64,000 bases of DNA from Mizuhopecten yessoensis (lineage: Eukaryota): the NCBI RefSeq assembly GCF_002113885.1, contig NW_018405595.1:1653965-1717964 (forward strand). The letters are read 5' to 3'. The notes below the pieces were generated by a model, which saw only the letters and a program-made list of their open reading frames with translations, did not search any database and was not told the origin of the DNA. A program made the translations under genes and the position numbers. This document shows positions 1 through 64,000 of this stretch, in pieces; within the stretch, counting starts at the first letter, position 1; every line of letters begins with the position of its first letter.

Positions 1-11933: not shown

Positions 11934-14900
11934 GTAAGTTTTTAAAAACTTTAAATTACAATTAATAGTATTTTCGATATGACATCCATGATATTATGTT
12001 GCTTTATCAATTCACGCAAACGTATGTTTTTATTGTTCAATATGGCATAATCGTCTCGTGGTAAGTCGAGATAATGCATATCTAATGGTTTCATTACAGT
12101 TGCTTTAATAAAGACAATATTGTTTTTGCTACAAAAACATATATAAACTGAACATATAATACTGCTATTAAAAAACAATTGATTCCGTGTAATTTGTATA
12201 CCAGTTATATGTTTTTATCCAAAGGTATGCGATATTTCAGCTTTCGTAGGAATTTTTATAAATGGACCTACTTGAATACATATCGAAAATCAGTTCATCA
12301 ATTCGTTTGTGTCTATATCATTTTTCATTTTTGCTGTTACTTTTATCCTGGGATATTTGCGTATATTGAATTTCGGTTTCCTGTTGTTATGTACCTTTCA
12401 TTCATGGATCTGTGTCTACTATTTGGGCAAATTTTGTACCAATAAATGTCCGTGGATTTGTGTGTAACAGAATTTCAATTTCCATAATAAGTTTTATTAA
12501 ACGAAATGTGAATAGCACTAACCCTACAATGTTTAATTAAATTACTGAAACTCATAATACTATCACTAACGAAAGGATATTGCATATAATATGTGTAGAC
12601 TGCTAAAATATTCAAATCAAACATATGGCTATACTCACAGACACTGGTGAAGTTTATTTGCTTGAGTGTGATTTTACGTCTTAACAAAACCAATTGTATT
12701 ACCAAGGTAAATCGGAAACCAACATGCACTACAATATTATATAATAAATATGTAATTATATATCTACTATACCACAATACATTTATACAGACTCAGATTA
12801 TGCCGTGTTACGAATCTTTTAATTAATTTCCAGTTGATCGTCAAGGTAGAGCTATGTTCTGTGACAAATGATTTATTATATATGATAATTATTAACAGTT
12901 GACATGATGGTGATGTATATTAAATGACGAATCTTTTCCTGCAAGCACACTCGCTGTCTAGTTAACGCTAGCTTCTTACCTTGTCCTTAAGTGCTAATAT
13001 ATATATATGGTTATTAAGGCGTCATGATACCTTTCTGTGACATTCGCCTCCTTTTCGAAAGAGTTGCGCATTAATAATCTGTAAAAAATGTCTTATAAAT
13101 AATAATCCTTACTCGGTACATTTATAGGTGATACATTAGAAGTACATCAGGTTGTAGTATTGATAACACTTAGCTTATCATAAATGATTAGATTATGTAA
13201 ATTAAAATGACAGGAGCGACAACTGTGATAACAATAGATATACCGTGACGGGTACATGTAAGTATAACGTCGTTATATACGTCCATATACGAGATGATTA
13301 ATTTCGATAGCCTCATTCTTACTATTTCCCTACAATAATGAATATGCAGTTTTAATGTAGTTTTTTTTCTTTTCTTTTTAACTCTTTTTATTTTTTTGTT
13401 TCTTTGATTACACAACTTTGTAGTTTTAGCGGATATCAGTATATATTAAATATATGCAGAAAACCTTAAAATCCCTTGACACTAAAAGAAATGACAAAAT
13501 TAACAAAAGAGAAATTACTAAGTATATCGAAATTTGGAAGTAGCACAGCGCGAAAATAATACCACCTAAACACAGGAAGTGTTTTATAAAAGAGTCAATG
13601 GTCAAACGTTCGGCCCCTAGCTCTAGAATTGGATTACCGCCATAATTATATCTAATTAAGTAAGATACTTCTGCTTTGGAATCTTATTCTATGTAAGTGA
13701 CTTTACAAAAGTTAGTTGTTGCGGTGATCCCCTTCCATACCTAGCACCAGCGACGAGTCATTGTCTTTGCTGGCTCTACGTTCACCTGTGCGTGTGTTAC
13801 GTTCATCCTGCCTATAAGGAGTTAACAGTTGTATGGTGGAGTGGAATTCGTCTTTAGCATGCTGTATCTATTACCAAATTTTGTGCCTTGGAAGCTTATG
13901 AATAATATATAATAATATTGCACATAAACCATTCATATGCAGGCTTTGCCTATTTTGAAAGAATATTGTATTAGCTTAACTAGACATGAATTTGAAATTT
14001 TATTGCATTTATATGTGCGCCTTTCGACTAAATAAGGTAATACTTTGTTTAAGAGTTCTATATTTTTTAACTAATTGCTTTGTTCTCTAATGTTATTTTT
14101 TATCAGACATTGAGTCGGTATATCTGATCAGCAAGACATTGATGTATTATTATTCAAGATAATAATTAAAACAATTGTCTAAAACGTCTGATAAAAACGA
14201 TAATGACATATTGTGATTTGAAATAATATATCATCCATATTAAGGGGGCGCCAAGGGGATTGTGAATATCAGGTAAATAATTAAACGAATATTCTGCTAT
14301 TATCTATAACAAATTTCATGCATTTCACTGCTGGTATATCAAAAAAGCAATGTAGAGTTAACTGGTAAAACATTTCGTTATAAAAGTTATTCATCCAAAA
14401 ATCAATTGTAAATGAAAATCTACTTAAAAAAAGGAGAAGAGGAAGAAGACGTTTCCTGTTTTAACAGGCTGTCTATCAAACACGAATCATAAATATTCGA
14501 ACGTTAAGCTTAATTTGCCATATATGGTAATTATCAGTAAAACTGAATTACGTACTAATTTCAATCATTTTTTAGTTTATGCATGTCATGTACACTTAAA
14601 CTTCATAATCCTTGCATCTATTTATGAATAGCTTCAATGATCAGCAAACGTATCTTAAAATGTAATCTCAGAAATGAGTATGAATATGTAAACAAAGCCT
14701 TCCTAATAAGATCGTTAATGGATTAAAAAAAATGTATTGACCTAAACGTGATTCTTGTATGAGAACTCGAGCATCTTAGACAAATCAATAAGGCTTATCA
14801 TCTGGGGATTAAAACAGAATTGGAATGCATCTATTTTGATACATTTTTGTACAAAATATCCCTTTGTAACCCTCCGATAACATCTCGCGACTAAGGAGTA

Positions 14901-15849
14901 AACCCTGTAGCACGAGACAGATAGGTGTAGTTGTTACAGGTAATTCGACAAAGGTGTATACAGGTCTAGGTTTTTACTTTCTACATGAAAAACATTAGGA
15001 GGGCGAAATGGCCTATTTAGCACGTCGTTCAGTCATTCACCATTGATTCCTCTCCAATAAACCGACTTCTTAAACAATTTGCAGATATAGACTGTGACCA
15101 TTATAAAACGTTTAACCATGTAGGCAAATCAATAAGATTTAAAGTATATATAGTATGTTTTGGGTACTGAAATATGATAAAAAAAAAATCTGTTGTATAC
15201 CCATTTCAAAAAGGGCTGATAATGCCTAAGATTTTAGACCACCAAGATGGCCGCCCAGACTTAAATGCATTTACATTTACATATTTTCGATATAACAAGG
15301 TAGAAATGTAAATAAAGTACTTTTTTAAGTTTTGATACATAGATAATTTAACGCCATATTTTGTTTCATAATGAAAGTTGACAAAACTCATTGAATACGA
15401 TATATATGGTCCTTCGTTGAGTGTACAGGAGAATGGCCATACATGACTAATTCCCAGCCATCATGAGTGCAGTGCTACGACAGTTTTTGATAACTTTGTT
15501 TAGCAGTTGCATTCCTGGATGAACTCTCTGCAAATTTTCCTGCGACCATGGCGTTTTAGAGATACCTCTTCGTAAAACCACATGAGTTAATCGATATTGA
15601 CGGCAAGGAGAACAGATGTGGTACAAACTTAACATCGAGTTACATCAATCTGATGAGGAATAAAATAAGGGTCAGGACATGACTTTGCCAACTGGTAAAT
15701 AAGATCAGTGTGAGTTCGGTTGCCAGACTGTTTCCACAAACGGCACGGACGATAGTATTTCCCCTATACTGGGACAAACAATGCGGTTGATGCGTGATAA
15801 TGTCTCTTCTACTTTGTCTGACATTCTGCTACCATAAGCCTTCCACTAC

Positions 15850-16000
15850 TGGTTCGCGGGTTCGAGACTTTTTTGGGCAGTCGCCAGGTACTGTCTGTAG
15901 GTCAATGGTTTTCCTTCGAGAAATCGTCGTTCCTCCACCACCAAAACTTGGCATGACCATAGCTGTTAATTGGACGTAAAGCACAAACAAACAAACAAAA
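15850..16000 (+). mobile_element. SINE fragment (B-box-like ggttcgag, CORE-like body, (CAAA)n tail)
   Basis: cgggttcgagac...ggttttccttcgagaaatcgtcgttcctccacca...gaccatagctgttaattggacgtaaa followed by caaacaaacaaac. The 3' end resembles the copies at ~45440 and ~46340. Confidence 0.55.
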
Positions 16001-16603
16001 GTCTACTTTGCCACACTATGGCAAAATAGGATGAACACAACAGTTTATGAAATCGGGACATCGAATTACATTATGAAGCACATGGAATTTGCTTTATCAC
16101 CATTCAGTCATTGGCTGCAAAAGTGCGTCTCAGTTCAATGGTTAAAGTAAGCTTGGCAGGTGGTGCGCCGACATTACACTGATCGTAATGGCATTGGCAA
16201 GGGATCTATAATAAGAAGAGATAGTGATATGAGCAGAGGAAATACTTTGTTAGATATACGGTATACTCGAGATTGGTGCACGCATCGAAGCTTGGTCAGG
16301 TAGTTTTTAATAGATGTAGCTCGAGCTCAAGCAAAAGAGAATACGTCACCAGCTACACATGCAGAAAAGTTTCAAATCATACGTTAACACTATAAAGAAA
16401 GTGTTTGATACCAAATACATTAACCATATCCTGATCACCTGATCCTGGAGGTACCTGCAGGTTTAGTAGATACCCCATATTTTCTCTGCCTGTTTGCGAC
16501 CTACAATGATAGCTTCCAAGGAGATCACCTCAAATGGTTTCAGATGAAACACCACTAACAACGCTGTACCTGTAGAGCAATTAGTCGTGAGGGAACCAAG
16601 TCG

Positions 16604-17161
16604 CATCTTCGCTAGCCAAGTGTTCGCTCGTATACACTCCACTTACCCTTGGCGGATATAGCCGTGTTTTCATAATTCCCTCCACTGCCACCTACAGGAT
16701 ATACCGAGTTATTGCTCTTTTCCCAAACAACTTTTAACCAATCAAAATGACCGTTACATACACACTCCAATGGCGTGTTGACATAAATATAAGCACGTGT
16801 ATGTCGAGGCGGAGTAAAGTGACAGATCAATATGGAAACAATCCAAAGGCAGCACACATGTTTTCCCATGTCATCATTTACATGTGGCACTTGGTCAAGG
16901 ATTTCCACCAACTGATTTAACACTCCAGAAATTTCCCCAAAGATCGTGCGCCCATTTTTTGGGGGCAAAACAATTTGACATAAACGACAACGTGCTTCCG
17001 TACAGGGCGTCGCCATTTTTTTTCATTCGTCAACAGCGCTATATGTAAGAAGCGATTTCATTGGATGTAAGCGATTGGCAGCGCAGGAAAAATTGAAGGC
17101 TCGATAAACATGGCTATATCCGCCAAGGGTAAGTGGAGCGTACACTTGGCTAGCGAAGATG
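16604..17161 (-). mobile_element. Non-autonomous DNA transposon, ~55-65-bp TIRs, 9-bp TSD, carrying a truncated CxxC zinc-finger (ZAD-like) coding fragment
   Basis: TIR catcttcgctagccaagtgt...cacttacccttggcggatatagcc at both ends (the left copy has a 10-nt insertion). ACCAAGTCG is duplicated at 16595-16603 and 17162-17170. Internal ATG at 17016 reads MATPCTEARCRLC...IF...KHVCC. Confidence 0.85.
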
Positions 17162-18715
17162 ACCAAGTCGTGGAACAACCATATCCTCGATAACCAGGGG
17201 TTACGCTCAGTTTCGCTCTCTGCACCCCTGGAATATTTCATAGCATAATTGAAGGCACAAAGACTCAGATTGATATGTATGCATTTACCTGCGTAAACAC
17301 AGAAAGAGGCCGTCTATGACAAATAAATTGCAAATGAATTAAACATTCTTAAATAGTTCTTCAAGACATTAATACGAGTGTTTGTGTCTGACGTTTGTAT
17401 ATGAATTGAATATATAATTATAGCATTGGTATCTTATTAGAAAACGCAGTTTAAAAAAAAGCATAAGATATATCTGACAAGTGATATATGTACAGGTAAC
17501 AAAGCCTAGTTTACTTCTATCCTACAAGTGCCATCATCGCGTAAGATGTTTTTTTTCTGAATTTACAATAGATCTTTAAGTGTTTGAATTAAGTAATGGT
17601 GTAGCTGTCATCCTCTGGAAATCAATGTAAACCGACGGTGAGGTCACAAAAATGTTGCTATGGGCTACCGAATGGAGCCTGTTAAATGGACATACATGTT
17701 ACTAACAATAAAAAAATACGTAATATAAAAACATAACATGTCGCAATGCTTCCAACACCTATCTACTGAAGTGTTGGGTGGTATAAGAGGATTGGAGTCT
17801 TGATAATCATGCAAGCAATTGCAACCTTCGTTCCAAATACAGTTATAAATTTTTGAAACTAGATATTGCCAATTAAAACACTGATATATAATATAAACAA
17901 ATAGCAGTGTTAGTTTGGGTTATATATTTCATAATTATATGCTTCCTTGTGATGTGATCTTCTGCTGTTCAAGATTGCCTTTTGCGAATATCTGAACATC
18001 AATTACAGTAAGATGGATGATTTTGTGAAAGGTATCCAGTATCACACCACAAATAGCATTCTGGTGCTAACTTACAGGTTGAATAGCTTCTTGTACATTC
18101 TTTCTTATATTAGATATAACTTTCCAAACATACAGATATCAAATATTAGGCAATAGGACAACAACATTAACGTCTTCCATACCCCATGCACGACACTAAG
18201 AACAAATACAAAAGCCTAGATTCGGAAGATTACTCCACGTGTTACCCCAAACGAACATGACATCGATTGTCGCAAAAATGATGTAATAAACCTGTCAAAT
18301 TTTCAAACTTGTTATCTAGAGCGAGTTACCAGTTGATACCATATTAAAAACCTTCACAGTTTCCACAGGTTCCGTCTCCAGAAAGTCTGAGTATTGGCAT
18401 ATTGACAAACGACTAGTCTATCAACACAAATCACAGTAATAATGTGTAAGGTAACACATGGACGCGAACTTGTTGATATATAAATGCTAACTTCGATGTA
18501 TCTCCGTAGTATGCCTCGTGTATTTTAAGAAAGACAATATTTTATCATTATAATCATGGAATGTCATTAGCTGACTATTGTTTTAGAAGGGTAGTATTTT
18601 CATATTTTTTATAACACATCATGACATTACTTTTAGCTCAAAGCACACGGTTTGTTCGCCAATAACTAGACTAGTTTTCTTTCGCATTTATTGTAAAGTA
18701 TGATTTTGATCAGCA

Positions 18716-19010
18716 TAATGTTCATGGCTCTGCTGTTGTTCAGTAGAATGTTCATGGCTCTGTTTTCGTTAAGTAGAATGTTCATGGCTCTGTTTTCCTT
18801 AAGTAGAATGTCCATGGCTCTGTTTTCGTTAAGTAGAATATTCATGGCTCTGTTTGCGTTCATTAGAATGTTTATGGCTCTGTTTTCGTTCAGTAGAATG
18901 TTCATGGCTCTGTTTGCGTTCAGTAGAATGTTCATGGCCCTGTTTTATCGTTAAGTAGAATGTTCATGGCTCTGTTGTTGTTCAGTAGAATGCTCATGGC
19001 TCTGTTTTTG
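18716..19010. repeat. 30-bp minisatellite, ~10 copies (gaatgttcatggctctgttttcgttaagta)
   Basis: Directly visible tandem array; explains ORFs 18666-18935 and 18700-18954. Confidence 0.95.
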
Positions 19011-19244
19011 TTCCGTAAACATGGAAAAACTAAAATGTCGGCACTTCCTTAGAAACGATAGATGAGGAAGTTATTAAAACTATATATATTTTTTTTTATT
19101 AAATCTCGCTTGAAAGCTTTTTAACTTGCGCTGTCAGCTTTAATATCACCTTTACTATATATTTTAGAAAATTGAAATGTTCCTTCAATGAATTGAAATT
19201 CTTTTTCTACACTGATTTTATTTCGCCCTCTGTAGGTAGCAGCA

Positions 19245-22200
19245 ATGGCGATTCTTGGTGTCCTGCCTCTCTGTGTTATCTCGGTAGTGCTAGGCCGGGC
19301 TGTTGCACTTCCGGCCACAACGGATGCCGCCGCAACTGTAGGAACATCTATCAGTGACGTCAAACCAACTCCCGAAATCGCCTACAACTACACCGCTGAT
19401 GTCAAAGATGCTTTTAGACTTGCTTTGGCGAAGTTGCATAATAATTATGGACAAACTGTTAATCATGGTAAACTTTCGGCTATACTTGTAATTGACACTG
19501 CTACGGAAACAATTTCGTTGCCGTGATAATTTGGATTCGTGAAAATGAAATAATGTTGAAGTGTTAATGAGTATTTCGAAAATGGCGTATTCACTTTTCT
19601 TACTGATAAAAATACATACCTCGCAACGTATGACAGACTTTCAGTATGTTCATCAAGTATTAATTGACGTTTTAAAAATGATAAAAGCAAAGTTATACGT
19701 TAAGGTCATGATGCATTTTGACAATTTAGCCCTGACGGCATAGTAACCCCTGATATACCGTTCTTAAGGCCATACACGACATAACTGTGTCAGACATTTA
19801 TTTTCGAAAATACATTATGTTCAATTTCTCTTTTGATACCTATACAAGAATGGGGACTTTTGGAAAACAATTCTAGGCAATTCTGAATATATCTGTTAGA
19901 AAAACTTGTGTTACAAATGTCCATTTGATAGGCTTGAGAACAAGGTGATCGATACACAACGCTATGATTGGTAATCAATCGTATCTATTTTAGCAATTTT
20001 TTCTGTTGTTTACAGTATGATCACATTATACATGTTTAATCTGTCCTTATCACCTAAAAATGATAATATCTACAACTTATTGGGGTGATGTGTTTATCGA
20101 TTTTACATCTGACCCCTTAATCGTTTCTAACACTCCCTACACATCAGGAAAACTACTAAGCCTACACAATGTTATCAACTGTATAGCCCCTATGGACAGT
20201 GCTGTGTGTATAGACTTGGTACTGTGTGTATAGCTTGGTACTGTGTGTATGGACTTCGTATTGTGTGTATGGACTTCGTACTGTGTGTATGGACTTCGTA
20301 TTGTGTGTATGGACTTCGTACTGTGTGTATGGACTTCGTACTGTGTATATGGACTTCGTACTGTGTGTATGGACTTCGTACTGTGAGTATGGACTTCGTA
20401 CTGTGTGTATGGACTTGGTACTGTGTGTATGGACTTCGTACTGTCTGTATGGACTTCGTACTGTGTGTATGGACTTCGAACTGTGTGTATGGACTTCGTA
20501 CTGTGTGCATGGACTTCGTACTGTGTGTTTGGACTTGGGACTGTGTGTATGGACTTCGTACTGTGTGGATGGACTTCGTACTGTGTGTATGGACTTCGTA
20601 CTGGGTGTATGGACTTCGTACTGTGTATATGGACTTCGTACTGTGTGTATGGACTTCGTACGGTGAGTATGGACTTCGTACTGTGTGTATGGACTTCGTA
20701 TTGTGTGTATGGACTTCGTACTGTGTGTATGGGCTTCGTATTGTGTGTATGGACTTCGTACTGTGTGTATGGACTTCGAACTGTGTGTATGGACTTCGTA
20801 CTGTGTGCATGGACTTCGTACTGTGTGTTTGGACTTGGTACTGTGTGTATGGACTTCGTACTGTGTGTATGGACTTCGTACTGTGTGTATGGACTTCGTA
20901 CTGTGTGTATGGACTTCGTACTGTGTGTATGGACTTCGTACTGTGTGTATGGACTTCGTACTGTGTGTATGGACTTCGTACTGTGTGTATGGACTTCGTA
21001 CTGTGTGTATGGACTTCGTACTGTGTGTATGGACTTCGTACTGTGTGTATGGACTTCGTACTGTGTGTATGGACTTCGTACTGTGTGTATGGACTTCGTA
21101 CTGTGTGTATGGACTTCGTACTGTGTGTATGGACTTCGTACTGTGTGTATGGACTTCGTACTGTGTGTATGGACTTCGTACTGTGTGTATGGACTTCGTA
21201 CTGTGTGTATGGACTTCGTACTGTGTGTATGGACTTCGTACTGTGTGTATGGACTTCGTACTGTGTGTATGGACTTCGTACTGTGTGTATGGACTTCGTA
21301 CTGTGTGTATGGACTTCGTACTGTGTGTATGGACTTCGTACTGTGTGTATGGACTTCGTACTGTGTGTATGGACTTCGTACTGTGTGTATGGACTTCGTA
21401 CTGTGTGTATGGACTTCGTACTGTGTGTATGGACTTCGTACTGTGTGTATGGACTTCGTACTGTGTGTATGGACTTCGTACTGTGTGTATGGACTTCGTA
21501 CTGTGTGTATGGACTTCGTACTGTGTGTATGGACTTCGTACTGTGTGCATGGACTTCGTACTGTGTATATGGACTTCGTACTGTGTGTATGGACTTCGTA
21601 CTGTGTGTATGGACTTCGTACTGTTTGTATGGACTTCGAATACCAGGCGTTTTGCATGTATCATTAAGAACGATGGTAAACAAGTTGAATTATAAGAACG
21701 TGCTTGTGAGGAAGTCTTTTTCTGATATTCTAGACATAACAGCAACAATGAGAGCAGACTTCCATACGCTGTGCCCAGTACCGAGAAGGGAACCTGAAAC
21801 ACAGGCGGATTCCAAGATGGCATCACTTGGCCTTGACGCCATTCAACAGTTAAGCAACAGGTATGTAAGCTAGATTCATATAATTTTCGGCTAATGTCAT
21901 GTGTTCTTGAGAAGCATTATCACTGGCTAGTCCAGACTTACTAGCTGTAGGTACCTACATGTATCTACAAATTGCATCTTTTCAGAGTCAAGATGCGCTC
22001 TGACAAGTTCGGTATATCCTGATTATCCGTGTTTACCTAGCTGTATAGATGAATTACAGCATGTTTGGAAGTTATGTTCCGAGAGACTGCATTCCATTTA
22101 CAATGAAATCATGAACCTGTCACTTCGGTATATATTTCTATGCTATTGGATATTACTAGACTTTCAAGTAATAGCAAATACATCCAAGCAAAATAATGAA

Positions 22201-25200
22201 CCTTCGTCTGTATAATTCATCTATAACATTACGAATAAATGAATGCTTTGAATGATTACAGTCCATCATAATTCTATGCAAAAGGGTTTGAATTCCTTCA
22301 TCGATGTTTCGCCGTTTGGATTATTGCATAAATCGTTTTTATCATAGCGTTGGAATTTCGGCGGAGGATATTCTCAAATCGGAGCAATGGCGGGATTCAC
22401 TGGGAGCCGAGTTCCGGAAGTACTGTAATGAAAGAGCGTCTCACCTTCACTGTGAAGCTAACTCCCCCTACCGGACGATTGACGGTTCCTGTAACAATAT
22501 AGGGCATCCGGCCTGGGGCATGACGGGAATGCCCCAAAAGAGGTTCCTTGCGCCAGACTATGATGACGGTATGCTGTTAAAATCGAACCAAAACAAAAAT
22601 TGTGTTGAAAATGTTTTATTCACTATAAAACTATAATAAACAACAGACAATTATCCAGGGATATGTACATGATTGATAGATATATTCATTATAAAGAATA
22701 GCATACATTCATCATGTGTGCGAGAAAATATATATTCAGCGATAAAATCATATTATTAGCTGATGTACATATTTTAATGGAGTTATACATTGATCGCATT
22801 TGATGAATGACATCATCATAAATTGACAAATTGATTGCATAACTTACAGCATTCTCAATATCCAGGGGTTACGCTCACATGCGCTCTTTCCCGTAAATTC
22901 TTTTGAGAAGCAAGTTGTAATCACATTATCTTAAAAGAAATTAATATTAAAAGATTTTCCAATCACGTTTGCACTACATTTTTAACGCTAATTATACGTG
23001 TGCTTTTTATATCTGTTCTAGGTTTCAATTCCCCTCGGTCACGTGGCCAGGATGGCGCGCCCCTCCCCAACCCCAGAAACATCAGTAACGAGCTCCATCA
23101 GTCAAACGGGAACCAGACATACGAGTCCAAACTGTCCGTGATGCTGATGACCTGGGGTCAGTTCATCAATCACGACATTGTCGGGACTCCACTCATTAAA
23201 GGTGTGTGACTACAATCTTCGTACTGTCTACCGTGTCTTACCGGTAATAAGCCCAGGAAGGATTTCCATTTAAATTGTATACATTTATTTCTAGGATTTA
23301 GATCCATCGGTACAATTTAGACGGCAAGTGTAAATAGGAAAGTCTAATTTTGAATACGCTTCAGACGAAAATTATTTATGTCCCCATCATTTTGGATGTT
23401 TTTATAGTTATCAATCATGCACAGATGACTTGTGCACTGTAAAAATAAACAACTGACAAAACATGATTTGGTAGTTATAGATTATCACACTGTATTTTCA
23501 GTGTTTGTCGTGAGGTGGACTCGAGATTTTATCTACGTGCAAGCGATGAGAAAATTGTGCGAACAGTGATCTATTATTTTGTGGAATTTCTGTTGTTTAT
23601 TAATGTTTTTCGTGTGAATCCTAACATTATTTTCAAAACTTTTGATGAGACCTATCAGAAAGCCATACCTGTATAGTGGTTTCTTAAAACTTAAAGCGAG
23701 TCTCACTGGAAACCACGAGTAGAACTCAGATATCCGTGTCTCTAAAATCATTGTGTAGAGAATCAGACAGAACTGTCTGTTCTTGTTGATAGAAAACGGG
23801 TCCCATTAATCTGGACGCAGTTAGATGTAGGAACCGTGATTGAAAGTGATCAAACCAATTTTGAACAGAAGTTTAAATTCGGTGAAACAACCGAAAACCA
23901 AATTCCACTTCCTAAAACCTATCAAGACCCCGTAAAATCCAGACAATCATTACTTGTTCTAGAATGTATTGTACCCAGACAACAACTTGTAGATGTATGC
24001 TTTATCTAGAACTCCTAAACACAGTATGTAGAGGTGAGAGGTAGTATTAATGATTTGTTTACCGTGATGTTACATTTACATGCTGCTTTTAACATTTTGT
24101 ATGATACTAGTACGTACTGTTACACTTTATCTGTGTATTTTTTTTATTTTTTTTTTATAAAATCCCTTTTAAAATAAAAGCCACCAGATAAGGACGGTAT
24201 TTATTTTACCTATTTGGGATTATCATGGCGATATATGATTTCGGCACATTTATAACTTTTGTTAACAGTTTTCATTAATATTGTCATAGTGGGAGTTTGT
24301 TGGATTTTCAGGTTTCATCCTTTTTTCTGGAGTGAATATACCTCGGACTACAAGAGTTTCAATGTTATAAAATTAACTTAATGTTTCCCCTTTTCAGATA
24401 GTCACGGCCGGTCACTAGATTGCTGTGGTCTGGATAAGACAAAGTGAGTATACATGCCTGAATGAACTGTCTTTAAACAATTGACATCGCCGCAGGATCG
24501 GGGGGAAATTACATTTTGCGCATGGATTAGCTGTCTCCTTACAAATCTATGTACAGTATCATACACCTGTCTTACCTTTCCTTTTGGGCGGTAACTCCGT
24601 ATGTTCCCCTGAATAGCCCTCTGTCAAAAAAGAGTCAATCGGGTGGGATGTCAGGTCCCGATAAGAAATAAATTAAATAAATTGGTTGAAATGTGGTAAC
24701 AGTGACACCTGCAATTTGTGTTAGAGTTATCTCCCTTCAGATATATTACCTCTTTATACTATGTGTACTCGTCCATTGTGATAGGGTTAAGGCTGTATGC
24801 TATAATCTGTACTTTAAATATCATACCTGTGATTTGTGCTAGAGTTAAGACTATATCCAATACACCCAAACTCTTGATGTGTGTTACAGTTTTTTCCCAC
24901 AATACATATGTTTATTCTGAATAACTAGTATCATCATTGCAGCCACTCTGAAAGGTTCCATCGTGCTGACATTATTTTCCATTATGTTGTGATAAGGGTA
25001 TATTCTATTTCAATATTCCAACTCCAAAATATTTGTGAGTCTGATTTAAGATCTCAAAAGAATTTCCTTTCACATAAAACCGATGAAGCGTGGTTTTTAT
25101 TCTTGTGAGGCTTTTTAGAGCATACTCATAATATCCATTACATTAGTATTACCCCAAAAACTCGAAGTATCAAATTAAGTGTTTCTAAATTAATTTAATC

Positions 25201-28200
25201 TGGAACTCTTTAAGGCAGGATACTTTTAAGTTGTTTTATATTTAAACAATCTTCTGGGACCTTATTTGTGAAACCATTCTTAAAAGATTTTCCTTTCTAG
25301 CCAAATATTGCTTTGAGAATGAGAGCGATGTTGCTTATTCAGACCCTGATATATTCTTCATATGTATTTACGATATTAGCATTATGGAATGTTCAATGAA
25401 GTTATATATTTAATGGTTATGACAAAATTATAATATCAATTACATTTTATACACTAGGTCGCTATGTTTACAGATAATTACCAGATATAATAGTTATATC
25501 ATTAATACAAACGAGACATTTATTTGTTCCACAAAGTGTCTGTATATTAAACCTTATTACCTATATCATGACTGAGCGCGATTTTATTGCATATGAACAA
25601 ATTTATATTAACTGTCCGGGATGATATCCTTTGCCCTTCTACATGGACATATCATATACATGCATACTGTTATATAGAGGCATTGTTAGCTTTACATATT
25701 ATAATTTAGTAATTAAATTAACTGGTTTTTAATGAAAAGAATTTCTCATGTATAGAAGTTATAAATACGAATGATTCATGGTTTTGGGGTGAAAGATATG
25801 AAGAAATTATTGTCTTAAAAGTCCAGCACAATCTAGACACTATGTTATGTTTTTTCAAAAATAAAAATGTTTGTCGATTGATTGTTCCAGAACTAGATTT
25901 GTTTAAAATACTTTCATCGTTTTAACTGGTTGATTGTTCCAGAACTAGATTTGTTTAAAATACTTTCATCGTTTTAACTGTAGAGTGTCCGGCTTTTTCT
26001 ATTTTCATTTCACAATTTGTCGGGTTCCTCGAACTCACATAATCCTAACTAAACACGATCTGGGAGTAAAGAAACGTAACAGTGATATGTATACGTGTTA
26101 TAAACAGATATGTTGATACTAGAGTTAAGATGAGGAATCTGTGATCAGCTGAACTTTGATTGACACATACGTAAGATGACTATACTTGGTGTAAAGTGTT
26201 CCAGTGGCAGACTGGTACGGAGTCTCTCCATTAGCTGACAACAGCTGACATTTTCATTAGAAATTAACATGATAATTTTATGCTAATTTGATACGTAAGT
26301 AAAGCATTGATTCAAAGGATAGGAGACATAGGTATTAGTTACAATACATCGTGCATACACCTGAGATAGAGATGGTGTTTCATGCAGATGCACTTAATAT
26401 TGTGGCAATATTTTGTTCTACCATATCACGCTGGATTAGCATATGGAATAATTCATAAAGTGATTAAATACAAAATCTATACGAGGATATGCTTGAGTGA
26501 TTAGCATATACGGAAGCCTTGACGTGTGGACGACCAATACAGGAAACAACAGTGGCGTTCACATTATACAGGTTTACGGGCTAGACAGGTTCCTGATGTA
26601 TAACCTACCTGTACACACTTGGACTTCAGTCTGATTCGTGGTACACCGAATATCACGACAAACATTGAGGATATAACACTATGTATTCTATATGATAAGC
26701 CATGTATAGAATCACATGCATTGGACGATATGTAACGAGAGTTATACGTAATACTCTAAAATAAAACTGATCATTTATTCTGAAAGTAATTTGTTTCATT
26801 CCTGCACCTGTTTATTCTGAATACTACGAAGCCCGGAAAGGGACACAGTGAGAAAAACGAGATATCGGTTTTACATTTTTTTACCATGACCTTTCCCGGG
26901 CCCAATCAAGATTACCCATATATTCTCGAAATATGATTGGTGTGATCCATTTACCTGTATAATTTGTATTTTTCAATATCAAATGTTATTTCTGTATCCG
27001 TGTAATTGAGTACACAATTGTGCTGATAATCATCTGTCTACGGTAACCTGTCAACAGTAGGAAGTGTTACCCAGTCACCTATCTGATATGTACATATAAA
27101 GGTTCCTATCGAGTGATGGTAGTTATCATGTTTATCTACGTGTATCTCGAATTAGTTCATTTTCAAATTGTTAAAAGACACCAGGTGAACCAAGTGTCTC
27201 TTAACAATTTGAAATTAACCAATGCGAGTTTAATGACCATGATAGCCATCACGAGTTTGAGAACCTTTTTCTCTCTCGTAACGTTTATATTTTATTAGGA
27301 AAAACACATATATTTCCACTGGAAAATACAAATACAGTTGTTAGTGGTTGCGGGAGAAATGTATTTACTTTGACCCTGTTAAGTTTAATCAGGATTTTAC
27401 TCTGTTATGACCTTTGTCGTTTTCTCTCTGACACAGTCGGGACTGTTTACCTGTGGATATCCCAATGGACGACCCTTATTACGACTCTTCCTGTATGAAC
27501 TTTGTCCGAACGGCTCCAGCCGCTGGACCAGAGTGCTCCATAGGTGAGGCACCTCATATGTTGTAGAAAGCAAGAAAAACGGCTCAATAAAACCGGGCAT
27601 TCTGGAAAACTGACCGTCTGGCTCTCTATATTTACAAACTGACCTACAGATTAATGTGTACATGTGGGTTGTGTTCGAGTTATCCTCGCTTTCGTTTTAA
27701 TTACCTCCCTAAGTTGTTTTCCTTATATACACATATATTTTAATTTTACTTTAAAAAACCCGATTGATTGTTAAAAACAGCTACCATATTTAGTTAGGTA
27801 GTACGTGTTGCTTTCCGTTTTATTTTATTTTCTGTTTATCTTATCATTATTTTAACAGGGGACAGACGCATCATAATAACAGTAACAATAATCAATAAAA
27901 AATTGGAACATTATCATTAATACTTATCCTTTTTCTCTCGCATGAGATGATTTGTTATCCAAATGCTCTTTCCTATATTAGAGCTATTTAAAACAAGTTA
28001 TATTCCTAGAATATTTACAAACACAGTCAAAATGAGTTAACTAATCAGATATGTCTTAATTATTAGGTGAGAGACGTCCAATTAACAAAGTGACGTCATA
28101 CCTTGATGGTTCTGCAATTTACGGATCAACAAAAGAAGAGGAAAGCCGTTTACGTCAAATGGAACATGGTTAGGCAACTACATGTTTTTGTATTCTCTTT

Positions 28201-31200
28201 AAAATGTTGTGAGCACGATTTAGGATGACTGGTAAAAAAACAACAGGCCAATGTAAACACTGTACTTCAAAAATATGAGAGTGAATTACTATCAGAGATT
28301 AAAACAGCGAACACATCAACTCCAGATCTCAATCGGGAACCTCCGGCACTTTCTGTAAACGAGAAAACATTTTCTCGTTTACGGAAAGTGCCGACGGTTC
28401 CCAATTGCTCATAAATCTGTGTCACAGGTATTTCAGCGAATTTTATATACATGCATAACATTAAAATCAGCGTTTGATTTAATTAATTACAGAGATAATT
28501 CAGTTTTTTGAAGAAATCTTTGTGAAATCTTTAAATCATCCATATTCTAAATTGTGACTTCATCAGAAGTATTTCTCAGGCAATATATAGCCACTATACA
28601 TTTTTATAAAACTTTTACTTACCATTACTACAGGACTGCTTCGAGAGGGACACCATGGTCTTCTCCCTCCTACCGGAAATGATAACTGTATTCTACAGAA
28701 GAAAGGACAACAATGCCAGCTGGCTGGTTAGCCTCTTTTTTATTTTTTATTTTAAAGTTACGAACCATAAAAATTGACCCTATCGATTTGATATCATTAA
28801 TTCTTCTTTTTTCACGTTAGAGTATATTGTACATCATTTGCAGTCGTATGTTACGTTAAACGTTTTAGTTATTAGTATCATTAGAGTTATTTCCCTTTGT
28901 CCGTTTGTAATATAACAATCTATATTACGTTATCAATGTAATGTATTACAAACATTTTAATGTTACAGAATGTATGTAAATATGTCATCATTTATCTAAC
29001 GAGTTCCAAAATAACATTTGTATGAAAAAGATTACTTTATTCGTAACGCTGAACTTTTGTCAAGGTAACATACGATTTTTTACGCTTTTGACAGCAGATA
29101 AACAAAGACAAAATGTAGATAGTAAAATTTAGAGTGGATACCGGTCAATTGAACTGTTTTTGTATGGTATTTATGATCTATTTGAATGACACAGCTTTGC
29201 AAGCAAACAACATAATGCGCGCTACTAGATCATAAATATCATACACAAACAGTTCAATACTTAGATTTACGTTTTCTCTTCCTCTTATGTTCTTTTTTAA
29301 CTTATGATTTATATTTAAAATTAAAAATGCCCGCCTTATCGACAGTTCACACAATTTCGTTCATGGTTTGAACAGCGTATTGTCGCGTGCTGATTGGCAA
29401 ACAAAGTAGTACTTTGAAATTTTAACAAACACTTCAATTTTATTCCACAATTCAGTATCAATACAATTGCGTATGATATGTCTATAGGGTGATTTAAGTT
29501 TATCAATAGAACTCTGAGCTGAAAGTTAGATTTGAAATTGTTTCGATTTTTCCCCGGAACAAATTACGCGCATGGACAAATACAGTGAACACCGTAAATC
29601 CGACCTAGCCCTCCACGAGGGATTTATTTTTGGAAGTTTTTGTGAAGAATGTATGGGAATCTGACTATAGTCAGTAGATTCTTTAACAGCCTCGTTATTT
29701 GACATGTCGTTATCAGTAACTGGGGCACCGTGTCTGCGAGACGCGTAAAACTGATATCGTTTGATAAGTTTTTGATCTTGCGACAGAGCACAGGTTCGTT
29801 ACAAATGTCTGAAATGTTTATGTGTGGCTTGACTCATATCAGTAGGTCTGTAACATATGTCAGTAGGTCTATAGAATATGTGTATTTCAGACATTTGTAA
29901 CGAACCCCTGTTGATCAGTGCAGTGTAACAGACGATATTTCTGATAAATTGCATGAGCGTTAAAATTGTTTCCATTGCCGGCATTGGTGATTTCAACCGA
30001 TGTGCATTTTGTACGATACATTATGTATTACAGACCTTCGTCTTGTTTTCGTTGTAATAAAAGTATTTTTTATTTACTCTTTTCTTTTGCACATAAATTT
30101 ACGATGACATTGTCAAATCTCACAATGCCAAGCGATATTTCAGCAGCCGTCATGTTTATTTATATTGAATATTGTAGTTCCGGTTAGTATTGTATTAATA
30201 CGTTAAGAATTTTGTCTCGTGCTGCATGGTAATTAAAGTCCCATCAACGACACAGCTTTCAAAGAGGCTATTTAGTGACAATGCCATGCAAATGTAAATA
30301 TATTTCGATAAACTGTATTTAAAATGAGCCGTCAAAATTTCACCAGAAAATATTTTTGCCATAGCCCCGGGGCCCTCGGGCTTCGTTTATCTATTCGTTT
30401 ACAGAGTCATCTTTTACACTTAATTATATGGATTTCTAATATAACATAATCTTACACACAACCGAAATATACTTCTTTGCACATTCTTTATTCTAGGGGA
30501 TGAACGTTCAAATTTAGTGGCCTCCATTGGTGCCTTACACACTCTGTTCATGCGCGAACACAACCGAATTGCGTTGCATCTTCACGAAATCAACCCGTCC
30601 TGGGAAGATGAGCGACTCTACCAAGAAACGAGGAAAACCGTCGGCGCAATTATCCAACACATCACCTATCACGAGTACCTGCCACTGATAATCGGGAAAC
30701 CTCTCATCAACTTTTACAACTTGGACGATACGGAATTCGGACACGTCCAGGCGTACAAAGACTACGTTAATGCCGGGGTTTCCTCTGGCTTTGCTGCTGC
30801 CGCTTTTAGATTCGGACACTCTCAAATTCCCAAAAAGCAAACGTACATCGGACCAAAGTTTGAAAAGAAGAAGGGAGTAGTTCTTGAAAAGACATTCCAC
30901 AAGCCGTACTATCTACAGAGGAGCAAGCATTTTGGTTATGAGGGGATTCTCAGATGGTTGATCTCAGATCCGACTCCTACGGTCGATAGGTAATTTACAT
31001 TTACGTGTTAATTAATTTGACCAATTTATCTATTGGTCGAATCTTCCCAAACATTAAGAGAGTCGGGTATAATCATACGCATAAAAAGTCAATTATTGAA
31101 AAACACTCATTTTTCGCGAGATTGGTTGTTTTGTGTTGCTTATCTTATCAACTTAAACTAAAGATAAATACATTATACGACAAATGCTCCTTTTGCTAAT

Positions 31201-34200
31201 CCAAATCCTCGCGAATCATTCGATTAAACCTGAGACTCGGAAATATTTACTCGCGACAAGCTCAATATACAGGTTTAAATCTGTTTTACGAGTCTTGCTT
31301 GTTAGTAGAAGATTGCCATCAAATATTTCCCCTTCATATTTGAAGGGGAGACATCTGAACACATTTTGTCATCGCAAACAATGCGGTGTGTTTTAACTGT
31401 GTCTCTGTTTGGGACCCTTGTCATTTTCTTTAATCTTATCACGTCTCTAAAGTTCTCGTTACTTCATTGACATACTAATTTCTAAGCTACGCATTGCTCT
31501 CGCTCGTTTCCCAATATATTTGCCATTTTAGGCCCTGTAAATGAGGTTCATATTGTACAATGCAGCATTGATAGGCCGTTAGGTTTTTAACATGCTACCA
31601 AACACACTTGTAATTTAAAAGTCTGTACAGCTTTTTGTTTCGGTTTGTATCCGTTGTTGAAAGGGTAAACCTGCAGCAGTTGACACGATGTAAACATATC
31701 ACAGTAAACGCATTTGCATTTGTGAGCTATTTTCAAAATTGTATTTTTTGTTCATCCGTCGGCATAATAACATATATTAAGACCGTACTAAACCAGCTGA
31801 TATGTCTAACTGAAAGATCAGAGAGAGCGATGCGCGGCATATCTCTTTGATGTACACCTATACATGTGTTTAAATTAATACGGATGAGACAAAAGAATAT
31901 GTTATCGATTCTCATTAGAAATCAACTCTAAAAATTACTTACCAAATTTCCAATTTCCGTCTTTTTAGCAAACTCTATCACTTCCAAAATAAACAGTATT
32001 ATACTCATGTTAATTTTTTTGTTATCGCAATTAAATAAGAAAGCAGCTGATCATAATACTTCATATTGTATATACAAGTTTCCTAAAAACATCACCTACC
32101 TAAAAGTTGTATATGATTAACGAATCATTTGAATGTCATCAGAATCGCAATATCCAACATGGCATCAACTGGACTCAAAGTGCAAAGTGAGGTCACAAAG
32201 GAGTTTTATTGAAATAACGTCAGTTTTATTGAAAACTTGAGTATTCGAAATTGTGCACTGCAAGAGATTGAGATTATTGCTTCACGATGTTGTTAGAGAA
32301 AGGGTATTGTTATATTCGTCTGCTTTCCTTCAAGGTACCTTGAAGATGGTGTCCGCGATAGGCTTTTCTTGTTGCAAAACATTAGCCTCGATTTGGCTTC
32401 AATCAACATCCAAAGAGGACGTGAACAAGGAGTGCCGTCTTACAACGCATGGCGGAAATGGTGTGGACTGTCGGAAGTGACGACATTCGAGGTCAAACGA
32501 AATGGTGGTCTCGAAGATCACGACGAAGAAACAGCTGCAGTATTGCAAGAGTTGTACAGGTAATCTTTGTCATTGACTTCTAGTTCATGTAAGATTACAT
32601 TTACAAGTCTAGGAATATTCTTTTTTGCAAGGTTCTGCCTGAGACATAAGTGGTACAAAACTATTATATATACGGTAGCATGGATCACTGGTGAAAAACG
32701 AAATAGGTCTTAACGGCTTGAATAGTGCAAAAAAAAAAGCTTGCACGCATCTTTCCAGCTGTATGAACCTGAAAATCATTTGCGGGAAGTAATCCGGCTA
32801 ATGTCTGACAACGCTCATTGAGAACATTGTAAGTATAGCCACTCCGACACAAATGTGGTAATGATCTAACCCTTTGGACATGAAAGATATATTTTATGGT
32901 TTAAATATATTTTTAGGAGTCCCAATGATATTGACCTATATTCTGGTGGAGTATCTGAGGTTCACGTCCGTGGTGGTAGTGTTGGACCTACATTTGCATG
33001 TATAATTGCGCGACAGTTCAGTGCAATGAAGGTTGGGGACCGCTATTGGTACGAAAACAACGACACCACCACCGGGTTTACCACAGGTAAGCACAGTTTC
33101 ATATTGGATAGGTATCGGTTCACTAAGGATAAGTAGGCTTACTAGTTCTATATCGGAACATGTAGGTATTGGTTTATGTCGGGTACGCCTTCTGGTTCAC
33201 CTTGGTAGGTACTCGTTAACAGAGGGTAGTTTTTGGTCACATTTGGTTAGCACTAGTTCATTTTGGGTTGATACTGGTTCCCATCAGGAAAGAAAACACC
33301 AGTTCACATCGGGGAGAGGCATAAACAATGTGTTGATCCAATTGTGTTCATAGCTATATGACTTGCAGCGTTAATGCAAACTTTAAAGTGTTATGAATAC
33401 TTACTACACATTTGGTGCTTTTTCCAAGCGTACTTTAAAAATCTTGCCAGGTTCTCCCCCTCGTCTCGAGTTTTCAAGATATTATAGCAATTATTTTGAA
33501 AATACCATTGCGTTTATTTGTCAATATTTCCCGGGTCCCTATGTGAGAGCCAATGTAGCAGAGGTGATCTGAAGAGAAATTCTCCGCCGCCGAGTCGGTA
33601 GGAACCAACTAGTATTTCATCAGGGTGACACATCAGCAGTTCTACTGTATAGTGCTTCTATGATTCTATCACTTCTATACGTTTCGTGGCTATTAGGACG
33701 TAATTCATGTTTTTGAATTGTTCATTACTCAGGCCAGCTGGATTCCATTAAGACGATAGAGTTATCAAAGCTTATATGTGAAAATATGGACATCCCGGAT
33801 ATACAGCGAACTGCCTTCCTCACACCTAAAATAAGGTAAAGATATAGAGTTACGTTGTATGCATTGTTACCTTTGTATAAAGTTACCTCCTTTACTAAAG
33901 AGTTTACCATTACGAAGCCTGTAGAACTGGTTTACGAATTGAAATTCAAACTTACTGGCAGCATTATTATATCTTATAAAATAATGCAATTATGAATGTG
34001 TTAGCAATACTGAAAGAACGGGAAAATGAGGACAAACACGTTAAGGGTCACGTGATGTTAGGCGTTCTGATTTATTTTACCAATGTTTTATCATTAAGTA
34101 TACCTGGCCCGCTGTAGGTAAAACACTAGAGAGTTCCGGTGGTTTGTTTCGTATGTTACTTTCGTTTTGGCTGTAACTGTAGGACAATTAAGTAATAACA

Positions 34201-34800
34201 CTCCCATTGACAAGATAACTTAGTTGGTCAGAGCGGCTGTATAACAGAGGTCCTGTGTTCTTTATCAGTTTTCACAAAAGTCCCACAAGATGTGGTTTTC
34301 AATGCATAGTTTCGGTTTTTGGCAGTAGTACAGAGAACCTTAAATGTATAAACGAAACTTTTTAACGGAAATATATATATTGTTGTAGTGGTGTACACAC
34401 ACGCCATATCCCGTGCTCCTTCCTGCCGGACTTAAAGTTCAAAGCATGGCTCGACAAGACACCCAAGTGGTCTGAAAAACTAGCCCCGCAGCCATCAGCG
34501 CAACCGACTGTTGAATCAACCATTGCGGCCGAAAAGCCGACTGCACCGTCAAAAACAGTAGAAACCCTTGCTGCCGAAAAGCCGACTGCACCGTCAAAAA
34601 CAGTTAGTTCTGTTACCGGTGTAGAAACCCTTGCTGCCGAAAAGCCGACTGCATCGTCAAAAACAGTTAGTTCTGTTACCGATGTAAAAACCCTTGCTGC
34701 CGAAAAGCCAACTGCAGCGTCAAAAACAGTTAGCTCTGTTACTGATGTAAAAACAACAGCACAAATTGTAGCGGATAAAACGACATCAGTTGCTGCCTAG
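19245..34800 (+). CDS. Secreted animal heme peroxidase (peroxidase-cyclooxygenase superfamily; chorion peroxidase/peroxinectin-like), 833 aa; exons 19245-19467, 21734-21860, 22348-22568, 23022-23201, 24398-24443, 27437-27543, 28067-28168, 28634-28726, 30497-30989, 32335-32559, 32917-33086, 33733-33835, 34389-34800
   Basis: All junctions are GT-AG and phase-compatible; total 2502 nt. Signal peptide. Motifs YRTIDGSCNN, LPNPRNIS, WGQFINHD, CMNFVRT, TSYLDGSAIYG, AGDER, LFMREHNR, FRFGHS, DLASINIQRGR, DIDLYSGG, VGPTFACII, GDRYWYEN. AATAAA at ~34862. Confidence 0.93.
20202..21640. repeat. 20-bp minisatellite, ~72 copies (ctgtgtgtatggacttcgta), in the first coding intron of the peroxidase
   Basis: Directly visible. 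35 identical units at 20841-21540, with variant units mostly toward the 5' end. The unit contains no stop codon on either strand. Confidence 0.99.
25877..25980. repeat. ~52-bp tandem duplication
   Basis: ttgattgttccagaactagatttgtttaaaatactttcatcgttttaactg occurs twice back to back. Confidence 0.9.
29148..29258. repeat. Inverted repeat with 33-bp arms (small foldback element)
   Basis: attgaactgtttttgtatggtatttatgatcta pairs with tagatcataaatatcatacacaaacagttcaat (2 mismatches). Confidence 0.8.
34524..34757 (+). repeat. Coding tandem repeat (42/60 nt) in the last peroxidase exon
   Basis: Four AAEKPTAxSKTV units; the 20-aa period is TLAAEKPTAxSKTVSSVTxVx. Confidence 0.9.
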
Positions 34801-35165
34801 AATAGCCGAGTCGTGTCTCCAGTATACTCCTTACTTGATGTTTTGATGGTAGATACTTGGTAATAAAAATGTGATGTTTTTATTCTCGAATTTTCCTGGT
34901 TGTGTTTTGTAGTCTCTTAGTTAGGGCAAGCGGGTATACGATTGCCATTGATGTACCGTGTGTAGTAAGCAGGCTATATTTGTAACTAATATTGAACTAA
35001 TATAAAAAATAGGGACGGGAAAAATTAGAAAATAAAATCTACTTCAGTTTTGGAGAACGTGAATTGAATATTATACATACTAAACTGAGGAACAATTGTA
35101 GTTTCTTTCAGTATGTTTTTTAAAGTTGTGTCTTTGTACCTTTGTGAACATTATATACATCTATT

Positions 35166-35309
35166 TAAGGATTAACCTTTTGTTTTGTTTAGTTTATGAG
35201 ATAATAAATTAAATGGAGCACAACGAAAATTGCGTTTACGAACAATCTACCTCGTGCTCCATTGGATTTATTATCTCATAAACTAAACAAAATAAAAGGT
35301 TAATCCTTA
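35166..35309. repeat. Long AT-rich palindrome (~56-bp arms), probably the end structure of a Crypton-like or foldback element
   Basis: taaggattaaccttttgttttgtttagtttatgagataataaattaaatggagcac pairs with gtgctccattggatttattatctcataaactaaacaaaataaaaggttaatcctta. Confidence 0.85.
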
Positions 35310-35733
35310 TATTTACAATAATTTCTTTCAACAATAACACCATTAAAAGAGTCTGATACAAGCATTTACCTTGTGTAATCTGCGTTCAAATGATGTTGAC
35401 GTCATGTTAACCCATGCGAAACAGCCATTTGCTAAAGCCGTTGACAGACAGCTCAACCCCGCACACTTTCTCCGTGACAACAAAAGAAAATAGTTCCTCC
35501 ATTTCAATATTTTTATTCACATAAAATATCCTTATTTTACTTCATACAATATCTTAATAATTGTATTAGAAGGTAATGGAATAAATAATTTTGTATGTGC
35601 ATGAAATTGAGGAATTAGGGCAAAATACTAAGTAGAAAATACTAATGACCGCGTACGTCCATCGTTTGAAAGTGATGCGCACAAAGGCGGGAAATAGAGA
35701 GTGGTACCATGTCCTCGAGCGATAGTAACTAGC

Positions 35734-35930
35734 CTAGGCCTGGTGGAAATTGAATGTGCAGTTATTGAAGTTGCTACTTGTAAGCATACCAGAGGTTTGT
35801 GCAGATGACATGTATGATGTGGATAAATCGTTTGTTGGCCAAGTGACTTTTGGGAGACGAGAAGTTTGACCTATATTTCCAGGAACAATAGCCATCGTTT
35901 CTGTGTCATGGCGGCCGACACTCATACATT
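35734..35930 (-). pseudogene. Possible C-terminal relic of a Crypton-type tyrosine recombinase
   Basis: Ser/Thr-rich stretch ending FNNCTFNFHQA*, a tail I associate with invertebrate Crypton/DUF3504 proteins. Adjacent to the long palindrome. No catalytic motifs are visible. Confidence 0.35.
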
Positions 35931-38900
35931 GATGGAGCGTGTTTGTACCGACAAACAATCGCGACTGTAGCTTCTGACACGAGCTGACAAAAGCATCNAA
36001 AAAAAAAAGTTTTTATTTTGGTGTCTCGAACGCACGGTAGTCTAAATGCTAGCGTTTGTTTGTAAACATTGACACGAGGTTTGCGGAAAGAAGTCTGCCA
36101 ATATTTACATATATTCATTCGCGGTGAACTGGGTCACGTTCTACACTCAAGTTATTGAGAAATAAACAGACTTGCCCACACTTTCAGAAACAGTGGCAAT
36201 TGTAAATATTTCATGTGTATTCCTACTATCATTGTTGTCATGTAATTGTAAATGTATGACGGGAGAAGGCTGTGATAAGTTGTAATAACTTGTGCCAAAT
36301 CCCTTATTCAATTTTATTGGCAATAAATGTGTTTAAAGTAAAGTAACAAAATGGTTTAGAAAGTAGTAAGGAAGCAGGCAAGCGTGAAATGGGTAGTTAT
36401 ATAATTAATGTAGATTACAAATTGTAGGGTAAACTATTCTATTTTCATCTAGCGCTTGCGTTCATTACCGATAGCAGTAGCTGTCTCAAGTAAACAACTA
36501 CATGTATATACTTCAGACCAGGAGCTGTAACCCCAGATTTTTAACTTAAGTCCCAGTCCCGGCGATAATTTAATGAATACTCACATTTTACATGCATCAA
36601 TGATTTGGAAGATTTCTGGCGAGACTAAACGCCGAATACCCTTTTCAGTGTCACATGATTTCAACAGGTTACGTGAAAGATTGTTTCAGCGAAGAATTCA
36701 TGCTTGAGCACGAGAACAGTTTCATCAGTACGTGTTCAAGTTAATTACCCAGATAGAGCTCTAACAACATTAAAGGAAGAAAATGCCGTAACAAGAAGTC
36801 ATCAGGTAGCAGATACAGTAGAGGGTTGTGGCCATGGGTGATATTTTTGTTAAATGGCTAACCCCTGTATAATAATATGTAAAACAATTATACAAATAAA
36901 ACTGTACTAAAATTGGTATAAGCATGATGAAGTGGGCGATGTGAGCTCCACATTTGTAAAAATAAATATTTTTTTGGTTCGAGAATAAAATGTTGGCCAT
37001 AATCCGAAAGGGTGCCTACCCATGAAAAGCTAGCTTTACAGGAGGTAAAATTTTGCCAACAGCACACGACGCAGAATTGCAAACAATCAAGTTTTACAAC
37101 TTTACTGGGACCCAGATAATTCTGCAACCAGGTAGGTAATCTTTAATTTCAGACAGAACTTAGGAAAAAAAACTAGTTGCGGGGGTCAAATTTTGTGTCA
37201 AAAATAGCAATTTCTGAAACATTCTGAAATGGTCTCAAGTTAAGGTAGCCATTTCAACTTCTATATTATCAGATAAAGAAAGGCGACCGATACATGCCAC
37301 ATGAGTAAATAAAGATTCCTTTATCAAAATATACAATGATATGCTATGTTTTCATGAGTAAAAGTATGTAACAATTTTGTTTCGAAATACATGGTATATG
37401 TAAAGTAAATTTGTCCTAGATTAGTGACAAATAAAGGGACGCTGTCCCATTTGGCTAATGGGAGTCTATGTCCAATCGATTCTTCCGCTCTAGTTAGTTT
37501 CAAAATATCGTACAATTGTTGGAACATTTTGGCACAAATGTGCGCACGATGGATTAACGATGTGCGATAGCAATCGTGGTTGTTGCTAATAGAGGAATGA
37601 CTTAAGAATGAAAACTTCGTTTTCAAACTTCTATCAACTTGAATTTCAGGTGTATTTAATATGTCTATGTTTTAATATTAATATTCAATTTCGAAATTGT
37701 GTTTTGAGCTTTTCATGATCGACACGTGCGCAACACATTTTTGACACGATCTCATGCACATACATTTGTATACAGGTACACGGTTTTCAGTTTTTATTTA
37801 ACCTTGAGCTTCACGACCAGTCAGCATTACATATACATACCACCATTTATAGTTAAATACATGTGCAAAACACATAAAAGAGTATATATCATTGTAAATA
37901 CAATAGTATAATACAATAGTATAATACAATACAATTGAAGGTATACAAGATGTTAACCCTCGCTATGGAACATTTTGATAACTAATGTACAAGTTCGATA
38001 CATCCAAACAACATATACATGTATCAGTTCTGATCTTTAGTTGGGGTATTTGAATATAACCTGTATCAGGAGGTTGAACTTTATGGTGACTGTAGTGTCT
38101 TTCAGGGGGCTTGTTAAATCATTGAGCTAATAACCATCATTTATGAACACTTCGACATTAAATTCCAATATAGATATATTTGATAGGATCTGAATGATTA
38201 ACTGGGCTATTGAGTCCAACACCATCCATCCTTTAAATCGGTTTGATACTGAAAACCTATATCCCCTAGCGTAAGTTTACGTATTTAATAATGACATGGC
38301 ATGAAGCCAATTGCCAGTGAGGTAGGTTTTTTGTTAAGGGAAAGCCGTAGGTAAATATGCGTGTAGCTATTACCGAACTAACGCAATAGCAAGGTCTTTC
38401 AGTGAGGAATAAACACGTACATTTTCCCACGCTGTCGACCGACAACACCGTGAACTGATTGCACCCATAACACGTAATTGTCACTTTAAATTTACAGAAT
38501 AAATCGCAGGCGAGAATTATAAATATGTAAATAAAGTTACCTATTGATATTTCGATTTACAGTTGAATTTGGATAAAAAAAAAGTTAGAGCATGCACACA
38601 AGAGGGGACCTAAGGGATAATTTGAGAATGAACTAAAAAATATTGAAAGATTTTTGGTAGATGCTAGTGATTCAGAATAAATGTCTGTACTAGTATCACA
38701 AAGATGCTGCGTAAATGAAGACATATTAAGACCTATTTTTCAAAAATATAAAACACATTTAAGCATGCCAACTTAGCTAGAGTTTCACCGACAGCTGCCG
38801 CTAAAAAGTATTACCGTTTCTTCCTTATTGATTAAGAACGCAAAAAAAAAAATTTGCTCTTGCCAGTTTCAAAACAGGAATTGTTCATAAGGAGTATGAG

Positions 38901-39364
38901 AAAGAATTTTGACATGATTGTGAAAAAGTCTTACTTCAATTAACTAATACTCTACTAATATTCTTATACACATAGAATTCATGATCTTCTAACCCGGAAA
39001 ATCGGATCACGAGTTATAGTTAAGGTTACACTGGGTTTCCATACGTGTTTGACAGATTCTCGATTTTGAGTTGTTTGACAGTGTTTGCTTGTGTAAACCC
39101 CTTTTCGGATCAGCGCTTCAACAACAGAGGAGTGGCATTACGTTTTACCGGCGAGGAGCCGTCCCTGTCGATATCATGTCAGCTAAAATCGTCGTTAACA
39201 ATTGAACGAATTTCATCTCCAGCAAACACGCAGGCATTCACACATAGCGAGGTATTATCCAGGTGGCATAGGACCTGTAGTTAGCGCTTGATAAAGCAGC
39301 TCCTGCGAATTCCTCGAAATTGTATTTATTGAAGTATACGCTAATTGTATAATTGTACATCTAT

Positions 39365-39440
39365 GTACTTTAAAGCTCTTTAGGGTGGTTTATGTTAGCT
39401 AGATAGGGCGCTATATAAAATGTTGTATTTTATTATTATG
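39365..39440 (+). repeat. Short L2-type LINE 3' tail
   Basis: taaagctctttag...atagggcgctatataaaatgttgtattttattattat matches the tail of the L2 relic at 62290-62368. Confidence 0.55.
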
Positions 39441-40170
39441 AACGAATTGATTACATAACTAAGCAGATTTTGCAGCGTATTAACGCGTGGAACATCAAGG
39501 ATTGTGTTTTGCATGCGTGGATAATGTGACTCTGTTCCTGCGCGTGTTGGAATGTTGGACAACGTTTTCATTAGGTTTTTGTCTATTATAGCTGTAGAGC
39601 CATAAAAGGCCACTGCCACGTTGTACTGGACCTTTATTTGACGCCGGTTTATGAAGTTCCTTTATGTCACTAGAGTAGTTCCAAACATAATATTTCCAGA
39701 ATCTGGCTCCGAATTAGAATGATATCTTTTATCTCCAGCAGCTCAACTAATACGTCTTAGGACAATGGGATTTGGAAGAGCTCATTCTCGGCAGATTTAA
39801 ACGTTTGATTGAAGCCGATAATCAGTCTTAATGTCAGTGAATAAAGCAGTAAGAATTATGGATACTTAAAGTGTGTGGGTAAACCAAACAAAGGGTAAAC
39901 AATTACAGGTTATACTCTTAAAACTATAAAATGAATCAAGCACGTGCACAATGACGTCTGTTTTAAAGAAAATTAACTGAATTATAATAACGAATTGATG
40001 ATTTCAAAATATCGCAATTTGATGATTATTGCAAACATAGATAGCACATACACGCATACAAAAGATACGAATTGTTTATTTATAACGTTAACTTGTTAAA
40101 TGGGTTCTGTACCTAGTTCACCCGTTGCCACTATAATGGAACTGGACAGATTGCTGTGCTGGGTGCCTTT

Positions 40171-43100
40171 TTTATTTCATCATATTTTATTGAGTAAACA
40201 ATAGGATTGAACAGCAGGCTAGGCCTATATAAGTTCTCTCCTTAGGTTGACATGACAAAGACAAAGATGAATGAAATGGTTTGTAAGAAAATATTGATGC
40301 AAATCATATATAATAGGTAGCATAGACATATATAGCAGATGGTATAGGGGAGATAATTCCATGTATGTTTCAATTACATATAAATATTTAATTGATATTT
40401 TTAGCTATACAATGCTCATATTAAAAAGTCAGTCATAATTAATTAGTAATAGGAAAGCAATGCCCTAATGATATATTAAACAGAGAAATTGCTACAATTG
40501 TTTTTTTGTTTTTTGTTTTGCAAGTCATTAGTGCCCCCTGTTCATACCCTGCTGCTGTTGCATGAAGTAGTTAGAAGTATAGAACCATTTAGTATCAATA
40601 TATATATCATTGGTAGGAGTGATAAAAAGTAAGGGATACAACAACATCAAAATATGAAAAAATAAAATGAGGCAATTCAGCTAGAAGATTTTGATAATGT
40701 AGTATATGTGTAAGATGTATTGCCAGTGTTCTATGTGTAAATCTTTCATCCCATCGAGTTTCAGACAAAAAGTCTCTAACGGCCTTTACCGTTCACATAT
40801 CATCCACTCGAGAAGAATCCAGATTAAACCACAGAACACTAAGCATTCAAACTTAGCACATTTATGTTTTACTTTATTGCACCCATCAGTAAAAACAGCT
40901 TACAAAGCTTAATCCCTTAGGTGTATAATATTAAAACATCAATGTAAATATAACAATCAGTAGAATCACATAATGGTTTAAGGACAGTAATTTTATCATT
41001 TATGACTATATATAACAAAATTTATAGATTGTTTTAATTAGTTAAACAAGTCTTCTTGTGTTGTATATATATTTTAGAACACTATCAAGTATAGATTTAT
41101 TTTCAGTATTGTTTAACACAGTGCTTCCATTAAGAAGTGTTTTAGTATCAAGATTAACCGGACACACTTCAAAAATCTCATTTATTAAAGTTTGTCTCTC
41201 ATTAGTATACATTGGACATTGTGAAAGATAATGTGTAGCAGTTTCATAAGCATCACCACACAGACAAGATGGAGACTCTTTCAAGTGATCTTTGAATAGA
41301 TCATAGTTCAGGTTACTCGCCTCATTTCTCAGTTGACATAGGATTATGTTATCCTTTCTGCTTTCACAATTTTTAAATACATCCGAGATATCATTATTAC
41401 AACATATTTTATTATACACCTTGGCCTTAAATTTATTAAGAGTAGGGGAATGTACTATATCATTTTCAAGTCCATTGAACTTGTTGCACATTACTGGGAA
41501 GAAGCTTTTAGCATAGGATTCTGTACGACATAGTGGTGGGTTAAACATTCTTACATTTCTTAGAGTATACCTATCATTTTCTGGGTTATGAGTAAGAGGA
41601 TCAATTATGTCATGGAGGTATGTGGGTGATAAATTGTTAGTTATTTTATACATCTGAGTTAGCTTATGGTTCATCCTTCGATCAGACAGGGATTCCCAAC
41701 CTAGTTCTTTATATAGAGTTTGGTGTGATGTACCTTTCCTTAGACCTGTGATAATCCTTGCAGCTTCTAGTTGTACAGATTCTAATAAATTTTTAAGATT
41801 GTCAGAGCAGTTGTCCCAGACAATATCTGCATATTCAAGCACTGGGCGGATAAATGTTGTATATATTTTGCATAGTGATTTCCTATCAATCTTATATTTC
41901 AGATACCTAAGTATTGTTATTCTTTTACTAGCCTTTTCATATATTAATTGAACATGGGTAGACCAAGTGCCATCTTCAGAAAAAGTTAATCCAAGATGTT
42001 TGTGATCATGGGCATTATCTACACAAGTATTAGAGAAATTAATTAGAGGATGGATAGGTTCTTTTTTTCTAGAAAAAATTAATGATTTGGTTTTAGAGGG
42101 GTTAAATTTAATGTCCCATGTACTAGCCCAGTTGTTAATTCTATCTAGGTCTTGGTTAAGATAATCTGCTGCTAGTTGTGGGTTTTCGTCTACGATGACA
42201 TATAATGATGTATCGTCTGCAAACAGCTTAATGTTACTCTGGACTATATCAGTGATGTCATTAATGTATAATAGAAATAAAAAAGGACCGAGAACTGATC
42301 CCTGAGGAACACCGGCATTAACAACCCTAAAAGTAGAAAAATGACCTTCAGATAGAACTCTCTGCTTTCTATCTTCAAGATAATTCTCAAACCAGTTAAA
42401 AACATTGCCCGATATACCATATGCTTTTAGTTTATGTAGTAACCCTTTGTGCCAAACTCTATCAAAGGCCTTGCTGATGTCGCAGAATACAAACCTTAGT
42501 TCTTTCCCTTTATCCAGGTTGCTAATTATGGTGTGGTATATAGAGAGAAGTTGGTTTACTGTTGAATCACCTGGTTTAAAACCTGATTGGTCCTTGGAAA
42601 GTATATTATTAGTTGTTAAATAGTTATATAAATATTTGAATATAATTTTTTCTAGGATTTTACTAAAACATGATGTTACAGATATTGGTCGATAATTGGA
42701 ATAATTATTTTTTAAACCATTCCCTTTGTATACAGCACTAACATTAGCCATCTTCCATGGCCCAGGTATGCACCCGTTAGATATAGTTTTGTTAAATAAA
42801 ATTGTAAGTGGGAGTATTAAGGAAGGTTTTAACTTTTTTATGACTTTAGGTAATATGCCATCAGGTCCTGCTGGTTTATTTTCATTTAATATAGTAATTT
42901 GATCATCAACATCTTGCTCAGAGATTATTATGTTTTCTAACTTTGATAGAGTGGAAATATCTAATACTGGAGGTTCAGCAAGTGTATCTGATGTTGTGGC
43001 TATAGAAGTAAAATAGTCATTAAGGGCTTCAGCTTTATCAGTTGGATGTTGAATCAGTGTATTATTAACATTCAATGGTGGAATCGGTTCAGTTTTATTG

Positions 43101-45256
43101 TTAAAATTAGTTATGGATTTAGCAATTTTCCACCATTTATTAGGGGGCAAAGATTTAGTACTTAGAGACTTTTGAAGTTTATCAAGATAATAATGTTTTG
43201 CATCTCTTACCTGATTAATAACAGCATTCCTTATTTGCTTATATTTATTCCAATGCTCTATTTTGTCAGTATGTCTGGCTTTCTTATGTATCCTATTTCT
43301 TTGTCTCATCTTTAGCCTAATATTGGTATTCATCCATGGCTTGTCATCAGGTCGGATTGTAATAGTTTTACTAGGAATATATTTTGTCATCAGGTCAGTA
43401 ATAGATTTAGTTAAAAACATACTAAATTCTTGGGTATCCATATCAGCAGCAATTAAGTTCCAGTCAATAACATTTAGTTCGTCATTCATAATATTATAGT
43501 CAGTATTGTTATACATCCATACAGTCTTTTTGTATGCTTTATGTTTGAAGATAGCATAACAAACTTCCATATATATAGGGGAGTGGTCACTACAGAAAGC
43601 AGGGTCAACATGAGTATTTTTCACTATGGAAGGATTATTTGTAAAGACAACATCTATAGAGGTTGCACTATCAGGTGTCACTCTAGTAGGTTTATTAATA
43701 ATACTTTTTAGGTTGAATTTAGTTAAGAGTCTAGATAAGTGAGAAGTGGGTGGGGTTCTTAGCATATCAACATTTAAGTCACCAGTAATTAGTATATCCA
43801 TGGAAGTTTCACTAGCTTTATCAAGGATTTGTTCAAATTTACTCCAGTATTCTATATTAGAATCAGGTCTATATATACATCCAAGCAGAAATTTATGATT
43901 TTGGATTAAGACTTCTATCCAAATCATTTCTATATGTTCATTTTCAAGATCATGTCTACGTTTAGTAAGAATATTGTTTTTATGATAGATAATAACACCA
44001 CCACCATGCCCTGTTGTCCTATCTTTTCTATGAATTTCATCTGAGAATGACTCTAATTTAATATCAGAATTTGGGATTAGAGGGTTAAGGTGTGATTCAG
44101 TTATACATATTATGTCACTATCATGTAGTTGTGCTTCAATAACATCTATTTTATTTCTTATGGATCTAACATTAAGATGAACTATTTCTACATTCTGGAG
44201 TGGACCTGGATTCAGTTCAACATCCATACATTTAATCAGCAGTGTTTGCAGAAGTATTTGTAGATATGAGTTATTGTTGAATATTTTAGAATAAATGTAT
44301 ATAAATTGAATAGAAATACTGCATGGCCAAGTCATATGCCCTCGTAAGATGGATGTCCTATTCACAACAGATGAAAAAAGAATTTTAACCATTATCGTAA
44401 ACAGTCAGTTTAGTGGGACATCCACGCTTAATAAGGGTTCGGGCAATACAACTAGCAGCAAAGCATGAGCATGGGCAGGGACTTGCAATGTATAGATCGT
44501 TGCTTAAACATATAATAGCATCAATATTAACAACAAACACAACAAACAAACTAAAATACAAATACATAAGAGGCATAATTCACACTTACAAGTTACATGC
44601 ATCGTGGAATCAACCGCTTTGAAAAATATATATATAATCATATTTACAAAACGCTTGTACAGCTTAGTATGTGTGCAATTAAACACAAGCACTTGAGTGA
44701 ACACGAATACGGTACGCTTACTATTAGATGGTCTGGGCGATAGCTAATTATATGTTCCTAGACGGACATCCTCAGGTACAAAATATGCCAAAGTGCATCA
44801 AGGTAAAAACCAAACCGGTACAGCACTTAAATTACAGGGAATTAACAGTATGGTACTAGACACGTGTTGACATGTAGTCCACATGGATTATACATTTGGA
44901 ACACTATTGCCTAAACATTACAGGTACGTGAAATAGTAGATAAGTATAAGGTCAGAGTAGGTTGACAAGATAATACAGAATTAAACAATGGTATTGAGAT
45001 AGTAGCACTGGGTTATTATTGAGATTTTACCGTATTATGTGAACTGTATATGCTAGACACTATCCACTACGTATACTGGCCATGAATGTTCACCAAGCAA
45101 GCAAAAAAAATAAAAAAAAATAAAAATATTTTTTTTTAGAAAATATGGATCTATAAAAATATATATAATTCAATTAATGTTTTGACAGGTTATACTAGCT
45201 CAAACACAATAAAATTATTTAATGTACATCATTACACAGCAAATAGTTGTTGTACA
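40171..45256 (-). mobile_element. CR1-type LINE, ~5.1 kb, intact ORF2, no ORF1 seen (5'-truncated or single-ORF)
   Basis: TSD TGGGTGCCTTT at 40160-40170 and 45257-45267. Minus-strand 3' end with AATAAA and an A-rich tail. About 870 bp of 3' UTR and about 860 bp of AT-rich 5' region. Confidence 0.9.
41042..44392 (-). CDS. LINE ORF2: 2A-like peptide + APE endonuclease + reverse transcriptase + C-terminal CCHC, 1116 aa
   Basis: DVELNPGP. APE motifs HLNVRS, ITESHL, GDLN, SDH. RT motifs NYRPIS, FCDISKAFD, GVPQGSVLGP, LFADD, HLGL. CLCG...ETATHYLSQC. No stops or frameshifts. Confidence 0.97.
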   Translation of the reverse strand: MVKILFSSVVNRTSILRGHMTWPCSISIQFIYIYSKIFNNNSYLQILLQTLLIKCMDVELNPGPLQNVEIVHLNVRSIRNKIDVIEAQLHDSDIICITESHLNPLIPNSDIKLESFSDEIHRKDRTTGHGGGVIIYHKNNILTKRRHDLENEHIEMIWIEVLIQNHKFLLGCIYRPDSNIEYWSKFEQILDKASETSMDILITGDLNVDMLRTPPTSHLSRLLTKFNLKSIINKPTRVTPDSATSIDVVFTNNPSIVKNTHVDPAFCSDHSPIYMEVCYAIFKHKAYKKTVWMYNNTDYNIMNDELNVIDWNLIAADMDTQEFSMFLTKSITDLMTKYIPSKTITIRPDDKPWMNTNIRLKMRQRNRIHKKARHTDKIEHWNKYKQIRNAVINQVRDAKHYYLDKLQKSLSTKSLPPNKWWKIAKSITNFNNKTEPIPPLNVNNTLIQHPTDKAEALNDYFTSIATTSDTLAEPPVLDISTLSKLENIIISEQDVDDQITILNENKPAGPDGILPKVIKKLKPSLILPLTILFNKTISNGCIPGPWKMANVSAVYKGNGLKNNYSNYRPISVTSCFSKILEKIIFKYLYNYLTTNNILSKDQSGFKPGDSTVNQLLSIYHTIISNLDKGKELRFVFCDISKAFDRVWHKGLLHKLKAYGISGNVFNWFENYLEDRKQRVLSEGHFSTFRVVNAGVPQGSVLGPFLFLLYINDITDIVQSNIKLFADDTSLYVIVDENPQLAADYLNQDLDRINNWASTWDIKFNPSKTKSLIFSRKKEPIHPLINFSNTCVDNAHDHKHLGLTFSEDGTWSTHVQLIYEKASKRITILRYLKYKIDRKSLCKIYTTFIRPVLEYADIVWDNCSDNLKNLLESVQLEAARIITGLRKGTSHQTLYKELGWESLSDRRMNHKLTQMYKITNNLSPTYLHDIIDPLTHNPENDRYTLRNVRMFNPPLCRTESYAKSFFPVMCNKFNGLENDIVHSPTLNKFKAKVYNKICCNNDISDVFKNCESRKDNIILCQLRNEASNLNYDLFKDHLKESPSCLCGDAYETATHYLSQCPMYTNERQTLINEIFEVCPVNLDTKTLLNGSTVLNNTENKSILDSVLKYIYNTRRLV

Positions 45257-45465
45257 TGGGTGCCTTTGGCATGGTATTTCAGTGTGATACATTTGTAGCA
45301 CTTTAAAATCGACTGTCGCAAGGAGGCAAACGCATCAACATACGCTGTCTCCGGCACACATACACACACTCACACATACACACACTCACACATACACACA
45401 CTCACGCATACACTACACACATAGAGGCACGTCCTTAAATGGCCTTAGCTGTTAATAGACATTCC
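45257..45465 (+). mobile_element. 3' half of a SINE interrupted by the LINE (5' part ~40095-40170), containing a CA-rich microsatellite
   Basis: ggcatggtatttcagtgtg...agcact, then (cacacatacacacactca)n, then catagaggcacgtccttaaatggccttagctgttaatag. The latter is matched in inverted orientation at ~46322-46372. Confidence 0.6.
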
Positions 45466-46299
45466 TCATTTTAAGGCAGACCTACCACGGAGACAGAGAC
45501 GGACGACGAGAGTAGTAAAATCAGGGAACATCTCAAAATTAATTTTCATTTCATCTGTATTAAGGATTCCTGTCCCCTACTTGCGACAAAACATAAGAGA
45601 ACGGTCTTTTAATGCTCCTTACCTACAGTAACATTCCCTGATTTTCATTACCTGTACAACTGATAAACTTCTCTTGGTCTACCTCACCTTACTGGGTTGT
45701 TTTTTCTGATTTTTTTTAAAACTATTATTATGGTTTATACTGAAAACAAATACTCGGTGCATGCTAGAGTTGATCGCAGTAGTATAGAAATCAGAAAATT
45801 CACTTTCGTGAAATGATGTCTGGGGTTTTTTCGAGTACGTTTTTATAATTTGATGATTAACCATTCTTAATAAACCTAATGGTCCTTTCCTGTACCTTTT
45901 CCATTTACTGGGTGTTTATCACATAACACAGTATGTGGAAAGTTGTTTAAGTTCATATGCTTGCAGTTTCCTAGCAACAAACCATGATTGGTGGGTGTCA
46001 AACCCTTTGACAATTCCATTAGTATTACTCGAACATGTTTGGGTTTTTGTATAATTTAATCATTTGATGGGCTTTCATGTTTGAAATTGTAGAAAAATAA
46101 CTTATTATTTCGGCCATAGTTTTTCTTTTTTCTCTCCAGAGTATATGTTTTGAAAACCTGAATAACTTTTAAATAAATACACAATCGTTCACTTGATGTG
46201 TCACAACAAGCTGTCAACATTTTGGCTTTTAAACAACAAATATTATTTTTTTAACGGAAATTCTTTAAGTAAATGTTCAATGTCCCAGTCATATCATCA

Positions 46300-46392
46300 G
46301 GGTTTAGGTTTGGTTTTATTTTGTTTAACTTCCTATCAACAGCTAAGGTCATTTACGGACGTGCCTCTATGTATGTTGTGTATGCATGCGTG
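46300..46392 (-). mobile_element. SINE 3' fragment of the same family
   Basis: Reverse complement reads catagaggcacgtccgtaaatgaccttagctgttgataggaagttaaacaaaataaaaccaaacc. Confidence 0.6.
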
Positions 46393-46980
46393 ATCATATA
46401 ACGTCATATAACGAGATAGGCTGTTACTATACAGCGGTTGTAACGAGATAAAAACAAATCCGCTACAAAATCTATTCTTGTTCTCTTCTTTTCCTCTGAA
46501 ACCCCTAGATCACCTATAACAAGATACGATTTTCAAGTCCCTGTGTATGCAATCCATTCATTTTGGCCGATGTGTATTGAAGGGTCACTCAAGTAAGTTT
46601 TCTCTCAGGCTAATCTTGAAACATCACGTTGACATAACACACATACTTGTCACTATTCATAAAGACATGTATAGGGCTAGTTTTTGCGAGTGTGAGTAGG
46701 ATTTACCGACACTGAATGTATTCCTCATGGCTTCTGCATCGTCATCTGATATTTGTCAGCCATGAATAATGATGATTATGGACATAGATGGCAGTACAGC
46801 ATTTTGTGAGTATATTGTTTCCCTATAGAATAAAAAAGGTTACAACAGAATAAGTTAGTTGTTATGATGTTTGTGCATGCCTTCTGTTGTTTGTGTATGT
46901 TGTCTGTTGTTTGTGTATGTTTTCCATTGTGCTGTATTTGGTGCTTGTTTTGAATTCTTGGAGTGTTGTGCATCTATTGT

Positions 46981-47083
46981 GTAATGATGTTTGGAAGGAA
47001 ATTCCATTTAGTGATAATGTTTGGAAGGAGATTCCATTAAGTGAAGATGTTTGGAAGGAGGTACCATTGAGTGATGATGTTTG
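46981..47083. repeat. 30-bp tandem repeat, ~3.4 copies
   Basis: gtgatgatgtttggaaggaxattccattxa units. Confidence 0.85.
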
Positions 47084-47099
47084 AGAAGATTAGGTAATT

Positions 47100-47290
47100 G
47101 TATGAGTCGTTAGATGAGTTGATGTGTCTGTAATAAATGCAGTGTCCGTTTCGTGCTCCGGGGTCTACCTATGCTGTCATCTGCGAATAATCTAAGTGTG
47201 CTCAGTTTTTTGTATTCTGCAATTTATTGATGTGTTTGAGGGAGAGGCCTTGGTCCAAACAGGTTCCTTGGAGCACTCGATATGTTTAGG
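47100..47290 (-). pseudogene. Highly decayed LINE reverse transcriptase fragment
   Basis: Minus strand gives TLRLFADDSI (47171-47200), preceded by a degenerate QGTxLGP-like segment (ccaaggaacctgtttggacca). Confidence 0.55.
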
Positions 47291-48339
47291 TAAATATGTT
47301 AACCTGCAAGTACTACCTGTTTTGGGTGCGTTGTTTTCGAAAGTCTGTGATCCAGATGAATCATAATGCATATACAACATTAATATGATAGTTTGTACTG
47401 TAAGCATTTGCAAGTGACCTTGTCAAAGTATTTGGGAAAATGGCGACACTTTTTCAGAGTTGGCGACACAATTTTTACCTACATTACAATGATTAAAATC
47501 GGTAATCTGTGGTCATGACTGCTGATTTAGCGACAAACACCAGCTGGGTACAGGGTAGAGGTAAACATTTTACAGGAAAGGTGACCGGAGGGCATAACCA
47601 CTTATGCATCTGCTAATAATACACATGAAAAAAGGAACAATTATAATTATAATGGATTAGTTCTTGATAAATATTTTTATCTAAAAAATACAGTAAAAGT
47701 CGTGTGCGCGAAGGATATTGGCGACAGTCTGTTTGTTTGTTTGTTTGTTTGAGGTCCTATAAGAATAAGTTTTGTTTCACAGTATCTTGAGGACCAAAAT
47801 CCGTACTGTAGGTCGTGTAGGTTTTGTTATCTTATATGTGATTCATGGTTGCGCTTGTGATTTATTCACATGAGATGCATGTGAGTGGTATAAGTCTGTA
47901 CCTTGATACGTTTCATTGTCTCCATTTTAAATGGGGTTCACATTTGTATGTTTCCAGTTTTTTGTTAGTGATACTATGTCCAGTGATTTTGTGAGTATCT
48001 GAGTGTCAGTGCAGTGATGTCTGAGGTGTTTTAGTGTGTATTCTGTCACGTATTTGATCCGGTCCAGTCGCTTTGTGCGAGTGTGTGTTGTTCAGTACTT
48101 TGATACCTCTTTATATGTTATGTGTATGTGTAGCAAGGGTGGGTCGAGTGATATACCTTAGTCTGGTATTATTATGTTATTTTTTTTCTATTGTGAAGTC
48201 TTCCTGGATTTGTTCTTTAAATATGTTAACTTTTGTCTTAGGATATATTATAAGTTTGGTCTTTCTTTCGTATGGTTGTGATATCTGTTTTCTTTTGATT
48301 GGTTTTATTAAAATGAGAAGAGTTTTTCTCAATCAATTC

Positions 48340-48673
48340 TACAGGGAATGGCAAGATGACATGAAACAAAATCACTTTCATTTTAAGGAGCTGATTCCAA
48401 TCACAGTGGCGCTAAAAGTTTTGGGAAGTCTGCCAACAAATAAGTCAGACCTGCTCTTTTCGGACAATCAAACAGTAGTATCTATTATAAACAAACAGAC
48501 ATCTCCCAACCCTGACATGATGGTGTTAGTGCGTAGGCTAGTCATAGGTGCTCTGTAATTCAACATACGTTTCCATGCAAAACATATTCCGGGTAAAGAA
48601 AATGTCCTGGCTGATTACCTGTCTCGTTCGCAGGTCCCATAGTTTCGTGTGGCGGCTCCGCATATGGACAAGC
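48340..48673 (+). repeat. Inverted duplicate of the element's RNase H segment (partner 49319-49652)
   Basis: YREWQDDMKQ..KEL.PITVALKVLGSL...SDNQTVVSII is encoded on both strands. The arms are ~334 bp and near-identical, with scattered substitutions. Confidence 0.9.
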
Positions 48674-49853
48674 GGATTCAACTTGTTGTGTTTGAAGTGA
48701 TAATGTCACCGGGGTGGTATTGTAGTGCCCTTTAAACGAGTCAAAAACTATATCAAGCCGTGAAGGATAACGTTTTCCCTGTCGGAAGAACCGTAAATTA
48801 GGTATTTTGAGAATGTTCTGGGGCTATTTCCCCAATTTGAAGAAATGCATGAAATGCGAGTAGAAACATTGACTTAAACAACAGGTTGTCATAATGTGAA
48901 GTGCATATTTTGTCCAATGCTAGTAGCAGCTGGTGTAGGATTGGCTTAGTAATGGGTTTTCGGAAATCTGGTTTATTACCCAATTTTTGTAAACCTACCA
49001 ACATTTTTCGAACTATGAAAAATTGATTGGATCTGTGTAACCACAAAGCTTATGCACATATGATATGGCTGACCTATAGCTGGTAATAGTAGAAGGTGCA
49101 AGGTGTTGTTCAGACAAATGAGCAATAAACATGACTAAGGTATTCACGTCTATGGGCAGACAGCACTCCGTATGCAGAACTGATTGGATAAAATGTGACA
49201 ATGATACAAAAACTCTATGGTTCATCTGTTGTGAGCTAGGTGTTAACGCTAGAATTGACAAGCTGTAGAACTTAGATTTTCTAAATATGTAACAGATTGT
49301 CTGCCAGTTGTGTAGGGAGCTTGTCCATATGCGGAGCCGCCACACGAAACTATGGGACCTGCAAACGAGACAGGTAATCAGAGAGGACATTTTCTTTACC
49401 CGGAATATGTTTTGCATGGAAACGTATGTTGAATTGCAGAGCACCTATGACTAGCCTACGCAATAGCACCATCATGTCAGGGTTGGGAGATGTCTGTTAT
49501 TTTATGATAGATACTACTGTTTGATTGTCCGAAAAGAACAGTTCTGACTTATTTGTTAGCAGACTTCCCAAAACTTTTAGCGCCACTGTGATTGGAAACA
49601 GCTCCTTAACATTAATGTGATATTGTTTCATGTCATCTTGCCATTCCCTATATAACCAGTGACATCCAAGTATAGCACCAAACCCACCATTACTTGCATC
49701 TGTGAACATAGTTTTTCTGAAGTTTCCAAGAGATTGGGTAAAAACATGATTGAATTGTTAAAGGTTTTGATAAATATCTGCCAAACCTCTAAATCAGCAT
49801 TAGCTACTTTGTTCAACCTGATATGATGGTGAGGATTTGACAGCCCTCTTGTT

Positions 49854-50044
49854 CAATTTCAATACATTTTATTGTCAAAGGACAAATGGATTGGGCAGCA
49901 GGCATAGCCTATTTAAGCCCTTTCCAAACATAGTAACAGACAGTGGTACAAGCATAGACATAGACATTAGAACACATATAAACACATATAAACAAGTTGG
50001 TATTATCAAATTAATAATTAAATTAGGGGAAACAGCTACTAATA
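49854..50044 (-). mobile_element. 5'-truncated CR1-type LINE tail inserted into the DIRS pol gene
   Basis: TSD CTCTTGTT (49846-49853; 50045-50052). Removing the insert restores RRLIDLTRGLSNPHHHIRLNK. The tail resembles that of the 40171 LINE. Confidence 0.85.
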
Positions 50045-51720
50045 CTCTTGTTAAATCAATCAGTCGCCTTAACCAGGTCCTCCCCGGAACCACAACCCGA
50101 CAACAAAAGTTTAAAAGACCGACTCAAGACTGGGGTTCTTTAAGGGTAACCTTTTGCCTTTGTTAAAATTCTGACAAAGCTGCAGATCTCTTTTCCACCT
50201 TGTCTCTTGGCAATCTAGCCACCATGTCCTGTGTGTCGAGTTCTATACCCAAAAAGGTAAGGCATTTGGTAGGTGTGACTGTTTTTCCTTCTTGATAGGG
50301 ACCCCCACCAGCTAACACTGGGCACTGGTTAGTACTAGCTGGGCCAATAAACAAAAGATCATCCAGCACGTGAACGACCCATGGAGCTTGAAAATAAGTT
50401 TGCATAACCCAGAGTGGAGGGCTGAGCTGACCTTTTCGAAGAGCTGACAAGAAATTGAACATCAAATAGGTAGACACCTATCATAATAATTGGAATCCCC
50501 TACCAACGGTCGCACAGATACAATTCTGAAGGCAGCTCCTAAATCTGTTTTTGATAATAATGTTCCCCTGCCAAACATATTTAACTGAAAAATTGCATCA
50601 TCCAAAGTTTCATAATGAACTGTTTTGTCCTTATCACTTATGCAGTCATTGATAGAGGTCCCTTCGGGAAAAGATAAGTGATGAATGAGTCTATATTCGC
50701 CTGGTTCTTTTGTGGGAACCAAATTCAGGGGAGAAATTTGTAAAGTTGTGAATGGCTTGACAGAAAAGGGGCCTGTGATCCGATTCAAGGCTATTTCTTG
50801 AGAGAAAAAAAATTGTAACAACACCTCAGGGTTTCTTGTAGCTGAAAATAAAGTTTGCCTTAATCTGAATGAACGAACACCATGAAATTGTAATGAAAAA
50901 CCTTCCAAAAACCCTGCTTGTAAAAATTGAAAAGAATCCCTATCATAGCTAGTCTGTCAAATTTAATAGGCGTTATACTTGAAATGTTGTTAGTTGATTT
51001 TAGGTTTACGTGCGGAGGAGGGTTTTGAGCCGCCACTGGAGGGAATCTGTGTGTGGTTGTCTGTTTTCGAACATTTCCGAAAGGAATGAGGACCCCCACA
51101 GGATTTGCTAAGGTGTTTGAACACACAGTGTTGGCAATTACATACGCCTTTTCTTTGAAAGGCAAAGCAATCTTTGCCCTGTGTTGATTTGCCCTGGGCA
51201 TGCCCCGGAGGATTAGTGTGGGCATTCTGTCTAGGCTGACCTTTTCGAGCCAAGTTATAGCTCTTGGTTAACCTGGTCAAAAGGCAGTTGGTGTGGAGCC
51301 GCTTGTCTCCATTTACGAAAATTAACATCATAATGGTTAGCAGAAAGGCCCAGCTAATTCCGGCTTGGCCAGGACAACCACAGTTACAAATACCTGAAAC
51401 TCTGTTTCGTTTTCGGAATTAAACCCAGGGTATTGTCAGTTACTGTTACTGTATGTTTAACTGCTGTGAACCATTGGTTGAAAAAAGGGAGCCAAAATCT
51501 ACATATTGATCCGCCCAAATGTTTTGTTTAGTGCGGGTGTCCACATGCATATTAAGGGGCGGGAGACGCTAGACATTATAGGTGTACCTATGTCATGAGT
51601 TGTGTTATGTTAGTCATGGCTTGCTCCACCAAAAAGGAGGTGCCAGCAAGCCGTTTTCATATTATTTAACCCGTTCGAAATGAACGTAGCCTACACCTTT
51701 GACAATATCACCGATATGTA

Positions 51721-51802
51721 CCTATCACCACACAGCCCGTCTATAGACGGGCACCAATCACCACACAGCCCGCCTATACACGGGCACCTATCACCACACA
51801 GC
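51721..51802. repeat. 33-bp tandem repeat (2.5 copies) with an internal palindrome
   Basis: Unit cctatcaccacacagcccgtctatagacgggca. gcccgtctatagacgggc is a perfect 18-bp palindrome. Confidence 0.85.
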
Positions 51803-53314
51803 ATTTGACAAACCATATCATGCAACACTAATATGTATTATACACGTTACGATTACTGGTACGTTACTGATACCCACACCGCTCACGTTTTGCTGCAGTG
51901 TAATGCAAACGACAACATAAATAAATCAAGCTTAAAACGACATTGGTGTCCTCCTTTGACTCTGAAAAACCTTAACTCTATTTCTTTTTACAATATGACT
52001 GCGTTAGTATTCGTCAGGTAGGTACACTATCTTAATGAACTGACTTGTGACGGCTTTGTGTTATAATTTGTATGCACTTCCATTATCAACCTGTATCTGT
52101 ATAGAACTGCACTTCACGTCATAGCACAAGGACATTGACACTGTGCCTTGTTAAAGGTGATCGATTTGGATATAACGCTCAGTAATTATCACGTAAAGTC
52201 CTTTTAAACTTGACACTACAGATGTTTTTTTCCCACAGTCTTTTGTTCGTGTCTTATATGTATTTCTAGCTTTGAATTATTTGTCTGCAATTTATTGATT
52301 GACCACTTTTACATATATGCTATTTTGATTGAAAATTGTGACCAACTCATCATGGTGAAAATGTTCAATGCTAAAAGCAATCCTTCGTTTGACGTTACCG
52401 GTTTTATCTATCGATTCAATAGCCCTATTTTCTACAAATTGATATGCAATTCAACTTATGTATTATAAATTCATATATTGAATATGTTCAACATATAAGA
52501 GATCAATTTGTTATAACTAACTGGGCATAGATTAGAAAAAAACACTGAGTCATCATTTGTATGCCAACTCGTGGAGCATCCCATGACAATAGGTATAGTT
52601 TGAGTTGTAATCTATATTTTGATATTGCGAGTTAAGACAATTTAAATTTTGAGACGCTTGCCTAGCCGGTCACAATAACGAAGCCTATCAACGATCAAGT
52701 ATCCGGAAGATAAGTTACGGCAGTGTTCAAAAGTAGTCACACAACCTAAGGCCAGAAAAGGGGGTATTTCGATAACAATCTCCTGGTTGTACAAAAAGTT
52801 CAAGTAAAAATCTTACTTGTAAAGCCGGTTTTCTGTTCACTGAATCATAATAGTTTAACGAGATAAAAACAAATTAGCAAGAATAATGTTGCAGTAACAT
52901 TGTACAGAGTACAGTGATGTGGACCACAGGTTACTGGAACAATATATACTGACCACATTGAATATCATTATTTCATTTATGTGTAAAGGTTATCCCAGAA
53001 AACATGCTATTTACACTGTACAATATTTCTTCTACTGTCACGATAATATTTCTGTTACACGAATTTAGCAACAATCTCTTACAATACAAATGTATGAGTA
53101 TTATGCTTAACCAAAACCACTATTTACTACAACCTTAGGTTCATGTAAAAATGTTAATTGCAATGTATTTCAGTCATCAAAGAGCAAATAGGTGTGGCAT
53201 TTCAGTGAACTTGGTATATTTCTATGTTATGTAAATAACTTAATCGGTTTTTCTATTATATATTGCATTTTTCTATAATTCAGCATTTTCAGGTTTTTGA
53301 GACACAAGGTCAGT

Positions 53315-56300
53315 ATGATGAATACTGCGACAGACGATGCCTCAGTACGCGACAGTGTGAGAGACTATTATGGGAAGAGACTGAAGACAGTGGATGACCT
53401 TCAGACTCAGGCATGTGTGGCCCCTGGAAGAAAGGTTTCTAAATCGTTAAAAGAAGCCATAGACCTTGTTCACGAAGTTGTCTCTTCGAAGTAAGTTAAG
53501 TGAAATCAGGTTAAATTTGACGGGTGGGAAAAATAATGCGTTTTGTTAGGTAGATAAACTATGTGGTTTAAAATATACAATTACGTGAAGCGCGGTATCT
53601 TATGCAGATGACATTATATCTATTTACCTCACCGTGGATGGACTATCTGTATGGCTCGACGGTGGTTGAGATCTTGTGTTACATGTACCTATAACGACCT
53701 TTTTTTTCATAAGACGTCTACTGAATACCAACGGCTGCAAATTTAAAGGAAATGTAATAGCATAGTATACAAAAAAAAAAAATGCTTAATTTGATATATA
53801 CTGAAAGGATAAAGAAACGCAGGGTTAACATTTGAGGTGATTTAATGGCATGTATTTGAATGTTATATACAATATTTCGTATAAGTATTAAAAACAACAT
53901 CTTTAATAAACACATTACCAAGAGACCAATAAATCATGAGTAATTGAAGCACATTTGACGGTACCCCCAAATATTGCAAAGTAAAATCGACTGACTCGTC
54001 CCCCCGTCCCCCCGATGTGTAAACCTCAAGGGTATGAAGTAGTATGACAAGATGTGTTGACGAAAGTGTCATCATTATTCTACACATGTTTGTTGCATTT
54101 TAACACTTTCTCTATGTGACACGGTACATTACACGGTTGAGTAACTTAACTGAAGGCAGCGGTTCGAGTGCAATACCAAATACTCGTCGGACCGGTTAAT
54201 ATAATTTTACGTAATTTTAACATGAATTTAGTAATTTTTGCATATTTTGTTATCCTGCGTTTCTTTATCTTTAAAAATTCTCAGCCTTGGTAGTTCCCGT
54301 CGTTAAGGTGTTGTCAAGGGAAAACCGACTAATTATCAGCGTGATATATAAAAAGACAGTATATGTATTTTGATAATTATATAGTGTTTTACAAATCAAG
54401 CTATTATGCCTCATCCAAGTGCCACTATTTAAGTTTAGGAGAAAATAGTTATTTTTCATATCAATTAAGAAATCATTATCATATTGATGTCATATACGTG
54501 ACAATATTTGGTCCGTGGCCAGGTACTATGGATGTGGGCTTGTAATCCCAGAGAAGCTTGAAGGGATGAAGATTTTGGACCTTGGGAGCGGCAGTGGTCG
54601 TGATTGTTTTGCACTCAGTAAGCTGGTTGGTCCTACAGGTCATGTGACAGGAATCGACATGACAGATGAACAGGTACTGTCGCCACAGACATAATGGGGT
54701 TCAGCTATATAGTCTGTCAGCGTGATGGCCAGGAAGTACCAAGGAATGTAGCATGTTATCATGCAGGTTGTGCATATACTAGAAGAAATTATTGGGTCTT
54801 TTGATATGGTCTTTAATTTCTTAAGTTTTAGCTCGTTTGCCTGTGAACTCATGCAATAATGAGGTATCAGTCATTTGTCTGTCTTAGATTGTTCAAATCA
54901 CACTTGACGTTAATATGGATGCAAGATTTTAACATTTGTTCCCTTTTTCAAGTCTGAAATATTCAAAGAGTTGGTGTATCAAATTCAGGATGACAAAGAG
55001 AGGAAGTCTTCATAAGATTTCTAAGGTATTAATAACTGTATTGCTCAGGGGTGCAATTTTTGCAAAGAATTATAATAGTACAGAGCTTTGAAATGTTACA
55101 CGTGTTACTGTGTTGAATTTGTATGCAATTCCTTAAATCCATACGTAAGTTTGCATGCATGAAGAACTTTCAAATTCACTCAGCTCAATAACATTGACAA
55201 AGTCACAGAGATAGAAATATGTTAAAATCTTTAAACGACCCTTTTTTCAAGATTAATTAGGCATAGAACAAAGATATTTCGATTGTAACATGTTAGGATG
55301 AGGAGTTGTTACTTGATACAGATAAATAACGTTTGTGCATTATAAAGGTTCAAAGGTCGAATGTGATGAAACGTTAACCGTTTTTTCTTATGAACCAAAA
55401 ACTGTACAGCTTTTGCTGAGGTAAAATTACTTTCACTTTAAATCATCAGATTTACGGTCATTAAATATCCTAACAATGCCTGCAGCATCGATATTTGGAA
55501 AGTAGTGAAGGTGGGAAAAGTCTTGCTTGTATATACATGTATGTTTTTTCAAATTAATGCTTAAACCCAATAATGACCAATGTCATCTCTAAACTTGCTG
55601 ATTTTCAGTCTTTTATTTTTGATGGCAGCTTGATGTAGCCCGAGAGTACATAGAATATCATACAGAGAAGTTCGGCTATAAGGAACCGAACATTGACTTT
55701 GTAAAGGGTTACATAGAGAAGCTAACAGATGCAGGACTGCCATCAGACCACTATGACATCATCGTGTGAGTGAATTGCATCACTATTTGAGAAAACATTA
55801 TATCACCGTTTTTCCACTTTTACATTCAAAATGTTGGGATCAGTTCATTTTAACTGGCAACTATACTATATCTTTTTCGTATTTACCCCTTTGTGATAGA
55901 AATTTGGCTAGCACCTCCTAGTCAGATATTGCTGAACAAAATGGAACACTTTGGTTGTTGGTATAACGTAATGGTGAAATGATTATTGATATATATTGTG
56001 TAGTATTCATTATATTAATAGAGGGTTAAATAGCAAATATAAACAGAAAATTAAGTTTATTACTCTTTGCTTTGAAATGGCAATGCGTGCTGCTGTTATA
56101 ATGTTAGTTGTTAGCTATCTTAAAACAAATATAGTTTCATTGGCGTTTATCTGCACTTTTGCAGCACATAATGTGTTACTATTGGGCTTATGTGTATTAT
56201 TAGTGTTTATTGGTTATTCCAGCTCCAATTGTACGGTGAACCTGTCCACCGACAAGAAGGCTGTCCTGCAGGAGTCCTACAATGTCCTCAAGGTAATGAA

Positions 56301-59300
56301 GTAACACGATGATGGCTTTACATGTGATGTGCAGTGGCCAGTCTTTAATTGGGACAAAACACCTGGTGAAGTAGGATATAAAGATAATGGAAAATTACAC
56401 ATTATTATGTTGCGTTGAAGTACTGCTATTGCATACACTTATGTATACAAGCATTTAAAACGATTTTGGGTGGTCGGGTGGCGTGAAAAGGTATGGGGTC
56501 ACCTGTCCGACCACGTGCGTTTTCTCCTGGTCATTCGGTTAACCCAAACAGTAATACCCTCGCGCGCTAACATCTGGGCCAACAAGAGTGATTAGTATAA
56601 GTTGTATAAACTTGTTTCCTTATTGCTGTAAAATATAAAAAGATTATATAGAATAAAATAATATTATTTTATTCTATATTTTTCTTCGCAAAGACCTGTT
56701 TATTTATTATCTACTAAAGATTATGTATCTATATTTAAAAATTATTCCCTTCATTCTGGATTCATATTTGTTTAAACGTACGAATAATAATTATATGTAT
56801 ATTATATGGTTAATGTCTTGATTTTTGTTTTGTTATGTAATATTTACCTTTTTTACATTCCTGCTTTATGAGATGAACCCAGTTACAATGTCTATACCGA
56901 GTGAAATCCGACTGGTTAGAAAATAACGGTTGTGTTTATTTTCTTTCTTTCAAATCTTACAATAATGAAATAACATTTTCTTCTAACTTAAAATAAAAAA
57001 TGATTTAGAAGAAATGTTTACAAAAGTCTAGCATACACGAGCCAAACCCCAGTTTCTCCTAAGTCTACGTATGTAAGATTATAAGACTATTTTATGTCAA
57101 GTGGTATAGGATAGGGAAAGTCCACCCGAGGGTTTTTTAAATTCGGTAAAACTCGAATTACAAAAATAAGCTCAGATACCATGAAAATGCGTTAGGACTG
57201 GCTACGATTTTGAAAAAAAGCCCTCCAAGACGTCATTAGAATCACTGTGACAATCTTCCTCGGCAAGCGACACTACCTCAGAAACATAGTTATTACAAAC
57301 AGGCATGCCCTGAAGGTCTTGCATTGATCTATTTTAAGCATCTCGTATATCCGTTACCTTCAAAGTTTGTCATTGTTAAAATTCATTTAACGGCCTTGAG
57401 AGCATGCAATCCTAAATATCATTCCTCGGCAAGCGACACTACCTCAGAAACATAGTTATTACAAACAGGCATGCCCTGAAGGTCTTGCATTGATCTATTT
57501 TAAGTAATACTTTATGTAGACCGTACCCTTTTCTGCTCTTTTCAAGTATGGCCGTGGATGTTTGCATACCTTATCTACGTTTTTGTTCTAAATTAAGTGT
57601 TGTGTTTGCATTGTGTGTATCGTGTGTTTAGGAAAACTTCGGTTAAGAGGTTGGAGAACAGTATTAATCATTAATGTATGTGAGTATGGATAGTCTACAC
57701 CTCTGGTGCAGAATTTGGTATCAGAACCGAGTCTCTAAGGTTTGCTCTATTAGTATTTCACAATTTGTAAACTAATGTTATGCTCTTTCAAATGGTATAT
57801 TATGTTGAATCAAATAAGGCATATTGACGTCACTATTTGTCATAGCTATCTACCTTGACGTACAGCTTGTTTCAATCTCGGTTTACTATGAAAAGATTAC
57901 TTAACGTTATAGTCAAGGCAATATCTAAATGTATATGATTTCAGGAAGGTGGGGAACTTTTCTTCAGCGATATCTACGCGGATCGAACTTTGGAAGAGTC
58001 AATACGCAAACACAAAGTATTATGGGGTATGTGCATGCTACTTATAGACAATATGGATCATATATTATAATTATGATACAATGCATGTCATTAATTATCA
58101 ACGAAACTATGAAGTGTTAAGTTCTATATCTTTATAATCCTCCTGAAAATGTTGTAAATGTTTAATTATTTCCCATTTTGCCCTGGATACATATGATAAT
58201 ATTGATGGAATGAAAAACGTAAAATAAAAACCTGCGTCATACAATTATAAGACATGGTTAACAGAAAAGTACCTCTTTTAATGTTGCCAAAATGAAGTTT
58301 CCCCTCAAGTTATAAATGCGACAATAGTATAACAATTCTGATCTTATATTAGGATTCCAACTTTGTAAGGATATAAATGACATTTCGTTTGGCAAATCCC
58401 TATATTTCCTTTGAAGATTCAATTTAAAGCTTAATGTGTCGTCATGTTTGATTGTCACACAACACGGGTTAGCTCACCAACAATGTGTGTCGAAAGTAAA
58501 CGTGAATGTTAATAAACTTTCAAAGTACAAAAGCCTTATGTAGAAGGTCTACAAGCATAAGATTAATACAGAAAATAAAGGTTACCTCTTAGAAAAATTA
58601 TATCCTCGGATTTCCAACTGTTTTGCCCCTATCAATACAGATTGGTCCTAGAAAGACGACACAGTAGTGTGATGCAGTGTATTCATTTTTAGCGTACTGT
58701 ATCTATCACCAAATGTTGTCATTCGGAATACCCTTTCGTCATTTTCTACGAAACTGAGGTAGCAAAGGCGAGGTGTTCCGAATGCAAATGTTGTAGGTGC
58801 CAATACTTATGTTCATCTTTCCTATTCCATCTTTGCGTAATGCAGAGTTATCTTCTCTTGGGAGCAGGTATTGATTGTTACGTCATTTGTTTGTGAGAGT
58901 AACGTCATCAATTTTTGAGAAAACGACGTGATTTTCTCACACAAACCAATGACGTAACAATCAATACCTGCCCCCAAGAGAAGATAACTCTGCAATACGC
59001 AAAGACGGAATATACGATAAAAATGATCAGAGAGTAGTGGGGTTAGACTGTTTCAAACAAGGTGGGTAAGCTTGTAGAAAAGTACCGATGGAAAAGTCTT
59101 TACAGAAACTTAGGGGCTGGTGACCAGCCTATAGTGCCGTTGATAGCGACTGACCGGCTGAGACACGATGTAGTCTTAGAAATGCACATGTATTATAACA
59201 AATATGTGTAATGGTATAAAAATTGGGCAAAAAAAGAGTGCATTATCTTCCATCTTTAATGCCTTAATGTTGGCAAAAGCATCTCGTATATCCGATACCT

Positions 59301-59833
59301 TCAAAGTTTGTCATTGTTAAAATTCATTTAACGGCCTTGAGAGCATGCAATCCTGAATATCATTACTTCATACTCTTTTCATCTTTGTTGAATGATTATA
59401 AATATTACTAAAATTGGTCAATGTTTGATAAATATTGTCGAAAATTGCCCATTATTGTTAAAAAACTGACAATAGCCAAAATGATAGCTAGACATATTTT
59501 GTTGAATGGTTATTGGAAGCAAATAAGCTTAATTTGTTATGTCATTACCATTAAAAAAAGGTGAACGATACCGGTGACCCTCTTCATTCCATTTTTCAAA
59601 CAAGAAAATTGGAATAAAAAGTTTATTATAATTGCGAAAGACTCTGTCATAAGGTGATTCGTACATGTGATGTTAAATAAACTCTATGTATTCCCTAACA
59701 GGTGAGGGCTTTGGTGGAGCTCTATGGTGGAAGAAGCTACATGACCTGGCTAGTGAGACTGGCTTTAGCAAGCCTTACATGGTCAGCACATCACCTATCC
59801 CCGTCGACCGGGAGGACTTCAAGGCAATCGTAG
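53315..59833 (+). CDS. AS3MT: Arsenite methyltransferase-like SAM-dependent methyltransferase, partial (3' exons not found in window); exons 53315-53490, 54523-54673, 55629-55765, 56223-56292, 57945-58026, 59702-59833
   Basis: Phase-consistent GT-AG exons read VRDYYGKRLKTVDDLQTQACV...KYYGCGLVIPEKLEGMKILDLGSGSGRDCFALSKLVGPTGHVTGIDMTDEQLDVA...GYIEKL...DIIVSNCTVNLSTDKKAVLQESYNVLKEGGELFFSDIY...HKVLWGEGFGGALWWK. This is colinear with vertebrate AS3MT. Confidence 0.95.
56490..56640 (+). mobile_element. SINE-like fragment in AS3MT intron 4
   Basis: gcgttttctcctggtcattcggtt...cgcgcgctaacatctgggccaacaagagtgattagtataagttgtataaacttgtttc...gtaaaatataaa resembles mollusc CORE/V-type SINE 3' halves, from memory. 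Confidence 0.4.
57256..57504. repeat. 83-bp direct duplication (57256-57338; 57422-57504) bracketing an 83-bp copy of 59280-59362
   Basis: Direct sequence comparison; the insert differs from the downstream copy at two positions. Confidence 0.9.
58823..59012. mobile_element. Foldback MITE, ~75-bp TIRs, TA at both ends
   Basis: ta-ttccatctttgcgtaatgcagagttatcttctcttgggagcaggtattgattgttacgtcatt... pairs with ...aatgacgtaacaatcaatacctgcccccaagagaagataactctgcaatacgcaaagacggaa-ta. Confidence 0.85.
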
Positions 59834-59885
59834 GTCAGTACTGTTTTAGGAGACAACCGGTCAACAATACTGGAAAGTGACCAAC

Positions 59886-60071
59886 TACGGCTGTTACGGC
59901 ACGATTTCTTACCCCGACACGATTTCTCACCCGGGTGAAACATCGTGCTAAAAGTGTTGCGGTCACAAATCGATTTCTCACCCTAACACGATTTCTCACC
60001 CGGGTGAGAAATCCTGCAAAACATATGGGCATAGGTGACACGTTTTCTCACCCGTCATGATTTCTCACCCC
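59886..60071. repeat. Probable DNA-transposon end with reiterated cgatttctcaccc motifs
   Basis: About 6 copies of the motif, including the perfect palindrome atttctcacccgggtgagaaat (59991-60012). No partner end was found. Confidence 0.55.
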
Positions 60072-61009
60072 TACTCTCAATTAGGGATGAATTTTGTCCG
60101 TGGTGTCTCAAAACTTGCCTTAGTGTACATGTAATATATGAGCTGACATGATTTCAAATTAGTAGTAGTTCAATGTACAACATGCCTTATATTTATTGAT
60201 TGATTTATCCATCAAACTATTTATTCATATCTTATTATATCATTTATTGCTTTTTACCGGAAGTCGATATAAACCCCTAAAACATATAAACATTACATTT
60301 TATGACTACTTGTTTCTATGCTATGTTTTGGACTACATTTTCAGGGTTTTGTTCATATAAACAAATGCACTTCAGGTCTTCATAGCATATGCAGTTGTTT
60401 TTTGTTATATAATGTTGTTTGAAACGTTTAACATATCAGACCACAGTTACCTTAAAAGTAAGTCAAGTGTGCTGCAACCGTTCAAGGTATCTGCTGGTCA
60501 AATATTAAGACTACCTGGCACAGGTGGTACATACATATATTTGATAGACTACTGACGTATGATACCACAGCATAGCATTACAGACACTTCGAGGCAGGAG
60601 AGTAAAAATATTTGATAAACAATAAAATAAAGTAACTTGTAACTAAAAAGACCACAACAGGATTAGAGAAGAGACAGATAAACAAACCAGTGTTCAAAAA
60701 TTACTGAGACTGTGATAGGTGTTGCAGAAAATTAACGGATTTTACATCATAGTATGTAATACTTTTCGTAATGTCTGTCACCTTGTTGAAGGTCACCAGC
60801 TTTCTAAACTCAGGTGAATATGTTTTAAATTATGTATGCACTGGAATGCTTTAGGTGCAAATCAGATGCAAACAAAATCCGATACTCTTTGTTATTTTTC
60901 AATCATACAATATGTATTTTGTTCACATAGATTCAGTGAGGCGCGAACCGGTTGACATTTACGGTGACCCGTTAGAGCTGTAATATGAAACGATTTATCA
61001 ATGAATGCC

Positions 61010-62368
61010 GCTTTATTGTCATGCTGGATTTGTCAGCTGCATTTGACGTTATCGACAATGGCATACTTTATAAATGTCTTGAGTACTATTATGGAGTGTT
61101 TGATACCGACTTTGGTGGATACAGTCTTATCCGAATTAACGACGACAGTGTGTTGCCATCAGATGTACCATATCACAAGAACAAGTACTAGATTTCAGGG
61201 TTACGCAAGGGTCGGTGTTAGGACCACGAAAATGTTGTCTGTACTCCAATCCGAACGGAGAGATTTGTCGTCGCCATAGCCTTCGCTATCATTGCTATGC
61301 TGATGAGACACGCATTTGCATGGTCATCAAACCACAGGGCAGTTGGGATACAATTACAGAAATTCTGAAAGCTTGTCTGACAGATATCAGTACCTGGAGG
61401 AACGCAAACATTCTAAAGCTTAATCCGGAAAAGACGAATCTAATCGTCTTTTCCCCAAAGTGTCAGCATACAATGGCTCTCCAGGTCAAGGTAGGGGCCA
61501 GAACTATTGAGACTGTCCGAGCTGTTAAAAACCTAGGGGTATACTTTGCTAGTTCACTGAACATGGAGAAACAAGTGGACGCTATTGCCAAATCCTGTTA
61601 CTACCAGATCAGGAACATCGGCTGTATCCGTCAGTTTATAACTGCAAATGCATGCAATATGTTGGTGCATTCACTTGTTACATCGCAGTTGGCTTATGGT
61701 AACGCCCTGCTCTGTGGTATATCTGACAAACAAACTAGTCGTCTGAAGAGGGTCAGGAACACTGAAGCACGGCGGGTTACTCGTACTCGAAAGTTAGAGC
61801 ACACCTGTGCTGTATTCATTGCACTGGTTACCTGTACGATACAGGTCACTGGACACATTTTTGTGTACACATACAAGGACATACAAGAACAACTCCCCAG
61901 TACCTACATGAGCTTGTTATCCTGTATCAGCCGTCACGATCACTGCGGTCGGAATCAGAATCATTGTTGTGTGTCCCAAAATCTCGTACTTTGACCTATG
62001 AAAACCGGTGCTTTAGGAAGGTTTCGGCCACGTTGTGGAATAGCTTTCCATCTGCTATTAGAAAGTCAAATACCCTGGAAAATTCAAGATAGACATCAAA
62101 ACTCACGTCTTCATGTCTGCATTTTTGGCTCTTTGCAAAGACGTCATATAAATACCCCTCTTTGTGTATTCATTTATGTGCACATCGCGATAATTATCTG
62201 CTTGCTTAATATATAAAAGTGATAGTAAGCCTTTGTTTTTTGTTTCACAATTATAACTAATTATATATAATACTATTATCCATATGGTGTAAAGCGCTTT
62301 AGAGTAATTTTACAAATTAAATAGGGCGTTATATAAATGTTGTATATCATTTATTGTTATTATTATTA
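61010..62368 (+). mobile_element. 5'-truncated, decayed L2/Crack-type LINE (RT relic) in an AS3MT intron
   Basis: LDLSAAFDVID, QGSVLGP, HCYADET, LKLNPEKT, VKNLGV, LVHSLVTS.L.YGNALL, with frameshifts. Tail gtaaagcgctttagag...gggcgttatataaat...(tta)n. Confidence 0.88.
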
Positions 62369-62771
62369 GAGAATTAACACATATGCTACCACTTCTTGTG
62401 ATGGCAGTACCTGTTTTTATCTATTTATCTATTATTCATATACTTTTCATTCCCCTAAATATCCTAAACATAGAGACGTTTTCTAAAGACATTTTGCGCG
62501 AGATGTACCGTATATAAAATAATATGCAAGTCATATCTAACAAAGGACACCTTTCTTTGGCCAAAGGAACAAAGGACACGATTTTTTACACAACATGAAC
62601 TTACTAAAGCAGATGTGAAATCATTGCTCTGGAAGGGTACATACATTTCCTTTTTTTATTATAAAGTATAACAATATATACTCGTAAGAGGAACCGTTAC
62701 ACCATAAGGTGCCGAAGCTAACCAAGTAGTCGCTAGTGATGGATCAGAAAATGATCGCAATGCCATAATAC

Positions 62772-63494
62772 TAGGGTTGTCAAACCGGTCTTATTTTTTG
62801 TAACCGGTTACTTTTCTACCAATCGAGCGACCGGTTAATCGGTCAATTTGGTAGTCAAATAATAAACAGCAGCGAATACAGTATATGTTTGGAAAATGTT
62901 CTGTCTAAAACGTATTTACACCACAATCATACATTTATATATATATACCAGCAGGATAGTTTACTCGTGTATTGCAAGGTTTACACAGGAAATAGTTGCA
63001 TGTAACCTCAGTAATTATATGTCATGGACAACGAATGTCGGAATGCAGTAAGACGGATTCAATTACAGTTATCTGTACTCGAAACCATATGCGGTAATAT
63101 TAAATCTTTAGAACAAAATGTGCTTGACAAACATCTCGCATGTAAAGGCGCGTTCTATCTCAGAAAGTTGGTATTTCACAACTTTGTATTCTGGCTTCCT
63201 TTTAAAATCTGTTCAGATTTGTTATGGTGTTGGCGACATCTCTTTGTCAGTATTTAAATTAGAGTACAAAATGAACACTTACATGTAATCCCTGAACACT
63301 GTTTATAATACAAAACTTTATCAATTTTGGTCGCATCTATACAAATGCAGATTGTTTGTAGGTCTAAGCCAGGGAAATATGGGGGTCACAAAAGGGGTAA
63401 GTAAATGTCCGACTATTCGGTAAAGGATTTTGGTAACCGGTTCGTGGTCTTTCGCCCGAGTAACCGGTTTACCGGCTAACCGTTGACAACCCTA
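62772..63494. mobile_element. Non-autonomous hAT-type element (723 bp)
   Basis: TIRs TAGGGTTGTCAA / TTGACAACCCTA, 8-bp TSD CATAATAC (62764-62771; 63495-63502), and clustered subterminal ACCGGT motifs at both ends. Confidence 0.9.
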
Positions 63495-63949
63495 CATAAT
63501 ACATCTACATACATAACTGTACCAAATCTATAACATCGGTTAATATATAAATGTCGACCAATCAGGACCCGACCTAATACGGACACATTGTCAAATAAAA
63601 AAAAATCAACGCAGATCGCAGTAGTGTTCGTAATGACACTGCACACTTTTACATAGGGATTTTGGACAATGCATACATTTCGACTAATCAGAAGCCAGTC
63701 TGCAGCAGCCGTTCTGAGGAAGATGTTGGCCTTTTCCCCATCTTCAAGAACACGATTAAAATATTCAATTAAACAACTTTTATTGTGGTCCATCCATCAG
63801 AACAGAAATTATTATAGACTGAAATGACTCAGCAAATGATAGGCCATGCTTTAGATCTGTTCGGAAACTTAACATCGAATATCATCAGTAACTTCATGTA
63901 TTATGTAAAAGAGTGGATTAATTAGGTTGCCTAACAAGCGTCAGCTGTA

Positions 63950-64000
63950 GGGAAATTCCATTTAGCTTAGCGTTAGAGCATCGGGTTGGAGAGCCAAGGG
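63950..64000 (+). mobile_element. Probable tRNA-derived SINE head, cut by the window end
   Basis: A-box-like tagcttagcgttagagcatcgg. Confidence 0.4.

What the first reader, a model, noticed from the sequence alone, without database searches (positions are those of the whole stretch)
59702..59724. AS3MT homologue with catalytic Cys206 replaced by Gly
Seen: exons 5-6 read HKVLWGEGFGGALWW (GGC at 59707-59709) against human HKVLWGECLGGALYW. The equivalents of Cys32 (QACV), Cys61 (YGCG) and Cys156 (SNCT) and the SAM motif LDLGSGSG are intact, and the six exons have no lesions. Established: Cys156 and Cys206 bind As(III) and are required for methylation by human AS3MT, as are the equivalent pair in algal ArsM. 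Inference: a maintained paralogue with changed chemistry, for example acting on already methylated or thiolated arsenicals, Se/S acceptors or a non-metalloid substrate. This is of interest because marine molluscs accumulate organoarsenicals. The neighbouring Leu-to-Phe and Val-to-Thr (SNCT) changes hint at a remodelled pocket rather than a single error.
Basis: partly seen in the sequence, partly recalled or inferred. Interest (0 to 1): 0.72.

Follow-up and report, generated by a model that had tools for sequence, protein, structure and literature searches.

The report
Scallop arsenic methyltransferase copy lacking Cys206
The scallop carries a second, intact and transcribed copy of the arsenic-methylating enzyme AS3MT in which an arsenic-binding cysteine is replaced by glycine, and the same replacement has arisen again and again in duplicated AS3MT genes of other animals, pointing to an unstudied enzyme variant with a changed job.

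Summary
Codon 59707-59709 is GGC (Gly) at the column of human Cys206 and CmArsM Cys224. DNA contigs from two independent studies and a spliced RNA contig show the same letters.

The gene is Mizuhopecten yessoensis "arsenite methyltransferase-like isoform X2" (P0054). It has nine coding exons; six lie in the window and three beyond it, and all are intact.

A canonical tandem copy with Cys206, SNCV and a CC..CC tail lies 49 kb downstream. On the Gly-copy branch dN/dS is 0.26, and neutrality is rejected (p 1.6e-8).

The main new result is that Cys206-to-Gly, always Gly, recurs in AS3MT duplicates:
- Named species: Pecten, Ostrea, Sinanodonta, Solemya, Lineus, three frogs, a ray and a pipefish.
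- Independent origin: DNA of the Pecten and Ostrea pairs groups them by species. Proteins pair the Sinanodonta, Solemya and Bombina copies with a canonical copy of the same species.
- Age: one frog clade predates the Spea-Xenopus split.

The Gly copies repeatedly share Phe207, Thr157 and Tyr252 and lose C-terminal cysteines, while the SAM site stays intact.

I read it as a maintained methyltransferase with a remodelled acceptor site that no longer binds inorganic As(III) in the canonical way. The substrate is unknown. I found no paper describing this class.

The parts
53282..53490 (+). Coding exon holding the N-terminus and the Cys32 equivalent (QACV, 53408-53419). An in-frame ATG lies at 53315. 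RefSeq isoform X2 adds 13 residues from an upstream exon that I did not locate.
   Evidence: Exact spliced mapping of P0054 onto the DNA; motif search.
54523..54673 (+). Exon with the Cys61 equivalent (YGCG) and SAM motif I (LDLGSGSG). It is 93.8% identical in DNA to copy B.
   Evidence: (PF13847, E 8.6e-11). An RNA contig splices 54670 to 55626.
55629..55765 (+). Exon 3 of the methyltransferase core.
   Evidence: RNA joints 54670 to 55626 and 55765 to 56223.
56223..56292 (+). Exon with the Cys156 equivalent (TGT 56230-56232) followed by Thr (ACG 56233-56235), where all 177 canonical proteins compared have Val.
57945..58026 (+). Exon 5, ending ...HKVLWG.
   Evidence: RNA joint 58025 to 59701.
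59702..59833 (+). Exon 6, the exon of the finding.
   Evidence: DNA and RNA contigs are identical here.
59707..59709 (+). GGC, Gly232 of P0054, at the Cys206 (human) / Cys224 (CmArsM) column.
   Evidence: No variant in X13, X7 or X15.
59710..59712 (+). TTT, Phe at the Ile/Leu207 column. Phe occurs in 7 of 13 Gly206 proteins against 8 of 177 canonical ones.

Best explanation
The window carries copy A of a two-gene AS3MT family in the scallop Mizuhopecten yessoensis.

Shown:
- Copy A is an intact nine-exon gene that is transcribed, correctly spliced and selectively constrained.
- Its product keeps the AS3MT fold, the SAM-binding residues and the equivalents of Cys32, Cys61 and Cys156.
- It has Gly for the arsenic-binding Cys206, Phe for Ile/Leu207, Thr for Val157 and Tyr for Phe252. 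It has lost the C-terminal CC..CC tail.
- Canonical copy B lies 49 kb downstream on the same strand.
- This is not a one-off. Cys206-to-Gly has appeared independently in duplicated AS3MT genes of many animals, often with the same accompanying changes. In frogs it has been kept since before the Spea-Xenopus split.

Inferred:
- After duplication one copy is released from the three-thiol binding of inorganic As(III). It sheds a thiol ligand and the cysteine tail.
- Removing the side chain (Gly, never Ser) opens the acceptor pocket, which is then relined with Phe, Tyr and Thr. The SAM chemistry is kept.
- The product is therefore most likely still a SAM-dependent methyltransferase with a changed acceptor.
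- My preferred guess is a trivalent arsenical that already carries carbon groups and needs fewer thiol ligands, such as DMAs(III) or a related organoarsenical. A non-arsenic acceptor is not excluded.
For: Gene and codon:
- Reading and register.
- Identity with RefSeq protein P0054 and the exact nine-exon mapping.
- Only two loci in the genome.
- Copy B reads GECIAG and SNCV.

Reads:
- Two independent DNA runs and one spliced RNA contig carry GGC.
- Six RNA or RNA-like runs hold 0.10-0.13 of the sampled words, about the exon share of the stretch.

Selection:
- A-B dS 0.74, dN/dS 0.18.
- Branch model: background omega 0.106, copy A 0.26 (omega = 1 rejected, p 1.6e-8), Pecten Gly copy 0.37 (p 6e-4).

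Fold and SAM site:
- The AlphaFold model has pLDDT 85.7 and matches human AS3MT 8xt7 at TM 0.94, rmsd 1.9 A.
- The equivalents of hAS3MT Gly78, Met103, Gln107 and Glu137 are invariant, and those of Tyr59, Ser79 and Ile136 are 90% or more conserved, in a 46-protein alignment that includes 11 Gly copies. PMC3790734 names these as SAM-network residues.

Recurrence:
- 13 Gly206 proteins in the first set and 3 more in frogs, always Gly.
- On a tree built without the trait columns, 11 Gly rows need 11 changes. A clade of the seven bivalve rows is rejected (delta lnL 977).
- DNA of six genes groups the pairs by species. The all-Gly-together tree is worse by 373 lnL, and by 200 at third positions.
- The Ostrea pair lies 9.3 Mb apart on opposite strands.
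- Gene order in Pecten is the reverse of Mizuhopecten.
- A frog Gly206 clade (Spea, Xenopus tropicalis, P0140) is supported at 99.

Co-changes:
- Tyr252: 7/13 against 1/177.
- Phe207: 7/13 against 8/177.
- Thr157: 3/13 against 0/177.
- The C-terminal tail holds fewer Cys in 11 of 14 Gly copies and more in none.

Biochemistry from the literature:
- C156 and C206 are needed for both methylation steps.
- iAs(III) binds three Cys, MMA(III) two and DMA(III) one (PMC3877260).
Against: - No activity was measured. In human AS3MT the C206S mutant is inactive in both steps (PMC3877260), so the copy could simply be catalytically dead.
- Expression looks low. RNA contig depth is about 6-10, against about 129 for the contig I assign to copy B. 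One raw-read RNA run had no reads on exon 6.
- Omega on the Gly branches is 2.5-3.5 times the background, which also fits relaxed constraint.
- Phylogenetically paired sign tests of the co-changes have little power: Tyr252 5:0 p 0.06, Phe207 p 0.03, tail p 0.016. The Fisher tests ignore relatedness.
- The clade for the AU test was named after the tree had been seen.
- Tyr252 is absent from the vertebrate Gly copies, so the remodelling is not uniform.
- I had no coordinates, so I could not show that residues 157, 186, 207 and 252 line the pocket. That rests on their places at strand ends in the model.
Confidence: 0.7

Rival explanations
1. Pseudoenzyme. Copy A is maintained but no longer catalyses methyl transfer. 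It acts as a binding, buffering or regulatory protein, for example for SAM/SAH or for an arsenical held by the remaining cysteines.
For: Human C206S is inactive in both methylation steps (PMC3877260). Purifying selection is present but relaxed (omega 0.26 against 0.106). Expression appears low. The cysteine tail is lost.
Against: Every SAM-network residue and motif I are kept in copy A, and they are invariant or 90% or more conserved across the alignment that includes 11 Gly copies. The pocket changes converge on specific residues (Phe207, Tyr252, Thr157), which looks like re-tuning of a site and not decay of one. Cys32, Cys61 and Cys156 are all retained.
Confidence: 0.15
2. Slow non-functionalisation. 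Copy A is a duplicate on its way to becoming a pseudogene, and the Gly is the first disabling hit.
For: The branch is longer and omega is higher than in copy B. Transcript depth is lower. The C-terminal motif is degraded.
Against: - At dS about 0.7 all nine exons and all splice sites are still intact.
- Omega = 1 is rejected at p 1.6e-8.
- The same state, with the same partner residues, recurs in at least ten lineages.
- It is retained in a frog clade older than the Spea-Xenopus split.
- The replacement is always Gly and never one of the other single-step neighbours of TGY.
Confidence: 0.08
3. Single ancient origin. One old Gly206 paralogue exists in bivalves and looks species-specific only because gene conversion from the canonical neighbour keeps homogenising it, with selection preserving the few diagnostic residues.
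For: - The copies are tandem in Mizuhopecten and Pecten.
- Exons 2 and 4 of A and B have low dS (0.28) against 0.95-1.45 in exons 3, 5 and 6. Exon 2 is 93.8% identical in DNA, including a few intron bases.
- At codon positions 1+2 the (A, Pecten-Gly) grouping is not rejected (p 0.19 and 0.10).
Against: - Third positions strongly group the pairs by species (delta lnL 50-200).
- Exon 6 of the Pecten pair is not an island of old divergence (dS 0.39 against 0.35 gene-wide).
- The Ostrea pair lies 9.3 Mb apart on opposite strands yet is still sister.
- Gene order is opposite in the two scallops.
Confidence: 0.12
4. Artefact. The Gly is an assembly error, a rare allele or an unused exon.
For: None found.
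Against: DNA contigs from two further studies and a spliced RNA contig carry the same letters. No second exon-6-like sequence lies in or near the gene. The RefSeq model P0054 is identical to my exon model.
Confidence: 0.01

Closest known systems
Animal arsenite methyltransferase AS3MT (human, PDB 8xt7) and the scallop's own canonical copy B (P0038)
   Same: Sequence E 2e-94 and 47% identity to the human enzyme. The model overlays it at TM 0.94, rmsd 1.9 A. It is 80% identical to copy B and has the same nine-exon structure with equal exon lengths. Motif I, the SAM-network residues and the Cys32, Cys61 and Cys156 equivalents are kept.
   Different: Gly for Cys206, Phe207, Thr157 and Tyr252. The C-terminal tail holds one Cys in place of CC..CC. 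Copy A evolves faster and its transcript appears scarcer.
Algal ArsM (Cyanidioschyzon merolae CmArsM, PDB 4fr0/4fsd/6cx6; Chlamydomonas CrArsM, 5evj)
   Same: Same fold (Foldseek E about 1e-32 to 1e-33). The arsenic-binding pair Cys174/Cys224 aligns with the columns discussed here.
   Different: Copy A has no equivalent of Cys224. The PDB holds an engineered C224A mutant (5jx7), but I know of no natural variant of this kind that has been described.
Three-cysteine ArsM enzymes and arsinothricin-type ArsM. Recalled from my own knowledge (fungal and bacterial enzymes lacking the first cysteine that methylate MAs(III) but not As(III)), plus NCBIfam NF040538.
   Same: They set a precedent: members of this family that lack one conserved cysteine act on arsenicals that already carry carbon. 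Weak hits to NF040538 and NF038099 lie far below their cut-offs.
   Different: Those enzymes lack the Cys32-type residue, not a member of the As-binding pair. Copy A is not a member of those bacterial families (113 bits against a cut-off of 500).
Cys156-to-Gly AS3MT variants seen here (Saccostrea, P0014, Latimeria, Talpa, Callorhinus)
   Same: The other arsenic-binding cysteine is also replaced by Gly. For Talpa a canonical protein is encoded on the same contig.
   Different: A different cysteine is lost. I did not study these further.

Membership tests
AS3MT/ArsM family (by descent) | Class I SAM-methyltransferase core with motif I and full-length similarity to AS3MT/ArsM | tested here: met
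   PF13847 on exon 2. phmmer E 2e-94 to 8xt7 and about 1e-70 to ArsM structures. Foldseek TM 0.94 to 8xt7. NF008823 is the best NCBIfam hit, though below its bacterial cut-off.
AS3MT/ArsM family (by descent) | SAM-network residues of hAS3MT (Tyr59, Gly78, Ser79, Met103, Gln107, Ile136, Glu137; PMC3790734) | tested here: met
   The equivalents Y85, G104, S105, M129, Q133, I162 and E163 of P0054 are all present, and are invariant or nearly so in the 46-protein alignment.
Canonical arsenite (As(III)) methyltransferase | All four conserved cysteines (human 32, 61, 156, 206), with 156 and 206 as the As(III)-binding pair | tested here: not met
   C32, C61 and C156 are present. Position 206 is Gly (GGC 59707-59709), confirmed in DNA and RNA.
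Canonical arsenite (As(III)) methyltransferase | C-terminal cysteine-rich tail (CC..CC) typical of animal AS3MT | tested here: not met
   The tail of copy A holds one Cys. Copy B and 12 of 14 canonical sisters hold four.
Canonical arsenite (As(III)) methyltransferase | Methylation of As(III) and MAs(III) with SAM | not testable with these tools
   Needs an enzyme assay.
Processed or decaying pseudogene | Stops, frameshifts, lost splice sites, no transcript, dN/dS near 1 | tested here: not met
   Nine exons with GT..AG borders and an open frame. A spliced RNA contig exists. Omega is 0.26 and omega = 1 is rejected.

The most novel reading that the evidence does not exclude
Gly206 AS3MT paralogues form a class of animal methyltransferases that has evolved repeatedly and is so far unrecognised. 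Each arises when a duplicated AS3MT drops one arsenic-binding thiol and its cysteine tail, and its pocket is re-lined (Phe207, Tyr252, Thr157).

The class would carry out a reaction the canonical enzyme does poorly. Candidates are the late methylation steps that lead to trimethyl- and tetramethyl-arsenic species or other organoarsenicals, or methylation of a non-arsenic acceptor.
Probability: 0.3. Interest if true: 0.85.

Novelty: new variant of a known kind. Interest (0 to 1): 0.72.

Why it matters
AS3MT is usually treated as a single-copy enzyme with one job and four indispensable cysteines. One survey states that its duplication was rare (PMC5398495).

This gene shows that duplicates do occur. 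One copy repeatedly loses the same arsenic ligand in the same way, to Gly and with the same partner substitutions, and is then kept under selection, in frogs for a very long time. Parallel change of that kind is strong natural evidence for a second function in the family.

Two open questions would then have a concrete candidate to test:
- What the arsenic-independent roles of AS3MT-type proteins are.
- Which animal enzymes make the higher-methylated or complex arsenic species found in seafood.

Natural paired controls are available in one genome: copy A against copy B.

Tried and rejected
1. Synteny anchor. An 814-base match between the upstream flank of the Pecten Gly copy and the A-B spacer looked like a positional anchor. 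It proved to be a retrotransposon with more than 40 copies in the genome, so I dropped that argument. Gene order and strand were used instead.

2. Alternative Cys-bearing exon 6. Copy B's exon 6 finds only the known exon in 66 kb around copy A, and the RNA uses that exon.

3. Exon 6 against the representative protein library. It returned mostly fragments, but these gave the first hint of other GEG proteins.

4. A second AS3MT in the ray Narcine. None appeared among the best 120 hits. Whether its Gly206 gene is its only copy stays open.

5. Literature. Searches for AS3MT in molluscs and bivalves, Cys206 with paralogues, as3mt.1/as3mt.2/AS3MT-like and 8xt7 found nothing on a Gly206 class.

6. 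Careful (bootstrap) tree. It did not finish in time, so SH-aLRT support from the quick tree is what I cite.

7. Residue distances. The structure tool gives no coordinates, so I could not measure distances between the co-varying residues and the arsenic site.

8. Joined spliced model. Whole-protein steps used the database protein P0054, which equals the spliced product. Scripts joined exons read from files only for codon alignments.

9. Assembly gap. The 1,284-N gap between copies A and B (contig 1742896-1744179) was left as it is.

Full report
**What is there**

The window is contig C2268:1653965-1717964 of a 988-Mb assembly.

P0054 (391 aa) maps exactly onto the + strand as nine coding exons with GT..AG borders:
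- In the window: 53282-53490, 54523-54673, 55629-55765, 56223-56292, 57945-58026 and 59702-59833.
- Beyond the window: L005:2243-2382, L005:2590-2721 and L006:1849-1929.

Exon 6 opens GT|GAG|GGC|TTT|GGT|GGA, which gives ...HKVLWG-E-G-F-G-G-A-L-W-W. GGC is at 59707-59709.

HMMER alignments to human AS3MT (8xt7) and to CmArsM (4fr0, 4kw7) place this Gly on Cys206/Cys224.

**Is it real and is it used?**

- DNA contigs from two studies other than the probable source (X13, X7) cover 59325-59850. They show no difference inside exon 6.
- An RNA-library contig (X15, record 12) joins 58025 to 59701 across a GT..AG intron with no differing letter.
- Another RNA contig splices exons 2-3-4. Its only difference, 56259 G>A, is synonymous.
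- Six RNA or RNA-like runs from four studies hold 0.10-0.13 of the sampled words. The exons make up about 0.11 of the stretch laid.
- Expression looks modest. Contig depth is 6-10. A contig whose loose end reads like exon 1 of the neighbouring copy has depth about 129. One raw-read RNA run had no reads on exon 6. Contig depth is a poor measure of expression, so I treat this only as a hint.
- No second exon-6-like sequence exists nearby.

**The neighbour**

The genome holds exactly two AS3MT loci. Copy B (P0038) starts 49 kb downstream on the same strand. It has the canonical GECIAGALWW, SNCV and a ...CCTDSKCC end.

A and B are 80% identical in protein. Their introns no longer align. dS is 0.74 and dN/dS is 0.18.

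I fitted a codon branch model by script to the two scallop pairs:
- Background omega is 0.106.
- The copy A branch has omega 0.26. Omega = 1 is rejected (2 delta lnL = 32, p 1.6e-8).
- The Pecten Gly copy has omega 0.37 (p 6e-4).
- A single omega for all branches is rejected (p 9e-5).

Copy A has therefore been under purifying selection, though weaker than on copy B.

**The wider pattern**

Searching with exon 6 alone returned several proteins reading GEG. Full-length searches and an alignment of about 200 AS3MT proteins showed Gly at column 206 in:
- Pecten maximus, Ostrea edulis, Sinanodonta woodiana, Solemya velum and Lineus longissimus;
- Narcine bancroftii and Nerophis lumbriciformis;
- several unnamed metagenome or transcriptome proteins;
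- Bombina bombina, Spea bombifrons and Xenopus tropicalis.

The replacement is Gly every time. It is never Ser, Arg, Tyr, Phe or Trp, the other single-step neighbours of a TGY codon.

On a tree built with twelve trait columns removed, each Gly protein sits next to a canonical protein of the same species or genus. The supports are Sinanodonta 99, Solemya 100 and two unnamed pairs 99-100, within an oyster clade at 100 and a scallop clade at 100. Eleven Gly rows need eleven changes. A clade of the seven bivalve Gly rows is rejected (delta lnL 977, p-AU 4e-48). That group was named after the tree had been seen.

I extracted the coding DNA of the Pecten and Ostrea pairs:
- The species-wise tree is best. 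The all-Gly-together tree is worse by 373 lnL overall and by 200 at third positions.
- Within scallops, joining A with the Pecten Gly copy is rejected at third positions (delta lnL 50-68). It is not rejected at positions 1+2 (p 0.10-0.19). That is what convergent amino-acid change would produce.
- The Pecten pair has dS 0.35 and the Ostrea pair 0.55.
- In Pecten the Cys copy lies upstream of the Gly copy, the reverse of Mizuhopecten. In Ostrea the two genes are 9.3 Mb apart on opposite strands.

Gene conversion between tandem neighbours is therefore not a sufficient explanation.

In frogs the Gly copies of Spea and Xenopus tropicalis, together with P0140, form their own clade (support 99). It is separate from the canonical copies of the same species. 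That paralogue is thus older than the Spea-Xenopus split. Bombina has a younger Gly copy of its own.

**What changes together with Gly206**

I compared 13 Gly proteins with 177 canonical ones:

| Residue (human numbering) | Gly206 proteins | Canonical proteins | Fisher p |
|---|---|---|---|
| Tyr at Phe252 | 7/13 | 1/177 | 8e-9 |
| Phe at 207 | 7/13 | 8/177 | 5e-6 |
| Thr at Val157 | 3/13 | 0/177 | 2.5e-4 |
| Phe at Tyr59 | 3/12 | 0/174 | - |
| Ile/Met at 186 | 11/13 | 59/177 | - |
| Ile kept at 273 | 2/13 | 138/177 | - |

- Copy A and the independently arisen Ostrea copy share Gly206, Phe207, Thr157 and Tyr252.
- The C-terminal tail has four Cys in 12 of 14 canonical sisters. It has fewer in 11 of 14 Gly copies and more in none.
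- The Fisher tests ignore relatedness. Sign tests on ten phylogenetically independent pairs are weaker: Tyr252 5:0 (p 0.06), Phe207 5-6:0 (p 0.03), tail 7-8:0-1 (p 0.016).
- The near-invariance of Phe252 and Val157 in canonical enzymes makes repeated change on just these branches hard to ascribe to chance.

In the AlphaFold model (pLDDT 85.7):
- Thr183 directly follows strand 175-181.
- Ile212 lies at the end of strand 201-214.
- Gly232 and Phe233 lie in the loop after helix 226-230.
- Tyr278 is the first residue of strand 278-286.

In class I methyltransferases these strand ends face the substrate side. That is an inference from the fold, not a measured distance. The model overlays the human crystal structure at TM 0.94. 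Motif I and the published SAM-network residues are all kept (PMC3790734).

**How it most likely works**

Established background:
- Inorganic As(III) is held by three cysteines, MMA(III) by two and DMA(III) by one.
- C156 and C206 are needed for both methylation steps of the human enzyme.
- C32 and C61 are needed only for the first step (PMC3877260).

Shown here is a copy that keeps the SAM machinery and three cysteines but has deleted the side chain at 206 and the cysteine tail. It has done so in parallel with many other lineages and under continued constraint.

Inferred is that it is a working methyltransferase whose acceptor site needs fewer thiol ligands and more room. I put 0.7 on "maintained paralogue with an altered acceptor site". 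Within that, I put about 0.3 on an already methylated or otherwise organic trivalent arsenical as substrate. The main rival is a pseudoenzyme (0.15).

The variant also occurs in freshwater and terrestrial-breeding animals. This speaks against an explanation tied to marine organoarsenic loads.

**Novelty**

[quoted passage not shown] My literature searches found no description of a Gly206 or Gly156 class.

By descent it is a member of the AS3MT family. It fails the four-cysteine criterion of a canonical arsenite methyltransferase. I file it as a new variant of a known kind.

**Limits**

- No biochemistry was done and no coordinates were available.
- Expression evidence comes mainly from assembled contigs of one library.
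- Several Gly proteins come from unnamed samples.
- Tree support comes from a quick search.

No N was filled.

Noticed in passing
proteins P0036, P0042, P0048 (Saccostrea), P0014, P0254 (Latimeria), P0266 (Talpa), P0296 (Callorhinus): The other arsenic-binding cysteine, Cys156, is also replaced by Gly (SNGV) in several AS3MT proteins. Talpa has an otherwise near-identical canonical protein (P0249) on the same contig. This looks like a sister phenomenon to Gly206.
   Followed up: partly
window 61140-61991 (+), inside intron 6 of copy A: A 284-codon open frame resembling the reverse-transcriptase part of a non-LTR retrotransposon. It appears to be an insertion in the long intron between exons 6 and 7.
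   Followed up: no
window 58796-59153 and 56469-56647 (introns 5 and 4 of copy A): Very high-copy repeats. Summed contig depth is 1e4 to 5e5 in the DNA runs, and they are also abundant in RNA libraries, with many variants and loose ends.
   Followed up: no
L007:7113-8512 (contig 1745077-1746476, between copies A and B): A retrotransposon fragment with RT-like frames on the minus strand. It has more than 40 copies in this genome at 73-97% identity, and a 71% match next to the Pecten AS3MT locus. It is a false synteny anchor.
   Followed up: yes
L011:12301-12718 and L012:11093-14074 (Pecten maximus AS3MT pair, intron 2): Both Pecten paralogues carry a tandem-repeat array just upstream of exon 3. 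It spans about 0.4 kb in the Gly copy and about 3 kb in the Cys copy.
   Followed up: no
window 20001-22000: A stretch with strong GC skew (0.24) and AT skew (-0.31). Its translation repeats a motif of about 20 residues (…CVWT..CVYGLRTVCMDFVL…), so it is probably a minisatellite.
   Followed up: no
window 54504-54679 against contig 1757345-1757521 (exon 2 of copies A and B): Exon 2 is 93.8% identical in DNA between the paralogues, including about 19 intron bases upstream. Other exons are 77-87% identical. Exons 2 and 4 have dS 0.28. This may be a local gene-conversion tract.
   Followed up: partly
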